Source of the DNA: an uncultured Clostridium sp.
GTDB lineage: Bacteria; Bacillota; Clostridia; TANB77; CAG-508
Reading direction: 5' to 3'
Assembly (NCBI GenBank): GCA_902461935.1
Contig: CABPZP010000002.1
Location: 43,685-107,684 of the forward strand
Length of the DNA stretch: 64,000 nucleotides
In this document: piece after piece, positions 1-64,000 of the stretch
Layout: the number at the start of each line of letters is the position of its first letter
Numbering within the stretch: position 1 is the first letter of the stretch
The notes under the pieces: model-generated
The model's input: the letters and a program-made list of their open reading frames with translations, nothing else
Databases searched by the model: none
What the model was told of the DNA's origin: nothing
Position numbers and translations under genes: made by a program

Positions 1-705
1 TCATTCAAAAACATCTTTTGTATTTTTAAACATCTTTTTATAAACACTCAAATTATTATTAGAATCTATTGTAGCTAAAAAAATATTATTTATGTCGTTG
101 TAGCCTTGAGAGGCGAGTTCTTTTTGTAGCCATATTTCATCATTTCCTGTTTGGAATAAATTTTCTCTTAACAATTTTCCATCTAAAATAACATCAGCTA
201 AAACTTTTTCATCAGGCAAATCTAAGTTCAAGTCTTTAGGTGTAGCAGGTTTACTATTAGATTTAGGCAAAAAGCTTAACTTTCCATTAGGTTCTATAAA
301 TACAGTTTGTAATTCACTTAAATTAAAATATCCGGCAGTTCTGCATAGCATTAAAAATTCTGTTAAATCTAATTTAGATTTTTTAAAATTATTCTTAAAT
401 AAATTTCCATTATTATATAAAACAAGAGAAGTACCAGTTATAACTCTACGAAATTTTAAAGATTTTGAATTAATAAAAGAAATAAGAACAGTAATTAAAG
501 CATATACAATCATAGCAACTAAAGGTTGCATAAAATCACTTTCAAGAGCAGTAGACATTTCGGCCGCAATAGAACCAATAGTTATTCCTATTATATAATC
601 AAAGGTGCTTAATTGAGAAATTTCTTTATTACCCATAATTTTAGCCAAAATAAAAAGAACAAATAAAGAACTTGAAGATAAAATAATAATTTTTAAAATA
701 TCCAT
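1..705 (-). CDS. DUF421-domain membrane protein (YetF-like)
   Basis: ORF track 1..756(-). The internal Met (MDILKII...) is preceded by GGAGG (rc of cctcc at 713-717), so start set to 705. Two N-terminal hydrophobic helices, then a soluble C-terminal part typical of DUF421. Confidence 0.6.
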   Translation of the reverse strand: MDILKIIILSSSSLFVLFILAKIMGNKEISQLSTFDYIIGITIGSIAAEMSTALESDFMQPLVAMIVYALITVLISFINSKSLKFRRVITGTSLVLYNNGNLFKNNFKKSKLDLTEFLMLCRTAGYFNLSELQTVFIEPNGKLSFLPKSNSKPATPKDLNLDLPDEKVLADVILDGKLLRENLFQTGNDEIWLQKELASQGYNDINNIFLATIDSNNNLSVYKKMFKNTKDVFE

Positions 706-756
706 AAATAAACCTCCATTTTTTAAATTATTTCCAAAATTTGAAATAAAATACAT

Positions 757-1273
757 ATTTGAAAATTAAAAAGAAAGCTGATATAATACTAAACGATGGT
801 GCATTATTCTAGTCATACTGTCTATTATGAGGGTGGGGCTAAAAATCCACTAAAGGGCACATCGTTGAAGTTTCTTGTTTGTGCGCGAAATGCCAGTTTT
901 GTGTGTTTGCAGGGAGTAAAGGAATTAGGGTAGTATATAATGGCATATATATGATTCCCTCATTTCGCGGAGGCTTAAGTTGCATCTTAAGTATAACCTA
1001 TGTTGAGTGCCAAGACACAAAATACATAGTGTAGCCTGTCTCGAGTGAAGGTATTGGGATTAATTTACCGAGAATTTAAAAGTTCGGCCAAATTTTTAAA
1101 TTTTTAGTTATGAAATTGCCTTTGCAAAAAAGACTAATAATAGAATAAAGTATGTTAAGGAAAACTTCTAGGCTGTTAGTTCATTTAAGAACTAGGAAAG
1201 CTAAGGATTAAGGTACGGATTTAAGTGGTGATCTGGTGTTCATTTTATGAATATTTTCTTTAAACGGAAACGA
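757..1273. other. ORF-free, GC-elevated block; candidate structured ncRNA or long leader (family unassigned)
   Basis: No ORF of 60 aa or more in six frames. Visibly more G/C than the flanks. Complementary segments: aacgatggtgc (791-802) / gcacatcgtt (857-867); atgaggg (833-839) and cgcgaaatg (884-892) both complement ccctcatttcgcg (957-969); cttaag..cttaag (974-991). Confidence 0.3.
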
Positions 1274-1535
1274 CTAAATAGTAATATTTAGTAGAAAATA
1301 GAGAAATTCGACTAGACCTAAACCGTAAAATTTACTTAGCTTTTTACCATCTAAAATAATATAAATTAGAAGGGATTGAACAAAAATAGATAAAGCAAAT
1401 AAAGATAAAGAAAACTCAGGGCTGAAATGGTTTGTAACAGTTTTTATAACAACATTTATTTTATCAATAACATTTTCATTTATTTCAACAAATGCATTAA
1501 ATAATTTACCATTAATACCAGCTATACTCATTTTA

Positions 1536-1970
1536 GTGTTAGTGGTATTTCTAGGTATTGTATTCGATATAGTTGGTGTTGCAGTTACAGTTGCAAATGA
1601 ATATGAATTTCATGCAAAAGCAACAAAAAAAGTAAAAGGTTCAAAAGCATCTATACATCTAATAAAAAATGCAGCAAAAGTTGCAAATTTCTGTGCAGAT
1701 GTTATAGGCGATATATGTGGAGTTTTGAGTGGTGCAATAAGTGCCATTATATCTGTAAAAATTACAGAAACTTTTGAGCTTACATTCAATATACAATTTA
1801 TAATAAGTGCTTTGGTTGCAGCAATAACAGTTGGAGGAAAGGCAATAGGAAAAGAAATTGCAAATAAAAATTCAACTAAAATAGTACATACAGTTGGAAT
1901 TATTTTAAATAAATTTAGTAAAGATGAGAAAAAACAAGAAAAAAAGAGCAAACAGAAAATAAATGCATAA
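1536..1970 (+). CDS. small integral membrane protein (DUF21/CNNM-like TM region, tentative); true start unresolved
   Basis: ORF track (GTG start). The same frame is open from 1380 and encodes a plausible TM helix (KWFVTVFITTFILSITFSF...) with no ATG/GTG/TTG before 1536. Confidence 0.45.
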   Translation: MLVVFLGIVFDIVGVAVTVANEYEFHAKATKKVKGSKASIHLIKNAAKVANFCADVIGDICGVLSGAISAIISVKITETFELTFNIQFIISALVAAITVGGKAIGKEIANKNSTKIVHTVGIILNKFSKDEKKQEKKSKQKINA

Positions 1971-1999
1971 AAATAAAAATATATAAACAAAAAGTAAAG

Positions 2000-2028
2000 T
2001 TGAAAACAAGGCTTTATGTAACTATAAT
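2000..2028 (+). promoter_or_regulatory. sigma-A-type promoter upstream of ctsR (TTGAAA-17-TATAAT)
   Basis: ttgaaa 2000-2005, 17-nt spacer, tataat 2023-2028. Confidence 0.5.
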
Positions 2029-2076
2029 ATAAAAAAGTAGGGCAGAAAATAATCTGCCCAATAAAAATAAAATAAA

Positions 2077-2100
2077 AGTCAAAGAAAGTCAAAGTCAAAA
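2077..2100 (+). promoter_or_regulatory. CtsR operator (direct GTCAAA heptad repeats)
   Basis: aGTCAAAgaaaGTCAAAGTCAAAa matches the known CtsR box (A/G)GTCAAAnAn(A/G)GTCAAA. It sits just 5' of the ctsR RBS. Confidence 0.75.
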
Positions 2101-2111
2101 AGGAGAAGAAG

Positions 2112-2556
2112 ATGAGAATATCAGATGTAATAGAAAACTTTTTAAAAGATATGCTTGCAGAAGATGAATTTATAGAAATTCAAAGAAATGAGCTTGCAGA
2201 ACATTTTAATTGTGTACCATCGCAAATAAATTATGTTATATCAACAAGATTTAAACCATCGCAAGGCTATTATGTAGAAAGCAAACGCCGGAGGTGGAGG
2301 ACACATAAAAATAAGAAAAGTGAATATAACAAAAAGCGAATATTTAATGCACATAATTCAAAATTTGGGAGAAAGTTTATCTGCAAACGAAGTTGATATT
2401 TTTATAAGTAATTTTTTGTCATATCAAATAATAAATGAAAAAGAGGCAAAACTTTTAAAGGTAGCAACAAGTGATAATGTACTTAATTTGGCTAAAGAAA
2501 ATAAAGACAAAATTCGAGCTAATATATTTAAAAATATGATTTTAAATTTGATTTAG
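2112..2556 (+). pseudogene. ctsR: ctsR (class III stress repressor) interrupted by a +1 frameshift in the tetraglycine loop
   Basis: ORFs 2112..2396 and 2320..2556 together give a CtsR-like sequence (SQINYVISTRF...YYVESKR / GGGGHIKIRKVNITKSEY...). Removing one C at 2288/2289 (aaa cgc C gga ggt gga gga) restores KRGGGG. Confidence 0.85.
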
Positions 2557-2564
2557 AATTATAA

Positions 2565-2705
2565 ATGCCAAATATATTGTTTTTTATACCTTGGTGTCGC
2601 AATCATTAATTTTTAAATAAGGAAGATTGCTCCAAATAGCACTCGCAGAAAAATCTACTCGTTTGGTCGCTTACGCGGTATTTCAAAACAAATATATTTG
2701 TCATT
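2565..2705 (+). mobile_element. MITE-like inverted-repeat element, copy A (about 141 bp)
   Basis: Ends ATGCCAAATATATTGTTTT / AAAACAAATATATTTGTCAT are inverted repeats. The internal arms (ttggtgtcgcaatc / gattgctccaa) also pair. Near-identical arms recur at 4389-4609. Confidence 0.7.
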
Positions 2706-2720
2706 AAAAAATAGATTAAT

Positions 2721-2757
2721 GTCAAACGTTGTAGGGGTCGGCGTCCCCGACGACCCG
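2721..2757 (+). repeat. REP-like unit (leader GTCAAACGTT + GTAGGGG + hairpin GGGTCGGCGTCCCCGACGACCC)
   Basis: Sequence read directly. A hairpin-less leader copy follows at 2776-2791 (aatgtcaaatgttata). Confidence 0.85.
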
Positions 2758-2819
2758 TAAAAAAAGCATATAATTAATGTCAAATGTTATAAATTAATAA
2801 TTAGAAAGGAGAATTAAAA

Positions 2820-3365
2820 ATGAAATGTCAAAATTGTGGTAAAAACAATGCAAATGTAAAATATACACAAATAATAAATGGAGAAAAAAAGGAATTTATT
2901 CTATGTGAGGAATGTGCTGAAAAACTTGGAATTAATAACAAAATTCACTTTGATATGAATATGAATTTTGGAAGTATTTTAGGAGATTTCTTCGATGAAT
3001 ATAAATCAAACTATGGATTATTAGGTGATTTTCCAGAATTAGAACCAGAAAGATGTGAAAAATGTGGAATGACATATGAACAGTTCATAAATGAAGGAAA
3101 ATTTGGATGTGATAATTGTTATAATGTATTTTCAAATAAAATAGATGGTGTGTTAAAAAATATTCAAGGAGCAAATATTCACACAGGAAGAAAAGGTAAA
3201 AGAATTGAAAGCAAAATAGTTAAAAAAGATAAAAAGGAAGAAAAGCAAGAAGATAAAACATTAGATTTAAAAGAAAAACTAAATAAGGCAATAAAAGAAG
3301 AACGTTATGAAGATGCAGCAAAAATAAGAGATGAAATTAAAAAAGTTGAAAGGAATGATAAATAA
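2820..3365 (+). CDS. mcsA: McsA, protein arginine kinase activator (zinc fingers + UVR domain)
   Basis: CxxC pairs (CQNCG, CEEC, CEKCG, CDNC) and a C-terminal UVR-like ERYEDAAKIRDEIKK. Sits between ctsR and mcsB. Confidence 0.9.
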   Translation: MKCQNCGKNNANVKYTQIINGEKKEFILCEECAEKLGINNKIHFDMNMNFGSILGDFFDEYKSNYGLLGDFPELEPERCEKCGMTYEQFINEGKFGCDNCYNVFSNKIDGVLKNIQGANIHTGRKGKRIESKIVKKDKKEEKQEDKTLDLKEKLNKAIKEERYEDAAKIRDEIKKVERNDK

Positions 3366-4381
3366 TGAATTGGTATTTACAAAGTGGAAAAGAATCTGAT
3401 GTTGTTGTAAGCTCAAGAATAAGACTTGCTAGAAATATAATAGAATATCCTTTTGAAACAAGATGCTCTAAAAAAGAAAATGAAGAAATTGTAAATAAAA
3501 TAAAAGAAGTTTTACCATCAATAGGATATGGCTTAAAAATATTAAAGCTAAAAGATATGGACGATATAACAAAAATGAGTTTAGTGGAAAAAAGATTAGT
3601 TAGTCCAGATTTTGTTATGAACAAAAATGACATAGGAGCAATAGCAATTAATGAAGAAGAAAATATATGTATAATGATTAACGAAGAAGACCATTTAAGA
3701 CTACAAGTATTCGCACCAGGATTTGAAATTGAAGAACTTTTAAAACTTATGGTAGAAATAGATACTAAATTTGGAAAAGCTTTAAATTATGCATATAATG
3801 ATAAATACGGATATTTAACAGCTTGCCCAACAAATGTAGGAACTGGAATGAGAGTATCTGTAATGGTACATTTGCCAGCACTTACAAAAACAGGAAATAT
3901 ACAAAAAGTATTGCATATTATAAATAATTTTGGAATGAATATAAGAGGAATATATGGAGAAGGAAGCAAAGCAGCAGGTGATATGTACCAAATATCTAAT
4001 AAACAAACTCTTGGTGTATCTGAAGAAGAAATTATAAATAATATGAAAATTATAGTAGAAAAAATAATAGAACAAGAACGTTTAGCAAGAAAATATCTAG
4101 CAAAACATAGTATAGAGTTAGAAGATAAGGTTTACAGAAGCTTTGGAATCATTAGTAATTGTAAGAAAATATCTTCAGAAGAAGCTAGAGAAATTTTGTC
4201 AGATGTAAAGTTGGGAACAGATTTAGGCATAATAAAAGAGCTAGATGATTTGAAAGTTAAAAAATTGTATTTATATACTAAACCGGCTAATTTGCAAAAA
4301 TATTTGGGTGAAGTAAATGATAATTATGAGCGCGATATAAAACGTGCAGAAGTAATTAAAAATATAATTAAAGAAAATTAA
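3365..4381 (+). CDS. mcsB: McsB, protein arginine kinase (ATP:guanido phosphotransferase)
   Basis: Contains CPTNVGTGMRVSVMVHLPAL, the phosphagen-kinase active-site motif. Operon context. Confidence 0.9.
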   Translation: MNWYLQSGKESDVVVSSRIRLARNIIEYPFETRCSKKENEEIVNKIKEVLPSIGYGLKILKLKDMDDITKMSLVEKRLVSPDFVMNKNDIGAIAINEEENICIMINEEDHLRLQVFAPGFEIEELLKLMVEIDTKFGKALNYAYNDKYGYLTACPTNVGTGMRVSVMVHLPALTKTGNIQKVLHIINNFGMNIRGIYGEGSKAAGDMYQISNKQTLGVSEEEIINNMKIIVEKIIEQERLARKYLAKHSIELEDKVYRSFGIISNCKKISSEEAREILSDVKLGTDLGIIKELDDLKVKKLYLYTKPANLQKYLGEVNDNYERDIKRAEVIKNIIKEN

Positions 4382-4388
4382 TAATTCT

Positions 4389-4609
4389 ATGCCAAATATA
4401 TTGTTTTTTATACCTTGGTGTCGCAATCTTCGGATTAAAAATGGTCATTGACCATTTGGGGACATATTTAATATTTTATAAAATTATTTTCTAGATTTAC
4501 ACATACTAACATGTAAATTTATAAAATGAAGATTGCTCCAAATCGCACTCGCAGAAAACTGCTCGTTTGGTCGCTTACGCGGTATTTCAAAACAAATATA
4601 TTTGTCATT
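4389..4609 (+). mobile_element. MITE-like inverted-repeat element, copy B (about 221 bp, carries an extra ~100-bp insert)
   Basis: Same left arm (4389-4428) and right arm (4530-4609) as copy A. The insert holds its own palindromes: aatggtcattgaccatt (4440-4456) and atttaca..tgtaaat. Confidence 0.7.
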
Positions 4610-4648
4610 TCATAAATTTATTATAATTATGTTTTCTACAAATATTAT

Positions 4649-4687
4649 TGTCAAACGTTGTAGGGGTCGGAGGCCTTGGGCGACCCG
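4649..4687 (+). repeat. REP-like unit (TGTCAAACGTT GTAGGGG TCGGAGGCCTTGGGCGACCCG)
   Basis: Sequence read directly. ORF 4533..4718 is a translation artefact across MITE+REP. Confidence 0.8.
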
Positions 4688-4733
4688 AAAAAATAAAATT
4701 AAAAATATTTTAAATTAGAAAGGAGAAAAGAAC

Positions 4734-7172
4734 ATGACTTATAAATTTACAAATAGTGCTCAAAATGCTATTGAATTTGCTAATGAAATTGCAATAGAAT
4801 TAGGGCATAAATATTTAGGAACAGAACATATTTTATATGGTTTAACAAAAGAGGAAACTGGAATCGCTAAAAAGGTTTTGGAACTTCAAGGTGTTAATAG
4901 TGAAAATGTTTTAGAGAAAATTGAAGATTTAATAGGTGAAGATGAAGATAAATTAGATGCAACTTTTGGGTTTACTCCACGTACAAAAAGAGTTATAGAA
5001 AATGCTTTTAGAGAAGCTAAAAAGCTTGGTTCAGATTATATAGGAACAGAGCATTTATTACTTGGTTTAATGAGAGAGGGGGATAGTGTTGCAACGAGAA
5101 TTTTAGTTGAATTAAATGTTGAACCTACAAAGTTATTTAATGAATTAAACAAAGTAATAGAAAATGAAAACGAACAAAATGGAAATACAAATGGAAAATC
5201 AAATTATAATAATGGAAGCTATAATTCTACGCCAACTTTAAATCAATTTGGAACAGATTTAACTAAATCAGCAAAAGAAGGAAAGCTAGATCCTGTTATA
5301 GGTAGAAGTGAAGAAATTGAAAGGGTTATTCAAATTTTATCAAGAAGAACTAAAAATAATCCATGTTTAATTGGTGAACCAGGTGTTGGTAAAACAGCTG
5401 TAGTAGAAGGCTTAGCACAAAAAATAATAGCAGGAGATGTTCCAGATTTATTAAAAAATAAAAGACTTGTATCAATGGATATTTCTGGAATGGTTGCAGG
5501 TGCAAAATATAGAGGAGACTTTGAAGAAAGAATAAAGAAGTCTTTAAATGAAGTAAAAAAAGCAGGAGATGTAATTTTATTTATAGATGAAATTCATACA
5601 ATAGTTGGTGCTGGAGCAGCAGAGGGAGCAATAGATGCAGCTAATATTTTAAAACCATTGCTTGCAAGAGGAGAAATACAATTAATAGGTGCAACAACAA
5701 TTAATGAATATAGAAAATATATTGAACAAGATAGTGCATTAGAACGTAGATTTAGTCCTGTAGATTTAGCAGAACCTTCAAAAGAAGATACTGTTAACAT
5801 TTTAAAAGGAATTAGAGATAAATATGAGGCACATCATAACGTTAAAATAACAGATGAAGCTATAAAAGCAGCTGTAGATTTATCTGTAAGATATGTAAAT
5901 GATAGATTTTTACCAGATAAAGCAATAGACTTAATAGATGAAGCGGCATCTAGAATAAAAATAAAAACATACTCTGAGCCAAAAACAATAAAAGAACTAG
6001 AAGAAAAAGTAGAAAAATTAGGTAAGGAAAAAGAAGAATTAGTTCAAGTTCAAAAATTTGAAAAAGCAGCAAAATTAAGAGATGAAATAAAAACATTAAA
6101 AGAAGAATTAGAAGAACAAAAAAGTAAATGGCAAAACAAAAAAACAAAATCTATAACAATGCTTACAGAAGAAAATATTGCAGAGGTTATATCTTCTTGG
6201 ACAGGAATTCCTACTAAAAAAATAACACAAGATGAAAATAAAAAACTAAAAAAATTAGAAGAAGAATTGCATAAAAGAGTTGTAGGACAAGAAGAAGCAG
6301 TAGAAGCAGTAAGCAAAGCAATAAGAAGAAGTAGAGTAGGGTTAAAAGACCCTAAAAGACCAATAGGTTCATTCTTATTCTTAGGGCCAACAGGAGTTGG
6401 TAAAACAGAACTTTCAAAAGCCTTAGCAGAATGCTTATTTGGAAACGAAGATGCAATGATAAGAATTGACATGAGCGAATTTATGGAAGGCCATTCAACT
6501 GCAAAATTAATAGGTGCTCCTCCAGGATATGTAGGATTTGATGAAGGTGGACAATTAACAGAAAAAATAAGAAGAAAACCATATAGTGTAATATTATTTG
6601 ATGAAATAGAAAAAGCTCATCCAGATGTAATGAATATATTATTACAAATACTAGATGATGGTAGATTAACAGATAGTCAAGGAAGAACAGTAGACTTTAA
6701 AAACACAGTAATAATAATGACATCTAACATAGGAGCAAGATTAATAACAGATAAAAAATCACTAGGTTTTTCAGAAAATAAAGAAAATGATAGCAAAGAA
6801 TATGAAAATACTAAAAAAGAAGTAATGACAGAACTAAAAAAAGAATTTCGTCCAGAATTTTTAAACAGAATAGATGAAACAATAGTATTCCATAAATTAA
6901 CAGATACTGAAATAGACAAAATAATAGATTTAATGCTAAAAGAAGTAGAAAGAAGAATGAAAGAACAAGGAATAGAATTAAAAATAGAGAAATCAGTGAA
7001 AAAACTAGTCGCAGAAAAAGGAATAGATAAATCATATGGAGCAAGACCACTAAGAAGAGCAATACAAAACATAGTAGAAGATAGTTTAGCAGAATACATT
7101 TTAGATGGAAAAATAAAAGCAGGAGAAGAAGTTAAAATAGCAGCAAAAGACGGAAAAATAATTGTAAAATAA
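4734..7172 (+). CDS. clpC: ClpC, ATP-dependent Clp protease ATP-binding subunit
   Basis: 812 aa with Clp_N repeats, two AAA+ modules ([16 protein letters not shown]) and a UVR-like linker. Last gene of the ctsR operon. Confidence 0.95.
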
Positions 7173-7178
7173 ATTTAT

Positions 7179-7205
7179 AGAGCGGAAACAAACCGCTCTA
7201 AATTT
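7179..7205 (+). terminator. intrinsic terminator after clpC
   Basis: agagcgg-aaacaa-accgctct followed by aaatttttta. Confidence 0.7.
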
Positions 7206-7230
7206 TTTATTATAAAAATCTTATTTTTAT

Positions 7231-7258
7231 TGTAGGGGTCGGCGTCCCCGACGACCCG
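7231..7258 (+). repeat. REP-like hairpin (TGTAGGGGTCGGCGTCCCCGACGACCCG), no TGTCAAACGTT leader
   Basis: Sequence read directly. Confidence 0.85.
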
Positions 7259-7285
7259 CTAAAACAAATATATTTTACAATTTTA

Positions 7286-8152
7286 TTATGTTGAAATAGG
7301 ATGAACATGAATAATAACACTATCAATTTGTTCAATATTGTTTAAAATGTCTTTTTCTAAACTATCTGCAACAGAGTGGCTTTTAAAAGTACTCATATTG
7401 CCATCTATATAAATTGTAAAAACAACTACATATTTATATCCAACTGGAACAGAGTATAAATTTTCGATTTTTATAATTTCATTATAATTTTTTCCAAGAT
7501 TATAAATTAAATCTGTAGAATTTTTGTCTAAAGAAATATCCATTAAAACATTATAACTTTCAATAAAAATTGTAATTCCTGTATAACAAATCCAAACAGA
7601 AATACCAAGTCCTACAACACCATCTACCCAGAACCAACCAATCAAAGAAAATAAAATAGAAATAAGTGTAAAAGTTGTAACAATGCAATCATTTCTATGG
7701 TCTTTCATATTAGATTTCAAAAGAATATTATTATACCTTTCAGTAACTTTTTTTGCATACATATATAAACAAAATTTAACAATAATTGTTGTAATACAAA
7801 CTAAAACTAATAGCCAAGAAAATTCTAATTTACTACCAAAAACAAGTGAAGAAATAGCATCAACAAATAATTTTATTGCAACACCTATCATAGATAAGCT
7901 AATAAAGAAAGAAGAAATATATTCAGCCTTTCCATGACCAAAATTATGCCCTTCATCTCGTGGCTCACTTGCAATTTTGTTGCCTATAAAAGTCATAGCA
8001 GAAGCAAAGATATCTCCAGCACTATTTGCAGCATCTGCTATCATTGCCTGACTTCCACTCATAAGACCGACAAATCCTTTTATAATAAGTAAAAATATAT
8101 TTCCTAAAATGCCAGCAATACCAACACGTTTAGTCTCTTTATATCTATCCAA
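7286..8152 (-). CDS. cation diffusion facilitator (CDF) family metal efflux transporter
   Basis: 288 aa with six TM segments, the ADAANSAGD motif in TM2 and a C-terminal cytoplasmic domain. Confidence 0.8.
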   Translation of the reverse strand: MDRYKETKRVGIAGILGNIFLLIIKGFVGLMSGSQAMIADAANSAGDIFASAMTFIGNKIASEPRDEGHNFGHGKAEYISSFFISLSMIGVAIKLFVDAISSLVFGSKLEFSWLLVLVCITTIIVKFCLYMYAKKVTERYNNILLKSNMKDHRNDCIVTTFTLISILFSLIGWFWVDGVVGLGISVWICYTGITIFIESYNVLMDISLDKNSTDLIYNLGKNYNEIIKIENLYSVPVGYKYVVVFTIYIDGNMSTFKSHSVADSLEKDILNNIEQIDSVIIHVHPIST

Positions 8153-8283
8153 AAAATCACCTCAAAATTAAATTCTTCTTATTATAGCATACAGTAAAAT
8201 AAACTAATGTTACAATTATATTACAAAAAAGTTGCAATTATATTACAAACGTGTTATAATAGAAATGGATTTTACAAAAGAAG

Positions 8284-8625
8284 GTGATTTTAATGAAAGA
8301 ATTAATTACACTGATATACGTTTTAATATTTGGAATAATAGCATTAATAGCATATGCAATTATGCAAATAAAATTAATAGGATTAAATGTAAAAGATTTT
8401 TGTAGCTTTATAGAAGCAAATGAAATGTTAGATAAATTATATAAAGTTGCAAAAAAATATGAATTAATGAATCAACAAGAACAAGTAGTATTCTTAATGG
8501 AAGCAGAAAAAGTTTTTAATGCTTTCGATAAAGTACCGCAAGTAATATGGGAAGAAGAATATGAAAAATATTCAGATGTATTAAATGCATATAAGAATAT
8601 AAAAGTATATAGATGGGCAAATTAA
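8284..8625 (+). CDS. hypothetical small membrane protein
   Basis: ORF track. One N-terminal TM helix. Start could be the ATG at 8293. Confidence 0.4.
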   Translation: MILMKELITLIYVLIFGIIALIAYAIMQIKLIGLNVKDFCSFIEANEMLDKLYKVAKKYELMNQQEQVVFLMEAEKVFNAFDKVPQVIWEEEYEKYSDVLNAYKNIKVYRWAN

Positions 8626-8700
8626 AAATAGTTTAACATAAAAAACACTATATTGTACTATGGAAAAAGAAACCGATGACGTTTTAAATGTTGTCGGTTT

Positions 8701-8919
8701 CTAATTTTGTTTGTAAGGCTTTTTTATATCTGTTAATCCTATAATATAGTCAACAGAAGTATTATAGAACTTAGCAAGTTTTATTAAATTATAAATATCA
8801 ATTGTAATTTCACCAGACTCATATCGAGAATAAGTTTGTTGAGAACAATTAAGTAATTTGGCAATTGTAGTTTGAGTTAAATCTTTATCCTCCCTTAAAT
8901 CTCTAATTCTTAATTTCAT
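8701..8919 (-). CDS. XRE-family helix-turn-helix transcriptional regulator
   Basis: 72 aa. LTQTTIAKLLNCSQQTYSRYESGE is a typical Cro/C1 HTH. Confidence 0.8.
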   Translation of the reverse strand: MKLRIRDLREDKDLTQTTIAKLLNCSQQTYSRYESGEITIDIYNLIKLAKFYNTSVDYIIGLTDIKKPYKQN

Positions 8920-8969
8920 AATTAACTCCTAAAATAACAAAATTATATACAAAATAATTATAAAATATT

Positions 8970-9011
8970 CGTAAAACGTGTATTGACATTTACGCGTTTT
9001 ACGTGTAAACT
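8970..9011 (+). promoter_or_regulatory. promoter (TTGACA-17-TAAACT) bracketed by a 13-bp inverted repeat; candidate XRE operator
   Basis: cgtaaaacgtgta (8970-8982) and tacgcgttttacg (8991-9003) match 12/13 as an inverted repeat and flank the -35 TTGACA (8983-8988). -10 taaact at 9006-9011. Confidence 0.5.
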
Positions 9012-9212
9012 GATTACAAAAATTGACGAAAGAAAAGATATTAACAAATGTATGGGATGATGCCTCTGTTCGTCTGCAAATATGACATAAGAAAATGATA
9101 AATTCCATAAAAAAATAAAAACTATTGCCAAAAGAAAATATTTAATGTAAAATATTACCTAATAGTAAAGAACTAAAAATACAGAGCTGATTCAAGAAAA
9201 AGGAGAGAAAAA

Positions 9213-11342
9213 ATGGATAAAAACGTAAGAGAAAATATAGAAATATACAAAACATATGCTTTAAATAATAAAAACAAATTAACATCAAACATTCAAATAT
9301 CCAATATCAAAACTCAAACATCTAACCTCGGATTTCCAACCTCCAATACTGCAATCACATTGGTAGCTTTGGTAATCACCATAATTGTTCTATTAATTCT
9401 TGCTGGAATAACCATAAATATGGTAGTAGGAGAAAATGGAATATTTGCCAAAGCAACTAATGCAAAAAATAAAACAGAAGTAGCGCAATACGAGGAAGAA
9501 TTAAGAATGTGTGTATTAGAATTGCAGGCAGATGAAGCCACAAATGGAACAACATTTAATATGGAAACAATAAAAAATAAATTTGAAGAGAAAGTAAAAA
9601 AAACAGAAAATACAGATGATATAGAATTTCCAATAACAAAGAGCGAAACAAGATTAGATGGAATTTATAAAGGTTATGAATTTTATATAGACGAAAAATA
9701 TGTAGTACATATAGGAGAAAAAACAACAGGAATACGAATACTAACAAATATAGAACCAACAGGCTGGACAAAAGGACCAGTAAAAGTAAATATAACAATA
9801 AAAAGCAATAATGGACTAGCAAAAATAAAACCAGAAAACGAAGAAGAAATAGACGTAGGCGGAAAAACAGAATATGTAATAACAAAAGAAAATATAACAC
9901 AAAATACAACATTCAAATATGAAGTAACAGATAATCAAGGAACTACGACAAACAAAACAATAGATATAAAAAATATAGATACAAATGCACCTACAAAATG
10001 CGAAATAGAAAGAATAGAAAACACAGAAGAAGGCTTAAAAATAACAGTAAATGCGGAAGATGAAGAAAGTGGAATAGAAAAAATAGAATACCATGTAATA
10101 GATGGAGATAATAAAGAAGAAATATATACAACAAATGTAATAAATAATTTGTCTGGAACTCAATATAGTATATATGTAGTAGCATATGATAAAGCCGGAA
10201 ATAAAAAACAAACGGAAAAAATAAATGTAAAAGTAACAAGGAAATATGAAGATATAGAAGCAGGAGAAAATGCAACATTTGCAATAGATAAAAAAGGAGA
10301 TTTATGGTATTCAGGTTTTTCAAGTCATGGAGATCCAAATGGAAAAGGAAGTTTGAGCTCAACTCAATTTACAAAAATGATAGAAGGGAAAAATCTAAAA
10401 GAAATAAAATGTGGAATAAGGGATGATCACTTTTTTGCTTTGGATAATGAAAATAATTTATATGCATGGGGACATAATACTTATGGACAAATAGGAAATG
10501 GAATAAAAAATAATGCAAATTATGAAATTACAGAAATAAAAACAGATGGAAAATTATTTAAAGAAGTTGCTAACCAAGATACATTATCAAGAGCAATAGA
10601 TGAAGATGGCAATATATGGGTATGGGGAGCCAGAACATTGGGAAATGGAACGAATGGAACTACAGGCACTCCAATAAAATTAAATGTGAATACAACATTT
10701 AAGAAAATAAGTGCAGGAGGTACTTCAACTAATGCTTGGAATTGTACAATTGCAATAGATATAAATGGAAATCTGTGGTCATGGGGAAATAATTCATGGG
10801 GACAGTTAGGATTAGAAAAAAGTGTTAAGGAAAGCTTGGTACCTCAAGAAATAAATACAGAAAATACAAAATTTAAAGAAATATCAGCGGGAGAATACCA
10901 CGTACTTGCAATAGATGAAAGTGGAAATATATGGTCTTGGGGAGATAATAGTTATACACAACTTGGAAGAATACTAGAAGGTACTGAGAAACAGAGTAAT
11001 GTTCCAACTATGTTAAATACAAATGGTATAAAATTTTCGCAGGTTTCTGCAGGAGAATATCAGTCATTAGCAATAGATATAGATGGAAATCTGTGGTCAT
11101 GGGGAGACAATTCTCGTGGACAAATAGGACAAGAAAAAAATAAAAAAATTGCAATTCCAACGAAAGTTGAAACAGAAAGTGCAAAAGGAGTAAAATTCAA
11201 AAAAATATCAGCTGGAAATAATCATAGTGTTGCATTAGATGAGGATGGGAATATTTGGGCTTGTGGAGATTGTGGTAACGGAAAATTGTCTAATGGCTAT
11301 ACTAGTGGATATAAGAATACTTTTGAAATGATTGGAATATAA
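9213..11342 (+). CDS. large secreted/surface protein: pilin-like N-terminal hydrophobic module + Ig-like region + RCC1-repeat beta-propeller
   Basis: AITLVALVITIIVLLILAGITINMVVGENGIF resembles a prepilin-type segment. About seven repeats of the form (I/L)W.WG.N..GQ(L/I)G. Confidence 0.7.
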   Translation: MDKNVRENIEIYKTYALNNKNKLTSNIQISNIKTQTSNLGFPTSNTAITLVALVITIIVLLILAGITINMVVGENGIFAKATNAKNKTEVAQYEEELRMCVLELQADEATNGTTFNMETIKNKFEEKVKKTENTDDIEFPITKSETRLDGIYKGYEFYIDEKYVVHIGEKTTGIRILTNIEPTGWTKGPVKVNITIKSNNGLAKIKPENEEEIDVGGKTEYVITKENITQNTTFKYEVTDNQGTTTNKTIDIKNIDTNAPTKCEIERIENTEEGLKITVNAEDEESGIEKIEYHVIDGDNKEEIYTTNVINNLSGTQYSIYVVAYDKAGNKKQTEKINVKVTRKYEDIEAGENATFAIDKKGDLWYSGFSSHGDPNGKGSLSSTQFTKMIEGKNLKEIKCGIRDDHFFALDNENNLYAWGHNTYGQIGNGIKNNANYEITEIKTDGKLFKEVANQDTLSRAIDEDGNIWVWGARTLGNGTNGTTGTPIKLNVNTTFKKISAGGTSTNAWNCTIAIDINGNLWSWGNNSWGQLGLEKSVKESLVPQEINTENTKFKEISAGEYHVLAIDESGNIWSWGDNSYTQLGRILEGTEKQSNVPTMLNTNGIKFSQVSAGEYQSLAIDIDGNLWSWGDNSRGQIGQEKNKKIAIPTKVETESAKGVKFKKISAGNNHSVALDEDGNIWACGDCGNGKLSNGYTSGYKNTFEMIGI

Positions 11343-11444
11343 AATTAAAAATAAATTAAAAAATTATTAAAGTCATAAATTTATGGAAAAAGCAATGAGC
11401 ATTGTTAAGGCAAAGCTACTTACATTTAAAAAAATATCATAAAT

Positions 11445-11480
11445 AAAACTCCTTTTTAATATTATTTAAAAAGGAGTTTT
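11445..11480 (+). terminator. hairpin between the RCC1 gene and nifS whose 3' arm contains the nifS RBS
   Basis: aaaactccttttta (11445-11458) pairs with taaaaaggagtttt (11467-11480). The T-run overlaps the spacer to the ATG at 11485. Confidence 0.5.
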
Positions 11481-11484
11481 TATT

Positions 11485-12627
11485 ATGAAAATAAGATATT
11501 TTGACCATGCTGCTACAACGGCAGTAAAAGAAGAAGTTTTAAAAGAAATGATACCATATTATTGCATAGAATATGGCAATGCTTCTTCTTTATATAGTAT
11601 TGGTAGAAAAAGTAGAAAAATTTTAGAAAATTCAAGAGAAAAGGTTGCAAGAGTTTTAAATTGCAAACCAAAGGAAATTTATTTTACTTCATGTGGAAGT
11701 GAAAGTGATAATCTAGCTATAAAAGGTATTGCAAGAAAACACAAAAATAAAGGAAAACATATTATAACAACAAAAATTGAGCATCCAGCTGTATTAAATA
11801 CATGTAAAAGTTTAGAAAAAGATGGTTTTGTTGTTACATATCTTGGAGTAGATAAAGATGGTTTTATAAGTTTGGAAGAGTTAAAAAATAGCATTAGAGA
11901 AGATACAATTTTAATAAGTATAATGTTTGCAAATAATGAAATAGGAACTATAGAACCAATAAAAAAAATTGGAAGAATTGCAAAAGAAAAGGGAGTTATT
12001 TTTCATACAGATTGTGTTCAAGCTGTTGGAAATGTAAAAATAGATGTTAAAGAATTAGGAATAGATTTACTTTCACTTTCAAGTCATAAATTTTATGGAC
12101 CAAAGGGAGTAGGGGCAATATATATTAATGAAAATGTAGAATTTGAGAAAATACAAGATGGAGGACACCAAGAAAAAAATAAAAGAGCAGGAACAGAAAA
12201 TATAGCAGGAATTGTAGGTTTAGCAAAAGCAATAGAATTGGCAGATAAGAATTTGGAAAAATATAATAATAAATTAATAAATTTAAGAGATTTCTACTTT
12301 GATGAAATAACAAAAAATATACCCAATGTAAAAATAAATGGAAGTAAAGAAAAAAGGTTACCAGGAAATGCAAATGTATCTTTTAAAAACATAAATGGAG
12401 AACAATTATTATTAGAATTAGATAGTTTAGGAATATGTGCTTCAAGTGGCTCTGCATGCACTTCAGGGCAAAGTGAACCATCACACGTATTAACTGCAAT
12501 AGGATTAAATGCAGAATACATACAAGGCTCACTTAGAACTACATTTGGAGAAGAAAATACAAAAGAAGATGTAGAATTTCTAATAAAATCTATAATTGAA
12601 ATAACAAATAAAATAGGAAAAAAATAA
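11485..12627 (+). CDS. nifS: cysteine desulfurase (NifS/IscS class V aminotransferase)
   Basis: SSHKFYGPKG (PLP lysine) and SSGSACTSG (catalytic Cys loop). Confidence 0.9.
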   Translation: MKIRYFDHAATTAVKEEVLKEMIPYYCIEYGNASSLYSIGRKSRKILENSREKVARVLNCKPKEIYFTSCGSESDNLAIKGIARKHKNKGKHIITTKIEHPAVLNTCKSLEKDGFVVTYLGVDKDGFISLEELKNSIREDTILISIMFANNEIGTIEPIKKIGRIAKEKGVIFHTDCVQAVGNVKIDVKELGIDLLSLSSHKFYGPKGVGAIYINENVEFEKIQDGGHQEKNKRAGTENIAGIVGLAKAIELADKNLEKYNNKLINLRDFYFDEITKNIPNVKINGSKEKRLPGNANVSFKNINGEQLLLELDSLGICASSGSACTSGQSEPSHVLTAIGLNAEYIQGSLRTTFGEENTKEDVEFLIKSIIEITNKIGKK

Positions 12628-12646
12628 TGAGTATAAAATATAAAAA

Positions 12647-12674
12647 CAGAAGAATGATAATATTCATTCTTCTG
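12647..12674. terminator. bidirectional hairpin between convergent nifS and 12685..13347
   Basis: cagaagaatga-taatat-tcattcttctg. Confidence 0.6.
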
Positions 12675-12684
12675 CTTGATGTAA

Positions 12685-13347
12685 TTAAGATAAAGTAAAT
12701 CCAATTCTAGAAAGACTTTCTTCAATTTCGGTTCTGCATTCTCTAGAAAGTTCGTAAAGTATTAAAGTATTTTCTAAACACAAATCTTCAATAGTATTGA
12801 TTCCTTTCCTTTTTAAAATATTATAGCTTTTTGTTGAAATATTGAGTTTAGAAATTGGATCTTTAAGTGAAATTTGATTTCTCTTTAAATTTTTTAATTC
12901 ATTTCTAATATTTTTTTGCTTTACTTCTAATTCCATAGAATAATTGGTTAAATATTTTTCATAATACAAAATTTTTCTGAACTTTTGTAAGGTTGATGGA
13001 TGTCTCAATCTTTTTAAAAGTTCTGCTTCAGTTTTACATGTTCTTTTGGAAAGCTTTATTCCAAGTTCAGTTGCAGTTTTTTTAGAACTTTTGTAACCTA
13101 AAAGACAAAATTCTGAAATTATAATCCGCTGTTCCTGATCTGTAAAGGTGCTAATTATATTAGATGTAATATTTTTTAGTTCATTATAGTCACATTTATC
13201 AAATTTTGCACTTTCAATGGTGTCTTTTCTAAATATTGCTAACATTAAGCAACTAAGCCCAATAGCAATATTTTTCTCTTTTTCCGATATGAATAACTTA
13301 TTTTTATAAATCATAAGTTTTTCTTCGGTAAAAGCTTTTCTGTTCAT
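12685..13347 (-). CDS. hypothetical regulator with a sigma-70 region-4-like HTH followed by an RpoA alpha-CTD-like helix-hairpin-helix domain
   Basis: FTDQEQRIIISEF...TATELGIKLSKRTCKTEAELLKRLRHP resembles sigma region 4.2. The C-terminus ISKLNISTKSYNILKRKGINTIEDL...SLSRIGF aligns with this window's own RpoA ([22 protein letters not shown]...KLRSLGF). Confidence 0.55.
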   Translation of the reverse strand: MNRKAFTEEKLMIYKNKLFISEKEKNIAIGLSCLMLAIFRKDTIESAKFDKCDYNELKNITSNIISTFTDQEQRIIISEFCLLGYKSSKKTATELGIKLSKRTCKTEAELLKRLRHPSTLQKFRKILYYEKYLTNYSMELEVKQKNIRNELKNLKRNQISLKDPISKLNISTKSYNILKRKGINTIEDLCLENTLILYELSRECRTEIEESLSRIGFTLS

Positions 13348-13550
13348 AGTAGTACCTCCTTGATAATATTATTTTATTGCACAGTAAGTTACAATTATTA
13401 TGAATACAATTACTCTCCTTTCATTTTAGTAACATCAATTTTATAAAGGCAAAAAGCCTAAAACAATTGTATTTTATCATAGTTCACATAAAAATAAAAG
13501 CTTTAAATAAAAAAAACGGTGTAATTTTTTATTTACACCGTTTTTTGAAC

Positions 13551-14465
13551 TTATTTATCCTTTTTATCAACTAAAATTTCTTTTGCTGCACCTAAGCTTG
13601 AAAGAGCTTGTGTTGCTTCAAAAGGAATGAATACTTTGTTGGCTTCTCCTTTTGCAATTTCTTCTAGAGCTTCTAAAGATTTTAATTGTACTAGTTTTTC
13701 ATCTGGATCAGATTTCTTAATTGCATCATAAATCATTTTTACTTCTTTAGCTTTAGCTTCTGCTATTTTTTGAATTGCTTCTGCTTCACCGGCAGCTCTT
13801 CTTATTTGAGCCTCTTTATCTGCTTCAGCTTCTAATATTGCAGCTTCTTTTTTACCTTCTGCTAATGTAACTGCAGATTGTTTTTCACCTTCTGCTTGTA
13901 AAATTAATGCTCTTTTATTTCTTTCTGCATTCATTTGTTTTTCCATTGCATCTCTAATGTCTGCAGGTGGATTAATGTCTTTAATTTCAACTCTGTCTAT
14001 TTTACATCCCCATTTGTCTGTTGCTTCGTCTAGAATAACTCTTAATTTTTGGTTAATACCATCTCTTGAACTAAATGTTTCATCTAAGTCCATTTTACCA
14101 ACAATATCACGAATTGTTGTAATTGCTAAATATTCAATACCCTTTTTCAAAGATTGAATTTCGTACACTGCTTTAGCAGGATCTGTTATTTGATAGAAAA
14201 CAACAGTATCTATAGTAATTGTAACATTATCTTTAGTAATAACTCCTTGTGGTGGAATGTCCATTGTTTGTTGTTTTAAACTAACAACACTACGAACTCT
14301 GTCCATAAATGGAACGATAATTGTAAGACCAGCATCAGCTACTTTATGAAATTTACCTAATCTTTCTATAATGTATACTTCAGATTGTTTTACAACTTTA
14401 ATTGTTTTATATGCTATGAATAAAATTATTAATAATAAAATAATTAAAAACCACATAACATACAC
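13551..14465 (-). CDS. SPFH/band-7 (stomatin-like) protein
   Basis: 304 aa with an N-terminal TM, an SPFH core and an Ala/Glu-rich coiled coil. Paired with NfeD upstream. Confidence 0.85.
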   Translation of the reverse strand: MYVMWFLIILLLIILFIAYKTIKVVKQSEVYIIERLGKFHKVADAGLTIIVPFMDRVRSVVSLKQQTMDIPPQGVITKDNVTITIDTVVFYQITDPAKAVYEIQSLKKGIEYLAITTIRDIVGKMDLDETFSSRDGINQKLRVILDEATDKWGCKIDRVEIKDINPPADIRDAMEKQMNAERNKRALILQAEGEKQSAVTLAEGKKEAAILEAEADKEAQIRRAAGEAEAIQKIAEAKAKEVKMIYDAIKKSDPDEKLVQLKSLEALEEIAKGEANKVFIPFEATQALSSLGAAKEILVDKKDK

Positions 14466-14488
14466 CTCCTTAAAAATTTTAAAATCAA

Positions 14489-14932
14489 TTAATTTTTTGT
14501 GGTAGTTTTAATTGTTTTTACTAAAACTTTAACACCATCAATTGAAAGGATTTCAACTTTGCTATCTTTTGGTATTATTTCGTTGTTATCTGTTTTGGCT
14601 GACCAAATTTCTCCACCAATTTTTATTTGACCTTTTCCATTTATAGAATCAATATCTTCTGTAACAATAGCTTCTTTTCCGATAATTGAAAAAGCATTTG
14701 TTTTTTTAGAATCTTTTTCAGAAGAGTATTTATTAATAAAAGGTCTAGTTAAAAACATAAGTAATGTAGAACTAATAAGGAAAACAGCAGATTGAATTAT
14801 AATACTATCTGTTATAAAGCTTGTAATTAAAGCTAAAAGAGCCCCAACAGCAAACCAGAAAACTAAAAATCCAACAGTTACTGCTTCAATAGCTAAACAA
14901 ATACCAGAAACTATTAACCAAAATTTCCACAT
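14489..14932 (-). CDS. NfeD-family membrane protein
   Basis: 147 aa with three TM segments and a C-terminal OB-like beta domain. Classic nfeD-stomatin operon. Confidence 0.8.
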   Translation of the reverse strand: MWKFWLIVSGICLAIEAVTVGFLVFWFAVGALLALITSFITDSIIIQSAVFLISSTLLMFLTRPFINKYSSEKDSKKTNAFSIIGKEAIVTEDIDSINGKGQIKIGGEIWSAKTDNNEIIPKDSKVEILSIDGVKVLVKTIKTTTKN

Positions 14933-15395
14933 AATGTTAATCTCCTTTTTACAACATTAATCTTATTATACTATAAAATAAGGGAAAAATAAAGAGAAAT
15001 TTTAAAATTTAAAGTTAAGATAAAAAATGCTTGAATTTTCTTTATAAATATAGTATAACAAAAACATATTGTAAACAAAAAATTTACAATATGTTTATTT
15101 TTTTCAAACAAATTTATTTCAATGTGATTTTTATTCTAAAAAATCCAAATGAAAAACAAATCTAAATGAAAGGAGGTAAAACAGAAACAAACAGGTAAAA
15201 ATTATAACAAAATCTTGAATAAGAAAATACAAATTGTTATAATAAAGAAAGGAAATTTTTGAAATTAAAAAAAAATATTAGATTAAAAAATTATGATTAT
15301 TCAAAAGAAGAATATTATTACATAACAATATGCATAAAAAATAGAAAAGAATTATTATCAAAAATTATAGTTTGCAACGAAAATAAATTAATAAA

Positions 15396-15501
15396 TGTAG
15401 GGGCGGACGTCTCTGTCCGCCCGAAACAAAATAAAAATAACATTAAAATATTTAACAAACATAAATTAGACGTTGTAGGGGTCGGCGTCCCCGACGACCC
15501 G
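15396..15501 (+). repeat. two REP-like units inside the HUH pseudogene
   Basis: TGTAGGGGCGGACGTCTCTGTCCGCCCG at 15396-15423. agaCGTTGTAGGGGTCGGCGTCCCCGACGACCCG at 15468-15501. Confidence 0.85.
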
Positions 15502-15652
15502 AAAAAATACATATTAAATTAACAACATATGGAGAAATTATAGAAAAACAAATAAAAGAAATAAATAATATTTACAAAAATATAAAAATAGAAAATTATA
15601 TAATAATGCCAAATCATGTGCATATGATTATAGAATTAGCAAGACAAGAAAA

Positions 15653-15680
15653 CGGGTCGTCGAGGACGCCGACCCCTACA
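15653..15680 (-). repeat. REP-like hairpin, minus orientation
   Basis: rc reads TGTAGGGGTCGGCGTCCTCGACGACCCG. Confidence 0.85.
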
Positions 15681-15708
15681 AAATGGATTCGAGGAGAGTG
15701 AAGAAAAA

Positions 15709-15993
15709 ATGGCAGAGAAGAAAAATAAAACCTTAGAAAAAGCAAGAAAAGAAATGACATATCTAACAGGAGATGAAGAAATAAGAAGACTAGCAGAACT
15801 AAGAGAAAAATGGGAGATGGATTGGAATAGCTCTATGGATTATTCAAAAAAAGAAGGAATAAAAGAGGGTGTAACCGAAGGAAGAAAAAAAGAAAGACTA
15901 GAAAATGCAAAAAAAATGAAAGAAGAGAAAATACCAACAGAAACAATCATGAAAATAACAGGTTTAACAAAAGAAAAAGTAGAAAAGCTATAA
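15709..15993 (+). CDS. stand-alone fragment resembling the C-terminus of Rpn-family (TIGR01784-type) recombination-promoting nuclease/putative transposase
   Basis: 94 aa ending ENAKKMKEEKIPTETIMKITGLTKEKVEKL, the typical Rpn C-terminal helix pair. No nuclease core. Confidence 0.5.
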   Translation: MAEKKNKTLEKARKEMTYLTGDEEIRRLAELREKWEMDWNSSMDYSKKEGIKEGVTEGRKKERLENAKKMKEEKIPTETIMKITGLTKEKVEKL

Positions 15994-16142
15994 AACTATT
16001 TAAATTATAAAAAATATAATATAAATTTAACTACAAAATTTAAATAAAAAACGCTTGAAAAATTTAACTAAATATTATATAAATAAAACATATTGTGAAA
16101 ATAATATGTTTTATTTTTTAGCAAATAAAAGAGGAGATTCAA

Positions 16143-17828
16143 ATGAGAAGAGATAAAAGAGAAGCATCAAACAAAAGAGGAAAAATAATAAAAATAATAG
16201 TACTAATAATTATAATTATACTTATGGCTTTATTAGTATGGCTTAAAGCACCAGATTATTATGTTAAAGAAGTTAAAGGCAAAACAAACTTAGTAATAAA
16301 TAACAACAATGTTACATCAAAAATGAAAGATGATGTTTATATTGATAGCAAAGGAGTAATATATTTATCTATAAACGATGTAAAAAATTACTTTGATAAA
16401 TATATTAATTACGATGAAAGTTCAAATAGATTAATTACAACTTCGGATACAAAAATAGCAACATTAATTAAAGATAAAAAAAATATAGATATTAATGGTG
16501 CAACAGTAAGTATTGCAAGCACAGTAATTGAAAAAGATGGAAAAATATATATTCCATTTTCAGAACTTGCACAAAATGTGTATAACGTTGAAATTGAACA
16601 CAAAGAATCCACAGATAGAGTTGTTATAGATTCTTTAGATAGAGAATTAAAAAAAGCTGATAGCAAGAAAAATATAAAAGTAAAATATAAAGCAAAGAAA
16701 TTTTCTAAAACACTAGCAAAAGTAAAACAAGGAGAAAAAGTAGTTGTTATTTCTCAAGATGATAAATGGAGTAAAATAAGAACAGAAAACGGCATTGTAG
16801 GATATGTAAAAAATAAAACAATTGCAAATTTAACTTATGTTAGAGAAAACATGGAAGAAACAAAACAAATAAATGGAAAAGTAAATTTAGTTTGGGATTA
16901 TTATTCAGAATATGCAAAAGCTCCAAATAGAAATGAAGAAAATATAGAAGCTGTTAATGTATTTTCACCATCATTTTTCTATCTTGAGAAAGGTAGCGAT
17001 GGAAAAGTTTCAGAAAATGTAAATCAAGAAGGTAAAGATTATGTGGAATGGGCACATAATAATGGATTTAAAGTATGGCCAATGGTTTCTAATAACTCAT
17101 ATTTAACAACAACAGAAGGGATTTTAAATGATTACACAAAAAGAAGAAAATTAGAAGATGAAATAGTTAGAGTGGCAGAAGAATATAATGTTGACGGTAT
17201 AAACTTAGATTTTGAAAATATGAATAAAGCAGATAAAGATATGTATTCTAGATTAGTTATAGAACTTGCTCCAAGGTTAAAAGATTTAGGGAAAACTTTA
17301 ACTGTAGATGTAACAGCACCAGATGGCTCTGAAACATGGTCATTATGTTTCGATAGAGATGTTATTGCAGATGTTTCAGACTATATAGTATTTATGGCAT
17401 ATGACCAATATGGAACAGGAGGAAATAAAGAAGGAACAACAGCAGGATATAACTGGGTTGAAAATAATGTAAAAAAATTTATAGGACAAGAAGCAGTAGC
17501 AAAAGAAAAAATAATATTAGGAATACCTTTATATACAAGATTATGGAAAGAAGATAATGGGAAAATAACAAGTAAAGTTGTTAATGTTAAAGATGTAGAT
17601 AATACTATTCCAAACGATGTTCAAAAGAAATGGGACGATGAACTTAAACAAAACTATGTTGAATATACAGAAGGAAGTGCAACCTACAAAATGTGGATTG
17701 AAGATGAAAAATCTATAACAGAAAAAATTGGATTAGCAAAAAAATACGATTTAGCAGGAATTGCATTTTGGGAAAAAGATAGAGAATATGAAGGATTCTG
17801 GCAATTTGTTGCAAATGAATATAAATAA
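16143..17828 (+). CDS. glycoside hydrolase family 18 (YaaH/YdhD-like peptidoglycan/chitin hydrolase) with N-terminal TM, stalk and SH3-like domains
   Basis: DGINLDFENM (the DxxDxDxE GH18 catalytic motif), GIAFWE near the C-terminus, and an SH3-like WSKIRTENGIVGYVKNK. Confidence 0.85.
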   Translation: MRRDKREASNKRGKIIKIIVLIIIIILMALLVWLKAPDYYVKEVKGKTNLVINNNNVTSKMKDDVYIDSKGVIYLSINDVKNYFDKYINYDESSNRLITTSDTKIATLIKDKKNIDINGATVSIASTVIEKDGKIYIPFSELAQNVYNVEIEHKESTDRVVIDSLDRELKKADSKKNIKVKYKAKKFSKTLAKVKQGEKVVVISQDDKWSKIRTENGIVGYVKNKTIANLTYVRENMEETKQINGKVNLVWDYYSEYAKAPNRNEENIEAVNVFSPSFFYLEKGSDGKVSENVNQEGKDYVEWAHNNGFKVWPMVSNNSYLTTTEGILNDYTKRRKLEDEIVRVAEEYNVDGINLDFENMNKADKDMYSRLVIELAPRLKDLGKTLTVDVTAPDGSETWSLCFDRDVIADVSDYIVFMAYDQYGTGGNKEGTTAGYNWVENNVKKFIGQEAVAKEKIILGIPLYTRLWKEDNGKITSKVVNVKDVDNTIPNDVQKKWDDELKQNYVEYTEGSATYKMWIEDEKSITEKIGLAKKYDLAGIAFWEKDREYEGFWQFVANEYK

Positions 17829-17868
17829 TTATTAATAAAAAACACTTATGTAACATACAATTACATAG

Positions 17869-18675
17869 GTGTTTTTTATGGTTAAATATATTGAAAATAA
17901 AAAAATGTTTTTTAGAAAATTAAAAGAAGAAAATAATAAAATTTTTATTTCAAAAATAAATAGAAATATAGCAAAAAAAGTTATAAAAAAATTAAATAAA
18001 AATGAAGTAAGAAATATTGTATGTGATAAAGAAATTATGAAAAGTGAAGAATTTAAAAATTATTTATATTCAAATAAAATTTATATATATAATGGAATAA
18101 AATTATACAAAAACATATTGCAAAATATATTTGAATTTATTGAAGAAAAAGGAATAAATTTAAAACAGAAAAGTGCAGCAATTTTGGTAAATGATAATAG
18201 TGAAATAAACAGAAAAATTATTTATAATGTTACAAAATATTTTAAACAAACAACAATAGTAACAAACAATGTTAGAAGATTTTTTAAAATAGAAAAAGAA
18301 CTAGAAGAAAGCGGAATACCCATAAATATATCAAATAATAAAAAGAAATGTTTAAGAAAAAAAGAAATAATAATAAATATAGACTTTCCAAAAGAATTAA
18401 TAAATAAATATAATATATATGAAAGGGCAATTCTAATTAATATAGAAGAAAATATAATAATTTCAGATAAAAAATTTAATGGAATTAATCTAAATTATTA
18501 TGAACTAGAATTAGATGAAAAATATAATAAATACGAAAAATTTGATAAAAATATAGTAGTAGAAAGTATGATTATTGAAAGCAAATTAGAAAAATATAAT
18601 ACTTTAAAGATAAAAAATTTAATTGGAAATAGAGGCATTATAAATGATGAAGAATTTAAAAAAATAGTAGTATAA
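17869..18675 (+). CDS. hypothetical protein (K/N/I-rich)
   Basis: ORF track only. Start could be the ATG at 17878. Confidence 0.35.
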   Translation: MFFMVKYIENKKMFFRKLKEENNKIFISKINRNIAKKVIKKLNKNEVRNIVCDKEIMKSEEFKNYLYSNKIYIYNGIKLYKNILQNIFEFIEEKGINLKQKSAAILVNDNSEINRKIIYNVTKYFKQTTIVTNNVRRFFKIEKELEESGIPINISNNKKKCLRKKEIIINIDFPKELINKYNIYERAILINIEENIIISDKKFNGINLNYYELELDEKYNKYEKFDKNIVVESMIIESKLEKYNTLKIKNLIGNRGIINDEEFKKIVV

Positions 18676-18747
18676 ACTTGACAAACCAATAATAATATTC
18701 TATATTAATGAGGTATTAAAATTACATAATCATAAGGAGGAAACATT

Positions 18748-29012: not shown

Positions 29013-30299
29013 TTACTTTTTAGGCGAAATTTTCTCAATTCCACCCATATAAGGTCTTAAAACTTCTGGAATTTTAATGCTTCCATCTGGTTGATAATTA
29101 TTTTCAACAATAGCAATTAACATACGAGGCGGAGCAACAACAGTATTATTTAAAGTATGAGGTAAATAATTTCCTTTTTCACCTTTAATACGAATACCTA
29201 AACGTCTAGATTGGGCATCTGTTAAATTTGAACAGCTTCCAACTTCAAAATATTTCTTTTGTCTTGGACTCCATGCTTCTACATCACAACTTTTAGCTTT
29301 TAAATCTGCTAAATCTCCACTGCAACATTCCAAAGTTCTAACAGGCACATCCATACTTCTAAATAATTCAACTGTATATGACCACATTTTATCATACCAA
29401 TTCCAACTATCTTCTGGTTCACATACAACAATCATTTCTTGTTTTTCAAATTGATGTATTCTATAAACACCACGTTCTTCAATACCGTGTGCACCTTTTT
29501 CTTTTCTAAAACAAGGTGAATATGAAGTTAAATTATAAGGTAAATCTTCTTTATTTAATATTTGATCTTTAAAGCGTCCAATCATAGAATGTTCACTTGT
29601 ACCGATTAAATATAAATCTTCACCTTCAATTTTATACATCATTGCATCCATTTCTTCGAAACTCATAACACCTGTAACAACGTCAGAACGAATCATATAA
29701 GGTGGAATGCAATAAGTAAATCCTTTGTTAATCATAAAGTCTCTTGCATAAGTAAGAACTGCAGAATGTAGTCTAGCAACATCGCCTAAAAGATAATAAA
29801 AACCGTTTCCAGCAACTCTTCTAGCACTATCTAAATCAAGTCCACCCAAATTTTCTAAAATTTTACCGTGAAATGGAATTTCATAATCTGGAACTACAGG
29901 TTCACCATATTTTTTTATTTCAACATTTTTACTATCGTCTTCACCTATTGGAACAGATTCATGCATAATATTAGGTATTTTCATCATTCTAGATTTTATC
30001 TCTTCTGCATATTCAGCTTCTAATTTTTCATTTTCTTCAAGTTCAGAGTTTATTTTTTGAACTTCAGCTTTTATTTTTTCAGTTTCATCTTTTTTGCCTT
30101 CACGCATTAAAGAACCAATTTGATTACTTAAATTTTTTCTGTTCATTCTTAATTCATCACCATGAAGTTTTGCTTTTCTATTTTTTACATCTAAATCTAA
30201 AACTTCATCAACCAAAACTAATTTGTGATTTTGAAATTTTTTACGAATATTTTCTTTTACAAGTTCAGGATTTTCTCTAATAAGTTTTATATCTATCAT
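29013..30299 (-). CDS. serS: serine--tRNA ligase
   Basis: N-terminal coiled coil, then class II motifs (FRKEKGAHG..., GSCSN...). Start set at the second Met because GGAGG lies within the first codons of the track ORF. Confidence 0.9.
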   Translation of the reverse strand: MIDIKLIRENPELVKENIRKKFQNHKLVLVDEVLDLDVKNRKAKLHGDELRMNRKNLSNQIGSLMREGKKDETEKIKAEVQKINSELEENEKLEAEYAEEIKSRMMKIPNIMHESVPIGEDDSKNVEIKKYGEPVVPDYEIPFHGKILENLGGLDLDSARRVAGNGFYYLLGDVARLHSAVLTYARDFMINKGFTYCIPPYMIRSDVVTGVMSFEEMDAMMYKIEGEDLYLIGTSEHSMIGRFKDQILNKEDLPYNLTSYSPCFRKEKGAHGIEERGVYRIHQFEKQEMIVVCEPEDSWNWYDKMWSYTVELFRSMDVPVRTLECCSGDLADLKAKSCDVEAWSPRQKKYFEVGSCSNLTDAQSRRLGIRIKGEKGNYLPHTLNNTVVAPPRMLIAIVENNYQPDGSIKIPEVLRPYMGGIEKISPKK

Positions 30300-30367
30300 A
30301 ATAGCCTCCATAAAAATAAAATTAATAAGTGCATTTTACAACAATATAAACAAAAAAGCAAATTTTT

Positions 30368-30406
30368 AAACTTATGTTTGACAATTAAATGTTTGTATGG
30401 TAGAAT
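30368..30406 (+). promoter_or_regulatory. lexA promoter (TTGACA-17-TAGAAT) with an overlapping SOS-box-like palindrome
   Basis: AAACTTATGTTT (30368-30379) resembles the Firmicutes LexA box GAAC-N4-GTTC. -35 at 30378-30383, -10 at 30401-30406. Confidence 0.5.
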
Positions 30407-30433
30407 ATACAAAAAAATTAGGAGCGTGATTAA

Positions 30434-31084
30434 ATGAAAAAGGATGCAAATGGACTAAATAAAAGAGAAAGAGCAATACTAAAATTTATAGAAAAACAAA
30501 TACAAACAAACGGATATCCACCATCAGTTAGAGAAATAGGAAAGGCAGTTGGATTAAGTTCAACAGCAACAGTACATGGCTATCTAGCACAACTAGAATC
30601 AAAAGGATTTATAAAAAAAGAATCACAAAAAGGTAGAACACTTAGACTTTTGAAAGGCGCAGATGGAATAAAAAAAGAAAAATCAGTTAAAGATTTTTAC
30701 ACACATAAAGAACTTGCAGAAGTGCCGGTTATAGGTAAAGTTACAGCAGGAGCACCAATATTAGCAGTTGAAAATGTTACAGATACTTTTCCAATTCCAA
30801 TAGATTTTGTTGGAAATAGCGAAGCCTTTATGCTAAAAGTTAGAGGAGAAAGTATGATAGAAGCAGGTATTTTAGATGGAGATCTAATACTTGTAAAGAA
30901 ACAAGATAGCGCACGTAATGGAGAAATGGTAGTAGCTTTAGTAGGAGATGAAGCAACAGTTAAAACATTTTACAAAGAAAAAGACCATATACGTTTACAA
31001 CCAGAAAACAGTACAATGGATCCAATAATAGTTCCAGACTGTAAAATACTAGGAAAAGTTGCTGGTGTATTTAGAAAAATGTAA
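30434..31084 (+). CDS. lexA: LexA repressor
   Basis: N-terminal winged HTH, an AG cleavage site (VTAGAP), and S24 peptidase Ser (RGESM) and Lys (VKTF). Confidence 0.9.
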
Positions 31085-31100
31085 ATCATAAAATTTATAA

Positions 31101-31124
31101 TAGGCAGACAAATAAGTCTGCCTA
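31101..31124 (+). terminator. hairpin after lexA
   Basis: aggcagac-aaataa-gtctgcct. Confidence 0.6.
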
Positions 31125-31199
31125 ATTAAATAATATAGAAAGGAATTAATCAGTTACATAGATTTTTTATTTCTATAAAATTGATTAAATAAAAAAAGA

Positions 31200-32159
31200 A
31201 TGTTTTTTAATGAAAAAGAATACAAGGAATATTTAAAGAAAAATAAAATAAATAGAGGAGACTTTGAAAGAAATAATACCTTTAGAAGAAATTTCCATGA
31301 ACAAGATAAAAATGGTAGAATAATTATAGATATGAAGAAATCTACAGAATCAGCAATTGATATAAGTAACTATTCAACTCCTAAAGGATGGTATATGTTA
31401 GATAATATGGATATGGTTCTTGTAAAAAATATATTTGGAGATGTATATAGAAATTTAAACGAAGAAAAATATAATTTTAGTAAATACAATGCTATTATAA
31501 TTCAATACTTATCGAAACAATTTGGAATTAAAAGTGCTAAATATTACTTAGCAACAGAAAAAGGAAATACGAGATTAACATATATAATAACACCAAGCTT
31601 TTTAAATAAAGATGAAAAATTAGTAGAGGGTAATTCAATATTGAAAGATCCAATGGAATTAAATATAGATAAAATTCTTAAACAGATTGAAGAATATGGA
31701 AAAGAGAAAAATTACAATATTGAAGATATTGTTTCAATAAAGCATGATTTTTTAAAGCAGACAATTTTCAATAAGTTTGTTATGCAATCAGACGAAAATA
31801 ATGGAAATTGGGCTATTATAGAAGATAAAATAAATGCAAAATTTTCTCCTATATATGATTACGATTGTTCATGTGGAGTAGAAACCAAAAATAAGCATCT
31901 AAGAAGTACAAATAATGGAAGTACAGAATTGAAAGATGTATTAGAGCAATATAAAGATGAAAAATGGCTACAGAAATACGTAAAAATAGCAATTTCTAAA
32001 GTTGACTTTGATAAAATTATAGATAATATAGAAGATGATAGAATAAAAATTGAAGAAAAAGTTTTAAATAGATATAGAAAATTTTTTAATGAAAGAAAAG
32101 TCGAATTAGAAAAATTATATAACGATGTTTATGAACAAAAAGAAGTAGAAGAAAGATAG
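31200..32159 (+). CDS. hypothetical protein; weak resemblance to the HipA C-terminal kinase fold
   Basis: FVMQSDENNGNWAII...FSPIYDYD is reminiscent of the HipA_C catalytic and D-loop spacing. No good RBS at the annotated ATG. Confidence 0.3.
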   Translation: MFFNEKEYKEYLKKNKINRGDFERNNTFRRNFHEQDKNGRIIIDMKKSTESAIDISNYSTPKGWYMLDNMDMVLVKNIFGDVYRNLNEEKYNFSKYNAIIIQYLSKQFGIKSAKYYLATEKGNTRLTYIITPSFLNKDEKLVEGNSILKDPMELNIDKILKQIEEYGKEKNYNIEDIVSIKHDFLKQTIFNKFVMQSDENNGNWAIIEDKINAKFSPIYDYDCSCGVETKNKHLRSTNNGSTELKDVLEQYKDEKWLQKYVKIAISKVDFDKIIDNIEDDRIKIEEKVLNRYRKFFNERKVELEKLYNDVYEQKEVEER

Positions 32160-32360
32160 AATAAAAAATAGAAAAATGCACATACCAAAATAAAAGGTAG
32201 GTGTATTTTTTATGGAAAAAAATCATAAAGAAGAAAGTGAAGATGTAACAAAATATGGTGAATTTGTAACCTCATATTTTGCTTGGATACCAACAGAAAA
32301 GCAAAAAGATATTGTTAAAAAATTAGAAAAAATCACTAATAAAAACAATAAATAAATTAA

Positions 32361-32558
32361 CGTAAAATACTGCAGGAGCAGACATCTCTGGCAGACCAAA
32401 ACAGAAAAAAATATATAAACTTACGTCAAACGTTGTAGGGGCGGATGCCTCTGTCCGCCCGTAAAAGAAAAAATTATATATAAATCAATGTCAAACATTG
32501 TAGGGGTCGGCGTCCTCGACGACCCGAAAAAAATATATATAAATTAACGTCAAAATTT
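32361..32558 (+). repeat. head-to-tail array of three REP-like units plus a terminal hairpin-less leader
   Basis: Units at 32361-32397 (decayed), 32424-32461 (GGGCGGATGCCTCTGTCCGCCC) and 32489-32526 (GGGTCGGCGTCCTCGACGACCC). Orphan leader aacgtcaaaattt at 32546-32558. Confidence 0.85.
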
Positions 32559-32786
32559 ATAATTGAATTTACATATTTTATGTATATAACTGTCAATAAG
32601 GCTACGTTTATCATTGCTGATACCATTAAGGTATATATTAAAAAAATTACATGATTAAAATATAAAAAAACATAAGAAAAAAACGCGAACATTTTTTCAA
32701 AAAACTATTGACAAATAAAAAATCTAATAGTAAAATACAAACATAAGTTCAAACGAACATAAATTTGAAAAAAGGGAGCGATAAAA

Positions 32787-33470
32787 ATGAATATATTTGG
32801 AATAAAAAGCAATGTAATAGAGTATACAGTTAATAAGGCAGATAATAAAGGAATATATATATCAGTACAAAATGGAGAAGTATTAGTAAACGCTCCTTGG
32901 TATGTTACAAGCAATCAAATACAAGAAGTTGTTGAACAAAAAAGAAAATGGATATTAGAAAAATTAAATGAATATGAAACAACAAGAAAGAATATAAAGA
33001 AATACATATATTTATTAGGAAAAAAATATGAATTAGAAATTAAATACGAAAATATTTCTGTACCGGAAGTAAATGTAGAAAATAGCATTGTAGAAATTTT
33101 ATTACCTAACAAATATAGAAAGATAGATAACAGAGCAATTATACAAATTGTATTAAATAAATTAATAGAAAAAGTAGCACAAGATGAAATAGAAATGGCT
33201 ATGGAAAAAGCAAGAGTATTATTAGGTTTTGCACCAGAGGATTTCAAAATAGAAAATATGGGAAATACATTAGGAAAATGTGAAAACAAAGTTATAACTA
33301 TAAACCCAGAAGTTGCAAAATATAATAGAACCGTTATAGAATATGTTGTAATGCATGAATATTGTCACTTAAAATATAAAACACACTCAAAAAAATTCTT
33401 AGAAATGATAGAAAAAAATCAAAAAAATTATGAAAAAATTGAAAATTTAATTTCAAAATATAAATTCTAA
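32787..33470 (+). CDS. YgjP-like (DUF45/M48-type) zinc metallopeptidase
   Basis: HEYCHL (HExxH) near the C-terminus; typical length. Confidence 0.7.
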   Translation: MNIFGIKSNVIEYTVNKADNKGIYISVQNGEVLVNAPWYVTSNQIQEVVEQKRKWILEKLNEYETTRKNIKKYIYLLGKKYELEIKYENISVPEVNVENSIVEILLPNKYRKIDNRAIIQIVLNKLIEKVAQDEIEMAMEKARVLLGFAPEDFKIENMGNTLGKCENKVITINPEVAKYNRTVIEYVVMHEYCHLKYKTHSKKFLEMIEKNQKNYEKIENLISKYKF

Positions 33471-33503
33471 TGTATAATAATAAAAAATATTAGGAGTTTA
33501 TAA

Positions 33504-34304
33504 ATGAGAGAAAAAATAAACAAAGTATTTGAAAAAATGGGAGATGACCATGTAAGTGAATTTTCAGCACAATCATCTTATTATATGATACTTGCATTTG
33601 TCCCCTTTTTAATTTTATTATTATCGTTAATACAATTCACAGGAATAGAAGCGCAAACAGTGTATAACATTATTTCATATGTAATTCCATCCACAATGAA
33701 AGATATGGTTTTAGGAATAGTTCAAGAGGTATATTCCAAATCATATGGAACAATATCTATTGCAATATTATTTACATTATGGTCAGCAGGAAAAGGATTT
33801 TTTGCGTTAAATAAAGGACTTAACAACATTTATGAAATTGATGAAAGTAAATATATCTACCTAAAGGCAAAATCTATTCTAAATACAGTAATATTTTTAA
33901 TATTAATTACAGTAGCACTTGTATTATTAGTATTTGGAAATAGCTTTATAACAATATTGCAAAATAAATTTGTATTCTTAGATAGTTTTTTCTGGAAAGC
34001 ATTAGCAGAATTAGGGTATATAGTTTTCACATTTTTTATGTATATTGCTATATACAAATTTATACCTAAACACAAAGTAAAAATACTATCACAAATACCC
34101 GGAGCATTTATTGGTTCAATAGGGCTAAACATTGTATCATTTATATTTGCAAAATATCTAAATATATTTAAAGGATTCTCACTTATGTATGGAAGCTTAA
34201 CAACAATTATGCTAATTATGATGTGGACATATACATGTATGTATACATTATTTTTAGGCGCAGAAATAAACAAAATAATAGACATTTTTAAAAACAATAA
34301 ATAA
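33504..34304 (+). CDS. YihY/BrkB-family membrane protein
   Basis: 266 aa with six TM segments and N-terminal ...DHVSEFSAQSSYYMILAFVPFL. Confidence 0.7.
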   Translation: MREKINKVFEKMGDDHVSEFSAQSSYYMILAFVPFLILLLSLIQFTGIEAQTVYNIISYVIPSTMKDMVLGIVQEVYSKSYGTISIAILFTLWSAGKGFFALNKGLNNIYEIDESKYIYLKAKSILNTVIFLILITVALVLLVFGNSFITILQNKFVFLDSFFWKALAELGYIVFTFFMYIAIYKFIPKHKVKILSQIPGAFIGSIGLNIVSFIFAKYLNIFKGFSLMYGSLTTIMLIMMWTYTCMYTLFLGAEINKIIDIFKNNK

Positions 34305-34314
34305 TTTAAAGTAT

Positions 34315-34349
34315 CATCAAACGTTGTAGGGGCACGGTGCTCCGTGCCC
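34315..34349 (+). repeat. REP-like unit with stem GGGCACGG/CCGTGCCC
   Basis: catcaaacgttGTAGGGGCACGGTGCTCCGTGCCC, followed by the orphan leader atcgttaaatatt (34371-34383). Confidence 0.85.
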
Positions 34350-34545
34350 AAAAAAGATACAATTCAAAATATCGTTAAATATTCTAACATCATATATCAG
34401 GAAATATTTAACAGAAACTATTGCGCAATAAATTTATTTAATGTAGAATATAAACATAATTTATATCGAACTAATTTTATTCAAATATTTAATTCTTAAA
34501 TAGCCAAAAAAATTAAAATAATAAGAAAAATGGAGATGGTGCTTA

Positions 34546-35118
34546 TTGAACAATAAAATCAATTCTGAGATAAATATTAATGAAAATGTAGAAAAAATTT
34601 ACAACGATGATAGTATACCAAAATTTACATTCAAAGACTTTTTAAAATACCAGGCAATATTTCATCCAGAAGATAAAATAGAATTTGATAATATGCTTGA
34701 GCTTAACGAAGATTCAGAAGATTATAATTACAACAAGGTAAATAATGAACATGATAAAGTGTTTAGAACAATTTTAAGTGATAAAAAGGAAGCAGTAATT
34801 TTTATAAATAAAGCATTAGATTTAAATTTAAAAGAAAGTGAAATAGAAAAATACAAAGAAAATTACATAACAGAAAATTTAATAAGAAAAATAAATAAAG
34901 AGGAGGAAAAAGAAATGTTAGCAATATTAGATACAATAGCTGAAGAAAATGAAAGAATATTACAACAAGGAATAAGAAAAGGAATAAAAAAGGGAAAAAT
35001 TGAGGGAATAAAAGAGACAACAATTAATAATGCAAAAAAGATGAAAAAAGCAAATATAGATATTAAATTAATAATGGAGATAACTGGTTTGAAAAAAGAA
35101 GAGATAGAAAGGTTATAA
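34546..35118 (+). CDS. internally deleted Rpn-family (TIGR01784-type) nuclease/transposase-like fragment
   Basis: N-terminal HDKVFRTILSDKKEAVIFINKAL and C-terminal NNAKKMKKANIDIKLIMEITGLKKEEIERL match the two ends of Rpn-type proteins. The PD-(D/E)xK core is missing. Confidence 0.5.
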   Translation: MNNKINSEININENVEKIYNDDSIPKFTFKDFLKYQAIFHPEDKIEFDNMLELNEDSEDYNYNKVNNEHDKVFRTILSDKKEAVIFINKALDLNLKESEIEKYKENYITENLIRKINKEEEKEMLAILDTIAEENERILQQGIRKGIKKGKIEGIKETTINNAKKMKKANIDIKLIMEITGLKKEEIERL

Positions 35119-35153
35119 ATATTTGAAAAAACAAAAAATACAATTCAAAATAT

Positions 35154-35255
35154 CGTCAAACATTGTAGAGGCACGGTGCTCCGTGCCCGAAAATTAAAAA
35201 TATAATCTAAAATTCTGTCAAAAGTTGTATGTATCGGTGTCCTTAGGGTAACCCG
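35154..35255 (+). repeat. two REP-like units (second is AT-decayed)
   Basis: cgtcaaacattGTAGAGGCACGGTGCTCCGTGCCCG at 35154-35189. ctgtcaaaagttGTATGTATCGGTGTCCTTAGGGTAACCCG at 35215-35255. Confidence 0.8.
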
Positions 35256-35288
35256 AAGAAAAAAGATTTCTAAAAGGAGAGATAAAAA

Positions 35289-35912
35289 ATGAAAATTTTA
35301 TTAATTAATGGTGGACCACACGAAAAAGGCTCAACAAATGTTGCATTAGAAGAGGTAGCCAAAACTTTAAATGAAAATAATATAGAAACAGAAATAATGT
35401 GGTTAGGAAACAATCCAATTGGAGGATGCATAGGATGTAACTATTGCTTAAAAAATAATAATAGATGTTTTATGAAAGATAAAGTAAATGAATTTTTAGA
35501 CAAAGTAGAAGAAACAGACGGATTTGTATTTGGAAGTCCTGTTCATTTTGCAGCTGCAAGTGGAGCATTAACATCCTTTTTAGATAGAGTTTTTTATGGA
35601 AGAGGAAAAATGTTTAAAAACAAGGTAGCTGCCTCAGTAGTAAGCTGTAGAAGAGGAGGTGCAACAGCAGCCTTTGATCAAATAAACAAATATGCACTAA
35701 TGAACAATATGTATATAGTAGGAAGTTCATATTGGAACCAAATACATGGAAATAATGCAGAAGAAGCAAAGCAAGATTTAGAAGGATTACAAACTATGAG
35801 AAATCTAGCAAAAAATATGGCATACATATTAAAATGCATAAACAATGCAGAAGAAAATGGAATACAAAAACCACAATATGAAGAAAAAATAAAAACAAAT
35901 TTTATTAGGTAA
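35289..35912 (+). CDS. flavodoxin-fold NAD(P)H-dependent FMN reductase / iron-sulfur flavoprotein-like
   Basis: MKILLINGGPHEKGST..., a Cys cluster (GGCIGCNYC) and FGSPVHFAAASG. Confidence 0.7.
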   Translation: MKILLINGGPHEKGSTNVALEEVAKTLNENNIETEIMWLGNNPIGGCIGCNYCLKNNNRCFMKDKVNEFLDKVEETDGFVFGSPVHFAAASGALTSFLDRVFYGRGKMFKNKVAASVVSCRRGGATAAFDQINKYALMNNMYIVGSSYWNQIHGNNAEEAKQDLEGLQTMRNLAKNMAYILKCINNAEENGIQKPQYEEKIKTNFIR

Positions 35913-36000
35913 AAATAAATTCTAAAAAATGTTGCAATAAAAAATTATTTAATATAAAATAAATATGTAAAAATTAATCAATTATTTTTCTTTAAATTAA

Positions 36001-36107
36001 TGTCAAATACTATAGGGGGAAGGAGTCCCTAGGGAGACACACTAAAGGTAAATATAATAGACAAACCAATGTCAAATATTGTAAGGGCGAACGCCTCTGT
36101 CCGCCCC
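36001..36107 (+). repeat. two decayed REP-like units
   Basis: tgtcaaatactATAGGGGGAAGGAGTCCCTAGGGAGAC at 36001-36042. atgtcaaatattGTAAGGGCGAACGCCTCTGTCCGCCCC at 36069-36107 (one stem mismatch). Confidence 0.7.
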
Positions 36108-36133
36108 AAAATAATAAAAAACAATATATATAA

Positions 36134-37357
36134 ATGAATAAGAACTTAAATTTTGGTATAACTTTAATTGCCTTAATAATAACAATAATCATATTATTAA
36201 TTCTTGCAGGTGTAACACTAAGCATGGTAATGGGAGAAAGCGGAATATTTGGAAAAGCCAATATAGCAAGTGAAAATACAAAAATAGCAAATGCAAAAGA
36301 AATAATAAGGTTAGCAGTGATAGAAAATGAAGTATACAAAAATACAAATGATTCAAGAGCGAAAAGTGATAGTGGTTTACAAACAGAAATAGAAACAAAA
36401 TTAACAAACGAAGGATATAAAGTAGAAGAAGGAAAAATAACAATAGGAAAAGCAGAACCAATAGATATAGCAGAAGAAATAAAAAAATCGTCAACAGGAG
36501 AAAATGGAAGTTCTGGTGGAAACGTAACAATAGAAAAAGGAGATAATACACAAGGAACAGAGCCTAAAACAATAAATGGAAAACCAGCAACATACAGTAA
36601 CCCAATAATACCAGCAGGATTTAAAGCAGTAGATAGCTCAATAGATAATACAATAGATAGTAAAGCAAGTTGGACAAATGGAGAAGGATATAAATACGGA
36701 TTGGTAATAGAAGATAAAGAAGGAAACCAATTTGTATGGATAGCAGTAGATGGAACAAATGTAGTATTAAATAGATATCAATTTCAAGATAGTTTAAATT
36801 ACAATAGTGAAAGTTATAACAATTATAGTGAAACAAAAGATACTACTTGGGCAGAAAAAGTTGGAAAATATGGAGGATATTATATAGGAAGATATGAAAC
36901 AAAATATGAAAATAGTAAATGTGTAGTAAAACAAGGAAAAGTTCCAACGGTAGATGTTACAAGAGATACAGCACGTGGATATGCACAAAAAATGAAAAAC
37001 GATTATGGATATGGCGTAACAACAGATTTATTAAATAGTTATATGTGGGATACAGCCCTGAAATATATAGATTATTATACCCAAAGCAGTTTTTCAACAA
37101 CAACAGGACTAGGAAATGCCGGGAAAATAAATAGTGGAGCTGTAGCAAGTGGCTCATATAGTAACGATATAAAATGTAATATAGCAGATATGAGTGGAAA
37201 TGCATGCGAATGGACAACAGAATACTATAGTTCGAGTATTCCGTGCGTTTATCGTGGTGGCATTTACTTTTATAGCAGCGCAGCGTGTAGGCGTTCTTAC
37301 GGTACTACCAGTGATAGCGGTAGTTATGTAGGGTTTCGTTGTGCGCTTTATTGGTAG
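36134..37357 (+). CDS. pilin-like N-terminal module fused to an FGE-sulfatase (SUMF1/DUF323) domain
   Basis: GITLIALIITIIILLILAGVTLSMVMGESGIFGKAN parallels the N-terminus of ORF 9213. The C-terminus DMSGNACEWTTE...YRGG...VGFRCAL is typical of FGE-sulfatase domains. Confidence 0.65.
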   Translation: MNKNLNFGITLIALIITIIILLILAGVTLSMVMGESGIFGKANIASENTKIANAKEIIRLAVIENEVYKNTNDSRAKSDSGLQTEIETKLTNEGYKVEEGKITIGKAEPIDIAEEIKKSSTGENGSSGGNVTIEKGDNTQGTEPKTINGKPATYSNPIIPAGFKAVDSSIDNTIDSKASWTNGEGYKYGLVIEDKEGNQFVWIAVDGTNVVLNRYQFQDSLNYNSESYNNYSETKDTTWAEKVGKYGGYYIGRYETKYENSKCVVKQGKVPTVDVTRDTARGYAQKMKNDYGYGVTTDLLNSYMWDTALKYIDYYTQSSFSTTTGLGNAGKINSGAVASGSYSNDIKCNIADMSGNACEWTTEYYSSSIPCVYRGGIYFYSSAACRRSYGTTSDSGSYVGFRCALYW

Positions 37358-37442
37358 CACTGAGTCCTGCATAATAATAAATCAACCATTGAAAAATAAT
37401 AAAAAAAGGTATAAAATACAATACAGAAAAGGAGCTGATTAT

Positions 37443-37883
37443 ATGTTAAAAGAAAAATTAATGGAAGATTTAAAACAATCTATGAAAGATAAAAATGTTG
37501 TAAGAAAGAATGTTGTACAAATGGTAAGAGCAGCAATATTACAATTTGAAAAGGATAATGGGATAGAAGTAGAAGATAACAAAATTTTAGATATAATAGC
37601 TAAAGAGGTAAAAAAGAGAAAAGATTCTTTAGCAGATTTTGAAAAAGCCAAAAGAGAAGATTTAATAAATCAAGCAAAAGAAGAAATAACAATATTAGAG
37701 GAATATTTACCAAAACAACTTACAAAAGAAGAATTAACAGAAAAAGTAAAAGAAATAATAGAAAAAACCGGAGCCACAACAATGAAAGATATGGGAAAAG
37801 TTATGAAGGCATGTAAGGAAGAAATAGGTGCTTCAGCAGATGGAAAAGCAATAAACGAAGTAGTTAAAGAAATATTAGCATAA
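37443..37883 (+). CDS. GatB/YqeY-domain protein
   Basis: MLKEKLMEDLKQSMKDKNVVRKNVVQMVRAAI... Start chosen after the AGGAG RBS. Confidence 0.8.
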   Translation: MLKEKLMEDLKQSMKDKNVVRKNVVQMVRAAILQFEKDNGIEVEDNKILDIIAKEVKKRKDSLADFEKAKREDLINQAKEEITILEEYLPKQLTKEELTEKVKEIIEKTGATTMKDMGKVMKACKEEIGASADGKAINEVVKEILA

Positions 37884-37955
37884 AAAATAAAATTGACAAA
37901 GATAGATCTTTGCCAATTTTTATATGAAGATAAAAAATATAGGAGAAATGAAAAA

Positions 37956-38630
37956 ATGACAAGAACAAAATTATCAGAAAGAGTACTTCCAACATATACA
38001 AAAGGTGAAGAAATATTTAATATGGTTTCACATATAGTTGGAGGAGTATTAGGTATTGTAGCAATTGTACTATGCAGTGTATTTGCGGCAATAAGACATA
38101 ATCCGTATGGAGTTGTAAGTGGAGTAATATTTGGAATTTCTATGGTAATACTTTATACATTTTCAAGTATTTATCATGGAATGAAACCAAACACAAAAAG
38201 GAAAAAAATATTTCAAATATTTGACCATTGTGCAATATTTTTATTAATAGCAGGGTCCTATACTCCATTTGCATTATGTACTTTAAGAGAATATAATACT
38301 GCCCTTGGGTGGTGGATTTTTGGAATAATATGGGCAGCGGCAATACTTGGAATAACTTTAAATGCTATAGATTTAAAAAAATATAAAGTATTTTCTATGA
38401 TATGTTATTTAGTAATGGGCTGGTGCATAATAATAAAAATTAACATATTACCCAAATTACTTGGAACAACAGGTTTTGTTTTATTAGTTACAGGAGGCAT
38501 AATATATACAATAGGAGCTATATTATATGGTTTAGGAAGAAAACATAAATATATACATTCAATATTTCATTTATTCATATTTTTTGCAAATTTATTACAC
38601 TTTTTATGTATTTTATTATATGTAATATAA
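37956..38630 (+). CDS. hemolysin III / PAQR-family membrane protein
   Basis: Seven TM segments, conserved HxxG near the N-terminus (SHIVGG), and SIFHLF near the C-terminus. Confidence 0.75.
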   Translation: MTRTKLSERVLPTYTKGEEIFNMVSHIVGGVLGIVAIVLCSVFAAIRHNPYGVVSGVIFGISMVILYTFSSIYHGMKPNTKRKKIFQIFDHCAIFLLIAGSYTPFALCTLREYNTALGWWIFGIIWAAAILGITLNAIDLKKYKVFSMICYLVMGWCIIIKINILPKLLGTTGFVLLVTGGIIYTIGAILYGLGRKHKYIHSIFHLFIFFANLLHFLCILLYVI

Positions 38631-38641
38631 TTTTTTTATTA

Positions 38642-38672
38642 AATGTCAATTTTATATTGACATTTTTTTTAT
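38642..38672 (+). terminator. intrinsic terminator
   Basis: aatgtcaat-tttat-attgacatt followed by a T-run. Confidence 0.7.
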
Positions 38673-38697
38673 TTAATCATACAATATAAATGTGAAC

Positions 38698-38717
38698 ATA
38701 TGAATAAGTATTCATAT
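38698..38717 (+). promoter_or_regulatory. perfect 9-2-9 palindrome; candidate ArsR/SmtB operator
   Basis: ATATGAATA-AG-TATTCATAT, 22 nt upstream of the arsR-type gene. Confidence 0.6.
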
Positions 38718-38739
38718 AACGAAAGAATGGAGAATATAT

Positions 38740-39096
38740 ATGGAAGTAGAAGAAAATCAAGAACAAAACATTATAAGATTAGATACAGTAAATAAAGTTA
38801 AAGAAAATATGTTAGAAGAAGAAAAAATATTCGATTTAGCCGAATTATTCAAAGTATTTGCAGACTCTACTAGAATGAAAATTATTTGTGCACTTGAAGA
38901 AAAAGAACTTTGTGTAGGAGAAATAGCCTATATAACAAATTCAACACAAAGTGCAATATCACATCAGCTTAGAGTTTTGAAACAAGCAAAACTTGTAAAA
39001 TACAGAAAAGATGGAAAAGTGGTTTATTATAGCTTAGACGATGACCACGTAATAGAAATTGTAAAGAAAGGTCGTGAACATATTGAAGAAGTATAG
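38740..39096 (+). CDS. ArsR/SmtB-family metalloregulator (CadC-like)
   Basis: ELFKVFADSTRMKIICAL...LCVGEIA...QSAISHQLRVLK. Confidence 0.85.
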   Translation: MEVEENQEQNIIRLDTVNKVKENMLEEEKIFDLAELFKVFADSTRMKIICALEEKELCVGEIAYITNSTQSAISHQLRVLKQAKLVKYRKDGKVVYYSLDDDHVIEIVKKGREHIEEV

Positions 39097-41158
39097 ATAT
39101 GATGTTATTGATTTAGACTGTGCAAATTGTGCTAAAAAAATTGAAGATAAAATAGCAAAAACAGAAGGTTATAAAAATGTTATATTAAATTATTCCACAT
39201 TAAAATTATCTTTTGAAACAGATAAAGAAAATCCTTTAAAAGAAATAAGAGAAATAGTTCAAAAAATGGAGCCAGATACTCAAATTGTAGAAGAAAAAAA
39301 GGAAAATACTAAAACAGAAAATGAAAGCAAAAAAATTAATATGGAAATAATTAGATTAATTATAGGAATTTATATTGCAGCTATAGGTTCTATGGGAGTA
39401 TTTTCAAATGAATTAATAAATACCTTATGTATAATTGCAGGATATGTAATTTTATTATTTAAAACAGCAAAAAAAGCATTGAAATTGTTATGGAAAAACC
39501 ATAGTTTAGATGAAAGTGCTCTAATTACTATCTCATGTATAGGTGCATATTTAATAGGAAAACAAAGTGAAGGTTTAATGGTTATTGCATTATATGAAAT
39601 AGGAGAAATACTAGAAGATAAAGCTGTTAATAAAAGTAGAAAATCTATAAAAGAATTAATGAATATAAAACCAGAATATGCAAATTTAAAAGAAAAAAAT
39701 GAAACTAAAAAGGTATCACCTGAAAATGTAAAAATAGGAGATATAATTGTTGTAAAAAACGGAGAAAAAATACCTTTAGATGGTATTGTAACAAAAGGAA
39801 ATAGTTCATTAAATACAGCAGCTCTAACAGGAGAATCTAAATTACAAAATGTAAAAGTTGGAGATAAAGTTTTATCTGGAAGCATAAATGTAGAAGGATT
39901 AATAGAAGTAAAAGTTACAGAAAAATACGAAAATTCAACAGTTAGCAAAGTTTTACAATTAGTTGAAACTGCAACAGATAGAAAAGCAAAAACAGAAAAC
40001 TTTGTATCAAAAGCAGCAAAGATATATACACCAATAGTTATAGGCCTTGCGATTATAGTTGCAGTATTTATGCCATTGGTAATAAAAAGTGTAAGTTATA
40101 GTGAAAGTATTTACAAAGCTCTAGTATTCTTAGTAATTTCTTGCCCATGTTCAATTGCTATATCTGTTCCACTAAGTTATTTTTCTGGAATAGGTAAATC
40201 ATCTAAAGAAGGAATTTTAGTAAAAGGAAGCGATTACTTAGATGGAATAAAAAATATAAAAGAAATAGTTTTTGATAAAACAGGAACAATTACAACAGGA
40301 AAATTTGAAGTTGTAGAAGTTAAAACTTATGGAGAATTAAGCGAGGAAGAAGTTTATAAATATTTTGCATATGGAGAAAAATTCTCAAATCATCCAATTG
40401 CAAAATCTATTTTAGAATATAAAAAAATAGATATAGATGAAAGTAAAGTAAAAAAATTAAAAGAAATATCAGGAAAAGGGATTTCATATGAAGTTGAAGG
40501 AAAAACAATAAAAATAGGAAATAAAGAATTAGTAGAAGAAAAAACAAATAGAGAAGATAATGGAACAGCTCTATATTTATCAGTAGATGGAAAAGTAGAA
40601 GGAGCAATAATATTAAAAGACAAAATTAAAGATAATATGAAAAATACATTTGAGAAATTCAAAAAATTAGGAATTAAAACAAGAATGTTTACAGGAGACA
40701 GAAAAGAAGTAGCCAAAGAAGTTGCAAATGAAGTAGGAATAGATGAATATAAAGCAGAAATGTTACCACAAGACAAATTTAATGAATTAGAAAAAGTAAT
40801 AGAAAGCAATAAAGATGAAAACTACAAAGTAGCATTTGTAGGAGATGGAATAAATGATAGTCCAGTAATAGCAAGAGCAGACATAGGAATATCTATGGGA
40901 GGAGTAGGTGCAAGCAGTGCAATAGAAGCCTCAGACGTTGTAATAATGACAGATGAAATAGAAAAAATAATAACAGGAATACGTATTTCTAAAAAAACAA
41001 ATAGAATAATAAAAGAAAACCTAGTATTTTCAATAGGAATAAAAATATTAGTATTGCTACTTACAATACTTGGAATATCAGATATGTGGGAAGCAGTATT
41101 TGCAGATGTAGGAGTAACATTAATAACAATTTTTAATACACTTAGAATTTTAAAATAA
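39074..41158 (+). CDS. heavy-metal (Cd/Zn/Co-type) translocating P1B-type ATPase
   Basis: N-terminal CANC metal-binding domain, CPC in TM6 (SCPCSIAIS), DKTGT, GDGINDSP. GTG start overlaps the regulator gene. Confidence 0.9.
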   Translation: MNILKKYRYDVIDLDCANCAKKIEDKIAKTEGYKNVILNYSTLKLSFETDKENPLKEIREIVQKMEPDTQIVEEKKENTKTENESKKINMEIIRLIIGIYIAAIGSMGVFSNELINTLCIIAGYVILLFKTAKKALKLLWKNHSLDESALITISCIGAYLIGKQSEGLMVIALYEIGEILEDKAVNKSRKSIKELMNIKPEYANLKEKNETKKVSPENVKIGDIIVVKNGEKIPLDGIVTKGNSSLNTAALTGESKLQNVKVGDKVLSGSINVEGLIEVKVTEKYENSTVSKVLQLVETATDRKAKTENFVSKAAKIYTPIVIGLAIIVAVFMPLVIKSVSYSESIYKALVFLVISCPCSIAISVPLSYFSGIGKSSKEGILVKGSDYLDGIKNIKEIVFDKTGTITTGKFEVVEVKTYGELSEEEVYKYFAYGEKFSNHPIAKSILEYKKIDIDESKVKKLKEISGKGISYEVEGKTIKIGNKELVEEKTNREDNGTALYLSVDGKVEGAIILKDKIKDNMKNTFEKFKKLGIKTRMFTGDRKEVAKEVANEVGIDEYKAEMLPQDKFNELEKVIESNKDENYKVAFVGDGINDSPVIARADIGISMGGVGASSAIEASDVVIMTDEIEKIITGIRISKKTNRIIKENLVFSIGIKILVLLLTILGISDMWEAVFADVGVTLITIFNTLRILK

Positions 41159-41160
41159 AT

Positions 41161-41185
41161 TTGTAGGGGCGACCATTGGTCGCCC
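41161..41185 (+). repeat. REP-like hairpin (TTGTAGGGGCGACCATTGGTCGCCC), followed by a T-run so may double as the ATPase terminator
   Basis: Sequence read directly. Confidence 0.8.
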
Positions 41186-41333
41186 TTTTATAAATAAAAG
41201 TTAATATTTTTCAAAATAACAATCTGTATAAAAACTATATAAAATTACTATTTTTTAAATTATTATCAATTGACAAAAAGCATACATATAGAATAAAATT
41301 AACTTGTATTAATAAATTTTAGGAGGAAAAATT

Positions 41334-42515
41334 ATGGGATTAATTAAAGCAACTATAGGTGCTGTTGGAAGCACTTTAAATGATCAATGGAAAGAAGCAA
41401 TTAGATGTGATGAAATGGGTAATGATATTTTAATGAAAAAAGTTACTACCAAAAATGGAGTTATTTCAAATGGAAGTGCAATTATAGTAGGACCAGGACA
41501 ATGTGCTATTATTTTTGATAATGGTAGAGTTATAGATGCAACAGCAGAAGAAGGATACTATAAATTTGATACATCTTCTACACCTTCTTTATTTGAAGGT
41601 GAATTTAAAGGAATGTTCAAAGAAATGTGGCAAAGATTTACATTTAATGGAGCATCTGCAAAACAACAAGCAGTATTTTTCTTTAATATTAAAGAAATTA
41701 TAAATAACAAATTTGGTACACCAGCACCAGTAATGTATGACGATTGGTCTCATGCAATACCAAATCAAATGACAGGTGAAACTCTTCCTTTATCTGTTTT
41801 TATAAAATGTTTTGGGACATATACATTTAAAATTACAAATCCTGCAACATTTATGAATGAAATAGCAGGAATGAGTGATGAATATAGAAAAGATGAATTG
41901 TTAGAACAAATGAGAAGCGAAGTTATGGATTCGTTTGAAAAAGTATTAAATCAATTAGGATGTGTAAATAAAATACCAGTTCGTTCACTTCCAAGCCAAA
42001 AAGATAAGGTAAAAGAAATAATGGCAGAAGGTAATTACGATGAAGCAATACAAAAAAGAGGAATTTCTATAATAGAATTTAATATTGAATCTGTTTCACT
42101 AGATGAAGAATCACAAGAAAAAATTAATAATTATGAATTAAGTTCAAACGCATATATGCAACAAGGAACAATGGTTGGAGCATATGCTCAATCTATGAAA
42201 GATGCTGCAAATAATCCAAATGGAGCAACAAATGGTTTTGTAGGAGTAGGAATGGCAAATATGGCATCTGGAGGAATTATGGGAGGAGCTACAATATCTC
42301 CATGGCAAAATGCTACACCAGCACAAAATAATTCTAATAATACAACAACAACTGCAGAAGCATGGGAATGCCCAAATTGTAAAAAACAAGTAAATGGCAA
42401 TTTCTGTCCAGATTGCGGAACCAAAAGACCAGAAAAAGCATTTTGTCCAAATTGTGGTAAAAAAGTAGATAAAAACACAAAATTTTGCCCAGACTGTGGA
42501 ACAAAATTAAATTAA
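41334..42515 (+). CDS. SPFH/band-7-like protein (YdjI-like) with C-terminal double zinc ribbon
   Basis: N-terminal MGLIKATIGAVGSTLNDQWKE... The C-terminus has CPNC...CPDCG and CPNCG...CPDCG. Confidence 0.65.
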   Translation: MGLIKATIGAVGSTLNDQWKEAIRCDEMGNDILMKKVTTKNGVISNGSAIIVGPGQCAIIFDNGRVIDATAEEGYYKFDTSSTPSLFEGEFKGMFKEMWQRFTFNGASAKQQAVFFFNIKEIINNKFGTPAPVMYDDWSHAIPNQMTGETLPLSVFIKCFGTYTFKITNPATFMNEIAGMSDEYRKDELLEQMRSEVMDSFEKVLNQLGCVNKIPVRSLPSQKDKVKEIMAEGNYDEAIQKRGISIIEFNIESVSLDEESQEKINNYELSSNAYMQQGTMVGAYAQSMKDAANNPNGATNGFVGVGMANMASGGIMGGATISPWQNATPAQNNSNNTTTTAEAWECPNCKKQVNGNFCPDCGTKRPEKAFCPNCGKKVDKNTKFCPDCGTKLN

Positions 42516-42577
42516 AATAGAAAGGAAATAATCAATTAATAAATTAATATTTTTATGTAATTGATTAATAGTAAGTT

Positions 42578-43612
42578 ATGAAAACAACTGTAGATAACAA
42601 ATGTCCAAGTTGTGGAGCAAACATAAAATTTGACCAAACGTTGCAAAAGTGGAAATGTGAATATTGTGGGATGTCTTATAACATTGAGGATTTTGAAAAA
42701 CAACAAGCAAAAGAAGGTAATGAAAACTTAGATATAAATATAGATGAATACACATGCCCTAACTGCGGAGCAACAGTTGTAACAGATGAAAATACTGTTG
42801 CTACACATTGTGTATATTGTGGAAATACAGCAATAATGAAAAATAGATTACAAGGTGAATTTAAGCCAGATAAATTAATTCCATTTGCAACAAAAAAAGA
42901 AGACGCAATAAATGAATTTCAAAAAAATGTAAAGAAAAGATGGTTTTCACCACCAGATTTTCATAATGAAGAAAATATTGAAAAAATAACAGGAGTATAT
43001 ATTCCGTTTTGGCTATACGATGGAAAAACAACAGGAGATATAACAGCAACTGCAGAGAGAATAAGAAGCTGGTCATCAGGAAGTTACAGATATACAGAAA
43101 CTTCCACATATAATTGCGTAAGAAACGGAGAATTAGAAATTACAGATTTGCCAGTAGATGGTTCTACCAAATTTGAAGATGAAATAATGGATTCAATAGA
43201 GCCATATAACTACAGTAAATTTGTGCCTTTTAATAGATCATATTTATCAGGCTTTTTAGCAGAAAAGTATGATTTAACTCAAGATGAAGTGTATGATAGA
43301 GCGAAAACAAGAATGGAAAATACCACAGTAAATGAGCTAAAGAAAACAATAACTGGATATAATACAGTTTCTATAAATAGTAGCAATGTTAATATTCAAA
43401 AAGGAAAAGTAGAATATGCTCTTTTGCCAGTGTGGATGTTAAATATAAAATATAAAGAGAAAATGTACACATTCGCCATGAATGGTCAAACAAGGCAAGT
43501 TGTAGGAAAAGTGCCAGTATGTATAAGTAAGGTAATAAAAAAAGGAATATTATTCTTTGGAATAGGCTTTGCTTTAGCATTTTTATATAATATTATAAGG
43601 GGAATGATGTAA
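42578..43612 (+). CDS. zinc-ribbon protein with C-terminal TM anchor (YdjG-like)
   Basis: CPSCG...CEYCG, CPNCG...CVYCG. Hydrophobic C-terminus GILFFGIGFALAFLYNII. Confidence 0.55.
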   Translation: MKTTVDNKCPSCGANIKFDQTLQKWKCEYCGMSYNIEDFEKQQAKEGNENLDINIDEYTCPNCGATVVTDENTVATHCVYCGNTAIMKNRLQGEFKPDKLIPFATKKEDAINEFQKNVKKRWFSPPDFHNEENIEKITGVYIPFWLYDGKTTGDITATAERIRSWSSGSYRYTETSTYNCVRNGELEITDLPVDGSTKFEDEIMDSIEPYNYSKFVPFNRSYLSGFLAEKYDLTQDEVYDRAKTRMENTTVNELKKTITGYNTVSINSSNVNIQKGKVEYALLPVWMLNIKYKEKMYTFAMNGQTRQVVGKVPVCISKVIKKGILFFGIGFALAFLYNIIRGMM

Positions 43613-44497
43613 ATGAATAAAAAAATAAAGATAGTTTTAGGCTTAGCAATTTCTTTAGTAATTATAATGTTTTCAAATTCATATGCTACGAGTACATATT
43701 ATAGTGATGAAGCAACATATAGAAACGACTCTAGCACATATAATAGCAATACATATACTACAAATTCACAAAAGGCTAAAGCAAATACACCCGTGGTAGA
43801 TGCAACAAAAAAGATATACGATTATGCAAATTTAATAACAAAAGATGAAGAAGAAGTTTTATATAATAAAGTTCAAGAATTTATAAATAAATACGATATG
43901 GATATGGCAATAGTAACAATAAATTCAAATCCAAAATCATCATCTATGGCATATGCGGATGACTTTTATGATTATAATAATTTTGGAAAAGGAACAAACA
44001 AAACTGGACTACTATTTTTAATAGATATGCAAAATAGAAATATGTGGATTTCAACAACAGGTGATGCAATAAACATATATACAGATAGTAGAATAAATAC
44101 AATTTTGGACTATACATATGATAAAATATCAAATGAAGATTATAATGGGTGTGCAGAGCAATTTATAGATAAAGCAAGCTACTTTGCAAATAAAGGACTA
44201 ACAGGAGGAAGCAAAGTAGTAACAGTTCCTAAAATGATATGTAACTCATTAATATTTGCTGGAATAGTAACAATAGTTTTTATATGTATAGGTCTTGCAA
44301 CACATAGAAAACCAAAAAAGAAAAAAGAAGCAAGCAACTATATAACTCAACCATTAAAATTAAGTAACAAATTAGATACATTTTTAGATAAACACGTATC
44401 AAAAGTAAAAATAGAAACATCGTCAAGTTCAGGAGGAAGCTCAACGCACAGTGGAAGTAGTGGAACATCACACGGCGGAGGCGGAAGAAGTTTCTAA
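43613..44497 (+). CDS. TPM-domain membrane protein (YdjH/YgcG-like) with Gly/Ser-rich tail
   Basis: Signal/TM segment, a TPM-like core (DMAIVTINS...GLLFLIDMQNRNMWISTTG), a TM, and the tail SSGGSSTHSGSSGTSHGGGGRSF. Confidence 0.7.
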   Translation: MNKKIKIVLGLAISLVIIMFSNSYATSTYYSDEATYRNDSSTYNSNTYTTNSQKAKANTPVVDATKKIYDYANLITKDEEEVLYNKVQEFINKYDMDMAIVTINSNPKSSSMAYADDFYDYNNFGKGTNKTGLLFLIDMQNRNMWISTTGDAINIYTDSRINTILDYTYDKISNEDYNGCAEQFIDKASYFANKGLTGGSKVVTVPKMICNSLIFAGIVTIVFICIGLATHRKPKKKKEASNYITQPLKLSNKLDTFLDKHVSKVKIETSSSSGGSSTHSGSSGTSHGGGGRSF

Positions 44498-44518
44498 AAA
44501 ATAAATTATATTTAAAAA

Positions 44519-44560
44519 ATGACAAATAAATTGTTTTTAATCAACAAATATATTTGTCAT
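44519..44560 (+). repeat. minimal copy of the MITE termini (the two inverted ends abutting); may act as a terminator
   Basis: ATGACAAATAAATTGTTTTT-aatc-AACAAATATATTTGTCAT followed by tttatt. Confidence 0.55.
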
Positions 44561-44582
44561 TTTATTATAGTATAAAAATTAT

Positions 44583-44620
44583 CGTCAAACGTTATAGGAG
44601 TGCTATACTTATGGTGATTC
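44583..44620 (+). repeat. AT-decayed REP relic
   Basis: cgtcaaacgttATAGGAGTGCTATACTTATGGTGATTC aligns with the GTAGGGGTCGGCGTCCTTAGGGCGACCC type, with G/C to A/T changes. Confidence 0.5.
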
Positions 44621-44700
44621 AGAATAGATTAATTATTTTTTGTTGAAAAAGAAAAATTAAAATATTATTAGTAAAATTAAATAAAAAAGCCAAATAAGTA

Positions 44701-44729
44701 TTGACTTACGGCTGAAAGCATTGTATAAT
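44701..44729 (+). promoter_or_regulatory. strong sigma-A promoter of the S10 operon (TTGACT-17-TATAAT)
   Basis: ttgact 44701-44706, tataat 44724-44729. Confidence 0.7.
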
Positions 44730-44934
44730 ATTTAAGCATGAGTTTAGCGTTGAAGTAGAATGTGGCTACAAAGTACTACGGATGTAAGACTTTGGAGGGA
44801 ACTTCTATGGAGTATGTCTTGGCTTAGACCGGGCGGTAAGTTCTTTTAATTCATATAAAATTTTTATATTTTATAGAAGTAAAAGATACAATTAAATATA
44901 ATTTAGTTGTATATAAAAACAATTAAGCACTTAT

Positions 44935-44966
44935 CCCAAGAAAAAGCATGCAAAACTTGGGTTTTT
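44935..44966 (+). terminator. terminator-like hairpin inside the S10 leader (possible attenuator)
   Basis: cccaag-15 nt-cttggg followed by ttttt, about 80 nt upstream of the rpsJ ATG. Confidence 0.5.
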
Positions 44967-45044
44967 ATATTGGAGTTTTAAGAAACACCAGGGTGCGTTT
45001 GAACTTGCCTAGGTAAAATTATATTTTAAGGAGGGAAAATTACT

Positions 45045-45374
45045 ATGGCAACAACAAAACAAATGGTAGGAAGTGAGAAAATAAGAATAAGATTAAAAGC
45101 TTATGATCACGTAGTTTTAGATCAGTCTGCTGAAAAAATAGTAGATACTGCTAAGGGTACAGGAGCTAAAGTTTCAGGTCCTATTCCACTACCAACACAA
45201 AAAGAAGTTGTAACAATTTTACGTTGTCCTCACAAATACAAAGATTCAAGAGAACAATTTGAAATGAGAACACATAAAAGAGTTATAGATATTCTTTACC
45301 CAACACAAAAAACAGTTGATACATTAATGAAATTAGAATTACCAGCTGGTGTTGAAATAGAAATAAAATTATAG
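45045..45374 (+). CDS. rpsJ: 30S ribosomal protein S10
   Basis: [17 protein letters not shown]...; AAGGAGGG RBS. Confidence 0.95.
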
Positions 45375-45449
45375 TTTAGAGCTTACTATAAAATTACTTC
45401 TATATTTATAGAAGAAAAAACTCAAAAAACCATGCTACTTTAATAAACA

Positions 45450-45575
45450 AAATAAAGAAATCAAAAACGAGTATTGCTAGGCAAATGAAATAAAATTTTT
45501 GAGGCAGTACGTTTGTACGGCGATAAAATTTTATTGAAATTTAACAACGCAAGACGAAGTTTTTCATTTATTTAG
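45450..45575 (+). repeat. structured intergenic element E, copy 1 (upstream of rplC)
   Basis: Nested hairpins: aaatgaaa...tttcattt outside, ataaaatttt...aaaattttat inside, GC core gcagtac-gttt-gtacggc. Collinear with 47599-47729. Confidence 0.7.
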
Positions 45576-45601
45576 TAGCCAATAGTTAGGAGGAAAGAAA
45601 T

Positions 45602-46231
45602 ATGAAAAAAGGATTAATAGGAAAAAAAGTTGGAATGACACAAATCTTTGATGAAGCAGGAAAAGTTATTCCAGTAACAGCAATAGAAGCTGGACCTTGT
45701 ACAGTTGCACAAGTAAAAACTGTTGAAACAGATGGTTACGACGCAGTACAATTAGGTTTCGGAGATGTAAAATTAAAGAAAGTTATAAAACCAATTCAAG
45801 GACATTTTGCAAAAACAAATCTAGAACCTAAAAAACATTTAAGAGAATTTAGATTAGACGATGTTTCAAACTTTAAAGTTGGAGACGAATTAAAAGCAGA
45901 TGTTTTTGAAGCAGGAGAAAAAGTAGACATTCAAGGAACAACAAAAGGAAAAGGATTCCAAGGTGTTATTAAAAGACATGGACAACATAGAGGACCTATG
46001 GGACATGGTTCTATGTATCATAGAAGACCAGGTTCAATGGGATCAACATCTACACCAGGTAGAGTATTTAAAGGTAAGAAATTACCAGGACATATGGGAG
46101 TTCAAACTGTTACAATTCAAAACTTAGAAGTTGTAAGAGTTGACTTAGATAAAAATGTAATATTAGTAAAAGGTAGTGTACCAGGACCAAAAGGTGCTAT
46201 CTTAAAAATAAAAACAAGTGTTAAAGCGTAA
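45602..46231 (+). CDS. rplC: 50S ribosomal protein L3
   Basis: [15 protein letters not shown]...; operon order. Confidence 0.95.
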
Positions 46232-46245
46232 GGAGGGAGAAAGGA

Positions 46246-46869
46246 ATGCCTAAAATAGATGTATATAATATGCAAGGTAAAAAAGTTAGCGATGTAGAAT
46301 TAAATGAAGCTGTTTTTGGAATTGAACCAAACGAAGCAATTGTACATAGCGTATTAGTTAACTATTTAGCTAACCAAAGACAAGGTACACAAAATACAAA
46401 AACAAGAGCAGAAGTACGTGGTGGTGGAAGAAAACCATGGAGACAAAAAGGAACAGGTAGAGCAAGACAAGGAAGTATACGTGCACCACAATGGATAAAA
46501 GGTGGTATAGCGTTAGGTCCAAAACCTCGTTCATACAAATATACTGTTAATAAAAAAGAAAGAAGATTAGCAATAAAATCTATCTTAAGTTCAAAAGTAT
46601 TAGAAAACAATTTAGTAGTTGTTGATAAAATGGATGTTAAAGAAATAAAAACAAAAACAATGGTAGCAGCATTAGATAGCCTAAAAGTCACAGGAAAAAC
46701 ATTAATAATGTTACCAGAAAAAAATGAAAACGTTCAAAAATCAGCAAGAAACATTGAGGGAGTTAAAACTACATTAATAAATACAATAAATGTATACGAT
46801 TTATTAAAATACAACAAATTAGTAGTTACTCTAGATACTGTTAAAAAATTAGAGGAGGTGTACGCATAG
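46246..46869 (+). CDS. rplD: 50S ribosomal protein L4
   Basis: RQGTQNTKTRAEVRGGGRKPWRQKGTGRARQGS. Confidence 0.95.
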   Translation: MPKIDVYNMQGKKVSDVELNEAVFGIEPNEAIVHSVLVNYLANQRQGTQNTKTRAEVRGGGRKPWRQKGTGRARQGSIRAPQWIKGGIALGPKPRSYKYTVNKKERRLAIKSILSSKVLENNLVVVDKMDVKEIKTKTMVAALDSLKVTGKTLIMLPEKNENVQKSARNIEGVKTTLINTINVYDLLKYNKLVVTLDTVKKLEEVYA

Positions 46870-47217
46870 ATGATAGCAGAAGAAATAATAGTAAGACCAA
46901 TAGTTACTGAAAAAAGCAACGATGGATTACAAGAAGGAAAGTACACTTTTGAAGTAAACAAAAAAGCAACAAAAGTTGAAATAGCAAAAGCAGTTGAAAA
47001 ATTATTCAACGTAAAAGTATTAAAAGTAAACACAATGACAGTTAAAGGAAAACAAAAAAGAGTAGGAGCTCATGTTGGAAGAACATCTGACTGGAAAAAA
47101 GCTATAGTTACTATAGATACAAATCCTACAGATTCATCTTACTTAGGTAAAGGTGGAAAAGAAGTTAAAGTTTCTAAGAAGTATAAAGATTCAATAGACG
47201 AGTTCATGGGAGCTTAA
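46870..47217 (+). CDS. rplW: 50S ribosomal protein L23 (with C-terminal extension)
   Basis: [10 protein letters not shown]...[16 protein letters not shown]. Confidence 0.9.
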
Positions 47218-47340
47218 CCTAGAAATTATAAGCGTCGCCTAACTTCGTTAACCATCATTTAAAATTTTGTCAACGTGCAATAAGCACGCCTTGAAAATTT
47301 TAAACTTGGTTGCCTTGTTATACTCGCTTCTAATTCCTAG
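47218..47340 (+). repeat. long rod-like imperfect hairpin (about 120 nt) directly after rplW
   Basis: cctagaaatta...caacgtgc-aataa-gcacg...taattcctag; the arms pair along most of their length. Confidence 0.65.
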
Positions 47341-47368
47341 AAAAACTAGACAAAATAGGAGAATAAAA

Positions 47369-47581
47369 ATGAATAAAGCTAATAAGCAATTTAGAGAAAA
47401 ATATAAATGTCCATTAGATGGGATGGTTAATCTAAAAATGAAAAAACCAGAAACATTTGATAAAACAAGAGAAACTAAAAAAGCTTTAGAAAATTCAGAC
47501 TATTCTTTAATAAAAACACAAGATTATCGGGAAAGAACCCGGAGAATAAAGAATATCTGCTTATGCGGGGCAGGAAAATAA
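47369..47581 (+). CDS. possible small basic ORF (70 aa) inside the rplW-rplB spacer
   Basis: An AGGAGA RBS 7 nt upstream gives MNKANKQFREKYKCPLDG... However, it contains two of the window's very rare in-frame CGG codons, which sit within a local hairpin (cggg-aaagaa-cccg). Confidence 0.3.
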   Translation: MNKANKQFREKYKCPLDGMVNLKMKKPETFDKTRETKKALENSDYSLIKTQDYRERTRRIKNICLCGAGK

Positions 47582-47598
47582 AACCGTAAATATGTAAA

Positions 47599-47729
47599 TA
47601 AATAGAGAAACAAGCAAAAGCGAGCAGTACTAGGAAAATGAATTCAAAATCCGCAGTCGTACATTGGTACGTCGAGGACATTTTGAATGAAATTTGACAC
47701 CGCAATGCGAAGGTTTTCATTGTTTCGAG
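47599..47729 (+). repeat. structured intergenic element E, copy 2 (upstream of rplB)
   Basis: Same architecture as 45450-45575: aaaatgaa...ttcatttt outside, ttcaaaat...attttgaa inside, core gcagtcgtac-attg-gtacgtcgagg, then tgaaatttgacaccgcaatgcgaagg. Confidence 0.7.
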
Positions 47730-47742
47730 AAAGGAAGTTATT

Positions 47743-48570
47743 ATGGGAATGAAACACTTTAACCCATACACCCCATCAAGAAGAAATATGACTGTTTCTA
47801 CATTTGATGAAATCACTAAAAAAACTCCTGAAAAATCTTTATTAGCAAAGAAAAAAGAAAATGCAGGAAGAAACAACTATGGTAGAATAACAGTTAGACA
47901 TCAAGGTGGAGGAAATAGACAAAAATACAGAATAATAGATTTTAAAAGAAGAAAAGATGATATGACAGCAACAGTTATAGGAATCGAATACGATCCAAAC
48001 AGAAGTGCAAATATCGCATTAATTCAATATGAAGATGGAGAAAAAGCTTATATTTTAGCTCCAGTTGGATTAACAGATGGAGATAAAGTTGTATCTGGAC
48101 AAAAAGCTGATATCAAACCAGGAAACTGTATGCCAATAGAAAGTATTCCAGTTGGTACTATGATTCACAATATAGAATTAAATCCAGGTCAAGGTGGAAA
48201 ATTAGTAAGAAGTGCTGGACAATCTGCACAACTTATGGCTAAAGAAGGAAAATATTCACATGTTAGATTACCTTCAGGAGAAATGAGATTAATATTAACA
48301 AAATGTAGAGCTACAATAGGAACAGTTGGAAATACAGACCACGATACTATGAAAATTGGTAAAGCTGGTAGAAAAAGACATATGGGTATTAGACCAACAG
48401 TTAGAGGTTCTGTTATGAACCCAGTAGATCACCCACATGGTGGTGGTGAAGGTAGAGCTCCAGTTGGACACGCAGGACCAATGACACCTTGGGGTAAACC
48501 AGCTCTAGGATATAAAACAAGAAATAAAAAGAAATTATCTAACAAATTTATTGTTAAGAGAAGAAAATAG
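47743..48570 (+). CDS. rplB: 50S ribosomal protein L2
   Basis: [13 protein letters not shown]...HPHGGGEGR. Confidence 0.95.
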
Positions 48571-48668
48571 AGGTTGGAAGTTGGAAATTGGAAGTTGGTT
48601 ATTTTTTATAGAATTTAATATTTGTAATTTTTAACATCAAACCTCCAACATCTAACATCTTGAGGTAA
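48571..48668 (+). repeat. intergenic hairpin family H, copy 1 (GGAAGUUGG arms / UCCAACAUCUAACAUC)
   Basis: 5' arm aggttggaagttggaaattggaagttgg. The 3' arm contains tccaacatctaacatc (48644-48659). Pairing needs G:U wobbles, so it is strand-specific. Confidence 0.7.
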
Positions 48669-48687
48669 GAAAGGAGGACATATCTAT

Positions 48688-48969
48688 ATGTCAAGATCAA
48701 GCAAAAAGAAACCTTTTGTTCAAGAAAAACTTTTAAAAAGAATTGAAGCTATGAACGAAAGTGGAGAAAAAGAAGTTTTAAAAACATGGTCAAGAGCTTC
48801 TACTATATATCCACAAATGATTGGACACACAATTGCTGTTCATGATGGTAGAAAACATGTACCAGTTTATATTTCAGAAGAAATGATAGGACATAAATTA
48901 GGTGAATTTGCTCCTACAAGAACATACAAAGGTCATGCAGGAGATAAAACTTCTAAAGTTAAAAAATAA
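48688..48969 (+). CDS. rpsS: 30S ribosomal protein S19
   Basis: [10 protein letters not shown]...[11 protein letters not shown]. Confidence 0.95.
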
Positions 48970-49037
48970 AGAGAAAATAAAATGTTAAAAGTTAAATAAA
49001 AATTTAACAAAACAATAACTAAAGGAGGGAAAACAAA

Positions 49038-49388
49038 GTGGAAGGAATTCAAGAAGCAAGAGCAGAACTAAAATATGCCAGAATTTCAGCAAGAAAAGTT
49101 AAAATTGTAGCAGATTTAGTAAGAGGGAAAAATGTTGATGAAGCTTTAGCAATAATGAAATTCACACCTAAAGCATCAACAGAAATATTAGAAAAATTAT
49201 TAAAATCAGCTATTGCAAATGCTGAAAATAATCATGGAATGAGCCATGAAAAATTATATATATCTGAAATCTATGCTAACCAAGGTCCTACATTAAAAAG
49301 AATTAGACCAGCAGCTAAAGGTTCAGCAGTTAGAATTAGAAAAAGAACAAGTCATATAACTATCGTTTTAAGAGAAATCGATAAGTAG
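49038..49388 (+). CDS. rplV: 50S ribosomal protein L22
   Basis: [24 protein letters not shown]; GTG start. Confidence 0.9.
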
Positions 49389-49404
49389 AAAGGAGAAATA
49401 TAAC

Positions 49405-50061
49405 ATGGGACAAAAAGTAAACCCACATGGAGTTAGAGTAGGTGTTATAAAAGATTGGGACTCTAAATGGTATGCAAATTCAAAAGATTTTAGTAACTAT
49501 TTAGTAGAAGATTACAATATCCGTAAAATGCTTAAGAAAAAATTATATGCAAGCGGAATTTCTAAAATAGAAATAGAAAGAACACCAAAATTTGTTAAAG
49601 TAAATGTATATACAGCTAAACCAGGAATAGTAATAGGAAAAGGTGGAGCTGGAGCTGAAAGTATAAAAGCAGATTTACAAAAAATGATTAATAAAAATGT
49701 TAATTTAAATATAGTTGAGGTAAAAGATATTGATACAAATGCTCAATTAGTTGCAGAAAATATCGCAGGTCAACTAGAAAGAAGAATTTCATTCAGAAGA
49801 GCTATGAAACAATGTATGCAAAAAACTATGAAAGCAGGTGCTTTAGGAATAAAAACTGCAGTATCTGGTAGATTAGGTGGAGCAGACATGGCTAGAACTG
49901 AATTCTATAAAGAAGGTACAATACCACTACAAACATTAAGAGCTGATATTGATTATGGATTTGCAGAAGCAGATACAACATATGGAAAAATCGGTGTAAA
50001 AGTTTGGATTTATAAAGGAGAAGTTCTTCCAACAAAGAAAAAGGAAGGAGGAGTTGAGTAA
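49405..50061 (+). CDS. rpsC: 30S ribosomal protein S3
   Basis: [22 protein letters not shown]. Confidence 0.95.
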
Positions 50062-50504
50062 TGCCATTAATGCCAAAAAGAACTAAATATAGAAAAATGC
50101 AAAAAGGTAGAAATAGAGGTAAAGCTACAAGAGGTAATAAAGTTACTGATGGAGAATATGGAATACAAGCTTTAGAAGCAGGATTAATTACTGGAAATCA
50201 AATAGAAGCTGCACGTATTGCTATGAACCGTTATATAAAAAGAGGTGGTAAAGTTTGGATAAAAATATTCCCAGACAAACCAATTACTAAAAAACCTGCA
50301 GAAACTCGTATGGGTAAAGGTAAAGGAGCTGTAGAAGCTTGGGTAGCAGTTGTTAAACCAGGAAGAGTAATGTTTGAACTTGCTGGTGTACCAGAAGAAA
50401 CAGCTAGAGAAGCTATGAGATTAGCAATGAATAAATTATCTGTAAAATCTAAATTTATAGTTAGAGAATCTGATGATAAGGTGGGTGATAGCAATGAAGA
50501 TTAA
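50061..50504 (+). CDS. rplP: 50S ribosomal protein L16
   Basis: [14 protein letters not shown]... Confidence 0.95.
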
Positions 50505-50697
50505 TAAAATAAGAGAAATGTCTTCACCAGATCTAGAAAAAGAATTATCTGAATTAAAAACAGAGTTATTCAAATTAAGATTTAGTTTAGCTACAAATGG
50601 GTTAGATAATCCAAGCAGAATTAAAGAAGTAAAAAGAGATATAGCTAAAATAAATACAGTTTTAACAGAAAGAAGATTGGCTGAAGAAGTAAAATAA
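50494..50697 (+). CDS. rpmC: 50S ribosomal protein L29
   Basis: [30 protein letters not shown]; start moved to the ATG at 50494. Confidence 0.9.
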
Positions 50698-50700
50698 AAA

Positions 50701-50745
50701 AGTTAGAAGTTAGAATTAAAGAATTTTCTAACATTCAACATCCAA
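50701..50745 (+). repeat. intergenic hairpin family H, copy 2
   Basis: agttagaagttagaa / ttctaacattcaacat. Confidence 0.6.
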
Positions 50746-50769
50746 TATGAAAAAAGGAGGATTTAATAG

Positions 50770-51033
50770 ATGGAAGAAAGAAATCTTCGTAAAGTTTTAA
50801 TAGGTACAGTAAAATCAAACAAAATGGACAAAACAGTAGTTGTATCTGTTCAAACAAGTGTAAAACATAAAACATATAACAAAATTGTTAAAAGAACATA
50901 TAACTTAAAAGCTCATGACGAAGAGAATGCTTGTCAAATTGGAGATAAAGTTAAAGTTATGGAAACAAGACCACTTTCTAAAGATAAAAGATGGAGAGTA
51001 GTTGAAATAATGGAAAAAGCTAATATTAAATAA
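50770..51033 (+). CDS. rpsQ: 30S ribosomal protein S17
   Basis: [21 protein letters not shown]. Confidence 0.95.
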
Positions 51034-51050
51034 GAAGGAGGAAGCTAAAA

Positions 51051-51419
51051 ATGGTACAACAACAATCAATATTAAAAGTTGCTGATAACACTGGTGCAAA
51101 AGAAATAATGTGCATTAGATGTTTAGGTGGATCATATAGAAAATATGCTAGAATTGGTGATGTAATAGTAGCTTCTGTTAAATCTGCAACACCAGGTGGC
51201 GTTGTAAAAAAAGGAGAAGTTGTTAAAGCAGTTGTAGTTAGAACAAAAAAACCAACTAGAAGAGCAGATGGATCATATGTAAGATTTGATGAAAATGCTG
51301 CAGTTATTATAAAAGACGATGGAAATCCAAAAGGAACACGTATATTTGGACCAATAGCAAGAGAATTAAGAGATAAAGATTATATGAAGATTTTATCTCT
51401 AGCACCAGAGGTATTATAA
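51051..51419 (+). CDS. rplN: 50S ribosomal protein L14
   Basis: [22 protein letters not shown]. Confidence 0.95.
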
Positions 51420-51440
51420 TTTGCAAGCAAATTATAATAC

Positions 51441-51469
51441 TTGTAGGGGTCGGCGTCCTCGACGACCCG
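51441..51469 (+). repeat. REP-like hairpin between rplN and rplX
   Basis: TTGTAGGGGTCGGCGTCCTCGACGACCCG. ORF 51432..51650(-) is a translation artefact of it. Confidence 0.85.
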
Positions 51470-51516
51470 AAACATGAAGAGAGTAAAAATATAAAAAAAG
51501 AGGTGAAAATATAAGT

Positions 51517-51825
51517 ATGAAAATAAAAAAAGGTGATACTGTTAAGGTTTTATCTGGAAATGATAAAGGAAAAACAGGAGAAGTTTTAGAAGTTATACCA
51601 AAAACACAAAAAATAGTTGTTAAAGGTATTAATATAAGAAAAAAACACATTAAACCTAGAAAACAAGGTGAAGAGGGAGGAATTATCCCTACAGAATGTG
51701 CTATACATAGCAGTAAAGTTAATGTCGTTTGCCCTAAATGTGGTAAAGCTACAAAAATAGGTTATAAAATAGAAAAAGATGAAAAAGTTCGTATTTGTAA
51801 AAAATGTGAAGCTATAATCAAATAA
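51517..51825 (+). CDS. rplX: 50S ribosomal protein L24 (with C-terminal zinc-ribbon-like CxxC pairs)
   Basis: MKIKKGDTVKVLSGNDKGKTGEV...CPKCG...CKKC. Confidence 0.9.
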   Translation: MKIKKGDTVKVLSGNDKGKTGEVLEVIPKTQKIVVKGINIRKKHIKPRKQGEEGGIIPTECAIHSSKVNVVCPKCGKATKIGYKIEKDEKVRICKKCEAIIK

Positions 51826-51849
51826 GTTATAGAAAGGAGGAAATAAAAC

Positions 51850-52389
51850 ATGGAATTTTTAAGAGAACAATATGAAAAAGAAGTTGTTCCAGCTTTAATG
51901 AAAAAATTTAACTATAAATCAGTTATGGAAGTTCCAAAACTTGATAAAATAGTTTTAAATATAGGATTAGGAGATGTAAAAGATAATCCAAAATCATTAG
52001 AAAATGCAATGAATGATATTCAAATAATAACAGGTCAAAAACCTATAGTAACAAAAGCTAGAAAATCTATAGCAGCTTTCAAACTAAGAGAAGGTGTTAA
52101 TATAGGATGTAAAGTAACATTAAGAAGAGGAAAAATGTATGATTTCGCATATAAACTATTTAATGTTGCATTACCAAGAGTTAGAGATTTTAGAGGAGTT
52201 TCAGCTAATTCTTTTGATGGTAGAGGTAACTACTCTATGGGAATTAAAGAACAATTAATATTCCCTGAAATCGAATATGATAAAGTTGATAAATTAAGAG
52301 GAATGGATATAATCTTCGTTACAACAGCTAAAACAGACGAAGAAGCTAAAGAATTATTAACATTATTAGGAATGCCATTTAAAAAATAA
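51850..52389 (+). CDS. rplE: 50S ribosomal protein L5
   Basis: ...[12 protein letters not shown]...[17 protein letters not shown]. Confidence 0.95.
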
Positions 52390-52474
52390 TTAGGCAATGC
52401 CGATTACAAATAATTTTTGCAGCCGAGCATTAGCGAGGATGTATTTCCTAAAAAAAATATGAAGGGAGAAAATT

Positions 52475-52660
52475 ATGGCTAAAAAATCTTTGAAAGTAAA
52501 ACAACAAAGAGATCAAAAATACAAAACAAGAGAATATAACAGATGTAAAATATGTGGTAGACCACACGCTTATATAAGAAAATTTGGTATTTGCCGTGTT
52601 TGTTTTAGAGAATTAGCACATAAAGGTGAGATACCAGGTGTTAAAAAAGCTAGTTGGTAA
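52475..52660 (+). CDS. rpsN: 30S ribosomal protein S14 type Z (zinc form)
   Basis: 61 aa; CKICGRPH...CRVCFRE. Confidence 0.95.
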
Positions 52661-52784
52661 AATTCAAATGAAATCAATTATCCTGCACATTTTCTTAATT
52701 ATTACAAACTTCAATGTAAAAATGTACATTATCAGCTTGTAATAACCGGCGAAAATGCACATTATAACTAATTTCATTCGAATT
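52661..52784 (+). repeat. long rod-like imperfect hairpin (about 124 nt) between rpsN and rpsH
   Basis: aattcaaatgaaat...aatgta-aaaatg-tacatt...atttcattcgaatt; several paired blocks. Confidence 0.65.
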
Positions 52785-52825
52785 AAAAATAAACTAGACA
52801 AAAAACTAAAAAAAGGAGGAAAGTA

Positions 52826-53224
52826 ATGAATACTACAGATCCAATAGCAGATATGCTAACAAGAATAAGAAATGCAAGTAATTCTAAACATAAAACTGTT
52901 GATGTACCAGCTTCAAAAGTAAAAAGAGCAATAGCTGAAATTTTATTTGAAGAAGGATATATTGCATCTTTTGAAGATATAAAAGATGATACACAAGGTG
53001 TTATAAGAATTACATTAAAATATGATGAAAATGGAACTAAAGTTATTTCTGGATTAAAAAGAATAAGTAAACCAGGATTAAGAGTTTATGCTTCTAAAGA
53101 AGAATTACCTAAAGTTTTAAATGGATTAGGAATTGCTTTAATTTCTACTTCAAAAGGTATAAAAACAGATAAAGAAGCAAGAAATGAAAACTTAGGTGGA
53201 GAAGTTCTAGCATATGTTTGGTAA
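52826..53224 (+). CDS. rpsH: 30S ribosomal protein S8
   Basis: [13 protein letters not shown]. Confidence 0.95.
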
Positions 53225-53287
53225 TAAAAATATGCTAGTTACCTAAATAATAAATATGAAGTTTTATAAGAAGAGGTGAAATTAAAA

Positions 53288-53824
53288 ATGTCAAGAATAG
53301 GAAATAAACCTATTACTGTACCAGATAGTGTTGAAGTTAAAATAGATGGAAACAACTTAACAGTAAAAGGACCTAAAGGAACATTAGAAAGAGAAATTCA
53401 TAAAAACATAACAGTTTCTATTGATGGTAATGTTATTACTGTAACAAGACCTAATGACGAAGCTGAAAATAAAAGTTTACATGGATTAACAAGAACATTA
53501 ATTAGTAACATGATAGAAGGTGTTCTAAATGAATATAGCAAAGAATTACAAATCGTTGGTGTAGGTTATAGAGCACAAAAACAAGGAAATAAAGTTGTTC
53601 TTACTTTAGGATATTCTCATCCAGTAGAAATGGAAGAACCAGAAGGAATTACATTTGATGTTCCTAATGCAAATACAGTTATAGTAAGAGGAATCGATAA
53701 AGAAGTTGTTGGTCAAACAGCTGCTGTTGTAAGAAGCAAGAGACCACCAGAAGTATACCATGGTAAAGGTATTAAATATGCAGATGAGCATATAAGAAGA
53801 AAAGAAGGAAAAACAGGTAAATAA
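53288..53824 (+). CDS. rplF: 50S ribosomal protein L6
   Basis: MSRIGNKPITVP... Confidence 0.95.
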   Translation: MSRIGNKPITVPDSVEVKIDGNNLTVKGPKGTLEREIHKNITVSIDGNVITVTRPNDEAENKSLHGLTRTLISNMIEGVLNEYSKELQIVGVGYRAQKQGNKVVLTLGYSHPVEMEEPEGITFDVPNANTVIVRGIDKEVVGQTAAVVRSKRPPEVYHGKGIKYADEHIRRKEGKTGK

Positions 53825-53875
53825 AAAATGAACTGTTAAATAAGAACAAACCTTAAAGAAAGGAGTAGTTGAACT

Positions 53876-54235
53876 ATGGTTAAAAAAACAAATAGAAAGT
53901 TTGAAAGAACTAGAAGACATATTCGTGTACGTAGAAAAATTAGTGGTACAGCAGAACGTCCAAGATTATGTGTATATAGAAGTAATACAAATATATATGC
54001 ACAAGTAATTGACGATGTTGCTGGTAAAACTTTAGTTTCAGCTTCAACATTAGATAAAGAAGTTAAAACAAAGAAAGCTAATAAAGAAGCAGCAAAAGAA
54101 ATTGGAAGTTTAATTGCAAAAAGAGCTAAAGATGCTAAAATATCAAATGTTGTATTTGATAGAGGTGGATATGTATACCACGGAGTTGTTAAAGAATTAG
54201 CAGAAGCTGCTAGAGAAGGCGGATTAGAATTCTAA
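53876..54235 (+). CDS. rplR: 50S ribosomal protein L18
   Basis: [24 protein letters not shown]...[10 protein letters not shown]. Confidence 0.95.
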
Positions 54236-54239
54236 TTAT

Positions 54240-54294
54240 AGATTAGAAGTTAGAAGTTTGAATTATTATATTCCAACATCTAACATCAAATCCT
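54240..54294 (+). repeat. intergenic hairpin family H, copy 3
   Basis: agattagaagttagaagtttgaa / ttccaacatctaacatcaaatc. The 16-mer tccaacatctaacatc (54272-54287) is identical to copy 1. Confidence 0.7.
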
Positions 54295-54342
54295 CTAAAT
54301 AAAGATTATATGAGAAAATAAAAAAGAAGGAGGCAAGTCTTA

Positions 54343-54831
54343 ATGCAAGAAGAAAAAACAGAATTAAAGGAAAAAGTTGTTGCTATAAACAGAGTTGCTA
54401 AAGTTGTTAAAGGTGGTAGAACTTTTAGATTTAGTGCTTTAGTTGTTGTTGGTGACGAAAATGGACATATTGGTGCAGGTAACGGTAAAGCATCAGAAGT
54501 TCCAGATGCGATAAAAAAAGCAATTGAAGATGCTAAAAAGAATTTAATAGAAGTTCCAATCGTTGGAAATACAATACCACATGAATTTGTTGGAAAATTT
54601 GGTAGTGCAAATGTTATGATGAAACCAGCCCCAGAAGGTTCTGGAATTATAGCAGGTGGTAGTGTAAGACCAGTAATAGAACTTGCAGGATACAAAGATA
54701 TAAAAACAAAAGTTATAGGAACAAACAATCCTAGAAATGTTGTATATGCTACATTAAATGCATTACAAAACATGAGTACAGCAGAACAAGTTGCTAAAAA
54801 AAGAGGTAAAAAAGTAGAAGAAATATTATAA
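54343..54831 (+). CDS. rpsE: 30S ribosomal protein S5
   Basis: [27 protein letters not shown]. Confidence 0.95.
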
Positions 54832-54906
54832 TTGAGATTGGAAGTTGGAGGTTAGAGGTTGTAAATATTACAGTAGATTCTAACAACAAACATTCAACTT
54901 CAATAA
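54832..54906 (+). repeat. intergenic hairpin family H, copy 4 (occupies the position where rpmD/L30 usually lies)
   Basis: ttgagattggaagttggaggttagaggttg / agattctaacaacaaacattcaacttcaa. Confidence 0.6.
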
Positions 54907-54927
54907 ACACAAGGGAGGTGTAAATAG

Positions 54928-55362
54928 ATGAACTTAACAGATTTAAAATCAGCACAAAAAAATGTAAAAAGAACTAGAGTAGGACGTGGAATAGGTTCTG
55001 GTTTAGGAAAAACTTCTGGAAGAGGTCAAAAAGGACAAAAATCAAGATCAGGTGGTGGAGTAAGAAGAGGATTTGAAGGTGGTCAAACTCCATTATATAG
55101 AAGATTACCAAAAAGAGGATTTAAAAATATTTTTGCAAAACAATATACAGAAGTAACATTAACAATGTTAAATAAATCAAAAGCTACAGAAGTTACAGCT
55201 GAATCTTTATTAGAAGAAGGAATAATTGGAAAAATAAATGATGGAATAGTTGTTTTAGCTACAGGTAAATTAGAGAAAAAACTTACAGTTAAAGCAAATA
55301 GATTTACAAAAGCAGCTGCTCAAGCTATTGAAGCAGCAGGAGGAAAGATAGAGGTGATTTAG
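54928..55362 (+). CDS. rplO: 50S ribosomal protein L15
   Basis: [25 protein letters not shown]. Confidence 0.95.
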
Positions 55363-56682
55363 TTGTTTAAAACTATTAAAAATGCATGGAAGACACCTGA
55401 AGTAAGAAAAAGAATTTTATATACATTATTATTAATTGTAATTTTTAGATTTGGTTGTTACATAACAGCACCTGGTGTTGATGCAGTAGCTTTAGCAAAG
55501 GTTATGGGATCAAATTCAGGAATAAGTGGAATATTAGATATTATATCTGGTGGAGCTTTTTCTAAATTTACAATATTTGCAATGAGTATAAGCCCATATA
55601 TTACAGCATCAATTGTTATTCAACTTTTAACAATGGTAATACCATCTTTAGAAAAATTAGCAAAAGATGGTGGAGAAGTTGGAAGACAAAAAATGAACAA
55701 ATATACAAAAGTATTATCACTAGTTCTAGCTTTAATAGAAGCAACTGGATTATACTTAACCTATAAAGGACAAAATGTATTTGTTGACAATACTGCATTA
55801 ACAGGAATGTTATTAATACTTTCATTAGTAACAGGTACATCAATTTTAATGTGGCTTGGAGAACAAATAACACAAAAAGGAATTGGAAATGGAATTTCAG
55901 TATTAATTTTAGTTGGTATTCTAGCTAGAGTTCCAAGTGCAATTCAAACAATTGCTAAGTTAATAGTAAATAATGGAGTTTTTAGTACAACAGGATTAAT
56001 AACTGCATTAGGAATTATTATAGGTGCAATTATATTAGTTGCAGCTGTTGTATTTGTACAAAATGCAGAAAGAAGAATTCCAGTACAATATTCTAAAAAA
56101 GTTGTAGGAAGAAAAATGGTAGGCGCTCAAAATACTCATATTCCATTGAAACCTGCAATGGCAGGAGTTATGCCAATAATATTTGCAAGTAGTTTTATGA
56201 CATTTCCAGCAATGATTATTCAAATGTTTAATTCTAATATTGCAACACAAACTGGTTTCTGGAATGTTGTATATAAATTTTCTTTAGCAACATCTTCATC
56301 TAGTGTTGGTATAGGATATTCAATAGTAAATGCTATAGTATATTTACTATTAATTGTAGGATTTACATTTTTCTATACATATGCTACATTTAATCCAGCT
56401 GAAGTATCAGCTAATATTAAAAGAAATGGTGGATTTATACCAGGAATAAGAGCTGGTAAACCAACAACAGACTACTTATCATCAGTAGTTGGTAAATTAA
56501 CAATATTCGGAGGAATTTATTTAGCAATTATAGCTATACTTCCAATGTTTATGAGATTTACAAGTTTAGATGTCACATTTGGTGGAACATCAATATTAAT
56601 TGTTGTTGGGGTTGCATTGGAAACAGTTCAACAACTAGAATCACATTTAGTAATGAGACATTACAAAGGATTCTTGGAATAA
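55363..56682 (+). CDS. secY: preprotein translocase subunit SecY
   Basis: 439 aa, ten TM segments, TTG start, position after rplO. Confidence 0.95.
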   Translation: MFKTIKNAWKTPEVRKRILYTLLLIVIFRFGCYITAPGVDAVALAKVMGSNSGISGILDIISGGAFSKFTIFAMSISPYITASIVIQLLTMVIPSLEKLAKDGGEVGRQKMNKYTKVLSLVLALIEATGLYLTYKGQNVFVDNTALTGMLLILSLVTGTSILMWLGEQITQKGIGNGISVLILVGILARVPSAIQTIAKLIVNNGVFSTTGLITALGIIIGAIILVAAVVFVQNAERRIPVQYSKKVVGRKMVGAQNTHIPLKPAMAGVMPIIFASSFMTFPAMIIQMFNSNIATQTGFWNVVYKFSLATSSSSVGIGYSIVNAIVYLLLIVGFTFFYTYATFNPAEVSANIKRNGGFIPGIRAGKPTTDYLSSVVGKLTIFGGIYLAIIAILPMFMRFTSLDVTFGGTSILIVVGVALETVQQLESHLVMRHYKGFLE

Positions 56683-56690
56683 AATAAATT

Positions 56691-56715
56691 GCATTAGGGC
56701 GGATGTGTTCCGCCC
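56691..56715 (+). repeat. REP-like hairpin with degenerate GTAG box
   Basis: gcattaGGGCGGAtgtgtTCCGCCC. Confidence 0.6.
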
Positions 56716-56804
56716 AAAATGTGTGTTTATGTTTTTTCAAAAATACATATAGAAATGTGTGTTTTTTAAAGAATATAAATAGCATAAACAAAGGAGTGAA
56801 AAAT

Positions 56805-57470
56805 TTGATAATAGTAATGTTAGGAGCACCAGGAAGTGGTAAAGGCACTGTTGCAAAATTATTAACAGACACATTAAATATAGAACATATTTCAACAGGA
56901 GATATGTTTAGAGAGGAAATAAAGTCTGGAAGTAAATTAGGAAAAGAATTAGAAAACTATATGTCAGATGGAAAACTTGTTCCAGATGATGTAGTTATAA
57001 AAATTTTAGATGAAAGACTATCTAGACCAACTGCCCAAAATGGTGTTGTATTAGATGGATTTCCTAGAACAAAAATTCAAGCTGAACATTTAAAACAATT
57101 ATTAGAAAAAAGAAATAAAAAGGTTGATGTAGCAATACAATTAAACATTCCAGATGAAGACATTATATATAGAACAGTAAAAAGAAGAATATGTTCAAAT
57201 AAAGACTGTGGAGCAATATACAATTTAGAATTCAACAAACCAAAACAAGATGGAATATGTGATGTATGCGGAAGTGAATTATATAGAAGAGAAGATGACA
57301 ACGAAGAAACAGTAAAAAGAAGAATTGATACATATCATAAACGTTCAGAACCAATTATAAAATATTTCGAAGAAGAAGGAATTTTATATACAGTTGACCT
57401 AAGAGCACAAGATCAAGTTACAAAGCAAGACATTGACAAATGGCTAAAAGATATTAACGAAAAAATATGA
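56805..57470 (+). CDS. adk: adenylate kinase (zinc-lid type)
   Basis: GAPGSGKGT; lid CSNKDCG...CDVCG. TTG start 8 nt after AGGAG. Confidence 0.9.
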   Translation: MIIVMLGAPGSGKGTVAKLLTDTLNIEHISTGDMFREEIKSGSKLGKELENYMSDGKLVPDDVVIKILDERLSRPTAQNGVVLDGFPRTKIQAEHLKQLLEKRNKKVDVAIQLNIPDEDIIYRTVKRRICSNKDCGAIYNLEFNKPKQDGICDVCGSELYRREDDNEETVKRRIDTYHKRSEPIIKYFEEEGILYTVDLRAQDQVTKQDIDKWLKDINEKI

Positions 57471-57498
57471 AATTAAAAAATTGACTTGAAATAAATTA

Positions 57499-57657
57499 AT
57501 GTCAGACGTTGTAGGGGTCGGCGTCCTTAGGGCGACCCGAAAGATGAAATAAAAAATATTCCAAAATAATATATATATTTAAAATTTGATCTTAATTATT
57601 ATTTTGTCTTTAAATAAAAATTGTCAAACGATGTAGTGGTCGACGTCTCTGTCGACC
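57499..57657 (+). repeat. two REP-like units between adk and map
   Basis: atgtcagacgttGTAGGGGTCGGCGTCCTTAGGGCGACCCG at 57499-57539. tgtcaaacgatGTAGTGGTCGACGTCTCTGTCGACC at 57622-57657. The spacer shares ttattttgtctttaaataa with 24811-24835. Confidence 0.85.
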
Positions 57658-57703
57658 AGAAATATAAAAATAATTATAAATGTTTAGAAAGAAGATAATG
57701 AAA

Positions 57704-64000: not shown

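Follow-up and report, generated by a model that had tools for sequence, protein, structure and literature searches.

A small protein joining sigma-70 region 4-like and RNA polymerase alpha-CTD-like domains on a gut Clostridia chromosome belongs to a mostly phage-borne family

The 220-residue protein described here, P0001, unites a domain homologous to region 4 of the primary sigma factor SigA with a homologue of the C-terminal domain of the RNA polymerase (RNAP) alpha subunit RpoA (alpha-CTD). It is a member of an unnamed and mostly phage-borne family whose proteins consist of a flap-tip-like helix, a sigma-70 region 4, a linker and an RpoA alpha-CTD. The reading that we prefer, at about even confidence, is that P0001 would be a divergent chromosomal member of this family, acting as a free-standing helix-turn-helix (HTH) DNA-binding regulator with altered specificity. 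Its gene lies in a stretch of 64,000 nucleotides (the window) from an uncultured human-gut Clostridia bacterium, and its flanking genes are housekeeping genes. The following features were recognized in and around it.

12685..13347, minus strand: open reading frame of P0001, 220 residues plus stop codon, at exactly the position given by the first-pass annotation
13355..13361, minus strand: ribosome-binding site AAGGAGG read from the sequence, with the ATG 7 nt downstream
12644..12677, minus strand: predicted intrinsic terminator of the inserted gene
13511..13546, minus strand: predicted terminator of the upstream SPFH gene, forming the upstream edge of the insertion
12628..13510, no strand assigned: inserted cassette of ~880 bp (leader, gene and terminator), missing at the same site in sister genomes
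13231..13284, minus strand: N-terminal helix, residues 22-39 (..AIGLSCLMLAIF), with the flap-tip-like motif LMLAIFRK (AF2, motif matrix)
12967..13182, minus strand: sigma-70 region 4-like domain, residues ~56-127 (NCBIfam, BLASTP, PDB searches, hhalign)
13006..13047, minus strand: HTH recognition helix within the sigma-4-like domain, residues 101-114, followed by RLRHPS
12868..12966, minus strand: helical linker, residues 128-160 (AF2 helix at 129-156)
12688..12867, minus strand: RpoA alpha-CTD-like helix-hairpin-helix (HhH) domain, residues 161-220 (Pfam, BLASTP, fold match)

The gene is real and forms a monocistronic, self-contained unit with its own ribosome-binding site and a terminator on both sides; three terminator-like sites were observed in the region against 0.2 expected, and one of them lies on each flank of the gene. 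An identical P0001 protein is encoded on 22 metagenome contigs, and the order NfeD-SPFH-P0001-NifS was found in all eight of the places listed. Among eight contigs encoding this same allele, the 204-bp upstream region shows no differences. The 90% cluster of P0001 comprises 34 proteins; a length of 220 residues is shared by 14 of the 15 listed, and the remaining one is a 140-residue fragment.

The gene came into this lineage within a self-contained ~880-bp insert, with the SPFH terminator on one side and the NifS-like gene's stop codon on the other. In two sister genomes (G020 and G022), whose flanking genes share 97-99% protein identity with those of the window, the SPFH and NifS stop codons lie ~65 bp apart with no insert. 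The two genes also adjoin at 17 further loci of the same genus; at five other loci NifS was not seen within the stretch examined. The hairpin of the SPFH terminator is kept in genomes without the P0001 gene. No mobile-element signature was found at the insertion, with neither terminal inverted repeats nor a clear target duplication, and the gene stands as a single insertion between core genes, outside any phage or prophage setting. Very different versions, at 33% identity, are present at another locus of the sister genomes. The lineage-specific insertion of this single gene had been missed by the first-pass annotation, as had the N-terminal 55 residues with their probable flap-tip look-alike.

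The centre of the reading frame had been proposed to resemble sigma-70 region 4, and this is well supported, even though the Pfam model Sigma70_r4 (PF04545) gives no match to P0001 at E <= 10. The NCBIfam RpoD models give weak matches (E 7e-6 to 2e-4) to residues 39-127, BLASTP aligns residues 36-124 with the genome's own SigA (E 3e-8), and hhalign aligns the subfamily profile with SigA residues 290-378 at a probability of 98.7% (E 3e-16). For the AF2 model of residues 1-130 (pTM 0.80), the Foldseek matches in the PDB are nearly all region 4 chains of sigma-A or sigma-70, at 2.4-3.0 A over 65-77 residues. The homologue P0004 scores above both Pfam cut-offs (for Sigma70_r4, 29.3 bits against 24.1). 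By profile comparison and predicted fold, residues ~56-127 are thus homologous to SigA region 4. The domain shares with region 4 (4.1 and 4.2) of SigA/RpoD its homologous sequence, the ..LLKRLRHPS ending and the predicted HTH fold, but differs from it by one extra residue in the HTH turn and by the replacement of R603 by T; the one-residue insertion might weaken DNA binding. It is basic, with a pI of 9.9, which suggests nucleic-acid binding. Unlike SigA, P0001 is without regions 1-3 and therefore cannot be a sigma factor. The Pfam scan gave no Sigma70_r2 match, and 220 residues are too few to hold region 2, in agreement with the original description of two modules in one small polypeptide without that region.

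Residues ~161-220 are a homologue of the RpoA alpha-CTD, with a predicted double helix-hairpin-helix fold. The Pfam model RNA_pol_A_CTD (PF03118) matches residues 157-212 at 31.2 bits (gathering cut-off 23.8). The alignment of the last ~55 residues with the window's own RpoA, which had been noted from the letters alone, was recovered by BLASTP (19/59 identities, or 32%, with one 3-residue gap; E 3e-6); the true rpoA of the window is at 60782-61729. RpoA CTDs were also matched by phmmer in the PDB (E 4e-5), and the AF2 model superposes on solved alpha-CTDs (3N97_B, 1Z3E_B, 3K4G) at 1.2-1.8 A over ~62 residues. Structure prediction thus agrees with both domain assignments. Matches of the RpoA models to P0001 cover only residues ~121-219 and score far under the cut-offs, and the N-terminal dimerisation and assembly domain of alpha is absent. 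P0001 resembles the RpoA alpha-CTD (e.g. PDB 3K4G, 1Z3E, 3GFK) in Pfam match, sequence identity and predicted fold, but differs in having no alpha N-terminal domain, in a 3-residue deletion between the hairpins, in the loss of the second-hairpin glycine and in its near-neutral rate of change. Taken together with the homologues, the evidence for the two domains shows a similarity that goes beyond a generic HhH motif and beyond chance.

The two domains are joined by a linker carrying Leu or Ile at every seventh position (133, 140, 147, 154 and 161), and the variant map identifies this linker as the stretch that varies most among strains. A crude heptad test across the family for a linker that dimerises as a coiled coil gave a weak tendency (mean z 1.1), with a single Leu/Ile stripe in P0001. 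The AF2 model of the whole protein has a pLDDT of 86.9, dipping to 67 at residues 191-200.

Towards the N-terminus, AF2 predicts a helix at residues 22-38 (pLDDT ~90), and its motif suggests that P0001 probably has, in addition to the other two modules, a helix that imitates the beta flap tip. Because rpoB is missing from the assembly of this genome, the flap-tip sequence was taken from genomes of the same genus, where it reads LLRAIFGEK. Canonical family members share the N-terminal motif [YW]P[YF]NL[ALI]x[A]x[VI][F][G][DE], which resembles the flap-tip helix; P0001 is without its YPxN prefix, and LMLAIFRK aligns to the same columns. In a motif matrix built on the canonical members, with 416,369 proteome 8-mers as background, the flap-tip sequence LLRAIFGE scores 17.4 bits, a score reached by one of the 416,369, and LMLAIFRK scores 10.8 bits, within the top 9e-5. 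An hhalign comparison of the P0001 subfamily with the beta flap picked the same alignment at a probability of 0.9%, which is not significant. The N-terminus was also considered as a homologue of sigma region 3.2, which is unsupported, the hhalign alignment beginning only at residue 37. Sigma region 4 is known to contact the flap-tip helix, in which residues L901, I905, F906 and G907 have a role (PMC6755090). Engineered chimeras of sigma-A region 4 and the beta flap-tip helix (PDB 7KUG, 8CWR, 8CWT) are among the top structural matches for residues 1-130. They are laboratory constructs, whereas the motif of the P0001 family is natural; docking of the P0001 helix in cis would be the equivalent arrangement, with a weaker motif than that of the flap tip itself.

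The combination of modules had been called an unusual architecture. This holds in that neither a description of the design nor an experimental study of the family was found in the literature; it does not hold as to rarity, as the family is sizeable. Proteins with sigma-4, helical linker and alpha-CTD but no sigma region 2 make up dozens of protein clusters. A word-indexed homologue search was uninformative, with two matches only. In a library of 1.84 billion proteins, 35 of the best 150 matches span both domains in one stretch. Among the 37 two-domain relatives scanned (P0001 and P0004 included), Sigma70_r4 was recognized in 35 (E <= 0.001), RNA_pol_A_CTD in all 37 and Sigma70_r2 in none, so the Pfam check suggested at first pass succeeds for both domains in most relatives and for the alpha-CTD alone in P0001.

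Family members were found at 79 viral loci, of which ~48 (IMG/VR contigs) encode full two-domain proteins. The phage copies adjoin genes for DNA polymerase, ThyA, a helicase, a methylase and DnaD-like proteins, and the phage relatives are located in early or middle gene modules. There is no conserved neighbour in these loci, the best neighbour cluster occurring in 9 of 48, and Sigma70_r2 is absent from the 46 viral records with family members, 14 of which are at least 90% complete. On chromosomes the fusion is rare, with two cases in 301 genomes sampled across the class, the second in a phage-like setting. Searches of GenBank phages and PLSDB plasmids gave no match to P0001, the canonical member P0104 has no full-length two-domain match in GenBank phages, and patterns specific to the N-terminus of the subfamily returned nothing from GTDB representative genomes or IMG/VR; we infer a phage ancestry for P0001's own subfamily from the wider family only. 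Small phage proteins annotated in UniProt as 'RNA polymerase, alpha subunit, C-terminal' (uncultured Caudovirales, Mycobacterium phage Mithril, Rhodococcus phage Finch) are likewise phage-encoded, stand-alone alpha-CTD look-alikes, but unlike the P0001 family they have no sigma-4 module; no characterisation of them was found.

The residues by which housekeeping RNAP reads promoters are treated very differently in the canonical members and in P0001 (positions in E. coli numbering, which we assign from general knowledge). In 53 canonical members, conservation of the housekeeping RNAP residue is 66-100% over the contact positions as a whole and 83-100% over those of the DNA-binding '265 determinant'. 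P0001 has lost most of the residues for reading the -35 hexamer and for binding the minor groove of the UP element. Its -35 contacts are changed at R584 (to L/S), E585 (to K), R588 (to C) and Q589 (to K), with R586 kept; in the 265 determinant N268 is kept, R265 is conservatively replaced by K, and C269, G296, K298 and S299 have become I, S, E and C, so that of 11 canonical residues scored for DNA contact two (R586 and N268) are unchanged. The residues of the alpha-sigma contact are lost as well (D259 to K, E261 to N, R603 to T). PDB 3N97, in which alpha-CTD and sigma region 4 lie side by side on UP/-35 DNA, provides chains that are among the best structural matches to the P0001 model. P0001 joins these same two modules covalently through a ~35-residue helix, whereas in 3N97 they are separate subunits held on RNAP, and in P0001 the residues contacting DNA and each other are mostly altered. 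The role of UP-element/-35 competitor offered by the first-pass annotation therefore suits the canonical members from phages, in which the -35 and UP contacts hardly vary, but is a poor fit for P0001; the decoy or anti-activator roles offered beside it are possible for P0001.

Selection was estimated from the DNA sequences of six alleles. Contigs encoding an identical P0001 were left out, since their DNA is identical too and hence uninformative. The N-terminal and sigma-4 part, with 9 synonymous and 13 nonsynonymous changes, is under purifying selection (pN/pS 0.35, p = 0.017; for the most divergent pair of alleles, p = 0.002 for the excess of synonymous changes). For the alpha-CTD-like part no such constraint is measurable (3 synonymous, 12 nonsynonymous; pN/pS 1.05), and the rate of the linker is likewise indistinguishable from neutral. 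The difference in constraint between sigma-4 and alpha-CTD is a trend only (Fisher p = 0.29). For the whole protein pN/pS is 0.65, not significantly below 1 (p = 0.13), so much of P0001 may be drifting; flanking genes at equal divergence have dN/dS of 0.02-0.14. All six alleles are open at 220 residues, with up to 21 amino-acid differences from P0001. In close relatives the alpha-CTD module appears dispensable from sequence comparison: P0062 is without it, and P0003, with 92% identity over residues 1-130, has an unrelated acidic tail in its place. A frameshift of P0001 DNA was considered as the origin of the P0003 C-terminus and was rejected.

In the regulator reading, P0001 would work off the polymerase, its basic sigma-4-like domain recognizing a sequence different from TTGACA. 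The hydrophobic groove in which the beta flap tip sits in holoenzyme would be capped by the N-terminal helix, and the alpha-CTD-like domain would serve as an accessory, weakened or vestigial. Unable to start transcription itself, such a protein could do no more than occupy DNA or contact RNAP, as a repressor or modulator. A broader and more tentative proposal, possible but not favoured, is that the family including P0001 replicates, in one natural chain, the RNAP unit for upstream promoter recognition, by which phages redirect transcription and of which gut Clostridia captured and retargeted copies. Here the flap-tip mimic would hold sigma region 4 in its DNA-reading shape while tethered to the alpha-CTD. 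The faithful phage version, with -35 and UP contacts identical to those of the host, would sit on host-type promoters, and P0001 would have become a re-specified sigma-4 regulator while shedding its alpha-CTD.

It is unlikely, by comparison, that P0001 binds the transcription machinery rather than DNA. Its sigma-4-like domain might compete with sigma-A region 4 for the beta flap, its flap-tip-like helix might capture sigma-A region 4 in trans in an anti-sigma or 'appropriation'-like manner, or its alpha-CTD look-alike might titrate factors that contact alpha. All three modules do copy RNAP surfaces that touch each other, and the loss of DNA contacts from a fold that is kept would be expected if protein contacts mattered more. 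Sigma region 4 and the flap are established phage targets, as in the T4 AsiA/MotA sigma appropriation (PMC6755090), a phage strategy aimed at the interface between the two, although these proteins work through binding to host sigma-70 and share neither sequence nor fold with the P0001 family; the position of the phage relatives in early or middle gene modules also fits. Yet a helix capping the groove in cis would block flap docking, the alpha-sigma contacts have been lost together with those to DNA, and the strong basicity of the sigma-4-like domain points to nucleic acid. We consider it equally improbable that the gene is a relic, phage-derived or otherwise transferred, which is useless and drifting to a pseudogene. 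The high overall pN/pS beside that of its neighbours, the near-neutral alpha-CTD and linker, the erosion of both signature motifs, the indels in both domains, the absence from sister genomes and the presence of other broken genes in this genome (e.g. a sigE frameshift) would all be accounted for. Against this, the frames are open in all six alleles and uniform in length across nearly all listed cluster members, the strong ribosome-binding site and the terminators are intact, the upstream region is identical among contigs of the same allele, the N-terminal and sigma-4 part carries its excess of synonymous changes, and the AF2 models are confident.

Much less probable is an immune decoy, that is, a mimic of sigma-A region 4 and alpha-CTD kept by the host to intercept or sense phage proteins that hijack RNAP. 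Rapid evolution, presence/absence polymorphism, module swapping among close strains and the very different versions at another locus of the sister genomes are in keeping with it, but the monocistronic gene has neither an effector domain nor a partner gene, P0001 has no PADLOC match, and its functional residues are so changed that its mimicry of true RNAP surfaces is poor. Relatives gave domain-level PADLOC matches only, in which MzaA was hit at its sigma-4 end and PglW in its HhH part. Two-subunit sigma factors such as SigO-RsoA of B. subtilis exist, and the presence of region 4 without region 2 would suit a P0001 that supplies region 4 to a separate region-2 protein. This is nevertheless very improbable, as the gene stands alone between terminators and a search for a partner found none, the sigma factors of the host being full-length. 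Each of the six Sigma70_r2 matches in the genome falls within an open frame of 243-381 residues, the length of complete sigma factors; five of these frames also match region 4 and the sixth (contig C16) reads as full-length. The viral records carrying family members offer neither a Sigma70_r2 protein nor a conserved neighbour.

On the upstream half of the promoter three RNAP elements come together, namely sigma region 4, the alpha-CTD and the beta flap tip, and activators as well as phage take-over proteins have them as their chief targets. A widespread and largely phage-encoded family that packs look-alikes of all three into one small, non-transcribing protein points to a mode of promoter control or competition for which no description was found. 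P0001 taken alone is a degenerate member of this family, known from sequence. As an evolutionary snapshot, it would represent a chromosomal capture in which the sigma-4 core is under selection, the recognition residues have changed and the alpha-CTD is decaying; a sigma-4 part that stays constrained while the alpha-CTD decays helps to tell which module is essential.

The assembly carrying the gene (1.44 Mb, about 27% G+C) derives from an uncultured human-gut Clostridia bacterium; among named organisms it is nearest to 'uncultured Clostridium sp. UMGS1788', with which its RpoA shares 97% identity, and to Candidatus Merdicola, with 88-89%. The gene for the 220-aa protein P0001 is flanked by an NfeD-SPFH operon on one side and by a NifS-like gene in convergent orientation on the other, and its own ribosome-binding site together with an intrinsic terminator on either side makes it a self-contained transcription unit.

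Features of the P0001 locus
12685-13347, minus strand: P0001 ORF, 220 aa
7 nt 5' of the P0001 ATG: ribosome-binding site AAGGAGG
13546-13511 and 12677-12644: intrinsic terminators flanking the gene
about 12628-13510 (about 880 bp): inserted segment, directly after the SPFH/NifS terminator, from alignment

The first-pass annotation had read this ORF as a fusion of sigma-4-like and alpha-CTD-like domains, an observation confirmed by the combined evidence for the two modules. For the alpha-CTD, confirmation comes from four concordant lines out of four: the Pfam RNA_pol_A_CTD model matches residues 157-212 (31.2 bits against a cut-off of 23.8), RpoA CTDs in the PDB are matched at E 4e-5 (phmmer), the window's own RpoA aligns at 32% identity over 59 residues with one 3-residue gap (BLASTP, E 3e-6), and solved alpha-CTDs superpose at 1.2-1.8 A on the AlphaFold2 model (pLDDT 86.9). 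Sigma-4 homology is weaker from the single sequence, Pfam Sigma70_r4 giving no match to P0001, but is jointly solid. Residues 39-127 match NCBIfam RpoD models, the genome's own SigA is matched at E 3e-8 (BLASTP), SigA 290-378 aligns with a profile built from the nearest relatives at 98.7% probability (hhalign, E 3e-16), and a model of residues 1-130 (pTM 0.80) retrieves sigma-A/sigma-70 region 4 chains almost exclusively.

Searched exhaustively with HMMER at E <= 1e-10, a set of 1.84 billion representative proteins gave 416 matches; 35 of the best 150 spanned both modules in one stretch. Domain scanning of these 35 with P0001 and its relative P0004 found RNA_pol_A_CTD in 37/37, Sigma70_r4 in 35/37 and Sigma70_r2 in 0/37. 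The IMG/VR scan gave 79 viral loci, about 48 with complete two-domain proteins (210-400 aa), in a setting of phage genes for replication and nucleotide metabolism (DNA polymerase, ThyA, helicases, methylase, DnaD-like loader, TK and NrdD). No conserved neighbour gene was found at the viral loci, and none of 46 viral records carrying family members, including 14 at least 90% complete, had a sigma region 2 match. The architecture had at first been considered unusual; this holds for bacterial chromosomes, where only two genomes in a class-wide sample of 301 carry it (the present one and another with its copy amid phage-like genes), but not overall, the design being recurrent in sequence databases. 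It is built from known domains. Curated NCBIfam, PHROG and PADLOC resources hold no family for the fusion, only domain-level matches, and neither a description nor an experimental study was found in the literature.

Several related arrangements were also observed. Another Clostridia-class genome bears two canonical-type copies (contigs C43 and C21, L141:1474-2142), one of which is probably in a prophage, since phage-like small genes, encoding Lar-like zinc-ribbon and resolvase-like proteins, adjoin it. Many proteins of 600-2200 aa from public metagenomes (P0009, P0010, P0013, P0021, P0044 and others) contain 3-11 tandem alpha-CTD-like repeats. Bacillus phage vB_BmeM-Goe8 encodes a 213-aa protein with two such repeats, annotated as 'RNA polymerase subunit alpha', near both ends of its genome record (L111:1950-2591 and L112:4548-5189), a double location that may reflect a terminal repeat.

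Among 53 canonical sequences, the -35 contacts are as in the housekeeping sigma (R584 in 35, E585 in 44, R586 in all 53, R588 in 48 and Q589 in 50), and the alpha-CTD DNA determinant is kept (R265 53/53, N268 52/53, C269 52/53, G296 53/53, K/R298 49/53, S299 44/53); the numbering is that of E. coli. Canonical members also have a common N-terminal motif, [YW]P[YF]NL[A/L/I]x[A]x[V/I][F][G][D/E]. On a position matrix derived from 34 different motif instances, the genus beta flap-tip helix LLRAIFGE scores 17.4 bits, a value reached by only one of 416,369 8-mers in the proteome of this genome; the second-best 8-mer of an RpoB fragment scores 6.1; the result was robust to heavier pseudocounts and to dropping the most similar instances. 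Sigma region 4 docks on the flap-tip helix via L901, I905 and F906 (PMC6755090). Given this role and the likeness of the motif, the family seems to imitate three parts of RNAP that come together at the -35/UP region. On the simplest reading, the N-terminal helix would cap the sigma-4 hydrophobic groove in cis, much as in the engineered sigma-A4/flap-tip chimeras found among the structural matches.

Two further observations concern the polymerase genes of this assembly. No rpoB (RNA_pol_Rpb2_6) match was found anywhere in it, at a rated completeness of 96.6%; same-genus genomes have rpoB, and a gap in the assembly is the presumed cause. A SigE/SigK-type sporulation sigma gene outside the window (contig C20:16212-16944) has region 4.2 in two frames, split between ...EVADML and (G)ISQSYISRLEKKIIKK..., which looks like a frameshift of 1 base within the HTH.

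Membership of P0001 in the flap-tip-like/sigma-4/alpha-CTD family, as a divergent copy on a chromosome, is well supported. The P0001 subfamily is small and divergent (P0004, P0006, P0008, P0028, P0062 and P0101), was found only in chromosomal or unplaced contigs, and has in common distinct N-terminal 55 residues (F[TS]E.KL.IY...E.EK..AIGLS.L.LAIF). The flap-like motif of P0001, LMLAIFRK, scores 10.8 bits (top 9e-5), with no statistical support from hhalign. Erosion has gone furthest in P0001, whose recognition helix is SKRTCKTEAELLKRLRHP, with one extra residue in the HTH turn; the -35 contact positions hold L/S, K, R, C and K, and R603 is replaced by T. In its alpha-CTD, D259, E261, R265, C269, G296, K298 and S299 have become K, N, K, I, S, E and C, and 3 residues are deleted between the hairpins, where pLDDT dips to 67 (residues 191-200). 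The sigma-4-like part is strongly basic (pI 9.9) and the alpha-CTD-like part neutral (6.4). The close relative P0062 stops after sigma-4 and lacks an alpha-CTD. P0003 is 92% identical to P0001 over residues 1-130 and then continues into an unrelated acidic tail; a frameshift of the window DNA was ruled out as its source. In P0008 (L243:248-1210) a long heptad-rich linker precedes two alpha-CTD-like repeats, the first eroded like that of P0001 and the second nearer canonical.

The gene sits in an insertion specific to this lineage: the two closest genomes, whose flanking proteins are 97-99% identical, lack it, and their SPFH and NifS stop codons lie about 65 bp apart with a single terminator common to both. 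SPFH and NifS are neighbours in 17 further same-genus loci; in 5 loci the sequence covered showed no NifS. Within the species the gene occupies the same site in every metagenome place shown, and no transposon-like ends were seen at the insert. An Rpn/PDDEXK_2 'transposase-like' C-terminal fragment lies 2.4 kb away (15709-15993, plus strand), and in sister genomes the divergent homologues P0004 and P0006 each have a PDDEXK_2 gene directly beside them (275 aa at L004:2331-3158, minus strand, for the neighbour of P0004; 194 aa at L240:7841-8425, minus strand, for that of P0006), both in the context clpC-pgsA-[gene]-PDDEXK_2. This proximity may be linked to cassette movement or may be coincidence. 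With the insertion in place (positions 12625-12627 and 12644-12677), the NifS-like gene is no longer next to the bidirectional terminator common with SPFH in the sister genomes; since the new hairpin has a T-run in the minus orientation only, nifS transcripts may be terminated less efficiently at this locus.

Pairwise dN/dS for the gene is 0.42-0.59, compared with 0.02-0.14 for NfeD, SPFH and NifS at equal dS, and the gene is weakly under constraint.

Changes per part of P0001, small counts from six alleles (p, excess of synonymous changes)
N-terminal and sigma-4: 9 synonymous, 13 nonsynonymous, pN/pS 0.35, p 0.017
Linker: 1 synonymous, 10 nonsynonymous, pN/pS 2.1, p 0.88
Alpha-CTD-like: 3 synonymous, 12 nonsynonymous, pN/pS 1.05, p 0.63

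Taken alone, the difference in constraint between sigma-4 and alpha-CTD is non-significant (Fisher p = 0.29). Amino-acid differences among strains cluster in the linker, where they form a haplotype block that spares Leu/Ile at positions 133, 140, 147, 154 and 161.

The interpretation in the first-pass annotation is partly supported. As a hypothesis, the competition for the -35 and UP elements proposed there suits the canonical phage proteins well, their contact residues being those of the host polymerase, but P0001 poorly. At about an even chance, P0001 may instead be a free-standing DNA-binding regulator of HTH type that reads something other than the -35 hexamer and carries a weakened alpha-CTD accessory. 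This is favoured by the location of constraint in the basic sigma-4 HTH and putative capping helix, by the lack of region 2 and of a partner gene, and by the decay of the alpha-CTD. An RNAP- or sigma-directed modulator is unlikely, and a drifting relic is unlikely to the same degree. A decoy for phage take-over proteins seems very improbable, and half of a split sigma factor more improbable still. P0001 is a degenerate captured copy, and its value is mainly that of an evolutionary data point.

What the first reader, a model, noticed from the sequence alone, without database searches (positions are those of the whole stretch)
15259..15701. HUH (IS200/RAYT-like) transposase gene colonised by the REPs and truncated
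The N-terminal part (NYDYSKEEYYYITICIKNRKELLSKII) and the HUH part (YIIMPNHVHMIIEL) belong to one Y1-transposase-like protein. They are separated by two + strand REP units (15396-15501) and lie in different frames.

Reading stops 17 codons after the HUH motif, right after a - strand REP (15653-15680). That is before the region where the catalytic Tyr helix would be expected.

The REPs are translated as VGADVSVRP, VGVGVPDDP and SSRTPTPT. From memory, full-length members of this protein family in other bacteria carry similar GC-rich peptide stretches after the HUH motif. The relationship between this gene family and the hairpin may therefore be old and intimate.

This is the only candidate mobilising enzyme in the window, and it appears dead. 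The gene next to it is a stand-alone Rpn C-terminal fragment, which adds to the impression of a mobile-element graveyard.
Basis: partly seen in the sequence, partly recalled or inferred. Interest (0 to 1): 0.7.

Follow-up and report, generated by a model that had tools for sequence, protein, structure and literature searches.

The report
Dead RAYT gene with built-in REPs
This is a broken copy of a REP-mobilising tyrosine transposase (RAYT) gene; two of its three embedded REP hairpins are a normal, already described part of intact genes of this subfamily, and the gene was killed by a 1-base frameshift and a 153-base internal deletion, not by the REPs.

Summary
Window 15259-15701 carries the N-terminal and HUH parts of one Y1/RAYT protein in two frames, with three GTAG-tagged GC-rich hairpins inside.

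Intact orthologues (174-180 aa, 70-82% identical) read the second + strand REP (VGVGVPDDP) and the - strand REP (GSSRTPTPT) in frame. An intact 208-aa orthologue also reads the extra first REP in frame.

The window copy is dead for two other reasons:
- An A7->A6 frameshift lies just 3' of the second REP.
- A 153-nt in-frame deletion abuts the - strand REP. It removes the WQ motif and the catalytic Tyr (YIxNNP).

Motifs, fold and REP placement fit TnpA_REP subclass 2.4 (RAYT Group 4). In-frame REPs inside the gene were reported for this subclass by Quentin et al. 2018.

Beyond what I read in that paper:
- 62 of 82 related loci have a codon-phased inverted GTAGGG...CCCTAC pair at the same two loops.
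- The hairpins differ between genomes but match within a gene. Arm differences are mostly compensatory.

The neighbouring "Rpn fragment" is not debris. It is an intact RpnS-like small gene that follows the RAYT gene directly in every context examined.

Novelty is low to moderate.

The parts
15057..15104 (+). AT-rich hairpin (AACAAAAACATATTGTAAA / TTTACAATATGTTTATTTT) followed by a T-run. It marks the left edge of the conserved ~1-kb module.
   Evidence: Inverted repeat I5. Homology among six module copies in different contexts starts here. The consensus terminator scan did not call it because it has fewer than 3 G-C pairs.
15215..15243 (+). Sigma-70-type promoter-like site, TTGAAT-17-TATAAT with TG upstream of the -10 hexamer, in front of the RAYT gene.
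   Evidence: The sequence is nearly invariant in six module copies.
15259..15522 (+). RAYT pseudogene, N-terminal reading frame: TTG start, RLKNYDYS...YYYITICIK beta-1 region, then the REP-coded loop. It stops at 15520-15522 because of the frameshift.
15382..15456 (+). Net 75-nt (25-codon) in-frame insertion relative to the short allele. It carries the extra REP plus a spacer.
   Evidence: Nucleotide alignment with L001/L002. The same insertion is in frame in the intact 208-aa L085/L086 gene and in P0001, P0003 and P0011.
15397..15423 (+). Extra REP (subfamily A, GTAGGGGCGGACGTCTCTGTCCGCCCG), read as VGADVSVRP.
15475..15501 (+). Native intragenic REP, arm 1 (subfamily B), read as VGVGVPDDP. 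It lies in the loop after the beta-1 region.
   Evidence: In frame in intact orthologues. Arm 1 is codon-phased (GTA = Val) in 61 of 62 family loci. The peptide falls in a low-pLDDT loop of the model.
15502..15507 (+). A6 run, the frameshift site. Intact L001 has A7 here.
   Evidence: The same A6 is present in an independent metagenome assembly of the same locus (L083, 98.8% identical).
15508..15701 (+). RAYT pseudogene, second frame: helix alpha-A region (LTTYGEII...), HUH strand (HVH codons 15615-23), REP-coded loop, then the native C-terminal WIRGE and the stop codon.
15653..15679 (-). Native intragenic REP, arm 2 (reverse complement of subfamily B), read as GSSRTPTPT. It lies in the loop between the HUH strand and the next helix.
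   Evidence: The corresponding peptide, residues 109-117, has pLDDT below 50 in the model. Quentin et al. 2018 place the REP insertions of subclass 2.4 in this loop.
15682..15685 (+). Junction of the 153-nt (51-codon) in-frame deletion. It lies 3 nt from the CCCCTAC end of arm 2 and is ambiguous by a 3-nt ATG microhomology. The deletion removes residues 118-169 of P0002.
   Evidence: The deleted part contains IWQRNYYEHIIR and KY(M/I)xNNP. These align with the GTAG-binding W94/Q95 region and the DYIYINP Tyr motif of 4ER8.
15709..15993 (+). RpnS-like small gene (94 aa), the conserved downstream partner of the RAYT gene.
   Evidence: TIGR01784 positions 187-273 of 273, E 9e-9. It starts at an internal Met of longer Rpn/PDDEXK_2 proteins and varies in the number of 4-aa repeats (compare Zhong et al. 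2023). It lies immediately downstream of the RAYT gene in L001, L002, L084, L085/86 and L087.

Best explanation
Window ~15057-15993 is a decayed copy of a ~1-kb two-gene module.

The module consists of an AT-rich hairpin, a promoter, a REP-associated tyrosine transposase gene (TnpA_REP/RAYT, subclass 2.4 = Group 4) and, directly downstream (overlapping the RAYT stop by 8 nt in four copies), an RpnS-like small gene.

In intact copies the RAYT reading frame itself contains two GTAG-tagged REP hairpins in inverted orientation. They are translated as two surface-loop peptides: VGVGVPDDP after the beta-1 region, and GSSRTPTPT between the HUH strand and the next helix. The same REP type is scattered about 17 times through the window.

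By analogy with E. coli TnpA_REP (inferred, not shown here), the intact enzyme would bind the GTAG-plus-hairpin on single-stranded DNA. It would cut and rejoin it through the Tyr of the YIxNNP motif.

The window copy cannot do this, for two reasons:
- A 1-nt loss in an A-run right after arm 1 splits the frame.
- A 153-nt in-frame deletion starting 3 nt from arm 2 removes the WQ (GTAG-recognition) region and the catalytic Tyr.

A third REP upstream of arm 1 is an in-frame addition that intact alleles also tolerate. The REPs are therefore native or tolerated parts of the gene. They may have favoured the adjacent lesions, but they are not what interrupts the gene.
For: Homology and gene structure:
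- Contiguous homologues at 70-82% identity cover both halves and carry VGVGVPDDP and GSSRTPTPT in frame.
- Nucleotide alignment to L001/L002 pinpoints the 75-nt insertion, the A7->A6 change and the 153-nt deletion.
- The intact 208-aa allele includes the extra REP.
- The same frameshift appears in an independent assembly.

Family assignment:
- Intact orthologues pass the Pfam Y1_Tnp threshold and hit NCBIfam REP_Tyr_transpos at E ~1e-19.
- The family profile hits 4ER8 at E 1.8e-11, with the WQ and Y motifs aligned.
- An AlphaFold model (pLDDT 80) finds 4er8_A as its best PDB match. Both REP-coded peptides fall in low-confidence loops.
- The motifs NHVH / WQ / Y(I/M)xNNP and in-frame intragenic REPs match the published description of subclass 2.4 (PMC6006769).

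Family-wide pattern:
- 62 of 82 loci have the GTAGGG...CCCTAC pair.
- The codon phase is fixed: 61/62 for arm 1 and 54/62 for arm 2.
- Over the 21 nt after GTAGGG, identity is a median 19/21 within a gene and 8/21 between genomes.
- Of 39 stem pairs that differ between the two arms of one gene, 26 are compensatory.

Window context:
- No other RAYT-like sequence is present in the window.
Against: - The window fragment alone scores below the curated Pfam and NCBIfam cut-offs. The assignment therefore rests on its orthologues.
- Intact orthologues also stay below the NCBIfam equivalog cut-off (68-71 against 80 bits).
- Enzyme activity, REP mobility and the cleavage site were not tested. They are inferred from E. 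coli TnpA_REP, which belongs to a different subclass (2.2).
- Placement in subclass 2.4 rests on motifs and features, not on a tree with the published seed sequences.
- It is not shown whether the lesions were caused by the adjacent hairpins.
- The compensatory pattern between arms could come from replacement by other genomic REP variants rather than from selection in place.
Confidence: 0.88

Rival explanations
1. One reading: an originally REP-free transposase gene was invaded by three REPs, and these insertions disrupted and truncated it.
For: Three REPs lie inside the gene. Both lesions sit within 6 nt of a REP. The first REP is a genuine insertion relative to the short allele.
Against: Two of the REPs are in frame in intact orthologues, and the third is in frame in an intact 208-aa orthologue. 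The pair sits at the same two protein positions and the same codon phase across 62 loci from many bacterial groups. The actual lesions are a homopolymer indel and a deletion.
Confidence: 0.05
2. The split frame is functional. A programmed ribosomal or transcriptional slip in the A-run joins the two frames. The short Tyr-less product acts as a REP-binding regulator or a dominant-negative form.
For: The frameshift lies in a slippery A6 run. The deletion is in frame and keeps the native C-terminus and stop. The allele is present in two independent assemblies. The promoter and the downstream gene are intact.
Against: Other decayed variants are diverse: frameshifts at other sites, another REP-abutting deletion in L087, a leader fusion in P0021, and truncations after GSP. 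This looks like ordinary decay. No conservation of a Tyr-less form was seen across lineages. The deletion removes the region that recognises GTAG in E. coli TnpA_REP.
Confidence: 0.05
3. The frameshift or the deletion is an assembly or sequencing artefact at hairpin or homopolymer sequence, and the real gene is intact.
For: GC-rich hairpins and homopolymers are error-prone. Contigs of related assemblies often break at this gene (L083 ends at the equivalent of window 15556).
Against: L083, an independent metagenome assembly, has the identical A6 and the identical extra REP. A clean 153-nt in-frame deletion with 3-nt microhomology is not a typical assembly error. The deletion itself could not be checked in a second assembly.
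Confidence: 0.04

Closest known systems
TnpA_REP subclass 2.4 (Quentin, Siguier, Chandler & Fichant 2018, PMC6006769) = RAYT Group 4 (Bertels et al. 2017, PMC5581495)
   Same: - Key motifs NH[IFV]H, WQ and YIxNNP.
- No C-terminal extension domain.
- Extra conserved N-terminal motif.
- Canonical GTAG-tagged long REPs.
- REPs inserted in frame inside the tnpA_REP gene, in the loop after the HUH strand. This is the subclass's 'remarkable and unique feature'.
- Patchy distribution over many phyla.
- Few abundant flanking repeats in many genomes.
   Different: - The window copy is a pseudogene.
- The paper describes variable insertions mainly between HuH and Y. Here a second fixed site after the beta-1 region forms an inverted pair with the first, in fixed codon phase. 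The two arms co-vary and keep their hairpins by compensatory changes.
- The lineage is an AT-rich OLE-RNA-bearing Firmicute/Clostridia-like organism rather than Cyanobacteria or Bacteroidetes.
- The gene is coupled to an RpnS-like small gene.
E. coli TnpA_REP (YafM; PDB 4ER8; subclass 2.2)
   Same: - HUH/Y1 fold. It is the best sequence-profile hit and the best Foldseek hit.
- The IWQ..F.EH.IRN and Y-I-x-x-NP motifs align.
- GTAG tetranucleotide at the foot of a GC-rich hairpin.
   Different: - About 18% identity.
- E. coli REPs flank the gene (REPtron) and are not inside the reading frame.
- Different HuH (DHLH) and Y (YIHYNP) motif variants.
- It has a C-terminal extension.
IS200/IS605 TnpA (IS608, ISDra2)
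   Same: Same fold and same HUH-plus-Tyr chemistry on single-stranded hairpin DNA (Foldseek hits ranked 2-30). The strong bias of REPs towards one strand fits an ssDNA, replication-coupled mechanism.
   Different: - No subterminal LE/RE hairpins on one strand flanking the gene.
- No Y...Q motif.
- NCBIfam transpos_IS200 scores only 16 bits.
- The hairpins are inverted and intragenic.
RpnS small proteins of Rpn toxin-antitoxin/defence genes (Zhong et al. 2023, PMC10400941)
   Same: - The neighbouring ORF matches the last ~87 positions of the Rpn model.
- It begins at the position of an internal Met of longer Rpn proteins.
- It shows variation in the number of 4-aa repeats.
   Different: - It is a separate gene without an RpnL nuclease part upstream, and it sits behind a RAYT gene.
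- Antitoxin activity was not tested.

Membership tests
HUH/Y1 transposase superfamily (Pfam PF01797 Y1_Tnp) | Profile match above the curated threshold | tested here: inconclusive
   The window fragment scores 19.4 bits against a cut-off of 23. Intact orthologues P0002, P0005 and L085 score 23.6-25.8 bits and pass.
HUH/Y1 transposase superfamily | HUH motif | tested here: met
   PNHVHMII at 15609-15632. It aligns with the HUH motif of 4ER8.
HUH/Y1 transposase superfamily | Catalytic tyrosine on the C-terminal helix | tested here: not met
   It is deleted in the window copy by the 153-nt deletion. It is present as KY(M/I)xNNP in orthologues. The window copy is therefore a relic, not a functional member.
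HUH/Y1 transposase superfamily | Fold | tested here: met
   Tested on orthologue P0002. The AF2 model has pLDDT 80. The best PDB match is 4er8_A (E 7e-7, TM 0.54/0.58), followed by ISDra2 and IS608 TnpA.
RAYT / TnpA_REP (class 2) | Association with GTAG-tagged GC-rich palindromes (REPs) present in many copies in the genome | tested here: met
   There are 17 units in 64 kb, against 0.2 expected. Identical units lie inside the gene.
RAYT / TnpA_REP (class 2) | NCBIfam NF047646 REP_Tyr_transpos equivalog cut-off (80 bits) | tested here: not met
   The fragment scores 30.6 bits and intact orthologues score 68-71 bits (E ~1e-19), below 80. The model is far the best hit but is evidently built on other subclasses.
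RAYT / TnpA_REP (class 2) | WQ...(D/E)H.IR region that contacts GTAG in E. coli TnpA_REP | tested here: not met
   It is deleted in the window copy. It is present as IWQRNYYEHIIRN in orthologues.
TnpA_REP subclass 2.4 / RAYT Group 4 | Key motifs NH[IFV]H, WQ, YIxNNP | tested here: met
   Orthologues have NHVH, WQ and YMKNNP/YMQNNP. More distant members have YIxxNP (compared with Table 1 read).
TnpA_REP subclass 2.4 / RAYT Group 4 | REPs inserted in frame within the gene, in the beta3/alphaC loop | tested here: met
   The published description was read.
TnpA_REP subclass 2.4 / RAYT Group 4 | Phylogenetic placement with the published subclass 2.4 sequences | not tested
A Pasteurellaceae locus (L081) among the relatives fits Group 4's occurrence in Haemophilus.
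Rpn family, C-terminal RpnS part (neighbouring ORF) | Match to the C-terminal end of the Rpn model, own start at the internal Met, and 4-aa repeat variation | tested here: met
   TIGR01784 positions 187-273 of 273, E 9e-9, at 35.5 bits. This is below the whole-protein cut-off of 52.1, as expected for a part. Repeat variation is seen.
Rpn family, C-terminal RpnS part (neighbouring ORF) | Blocks a cognate RpnL nuclease | not testable with these tools
   This needs co-expression assays.

The most novel reading that the evidence does not exclude
The inverted REP pair inside subclass 2.4 RAYT genes is not a set of tolerated insertions. It is an ancestral, selected part of the gene: a REPIN-like doublet kept at two fixed, codon-phased loop positions.

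Its hairpins are maintained by compensatory change even in genomes with no REP copy nearby. It would serve as the enzyme's permanently linked recognition site. It could act as a master copy from which dispersed REP units are seeded, as an auto-limiting structure (a 28-bp duplex in the mRNA), or as both.

In this lineage the gene additionally travels with an RpnS-like small gene as a ~1-kb multi-copy module.
Probability: 0.3. Interest if true: 0.6.

Novelty: new member of a known kind. Interest (0 to 1): 0.35.

Why it matters
For annotating this window, the result is corrective:
- The gene is a RAYT relic.
- Its REPs are native to the gene.
- The real lesions are now mapped to the base.
- The live enzyme, if any, should be sought just outside the window.
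- The neighbouring ORF should be annotated as an RpnS-like gene, not as debris.

More generally, the locus led to a simple, checkable regularity in a little-studied RAYT subclass. A transposase gene carries two copies of its own substrate hairpin in frame, at fixed positions. The two copies co-vary with each other and keep their hairpin pairing across many bacterial groups.

That makes the question 'what keeps a RAYT and its REPs matched over long times' testable, by recoding the intragenic hairpins synonymously.

The REP-abutting deletions in the window and in L087 also hint that these hairpins are local deletion hot spots.

Tried and rejected
- Rfam scan of the whole window: only an OLE RNA at 780-1366, nothing at this locus.
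- Consensus terminator scan: none called. The AT-rich leader hairpin fails the G-C criterion.
- The genome-contig scan was meant to name the organism. The best relative is only 53% identical, so the window's species is not represented by an intact copy. The scan did give 80 loci for the family analysis.
- I tested whether the RpnS-like ORF accompanies distant RAYTs. It does not; only the close relatives have it.
- I tested whether extragenic REP flanks are copies of the gene's arm-1 or arm-2 context over 45 nt. Only modest z-scores (up to 3.6) were found for the 5' flank against arm 1, and nothing for arm 2. The shared part is a short TGTCAAAC(G/A)TT motif and an AAAAAA(G)ATACAA tail. One clear 68-nt match at 91% exists. 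The direction of copying, gene to genome or genome to gene, stays open.
- Extragenic copies of each genome's intragenic REP within flanks of up to 10 kb: present in 21 of 57 loci, absent in 36. Whole-genome counts were not possible.
- I considered a programmed frameshift and an assembly artefact. Both are unlikely (see rival explanations).
- I considered an IS200-type element with the AT-rich hairpin as a left end. No matching right-end structure and no consistent target duplication were found.

Full report
**1. What is in the sequence**

The window is AT-rich (27.6% G+C). Between 15259 and 15701 there are two reading frames.
- The first starts with TTG at 15259 and stops at 15522. It encodes MKLKKNIRLKNYDYSKEEYYYITICIKNRKELLSKII..., then VGADVSVRP, a 16-residue spacer, and VGVGVPDDPKKYILN*.
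- The second reads KIHIKLTTYGEIIEKQIKEINNIYKNIKIENYIIMPNHVHMIIELARQENGSSRTPTPTKWIRGE* and ends at 15701.

Three GC-rich hairpins headed by GTAGGGG lie at 15397-15423 (+), 15475-15501 (+) and 15653-15679 (-). The last two form a 29-nt inverted repeat that is 97% complementary, with 151 nt between the arms.

The head-plus-stem pattern occurs 15 times in the window, against 0.2 expected in shuffles. Two more units of a third subfamily bring the total to 17, and 16 of these are on the + strand.

**2. What the gene is**

The fragment alone gives only sub-threshold profile hits: Pfam Y1_Tnp E 1e-3, and NCBIfam REP_Tyr_transpos E 2.6e-7.

A search of the large protein collection found 86 relatives. 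The closest are contiguous proteins of 174-180 aa that cover both halves at 70-82% identity. An example is P0002:

MELKRKNIRLKNYDYSKEGYYYITICIKDRKEILSKIGSYNAKSMSDNVGVGVPDDPKKIHIKLTTYGEII...IIMPNHVHMIIELARQENGSSRTPTPTNAKIPIIVSTLKRLTNKEIENKIWQRNYYEHIIRNEKEYYEIIKYMKNNPIRWIEKEGENKNG.

Further evidence for the family:
- These intact proteins pass the Pfam threshold and hit REP_Tyr_transpos at E ~1e-19.
- A profile of 24 family members hits E. coli TnpA_REP (4ER8) at E 1.8e-11, with IWQ..F.(D/E)HIIRN and Y-I-x-x-NP aligned.
- An AlphaFold model of P0002 (pLDDT 80) has 4er8_A as its best PDB match, followed by ISDra2 and IS608 transposases.

**3. What is native and what is damage**

I aligned the window with two intact orthologous genes, L001 and L002.
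- (i) The second + REP and the - REP are present and in frame in the intact genes.
- (ii) The window has a net 75-nt in-frame insertion (about 15382-15456) that carries the first REP and a spacer.
- (iii) The A-run directly after the second REP is A6 in the window and A7 in L001. This causes the frame change.
- (iv) 153 nt (51 codons) are missing between 15682 and 15683. The deletion starts 3 nt from the CCCCTAC end of the - REP, with a 3-nt ATG microhomology. It is in frame, so the 'early stop' is the gene's own stop after the native C-terminal W-I-x-G-E.

The deleted residues (118-169 of P0002) include the helix after the HUH strand, the WQ...EHIIR region and the Tyr of KYMKNNP. In E. coli TnpA_REP the aligned residues W94, Q95, E100, H101 and R104 contact GTAG. 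N119 of the Y motif is essential there (PMC6006769; alignment).

The extra first REP is not disabling in itself. L085/L086 encode an uninterrupted 208-aa protein that contains it and keeps all motifs.

An independent metagenome contig with the same neighbours (Band_7, NfeD) is 98.8% identical. It has the same extra REP and the same A6, so the frameshift is real. That contig ends before the deletion site.

**4. Other copies**

No other RAYT-like sequence exists in the window. The only tblastn hits elsewhere are REP-coded peptides.

L002 is 93% identical to window 60722-64000 (the rpoA-rplQ region). It has its intact copy about 6.8 kb further on, so an intact paralogue may lie just beyond the window.

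Among close relatives many copies are decayed in different ways:
- truncation after GSP;
- frameshifts before arm 2 or near the Y motif;
- a 105-nt in-frame deletion starting 5 nt after arm 1 (L087);
- a fusion of leader and post-arm-1 sequence (P0021).

**5. Family-wide pattern**

A scan of one genome per species found 495 relatives, and I kept 80 loci.
- In 62 of 82 loci the gene contains a GTAGGG...CCCTAC pair 150-290 nt apart.
- GTA is a Val codon in 61 of 62 loci. The second arm is in one phase in 54 of 62.
- Each arm folds into a hairpin of about 8 bp.
- Over the 21 nt after GTAGGG, the two arms of one gene share a median 19 positions. Arms from different genomes share 8. There are 51 distinct arm sequences.
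- Where the two arms of one gene differ within the stem, 26 of 39 affected pairs are compensatory double changes, 2 are one-sided and 11 are broken.
- In the protein alignment the two peptides occupy the same two variable columns.
- In the model they are low-confidence loops. Residues 109-117 score below 50.
- Only 21 of 57 loci have a further copy of their own REP within the flanks held, which reach up to 10 kb.
- As RNA, the intact segment is predicted to pair the two arms into a 28-bp stem (-73 kcal/mol, z = -10.8). The compensatory pattern nevertheless favours the local hairpins as the conserved unit.

**6. Comparison with the literature**

Quentin et al. 2018 (PMC6006769) define TnpA_REP subclass 2.4 (= Bertels' RAYT Group 4). 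Its features are:
- motifs NH[IFV]H / WQ / YIxNNP;
- median length 194 aa;
- canonical long or 'double foot' REPs.

[quoted passage not shown] The insertions are in frame, mostly between HuH and Y, in the beta3/alphaC loop.

Bertels et al. 2017 found Group 4 in 17 bacterial classes, with only modestly abundant flanking 16-mers.

What I did not find in the text of that paper:
- the regular two-site inverted arrangement;
- the fixed codon phase;
- the arm-to-arm covariation.

Di Nocera et al. 2013 (PMC3733652) describe intragenic REPs in other genes, and RAYT genes flanked by REPs or TIRs.

**7. The neighbour**

ORF 15709-15993 matches the last 87 positions of the Rpn model. It is not a remnant.
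- An intact homologue follows the RAYT gene directly in L001, L002, L084, L085/86 and L087, and overlaps its stop by 8 nt in four of the copies. That is at least five different genomic neighbourhoods counting the window.
- The ~1-kb homology block runs from the AT-rich hairpin at about 15057 to this ORF's stop.
- The ORF begins exactly at an internal Met of longer Rpn/PDDEXK_2 proteins (...NDRGKIK|MAEKKNK...).
- It differs between copies by multiples of four residues, such as KEGI, KEGV and TEGR. This is the signature of RpnS antitoxin proteins (Zhong et al. 2023, PMC10400941).
- It was not found next to distant RAYTs.

**8. Verdict**

The locus is a pseudogene copy of a subclass 2.4 RAYT, with native intragenic REPs and an intact RpnS-like partner gene. 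The causal story ('colonised and truncated', 'graveyard') is not.

Mechanistic statements about REP binding and cleavage are inferences from E. coli TnpA_REP.

Novelty is that of a new member of a known kind, with a modest extension (the regular covarying pair and the RpnS-like partner) that deserves follow-up.

Noticed in passing
window 15709-15993; L001 10536-10787; L002 10534-10776; L084 3001-3285; L085/L086 3001-3273; L087 3001-3261: An RpnS-like small gene lies immediately downstream of the RAYT gene in every close relative examined, overlapping its stop by 8 nt in four of the copies. It starts at the internal Met of longer Rpn proteins and varies in 4-aa repeat number. Together the two genes form a ~1-kb module found in at least five different genomic neighbourhoods. 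I found no description of a RAYT-RpnS pairing in the papers read.
   Followed up: partly
window-wide: REPs at 2731, 4660, 7232, 15397, 15475, 24641, 28957, 32435, 32500, 34326, 35165, 36081, 51443, 57511, 57633, 62389 (+) and 15679 (-): 16 of 17 REPs have the GTAG strand on the + strand. The + strand is also the G-rich strand (GC skew +0.2 to +0.3 in 14 of 16 4-kb blocks, near 0 in two) and the coding strand of most genes. The only - strand REP is the intragenic arm 2. This fits either insertion into the lagging-strand template or selection as 3' mRNA elements. The two cannot be separated here.
   Followed up: partly
window 2718-2777, 32482-32548, 34318-34375, 35135-35200 and others: The dispersed repeat unit is longer than the hairpin, about 65-70 nt. 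It consists of TGTCAAAC(G/A)TT, the GTAG hairpin, and AAAAAA(G)ATACAA... It is often found in direct arrays with a period of about 65 nt. The unit is homologous to RAYT nucleotides ~127-194 around arm 1 (91% over 68 nt). The direction of copying is unresolved.
   Followed up: partly
L087 2712-2750 (relative to L002 10177-10281); window 15682/15683: Two independent in-frame deletions start within 3-5 nt of an intragenic REP: 105 nt after arm 1 in L087, and 153 nt next to arm 2 in the window. This suggests the hairpins are local deletion hot spots, or sites of RAYT cleavage.
   Followed up: no
window 34546-35118, with REPs at 34326-34352 and 35165-35191: A second Rpn-like C-terminal ORF (190 aa; TIGR01784 positions 133-272, E 1.6e-10) is bracketed by two direct REPs of a third subfamily (GCACGGTGCTCCGTGCC). 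A degenerate REP follows at about 35227.
   Followed up: partly
window 780-1366 (+): A full-length OLE (ornate large extremophilic) RNA is present, at 365 bits over model positions 1-616 of 616. It points to an anaerobic Firmicute/Clostridia-type host.
   Followed up: no
window 15002-15104 and 16026-16125: Two 73%-identical direct repeats bracket the module in the window. Each has a promoter-like AAAAAAYGCTTGAA...TATAA followed by an AT-rich hairpin (ACATATTGT.../...ACAATATGT) and a T-run. The second copy precedes the next gene (16143). L002 has a further copy of the module's leader at 15039-15195. The function is unknown; a promoter-proximal attenuator or an operator palindrome are possibilities.
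   Followed up: partly
window 60722-64000 vs L002 1-3220: The rpoA-rplQ region is 93% identical to a metagenome contig (ENA ERZ27287375 k141_890786). On that contig an intact RAYT module sits between murG and a prepilin-peptidase gene, about 6.8 kb downstream. That position would lie just outside the window.
   Followed up: no

Follow-up and report, generated by a model that had tools for sequence, protein, structure and literature searches.

To our knowledge, work on REPs and their RAYT transposases has been carried out almost entirely in Proteobacteria, where the REPs occur as inverted pairs. The E. coli enzyme, TnpA_REP, needs GTAG and a stem mismatch in its substrate, cuts single-stranded DNA at variable sites on either side of the REP and exchanges strands (PMC3333891). 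A survey of GTAG REPs described them in Proteobacteria, Cyanobacteria, Chloroflexi and the PVC group and did not report them in Firmicutes (Di Nocera et al., 2013; PMC3733652), and Group 1 RAYTs have been reported in Clostridia (PMC5581495).

The array at positions 32361-32558 of the window (the whole 64-kb stretch of DNA analysed here) is a head-to-tail cluster of GTAG-type REPs of a gut-Clostridia REP/RAYT system, a bacterial repeat of known kind whose one-directional form is unusual. As in the REP/BIME elements of E. coli, the portable core is an imperfect GC-rich palindrome of 25-29 nt with GTAG at its 5' end. Many extragenic copies, several stem classes per genome and occasional in-frame intragenic copies are further traits shared with the described GTAG REPs (PMC3733652); unlike those, the copies in the window are almost all co-oriented, and the conserved 11-nt leader found here directly 5' of GTAG is absent from the described families. 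The regular inverted pairing of BIMEs and REPINs is not seen among neighbouring class A REPs of the window. Like the REPINs of Pseudomonas (Bertels and Rainey), these are non-autonomous REP-derived repeats accompanied by a RAYT, and the RAYT ORF contains an inverted pair with the doublet geometry, but the genomic copies are singlets or head-to-tail arrays with no inverted doublets. With IS200/IS605 elements such as IS608 and ISDra2 the system shares a Y1 HUH enzyme, recognition of a hairpin on one strand and perhaps a lagging-template bias; it differs from them in that no fixed cleavage or target sequence was found, junctions vary by event and the unit contains no transposase gene.

Anatomy of the array and of its relatives

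In this lineage of roughly 27% GC, the hairpin is usually part of a module of about 60-65 nt, in which an 11-nt leader, (T/C)GTCAAAC(G/A)TT, is followed by the hairpin and then by an A-rich spacer. Three such units of 60-65 nt stand head to tail in the array; Tandem Repeats Finder reports 32386-32506 with a period of 65, 1.9 copies and 77% matches, and a repeat-family search (family D5) places the copies 63 and 65 nt apart from start to start. An earlier reading of this DNA from its letters alone (the sequence-only reading) had described three stacked GTAGGGG hairpin units. The array exists, but the GTAGGGG hairpin is intact in units 2 and 3 only, and unit 1, which reads ctGCAGGAGCAGACATCTCTGGCAGACC in its place, is a decayed copy. 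Unit 1 (all coordinates are on the + strand unless marked otherwise) comprises a degenerate leader ttaacgtaaaatact (32357-32371), which resembles the orphan leader of the 3' end (compare ttaacgtcaaaattt at 32544-32558), a decayed hairpin GCAGGAGCAGACATCTCTGGCAGACC (32372-32397) with a weak fold (-4.8 kcal/mol, z -1.4) and an A-rich spacer (32398-32423) similar to those of units 2 and 3. Its hairpin derives from the GGGCAGAC..GTCTGCCC class, intact versions of which occur in L012 and L049. Unit 2 has the leader CGTCAAACGTT (32424-32434), a class B REP made of GTAG and a GGGCGGA / TCCGCCC stem (32435-32461; -8.3 kcal/mol, z -3.6) and an A-rich spacer (32462-32488). Unit 3 has the leader TGTCAAACATT (32489-32499), a class A REP made of GTAG and GGGTCGGCG tcct CGACGACCC with a conserved G.A stem mismatch (32500-32526; -9.9 kcal/mol) and the spacer AAAAAAATATATATAAATTAA (32527-32547), near-identical to the sequence 3' of the embedded REP in RAYT genes. 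An orphan degenerate leader, CGTCAAAATTT (32548-32558), closes the array and is not followed by a hairpin. The three stems are of different classes, as the sequence-only reading had held, and the array is no simple duplication of one hairpin.

The motif GTAGGGG occurs 16 times in the window against 1.08 expected, a count reached in none of 100 shuffles, and the leader motif GTCAAAYRTT occurs 9 times against 1.00 expected. Folded as DNA, the intact hairpins reach -7.6 to -11.1 kcal/mol (z -2.9 to -4.9); compensatory double changes between stem classes are seen at five of the six pairs of the consensus stem, and GTA is invariant in an alignment of 13 REP copies. The conserved G.A mismatch belongs to class A, the other classes having perfect stems.

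Several other identities were rejected. An Rfam gathering scan of the whole window returned only OLE RNA, elsewhere, and nothing at the array. Intrinsic terminators do not fit, there being no T run 3' of the hairpins and no hit in a terminator scan of 32100-32850. The leader includes GTCAAA, the CtsR heptad; it has only one heptad, whereas the real operator upstream of ctsR is the tandem AAAGTCAAAGAAAGTCAAAG (2075-2094). An opposite-strand promoter (TGTCAA as TTGACA) lacks a -10 box at usable spacing, and a promoter scan near the array found only the promoter of the downstream gene (32708-32736).

Altogether the window holds about 20 REP copies, intact or decayed, nearly all of them intergenic save the copies inside the RAYT ORF. 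An inverted-repeat element precedes 2720-2788, which is made up of a leader, a class A REP (2731-2757), a spacer and an orphan leader TGTCAAATGTT (2778-2788); at 34315-34383, a leader, a REP of the GGGCACGG class and a spacer are likewise followed by an orphan leader (about 34373-34383). Both orphans had been pointed out before; the second is degenerate. Orphan leaders stand at the 3' end of several arrays (at 2778 and 32548 in the window, and in L011, L036, L040 and L041). A leader precedes the REP of the polymorphic mcsB-clpC site (4649-4687) and a class B REP (62378-62414), and a further REP lies downstream of greA (19292-19319). Leaderless copies comprise a class A REP conserved in the sister species (7232-7258), a REP of the GGTCGAC class (24641-24666), the block around which is absent from L012, a class B REP between two minus-strand genes (28957-28983), a REP of the GGGCGACC class (41163-41186) and a class A REP between rplN and rplX (51443-51469). 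Two modules follow each other at 35154-35255 (a leader with a GGCACGG REP, then a leader with a decayed REP), at 36001-36107, where the first, of 69 nt, is missing from the conspecific contig L034, and between adk and map (57500-57659). The pairs listed in the sequence-only reading do exist; the one at 15396-15501 lies inside the RAYT pseudogene ORF, and that at 57499-57657 is split by 122 nt containing a small inverted-repeat element. Eroded copies are found in array unit 1 and at 9050-9076 and 35227-35255. The intergenic sites also house several unrelated families of inverted-repeat elements.

Fifteen of the 16 GTAGGGG copies are on the + strand, which is G-rich (GC skew is positive across the whole window), a bias confounded by the fact that most genes of the window are also on +; the REP at 28957 stays on + although both of its neighbouring genes are on the minus strand. 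Neighbouring class A REPs have the same orientation in two cases and are inverted in none in the window; in contigs with 50% GC or more, 42 share the orientation and 52 are inverted. With the GTAG strand on the G-rich strand as lagging-strand template, the near-uniform orientation would be as expected for substrates of a Y1 transposase, a replication-strand reading subject to the same confounding by gene direction; the window includes neither an origin nor a terminus.

The hairpin travels well beyond this lineage. The 26-nt class A core is present in at least 120 metagenome stretches, and the 80 loci listed among these span 25-67% GC; the leader stands beside it in only one of 68 unique metagenome contexts. 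Unique clusters of leader (L) and hairpin (H) divide into 15 LH, 4 LHL, 1 LHLHL and 34 of the hairpin alone, and 50 unique hairpin contexts include 7 with a 3' leader and none with a 3' leader but no 5' leader, which goes against the proposed mobile unit running from hairpin to leader. A T, often TT, precedes almost every hairpin. Leaders are spaced 58-67 nt apart, always with a hairpin between two of them; a tandem of leaders filled later with hairpins was rejected, as a leader-leader spacing of about 35 nt was found nowhere. Spacers resemble each other within arrays (alignment score 11.7, against 1.5 between loci), and in L084 and L073 plain tandem duplication has taken in flanking DNA as well. 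The best reading of this anatomy is that the RAYT-recognised hairpin is the portable core, and that leader and spacer form a lineage-specific local module that is tandemly reiterated.

RAYT genes of the window and of its relatives

The only RAYT of the window is a pseudogene (15259-15701), with the HUH motif PNHVHMII starting at 15609 and REPs in frame at 15397-15423 (+), 15475-15501 (+) and 15654-15680 (-). It matches NF047646 (REP-associated tyrosine transposase) at 30.6 bits and has suffered an internal deletion, by which everything after ...TPTPT was lost, including the half with the catalytic tyrosine; this residue is missing in all conspecific contigs examined. The junction of its extra REP unit cannot be placed, the upstream coding sequence being too diverged. 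The intact relatives P0005 and P0007 span 67.9 to 71.5 bits with NF047646, which is their best NCBIfam match yet lies below its curated cut-off of 80 bits; the embedded REP peptides may depress this score. P0005 matches E. coli TnpA_REP (4ER8), and both proteins align with it at the HUH motif and at the equivalents of the catalytic Y115 and of N119; PNHVHMII is found in the window ORF and in every aligned homologue. In L084, three head-to-tail class A REPs, a RAYT of 161 aa and an inverted class A REP form the canonical REP-RAYT-inverted-REP arrangement. Unlike the described RAYTs, that of the window lineage carries its cognate REP within the ORF as in-frame copies on both strands (class A in P0005 and P0007), which bracket the HUH segment, and a small ORF whose C-terminal HTH is of the Rpn family comes next (15709-15993 in the window), a conserved downstream partner in relatives. 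Judged from the window pseudogene and the intact RAYTs of relatives, the REPs are tied to an IS200-like HUH enzyme, much as the sequence-only reading had suspected; RAYT catalysis in the window lineage is our inference. Because the sole RAYT copy of the window is without its catalytic tyrosine, current REP turnover in the species may be purely recombinational, or it may rely on a RAYT copy outside the window.

Allelic variation at orthologous sites

Presence/absence polymorphism had been expected of the array, and it is found at several sites, but not at the array itself: its 430-nt intergenic region is identical in ten conspecific contigs. Neither L011 nor L012 offers a clean empty site. L011 lacks the array only together with some 127 nt of unique DNA, a block of about 325 nt in all whose ends do not fall at CGTT/GTAG, and in L012 an unrelated inverted-repeat element occupies the position.

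Elsewhere the position of the breakpoints within the unit varies from site to site, contrary to the expectation that junctions always lie between CGTT and GTAG. The 69-nt indel at 36001 begins just 5' of one leader and ends just 5' of the next, and the shorter allele (L034) retains the second leader variant. The adk-map site is empty in four sister-species contigs; the empty allele, gaaaaaatat/aaatgttt, has no CGTT at its junction, and the filled allele has its leader 5' of the hairpin together with a further 31-nt arm, observations that speak against insertion 3' of CGTT. No second copy of this 5' arm was found among the loci compared. The only indel at CGTT/GTAG is that of mcsB-clpC, a site with four alleles (0, 1a, 1b, 2), where L040, L043, L051, L052 and L054 carry an extra 61-62 nt of hairpin and spacer exactly between TGTCAAACG(A/T)T and GTAGGGG. 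This extra unit ends in TTTAAAC and has no leader, and a reciprocal single-hairpin allele exists in L056 and L058; both single-hairpin alleles are better explained as derivatives of the two-hairpin allele by direct-repeat deletion (GTAGGGGTCGG or CGACCCG).

The hairpin itself differs between strains at five orthologous sites, rplN-rplX, greA downstream, mcsB-clpC, ctsR-mcsA and BrkB-flavodoxin, and both flanks are kept at the first four. Other strains have other hairpin classes between rplN and rplX, and in relatives the site downstream of greA is empty, holds a hairpin alone or holds another hairpin core. At ctsR-mcsA, alleles that differ in the upstream hairpin have the orphan leader and the downstream flank in common; this places the leader with the site rather than with an incoming unit and speaks against a regenerated target. 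Every informative indel is bounded by microhomology or direct repeats; whether each is a gain or a loss we infer.

How arrays of this kind may arise

On balance we think it more likely than not that a RAYT-recognised core, reiteration of the local module, turnover of cores in place and decay together account for the array. By analogy with E. coli, the core would be the piece bound on single-stranded DNA by the Y1 HUH tyrosine transposase, and leader and spacer would be properties of the local site rather than a target brought by the hairpin. Local reiteration of the module would build the array, and units would be lost by slippage or unequal exchange between shared short repeats (the leader, GTAGGGG(TCGG), CGACCCG). 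Hairpin cores would then be swapped in place or lost, either by a RAYT that cleaves and exchanges strands at the feet of the hairpin or by short-patch gene conversion from other REPs, and AT-biased mutation would erode old copies such as unit 1. An orphan leader would mark the border of a module from which the hairpin is gone, or which never received one, rather than a landing site made anew; the recurrence of such leaders at 3' ends is accounted for only loosely. Duplication followed by replacement takes two steps to give neighbouring stems that differ, and one insertion per unit would be simpler, given a mechanism with variable boundaries.

An unlikely alternative dispenses with the enzyme: GC-rich hairpins on the lagging-strand template would stall replication, and template switching, slippage and short-patch conversion would make, swap and delete units, the RAYT being only a relic. 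The truncation of the window RAYT in all conspecific contigs, which are polymorphic nonetheless, the repeats at the ends of every informative indel and the unrelated inverted-repeat families at the intergenic sites, suggestive of generally unstable hot spots, all speak for it. It leaves unexplained, however, why the 26-nt core is identical across genomes of 25-67% GC, why GTAG and the class A stem mismatch have been retained as they are in RAYT substrates (PMC3333891), and why it is precisely the class A core that RAYT genes contain or have at their flanks.

Two related suggestions give the transposase gene a larger part than does the core-and-module account favoured here. We would give a low probability to the first, that the gene contains its own substrate, a cognate REP in frame with leader and spacer plus an inverted copy just after the HUH motif, and that this ORF-embedded module is the master copy from which the modules of the genome derive, a coupling that would keep the 26-nt core identical in Clostridia of 25-67% GC. 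Lower still stands the second, that the embedded REP is copied out together with adjacent coding DNA, so that the modules of the genome are fragments of the transposase ORF. In its favour, unit 3 (32489-32548), with its spacer, agrees with the module inside the L037 RAYT gene at 56 of 61 positions; at up to 2 errors, the only threshold at which spacer matching is informative (at up to 4 there is no enrichment over Markov controls), AAAAAAATATATATAAATTAA has just two matches in the window, each directly 3' of a class A REP, and none in 60 Markov controls. The leader is also kept as DNA inside the ORFs (ATGTCAGACAAT and ATGTCAAACAAT in L037 and L038) while the residues that it encodes vary (MSDN, MSNN, KSND), and the two-REP combination seen in the window pseudogene turns up again, in L036 and L032, upstream of an unrelated gene. 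Copying may, however, have run the other way: in comparison with the RAYT of L084, which has no REP, the embedded segment stands out as an insertion that exceeds the hairpin in size, and a module may have entered the ORF. In P0024 and P0028 the REP sits in the same RAYT loop at a slightly different position, and some spacer types are unrelated to the ORF.

We consider it very unlikely that the hairpins are under selection as RNA or regulatory elements, for instance as operon punctuation or as 3' hairpins that stabilise mRNA, and are stacked for function rather than by mobility. Many copies do lie within operons (rplN-rplX, adk-map, mcsB-clpC), just 5' of the ribosome-binding site that comes next and co-oriented with transcription, and the REP at 7232 is kept between species; but close relatives have empty sites that are otherwise unchanged, hairpin classes interchange at one site, decayed copies are tolerated, and the hairpins have neither an Rfam match nor a terminator signature. 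Such a role would in any case be compatible with a mobile origin and is no true alternative.

Least probable of all is the model of the sequence-only reading, in which a unit [GTAG-hairpin ... spacer ... TGTCAAACGTT] inserts right 3' of CGTT in the manner of IS200/IS605, without target duplication, and recreates its landing site: leaders that open arrays and orphans that close several, the T before the hairpins, the five mcsB-clpC contigs and an HUH-Y1 class RAYT in the lineage agree with it, but the inconsistent junctions and unit boundaries already contradict it, as do the excess of LH over LHL, the 34 leaderless clusters and the leaderless spread of the core in other genomes.

Together, the window and its relatives show that stacked REPs do not necessarily imply a self-renewing target. 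The same GTAG hairpin core occurs in gut Clostridia of very different base composition, and in an AT-rich lineage it takes a one-directional, head-to-tail arrangement with a lineage-specific leader and in-frame copies within the transposase gene. Conspecific allelic series (empty, one hairpin, the other, both) reveal the turnover of REP sites, and a set of substrates together with intact enzyme sequences is available for mapping where a Clostridial RAYT cuts.

Anatomy of the array and its hairpins

The array at 32361-32558 consists of three head-to-tail units of 60-65 nt, which Tandem Repeats Finder describes with a period of 65 and 77% matches, and in which copies of family D5 from the repeat search of the window are spaced 63 and 65 nt apart. 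Units 2 and 3 are each built of an 11-nt leader (CGTCAAACGTT, TGTCAAACATT), a 27-nt GTAG hairpin (-8.3 kcal/mol in unit 2, -9.9 kcal/mol in unit 3) and an A-rich spacer. Unit 1 lacks GTAGGGG; its hairpin GCAGGAGCAGACATCTCTGGCAGACC folds weakly (-4.8 kcal/mol, z -1.4) and is therefore read as a decayed copy. The 3' end is a degenerate orphan leader, CGTCAAAATTT (32548-32558). The sequence-only reading of three stacked GTAGGGG units was largely correct: units, spacing and terminal leader all stand, with unit 1 the exception. The other sites it listed are also present, the pair at 15396-15501 lying within an ORF and that at 57499-57657 being interrupted by another small element.

The window (~27% GC, GC skew positive along its whole length) contains about 20 GC-rich hairpins, each preceded by GTAG; GTAGGGG occurs 16 times for 1.08 expected, and GTCAAAYRTT nine times for 1.00. 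The stems form five or six classes, each present at several loci, with double compensatory changes across classes in five of the six consensus pairs. A G.A mismatch is conserved in the class A hairpin, GGGTCGGCG-tccy-CGACGACCC. No T run, terminator call or Rfam family was found at the array. GTAGGGG is on the + strand in 15/16 copies, and a + copy at 28957 is flanked on both sides by minus-strand genes; this orientation bias may reflect the replication strand. The hairpin elements show the defining features of GTAG-type repetitive extragenic palindromes (REPs).

Alleles in relatives and the landing-site model

The source organism belongs to an uncultured lineage of gut Clostridia. Comparators came from exact-protein look-ups and form three groups: conspecific contigs (98.7-100% identity), sister-species contigs (~93% identity) and the further relatives L011 and L012. 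The sequence-only reading proposed that a hairpin-spacer-leader unit inserts 3' of CGTT and recreates this target each time. Such a unit predicts leader-hairpin-leader (LHL) per insertion, which is contradicted by our census of the window and loci L001-L048. The 50 unique hairpin contexts comprise 29 with no leader, 14 with a 5' leader only, seven with both and none with a 3' leader only; the unique cluster strings are H (34), LH (15), LHL (4) and one each of LHLHL, LHLH, LHH, HH and HL. A leader repeated without an intervening hairpin was not seen in the census.

Presence/absence polymorphism, in which we infer the polarity of each indel, was indeed found at several sites, but the array itself is identical among 10 conspecific contigs. 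Its absence from L011 falls within a missing block of ~325 nt, ~127 nt of it unique DNA, and in L012 its place is taken by an unrelated inverted-repeat element (~200 nt; L012 9700-9890). Between adk and map, four sister-species contigs are empty, gaaaaaatat being joined to aaatgttt, and CGTT is absent from the junction; the 84-nt insert of L018 consists of a 31-nt arm, leader, hairpin and 12-nt tail, and the leader is thus 5' of the hairpin within the indel. At 36001, conspecific contig L034 lacks 69 nt (ttaa, leader, hairpin and spacer) and keeps the second leader variant, which places the breakpoints upstream of the leaders.

Four mcsB-clpC alleles occur among conspecific contigs: empty; leader plus GTAGGGGTCGG[AGGCCTTGGG]CGACCCG, as in the window; leader plus GTAGGGGTCGG[CGTCCCCGA]CGACCCG; and a tandem of the two hairpins, whose unique spacer (32 nt) ends in TTTAAAC. 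The tandem allele has a unit exactly at the predicted insertion point between CGTT and GTAG. Each single-hairpin allele equals the tandem allele minus the DNA between direct repeats (GTAGGGGTCGG or CGACCCG); since deletion between these repeats yields both, the series is more simply read as unit loss. At ctsR-mcsA, an orphan leader and downstream flank are common to alleles that differ in upstream arms and hairpins, one allele having the same spacer with a different hairpin. With LHL at 4 against LH at 15, inconsistent junctions and the adk-map site, the self-regenerating landing site is unsupported.

Other small elements were also observed. An inverted-repeat family with termini (A)ATG(C/A)CAAATATATTGTTTT (2560-2705, 4390-4609, 44520-44571) has the leader 14-40 nt downstream in 3/3 copies, with or without a REP; its terminus resembles the leader (AATGTCAAA...), and the composite of element and leader is wholly missing in empty mcsB-clpC alleles. 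A second family, with termini CCAAAATAATAnATTAATCTAAAATTT (24690-24830, 57556-57612 and L022 adk-map), has a variable interior, with an inverted GGCGACC hairpin in one copy. Further small insertion families lie at 45440-45560, 47640-47730, L012 9700-9890 and L038 3575-3750; one of them, a ~110-nt element sitting in two ribosomal protein operon spacers (S10-L3 and L23-L2), is polymorphic among strains. Long AT-rich hairpins with heptamer arms, (GTTGGAA/GTTAGAA)n opposite (TTCCAAC/TCTAACA)n, are found at 48573-48660, 50700-50748 and 54247-54321, and also at 9260-9330; they occur between ribosomal protein genes, and the heptamer copy number is strain-variable. Upstream of pilin-like or RCC1-repeat genes, REP arrays are followed by these heptamers too. 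An RCC1-repeat protein gene (9213-11342) has internal ~160-nt DNA repeats (families D4 and D7), is missing in the sister species and has REP arrays in its 5' region in some conspecific contigs (L040, L041). A truncated Rpn/Transposase_31 gene (PF04754; 34546-35118), intact in conspecific contigs (364-372 aa) and missing in L012, is bordered by directly repeated GGCACGG-class REP modules that have ~30 nt, spacer and leader together, in common on both sides. The sister species (window 19300-44690 compared with L027-L036) has only a few genes between the greA region and the S10 operon, ~23 kb of the window (~21.6-44.7 kb) being elsewhere or missing. A perfect tandem CtsR operator, AAAGTCAAAGAAAGTCAAAG (2075-2094), lies upstream of the ctsR-mcsA-mcsB-clpC operon, and the OLE (ornate large extremophilic) RNA at 780-1366 (+) is full-length (365 bits, gathering score 50, model positions 1-616), its host here being an uncultured low-GC human-gut Clostridia lineage.

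A RAYT gene with embedded REPs

Attribution to an HUH-type system was right in general. The ORF at 15259-15701 codes for a REP-associated tyrosine transposase (RAYT) of which only the N-terminal half is left, with HUH motif PNHVHMII and a match to NF047646 (E = 2.6e-7), and related contigs carry intact homologues of 174-180 aa. One of these, P0005, aligns in register with E. coli TnpA_REP (4ER8) both at the HUH motif and at the equivalents of Y115/N119; P0005 and P0007 score 68-72 bits against NF047646, below its cut-off of 80. The catalytic half of the window gene is missing through an internal deletion, and the same truncated structure is called in conspecific contigs, as ORFs of 87 and 94 aa.

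A class A REP occurs in frame twice per RAYT gene of this lineage (window 15259-15993; L037 4001-4787; L038 4001-4776), first directly on the coding strand before the HUH segment (peptide VGVGVPDDP), then inverted ~180 nt further downstream, right after the HUH motif (NGSSRTPTPT). Homologues P0024 and P0028 (~40% identity) keep the same peptides. The first embedded REP has the leader ATGTCA(G/A)ACAAT on its 5' side and AAAAAAATACATATTAAATTAAC on its 3' side, and array unit 3, also class A, matches this RAYT-internal stretch at 56 of 61 positions; the RAYT-type spacer match is unique within the window and was found in none of 60 Markov controls. In the canonical locus L084 (30% GC), three head-to-tail class A REPs precede a 161-aa RAYT without embedded REPs, and an inverted REP adjoins its stop codon; aligned to this protein, the embedded peptides are insertions. 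A small ORF (80-94 aa) with an Rpn-family C-terminal HTH comes after the RAYT in 3/3 loci (window, L037, L038). The RAYT-pseudogene block (~900 nt), missing from the sister species, is bordered by a ~120-nt direct repeat (14990-15112, 16010-16131) within which lies an AT-rich hairpin, aaacatattgt...acaatatgttt. At two further places in the genome (L037, L038), the RAYT cassette has a hairpin resembling it on its upstream side.

Hairpin turnover and a proposed mechanism

The exact 26-nt class A core is present in at least 120 metagenome stretches. Among the matches listed, 60 of 80 loci are at ~60% GC (range 25-67%), the leader adjoins the core in 1 of 68 unique contexts, and neighbouring REPs have the same orientation in 42 cases and inverted in 52 on contigs of >=50% GC, and 6 and 0, respectively, on contigs of <40% GC plus the window. 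The head-to-tail arrays of L084 and L073 are plain tandem duplications, flanking DNA included. Hairpins also change between conserved flanks, with three classes at rplN-rplX and differing cores downstream of greA, where L033 has a hairpin-only insertion (~27 nt) and four other sister-species contigs are empty; at BrkB-flavodoxin, classes vary among relatives and the flanks are common only in part. Spacer similarity scores 11.7 within arrays versus 1.5 between loci, 4.7% of inter-locus pairs being at or above the intra-array median. What is conserved and portable is the hairpin core, likely the RAYT substrate; leader and spacer are lineage-specific context.

E. coli TnpA_REP requires GTAG and a stem mismatch, cuts single-stranded DNA at varying positions to either side of a REP and exchanges the strands (PMC3333891); cutting of this type would give exactly the inconsistent boundaries observed. 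In the sequence of steps that we favor, arrays arise when a leader-hairpin-spacer module is reiterated locally, and units drop out through exchange between short repeats common to all. Cores would be replaced in place, through strand exchange catalyzed by a RAYT at the hairpin feet or through short-patch conversion, and old copies would be eroded by AT-biased decay. GTAG REPs have been described in Proteobacteria, Cyanobacteria, Chloroflexi and PVC (Di Nocera et al., 2013, PMC3733652), and Clostridia are reported to have Group 1 RAYTs that are only weakly associated with repeats (Bertels et al., 2017, PMC5581495). A limited literature search found no description of a leader-bearing head-to-tail REP module or of REPs embedded in a RAYT ORF. 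The system described here is of the same type as known REP/RAYT systems, but differs from them in its one-directional copies, its leader and its ORF-embedded REPs.

Follow-up and report, generated by a model that had tools for sequence, protein, structure and literature searches.

The spacers after rplB, rpmC, rplR and rpsE in the ribosomal protein operon of an uncultured gut Clostridia MAG (genome 1.44 Mb, 27% GC, 96.6% complete) each hold a hairpin built from tandem heptamers. These elements have been inserted between one gene's stop codon and the ribosome-binding site (RBS) of the next gene. They change fast by gain and loss of whole units, most simply through replication slippage, come and go between species, and concentrate at translation-related operon junctions. 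With a probability of about 0.6 they are lineage-restricted foldback repeats, selfish or near-neutral heptamer-repeat DNA rather than a dedicated regulator of ribosomal proteins. The elements would be transcribed within the operon mRNA and then fold back, which would keep the upstream stop codon near the downstream RBS, so that the insert could be tolerated. Selection on the transcribed strand would mainly remove harm, i.e. false translation starts: the G-rich arm in the mRNA would be kept without Shine-Dalgarno (SD) cores (GGAGG) and AUG, and the arm of the non-transcribed strand would carry both freely. Inserts tolerated in this way, under selection that mainly removes harm, would therefore be selfish or near-neutral repeat DNA of the kind seen in long simple-sequence repeats (LSSR) and in the cyanobacterial STRR heptamers (short tandemly repeated repetitive sequences).

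The four hairpins and their family

The first-pass annotation had placed four imperfect hairpins in these spacers, and all four are real and lie where it put them. The arm repeat, described there as an 8-10-mer, is corrected to a tandem heptamer, R-G-A-N-R-T-T, in phased units of period 7. Each element is an inverted pair of short heptamer arrays (3-6 units) around a variable AT-rich loop. Copy 1 (48569..48659, + strand, rplB/rpsS junction) has the 5' arm AGAGGTT GGAAGTT GGAAATT GGAAGTT GG at 48569-48598, an AT-rich loop, and the 3' arm TAACATC AAACCTC CAACATC TAACATC at 48632-48659. Its 5' arm overlaps the rplB stop codon TAG (48568-48570), and the rpsS RBS lies downstream at 48671-48678. Copy 2 (50698..50747, + strand, rpmC/rpsQ junction) has the 5' arm AAAAGTT AGAAGTT AGAAT and the 3' arm TTTCTAACATTCAACATCCAAT; the corresponding arms of copy 3 (54238..54295, + strand, rplR/rpsE junction) are ATAGATT AGAAGTT AGAAGTT TGAAT and ATTCCAACATCTAACATCAAATCCTC, and those of copy 4 (54832..54904, + strand, rpsE/rplO junction) are TTGAGATTGGAAGTTGGAGGTTAGAGGTTG and TTCTAACAACAAACATTCAACTTCAAT. 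The 16-mer TCCAACATCTAACATC is indeed common to copies 1 and 3, and the distance from hairpin end to next RBS is about 10-30 nt in all four copies, both as first described. The G-rich arm adjoins the stop codon, not the RBS, and the normal RBS stays intact. A weakly called candidate for a decayed copy (AAATGTT AAAAGTT AAAT ... ATTTAAC AAAACAA TAAC) is located at 48980..49019 (+ strand) in the rpsS/rplV spacer, on the basis of its sequence and a weak fold. The four spacers contain no terminator-like site (+ strand) or promoter signature; the hairpins do not have the GC-rich stem and U tract of an intrinsic terminator or attenuator, and no T run follows the 3' arms. The hairpins had not been recognized as a known family, and no Rfam 15 covariance model, those of ribosomal protein autoregulatory leaders included, matches them at gathering score. 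The sole Rfam match across the window (the whole 64-kb stretch of DNA that was analysed) is OLE RNA at 780-1366.

The four hairpins are members of one family, as had been proposed. RGAAGTTRGA occurs five times in the window, all on the + strand, versus 0.77 expected. About 30 loci with at least 3 phased units are present in the 1.44-Mb genome, and a four-unit pattern, searched with up to 2 mismatches allowed, gave 43 matches versus 3 with a reversed-pattern control. The tandem 7-nt units are longer and commoner than chance, as in LSSR/STRR-like repeats. The family is not restricted to ribosomal protein operons, since the genome search finds many other sites: the tpiA/gpmI, porA/porB and nrdD/nrdG junctions, a site before gatA, and further sites between convergent genes and after terminators. 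Solo arrays are found within the coding leaders of seven pilin-like genes. The one in the window, a C-rich array at 9296..9344 (+ strand; AACATTC AAATATC CAATATC AAAACTC AAACATC TAACCTC ...), lies on the sense strand of a gene for a pilin-like surface protein (9213-11342), within its 5' coding leader, where it encodes ...SNIQISNIKTQTSNLGFPTSN immediately ahead of an ITLVAL membrane segment; the six paralogues of this gene elsewhere in the genome have an array in identical orientation. Four copies of the family have a loop core of about 40 nt in common (74% mean identity); judged by this identity, the subfamily shows that at least some copies spread as units. The ribosomal protein copies have only the unit consensus in common and their loops differ, which does not demonstrate common descent by transposition. 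For the heptamer family, neither a transposase nor a target-site duplication nor any other mechanism of mobility was identified.

Turnover among relatives and enrichment in translation operons

The distribution of the family is patchy. It is present in 5 of 25 same-genus genomes, and the exact four-unit run in 27 of 251 genomes and 13 of 50 genera of the bacterial family, with a control near zero. The spacers had been called unusually long, and they measure 72-117 nt here versus about 3-40 nt at empty sites in relatives; the rplB/rpsS spacer of empty-site relatives is 3-41 nt. Short similar strings occur at the flanks of copies 1-3, and the available empty sites in relatives are highly diverged, too much so for a target duplication to be demonstrable. 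In genome G012, copies lie at rpsD/rpoA, rplE/rpsN, rpmC/rpsQ, rpsS/rplV and tpiA/gpmI. Its rpmC/rpsQ copy is the diverged counterpart of copy 2, a clear heptamer hairpin stands at rpsS/rplV, the junction of the candidate decayed copy, and its rplR/rpsE junction, the site of copy 3, is empty (20 nt). Genome G008 has copies at rpsL/rpsG and rpsK/rpsD, plus seven at non-ribosomal sites. Among strains 95-99% identical over 12 kb the elements differ by whole-heptamer indels and loop changes, and the flanks are identical. The indels affect copies 1-3 and are unit-number changes of the kind expected from slippage. The orthologues of copy 1 in G020 and G022 have a one-heptamer difference in an arm and a loop deletion, each arm of copy 2 is one unit longer in both genomes, and copy 3 of G022 is longer by two units in the 5' arm and by one in the 3' arm. 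In copy 4 of G022 the arms are near-identical, with changes only in the loop. Such rapid turnover of copies and units speaks against a conserved regulatory structure.

The gene rpmD is absent from the cluster, as first reported, and copy 4 had been seen as occupying its place. Neither the host genome nor any of 12 relatives from five genera has L30, whether or not an element stands between rpsE and rplO, and this junction is empty (16-59 nt) in many relatives that are also without rpmD. Absence of L30 is a trait of the whole lineage and has no connection with copy 4, which does not stand in for the gene.

The link to translation genes is strong. The family is over-represented at junctions of the ribosomal protein and str operons (odds ratio 42, p = 2.5e-8), with 7 of 28 S10/spc/alpha/str junctions occupied in the host genome versus 8 of 1015 other co-oriented ones, and enrichment in translation operons is seen in three species, at differing junctions. 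Since this 40-fold enrichment falls in the most constrained operons of the genome, tolerated junk is insufficient by itself; either formation or insertion must be targeted there, or the elements must confer a benefit. Hairpin repeats of other families, unrelated to this one, also fill the same operon in the host and its relatives, which points to a site that is permissive or targeted and not to a specific function.

Folding, strand and polarity

RNA of the + strand folds better than shuffled sequence (z = -1.8, -2.8, -4.7 and -3.1 for copies 1-4), and the - strand folds as well (z = -2.2, -2.2, -3.9 and -2.5). The helices had been said to rely on G:U wobbles, but copies 2 and 3 have zero G:U pairs. 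The 12 full hairpins in the genome together contain 28 G:U pairs in sense versus 35 in antisense, and the sense-minus-antisense folding energy scatters about zero. The defect that recurs in the helices, one per unit, is a 1x1 mismatch of the A.A or A.C type. With both strands equally able to fold, the G:U argument for strand specificity does not hold. A purine/U-rich 5' arm with a C/A-rich 3' arm is no strand-specific feature either, since any such hairpin shows it on either strand.

Selection on the sense RNA thus loses the G:U evidence offered for it, but a different polarity relative to genes is real. At unit position 4 of the G-rich arm the sense counts are A58/G23/T8 versus A17/G27/T30 in antisense (Fisher p = 1e-8), and within the host genome this polarity holds for 15 elements versus 3. 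Another genus gave A92/G15/T3 in sense versus A50/G33/T14 in antisense, and the polarity is also present in three further genomes. In 80 arms, ATG occurs 4 times in sense versus 24 in antisense (p = 1e-5) and GGAGG 6 versus 24 times (p = 2e-4). G is depleted in the arm of the sense (mostly leading) strand, although the leading strand is G-rich overall, so that mutational skew alone is no explanation of the polarity. Genes are co-oriented with replication at 85-95%, and at seven loci with a lagging-strand gene the polarity is blurred (sense arm A17/T9/G7); the polarity is therefore not cleanly assignable to transcription.

Other readings and known repeat systems

The strongest alternative, which we consider unlikely, is that the hairpins benefit the host as mRNA elements of long operons in heavy use. 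They might stop exonucleases (those acting 3'->5', or RNase J starting at a cut 5' end), or be processing sites for RNase III, which the host genome encodes, or for RNase Y. REP elements are the classic precedent, being reported to influence mRNA turnover (PMC3184786, PMC3479197). A benefit would suit the strong enrichment in translation operons of three species and the consistent orientation relative to genes, but most species of the genus and 224 of the 251 family genomes have short spacers and no element. Hairpin potential outlasts the unit indels, and the arms of copies 2 and 3 co-vary in length between strains; however, copies and unit numbers vary between near-identical strains, both strands are equally good at folding, and unrelated hairpin families occupy the same operon. 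In a coupling version, a CCUCC-containing 3' arm would pair alternately with the 5' arm or with the GGAGG of the next gene. The minimum-energy fold predicted for the whole copy-1 spacer does pair the CCUCC of the 3' arm with the rpsS RBS, but this pairing depends on one 5-mer in one copy.

It is improbable that the arrays serve to bind a protein that recognizes RNA or single-stranded DNA with a register of 7 nt, for which the candidates are a HutP-like protein (UAG-N4-UAG repeats), CsrA (GGA), ribosomal protein S1, a cold-shock protein (one molecule per heptamer) and an S23p/Avd-like four-helix bundle. Such a reader would account both for the period of 7 nt and for how the family has spread. 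Across 13 genera the unit sequence is conserved, the sense 5' arm is almost uniform RGAAGUU, and A-variant units yield UAG each 7 nt, but many units have UGG in place of UAG and the arms are predicted to be base-paired rather than single-stranded. S1, Csp and CsrA were suggested as binders of the TAACTGA heptamer repeats (PMC4679880). CsrA (PF02599) and cold-shock protein (PF00313) are not supported here, neither having a match in the 96.6%-complete genome. A heptamer-arm hairpin precedes 4 of 4 S23p genes inspected in relatives, but PF05635 is absent from the host genome, across the 251 genomes it does not track the family (7 of 27 positive versus 61 of 224 negative genomes), and those hairpins have a different unit, TGAATAR, which is not above chance in the host genome. 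The same results speak against a cassette of the S23p/23S rRNA intervening-sequence type.

Least probable, to the point of being very doubtful, is an independent origin in situ, slippage amplifying a local seed (e.g. SD-like GGAGG) and a stalled-fork template switch copying it inverted, with the family a product of convergence and not of descent; the units look like the SD core, no loop sequence is common to the ribosomal protein copies, strain-level unit-number changes show active slippage, and heptamers reportedly outnumber all other long simple-sequence repeats in most genomes, with polymerase slippage as the proposed cause (Mrazek et al. 2007, as relayed by PMC4679880). However, one and the same degenerate unit turns up at about 30 loci and across 13 genera, arrays are missing from most related genomes whose RBS sequences are the same, the local RBSs are GGAGGA or GGAGGTG and not GGAGGTT, the G-rich arm is beside the stop codon and away from the RBS, and the core-bearing subfamily is clearly dispersed as a unit.

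Read as selfish or near-neutral foldback repeats, the elements resemble several known systems in part. Bacterial MITEs, such as Correia/NEMIS in Neisseria and RUP/BOX in Streptococcus pneumoniae, are likewise non-coding foldback inserts (50-150 bp) in operons, co-transcribed and variable in presence between strains. In a MITE the terminal inverted repeats are defined, the internal sequence is conserved and the target site is duplicated, whereas a conserved core is found in only one four-member subfamily of the heptamer elements. STRR arrays form hairpins between hupS and hupL. The likeness to cyanobacterial STRR lies in tandem 7-nt units in intergenic spacers within operons, in single spacers that combine arrays of a unit with arrays of its complement, and in numerous copies dispersed over the genome; the hupS-asr0689 spacer of Nostoc PCC 7120 contains the arrays TTGTCAG/TTGTTAG and the complement CCACTGACTACTGAC (PMC2408588, Table 3). 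The two differ in unit sequence, phylum and base composition, and neither enrichment in ribosomal protein operons nor gene-relative polarity was found reported for STRR. The TAACTGA repeats of marine Beggiatoaceae are also heptamer arrays, placed just ahead of start codons, over-represented at translation genes, including internal junctions of ribosomal protein operons, and patchily distributed across the phylogeny; the proposals made for them are slippage and an RNA-binding protein (MacGregor 2015, PMC4679880). Those sets are direct repeats (169 direct, one indirect) and often abut the start codon, where they seem to replace the SD (PMC4679880), whereas the arrays here are paired inverted and lie beside the stop codon with the RBS kept. 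The RAYT-mobilized REP/BIME/REPIN elements (PMC3116915, PMC3184786) are similarly short, dispersed extragenic hairpin repeats, often co-transcribed at gene ends, with lineage-specific turnover and a proposed effect on mRNA stability; a REP is a single GC-rich stem of fixed sequence with a conserved 5' tetranucleotide (GTAG), tied to RAYT. The heptamer hairpins are AT-rich, with variable unit number and arm length, no GTAG tag and no identified transposase, and do not fit the short GC-rich palindrome of near-fixed sequence with GTAG that marks REP/REPIN. The host genome has four matches to PF01797 (Y1/RAYT transposase), and GC-rich REP-type hairpins with GTAG occur in it as a separate family, e.g. 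at 51444-51472.

Structure and repeat unit of the spacer hairpins

The genome (1.44 Mb, 27% GC, 27 contigs) carries the S10/spc ribosomal protein genes on the plus strand of the window, which corresponds to C2:43685-107684. Imperfect hairpins are present in all four spacers in which the first-pass annotation had placed them, namely rplB-rpsS, rpmC-rpsQ, rplR-rpsE and rpsE-rplO (copies 1 to 4). Its description of a 16-mer shared by copies 1 and 3, of a gap of 10-30 nt before each RBS and of a missing rpmD was correct, and the motif RGAAGTTRGA has five matches in the window (0.77 expected), every one on the plus strand. The hairpins form one family with period-7 units and about 30 loci. The unit is a heptamer, R-G-A-N-R-T-T, rather than the longer iteration originally described; a period-7 detector recovers the family, and a period-8 detector returned nothing. 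The strand specificity that had been read from G:U wobbles is rejected. Compared with shuffled sequences, the RNA of the plus strand folds with z-scores of -1.8, -2.8, -4.7 and -3.1 (copies 1 to 4) and that of the minus strand equally well (-2.2, -2.2, -3.9 and -2.5). G:U pairs, on which the helices were said to rely, are absent in copies 2 and 3; the full hairpins of the genome contain 28 of them in the sense and 35 in the antisense reading, and the difference in fold energy between the two readings scatters around zero. Either strand of such a hairpin has its G-rich arm 5' and its C-rich arm 3', so this arrangement is uninformative on strand. The helices are recurrently flawed by 1x1 mismatches, roughly one in each unit (A.A 14, A.C 13, U.C 6 and G.A 5 over 19 hairpins). 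No Rfam family matched the four spacers, and no terminator or promoter signature was found in them. The lengths of the two arms, over 32 hairpins of narrow range and by a crude count, are not significantly correlated.

Copy 4 had been noted to occupy the usual site of rpmD. This gene is missing between rpsE and rplO throughout the clade of relative loci L001-L023, and L30 (PF00327) was undetected in the present genome and 12 relatives, 13 genomes in all, which represent five genera of the order. The absence is a loss across the whole lineage, so copy 4 is no stand-in for rpmD.

Distribution and turnover of the heptamer family

About 30 loci with at least three phased units are present in the genome. 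The threshold was set at 3-4 units, two units being useless (261 matches vs about 220 in shuffled sequences); a TRF census of all period-7 arrays at low threshold was swamped by AT-rich noise. With flanking genes named by NCBIfam, full hairpins at co-oriented junctions are found, besides the four spacers, at rpsG-fusA and fusA-tuf of the str operon and at tpiA-gpmI, porA-porB, nrdD-nrdG, upstream of gatA, NifU-like-MntA-like, PAP2-unknown, unknown-ABC-ATPase and trhP-secD. A single G-rich arm lies at rpsL-rpsG, two heptamer hairpins lie in intervals between convergent genes, and several solo arms follow terminators, e.g. upstream of smpB. The association with ribosomal protein operons stands, with 7/28 junctions of the S10, spc, alpha and str operons occupied vs 8/1015 other co-oriented junctions (odds ratio 42, p = 2.5e-8); exclusivity to these operons does not, as tpiA-gpmI, porA-porB, convergent genes and pilin-like leaders are also occupied. 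The codon-adaptation index was uninformative as a proxy for the expression of flanking genes in this AT-rich genome, in which tuf ranks at the 62nd percentile.

The gene for a pilin-like surface protein at 9213-11342 of the window and its six paralogues (C5:51520, C1:59078, C1:99750, C12:34451, C3:45532 and C9:55309) all carry a solo C-rich heptamer array, in frame and in the same orientation, in the 5' leader (9296-9344 in the window). The array encodes ...PTSNxxFPTSN... directly before an ITLIALI membrane segment. The long N-terminal leaders of these genes also stay open across in-frame copies of the GC-rich REP hairpin, translated as ...VGADASVRP...

An RplE search recovered, at 77-91% identity, MAGs of uncultured gut Clostridia whose samples came from human, mouse, rabbit and rumen. 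Spacers of the same operon in L001-L023 range from about 0 to 297 nt, and the long ones occupy different junctions in each genome and hold other hairpin or repeat families, the heptamer family occurring only in L015 (rpsN-rpsH). In relatives with a short spacer at one of the four junctions, it consists solely of a stop codon and an RBS (3-40 nt), which indicates that the hairpins are insertions between the two. The bias towards translation operons recurs in other species at other junctions: four of the five loci of G012 lie in its ribosomal protein cluster (rpsD-rpoA, rplE-rpsN, rpmC-rpsQ and rpsS-rplV; the fifth at tpiA-gpmI), and the nine loci of G008 include rpsL-rpsG and rpsK-rpsD. Degenerate patterns were used for the census in place of a covariance model, whose fixed columns suit arms of variable unit number poorly. 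A four-unit pattern with up to two mismatches has 43 matches in the present genome, 6-28 in four other species of the genus, and 0-1 in the remaining 20 genomes of the genus and 16 genomes of other families. Exact four-unit runs occur in 27 of 251 genomes and 13 of 50 genera of the bacterial family, with a reversed-pattern control close to zero.

Two close strains, G020 (97-99% identity over about 7 kb) and G022 (95% over about 12 kb), have copies at the same junctions. Both arms of copy 2 are one unit longer in both strains. In G022 copy 3 is longer by two units in its 5' arm and by one in its 3' arm, and in copy 1 the loop is shorter and the 3' arm longer; in G020 copy 1 has one unit fewer. 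The flanks of these unit-variable copies 1-3 are identical in both strains. This turnover is the behaviour of a slippage-prone minisatellite and not that of a conserved RNA structure.

Polarity of the transcribed arm and its interpretation

A strand polarity is real, but it is a different one from that first proposed and does not rest on the wobble pairs. The G-rich arm was compared between its sense and antisense readings at loci with co-oriented flanking genes, counting position 4 of the unit. This genome together with G008 and G012 gave A58/G23/T8 in sense vs A17/G27/T30 in antisense (Fisher p = 1e-8; 15 elements vs 3), G231 and G276 of another genus A92/G15/T3 vs A50/G33/T14 (p = 9e-8), and G196, G246 and G223 A78/G14/T11 vs A39/G30/T13. 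Over 80 arms, ATG was counted 4 times in sense vs 24 in antisense (p = 1.4e-5) and GGAGG 6 vs 24 times (p = 1.7e-4). The transcribed G-rich arm is almost pure RGAAGUU, a variant that contains no AUG and is the least SD-like. In the background, A exceeds T on the sense strand of spacers by a factor of just 1.3, and the sense arm is G-depleted although the sense (mostly leading) strand is G-rich, with a GC skew of about +0.2; mutational skew alone is thus insufficient as an explanation. T-type (ATG-bearing) solo arms on the leading strand sit after terminators and may lie outside any mRNA. Adenine mutagenesis of the DGR kind was dropped as an explanation for the variable position, since the unit's other adenines are invariant. 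Since 85-95% of genes are co-oriented with replication, and since polarity is blurred at seven loci with lagging-strand genes (sense arms A17/T9/G7), the polarity may have a part that is linked to replication, or reflect an insertion mechanism with a fixed orientation. The strand asymmetry of this genome is very strong: the GC skew and the AT skew are each about +/-0.2, and the leading strand carries 85-95% of the coding sequence.

The polarity is most simply read as the result of purifying selection that removes false translation starts from mRNA; this would mean that the elements are transcribed and that selection acts at the RNA level, against harm rather than for function. The whole is best accounted for, with a probability of roughly 60%, by slippage-driven foldback repeats. 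The element would be co-transcribed within the operon mRNA, its folding back would make the insert tolerated, and false start signals (SD cores, AUG) would be removed from the transcribed arm by selection. The purge suggests that avoidance of false translation starts shapes the inserts in polycistronic mRNA, and its signature offers a simple way to distinguish repeat copies that are transcribed from those that are not. In annotation, a long spacer in a ribosomal protein operon of a gut Clostridia MAG should be taken neither for a regulatory leader nor for a missing gene such as rpmD.

A beneficial role of the hairpins in the mRNA is the foremost alternative to foldback repeats, and a doubtful one; the enrichment in translation operons speaks for it, and the unit numbers that change between strains against it. 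The genome encodes RNase III, which might cleave the mismatched stems of 20-35 bp. An improbable, more far-reaching reading takes heptamer-armed hairpins as a distinct operon-internal class across phyla, homing preferentially to stop/RBS junctions of ribosomal protein operons and acting as a coupling module. A process that works in 7-nt register and is linked to intense transcription or translation would create the hairpins at these junctions or home them there; the folded RNA would keep the stop codon close to the RBS that follows, and an anti-SD 3' arm would switch between the 5' arm and the RBS.

Arrays that bind a protein in 7-nt register are very unlikely, and rank below foldback repeats and a beneficial role. 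CsrA and cold-shock-domain proteins were suggested to bind heptamer repeats in Beggiatoaceae (PMC4679880); both were undetected in the present 96.6%-complete genome and are rejected as binders here. The lack of any cold-shock-domain protein is unusual in a bacterium. A link to PF05635 (S23p, the 23S-rRNA-IVS protein) was rejected: a first sample gave 4/12 vs 0/12, but the 251 genomes show no association (7/27 family-positive vs 61/224 family-negative genomes), and the gene is absent from the present genome. All four PF05635 genes inspected in relatives, L113 (G020:C16), L114 (G012:C9), L115 (G231:C1) and L116 (G210:C6), lie about 100 nt downstream of a heptamer-arm hairpin, whose unit (TGAATAR/TTAATAG) is a different one and is not above chance in the present genome. 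These genes sit in small cassettes, directly 3' of tRNA genes in L115 and L116, and each is preceded by ...CGCTCCAAATG and a small hairpin, then the heptamer-arm hairpin. No sequence matching the cassette of the near-identical strain G020 was found anywhere in the present genome.

Independent origin of the copies in situ, with no loop sequence common to the ribosomal protein copies on its side, is the least credible reading and also ranks below foldback repeats and a beneficial role, as four copies (C1:242431-242527 at porA-porB, C8:25877-25973, C4:87940-88044 and C19:18551-18633) have a common loop core of about 40 nt with 74% identity (GGAATTTAGAGTAATTTCTTCGAAGATTTGCTTTAATTTC, including its own TTCGAA palindrome), so that at least this subfamily was dispersed as a unit.

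Known repeats and other elements of the window

Among the long simple-sequence repeats of bacteria, tandem heptamers rank first in most genomes, and slippage of the polymerase was proposed as the cause of their abundance (both from Mrazek et al. 2007, as cited in PMC4679880). Why this is so and what role they have has been a question since they were catalogued. The present family is a compact study case, with a single defined unit in about 30 copies in 1.4 Mb, whole-unit differences between strains, a roughly 40-fold enrichment in translation operons and a signature in the transcribed arm. The TAACTGA direct repeats of Beggiatoaceae lie a short way 5' of start codons and are enriched at translation genes, also at junctions inside ribosomal protein operons (PMC4679880); with the cyanobacterial STRR heptamers, operon spacers contain arrays both of the unit and of its complement (PMC2408588, Table 3). 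The present elements resemble both: the unit has 7 nt, the position is inside operons and the spread is patchy. They are distinct in being regular inverted pairs that abut the stop codon and leave a normal RBS intact, in the strength of their concentration in translation operons, and in a sense arm purged of SD and AUG. They are no REPs, being AT-rich, without a GTAG tag and variable in unit number, and they fit the criteria for MITEs only in part. They are filed as heptamer-repeat or foldback-repeat elements.

Between rpsJ and secY, some 9-10 of 17 junctions hold hairpins of three to four unrelated families, with the heptamer hairpins and one REP among them. Three long palindromic elements of another family (about 120-160 nt) lie at 45375-45601 (rpsJ-rplC), 47582-47742 (rplW-rplB) and 52661-52785 (rpsN-rpsH), and look-alikes occupy different junctions in relatives (rplF-rplR, rplN-rplX, rpsS-rplV and rpsH-rplF). 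GC-rich GTAG-type hairpins (TGTAGGGGTCGGCGTCCTCGACGACCC) at 51444-51472 (rplN-rplX spacer) and, downstream of the gene after secY, at 57505-57540 and 57632-57660 are members of a genome-wide REP-like family; the genome has four matches to Y1-transposase (PF01797). A GC-richer hairpin at 52390-52474 in the rplE-rpsN spacer (GGCAATGCCGATT...GCAGCCGAGCATTAGC) was assigned to no recognised family and is identical in G022 bar one flank base. A full-length OLE (ornate large extremophilic) RNA lies at 780-1366 on the plus strand (Rfam, 365 bits), its host here being a small-genome gut Clostridia MAG.
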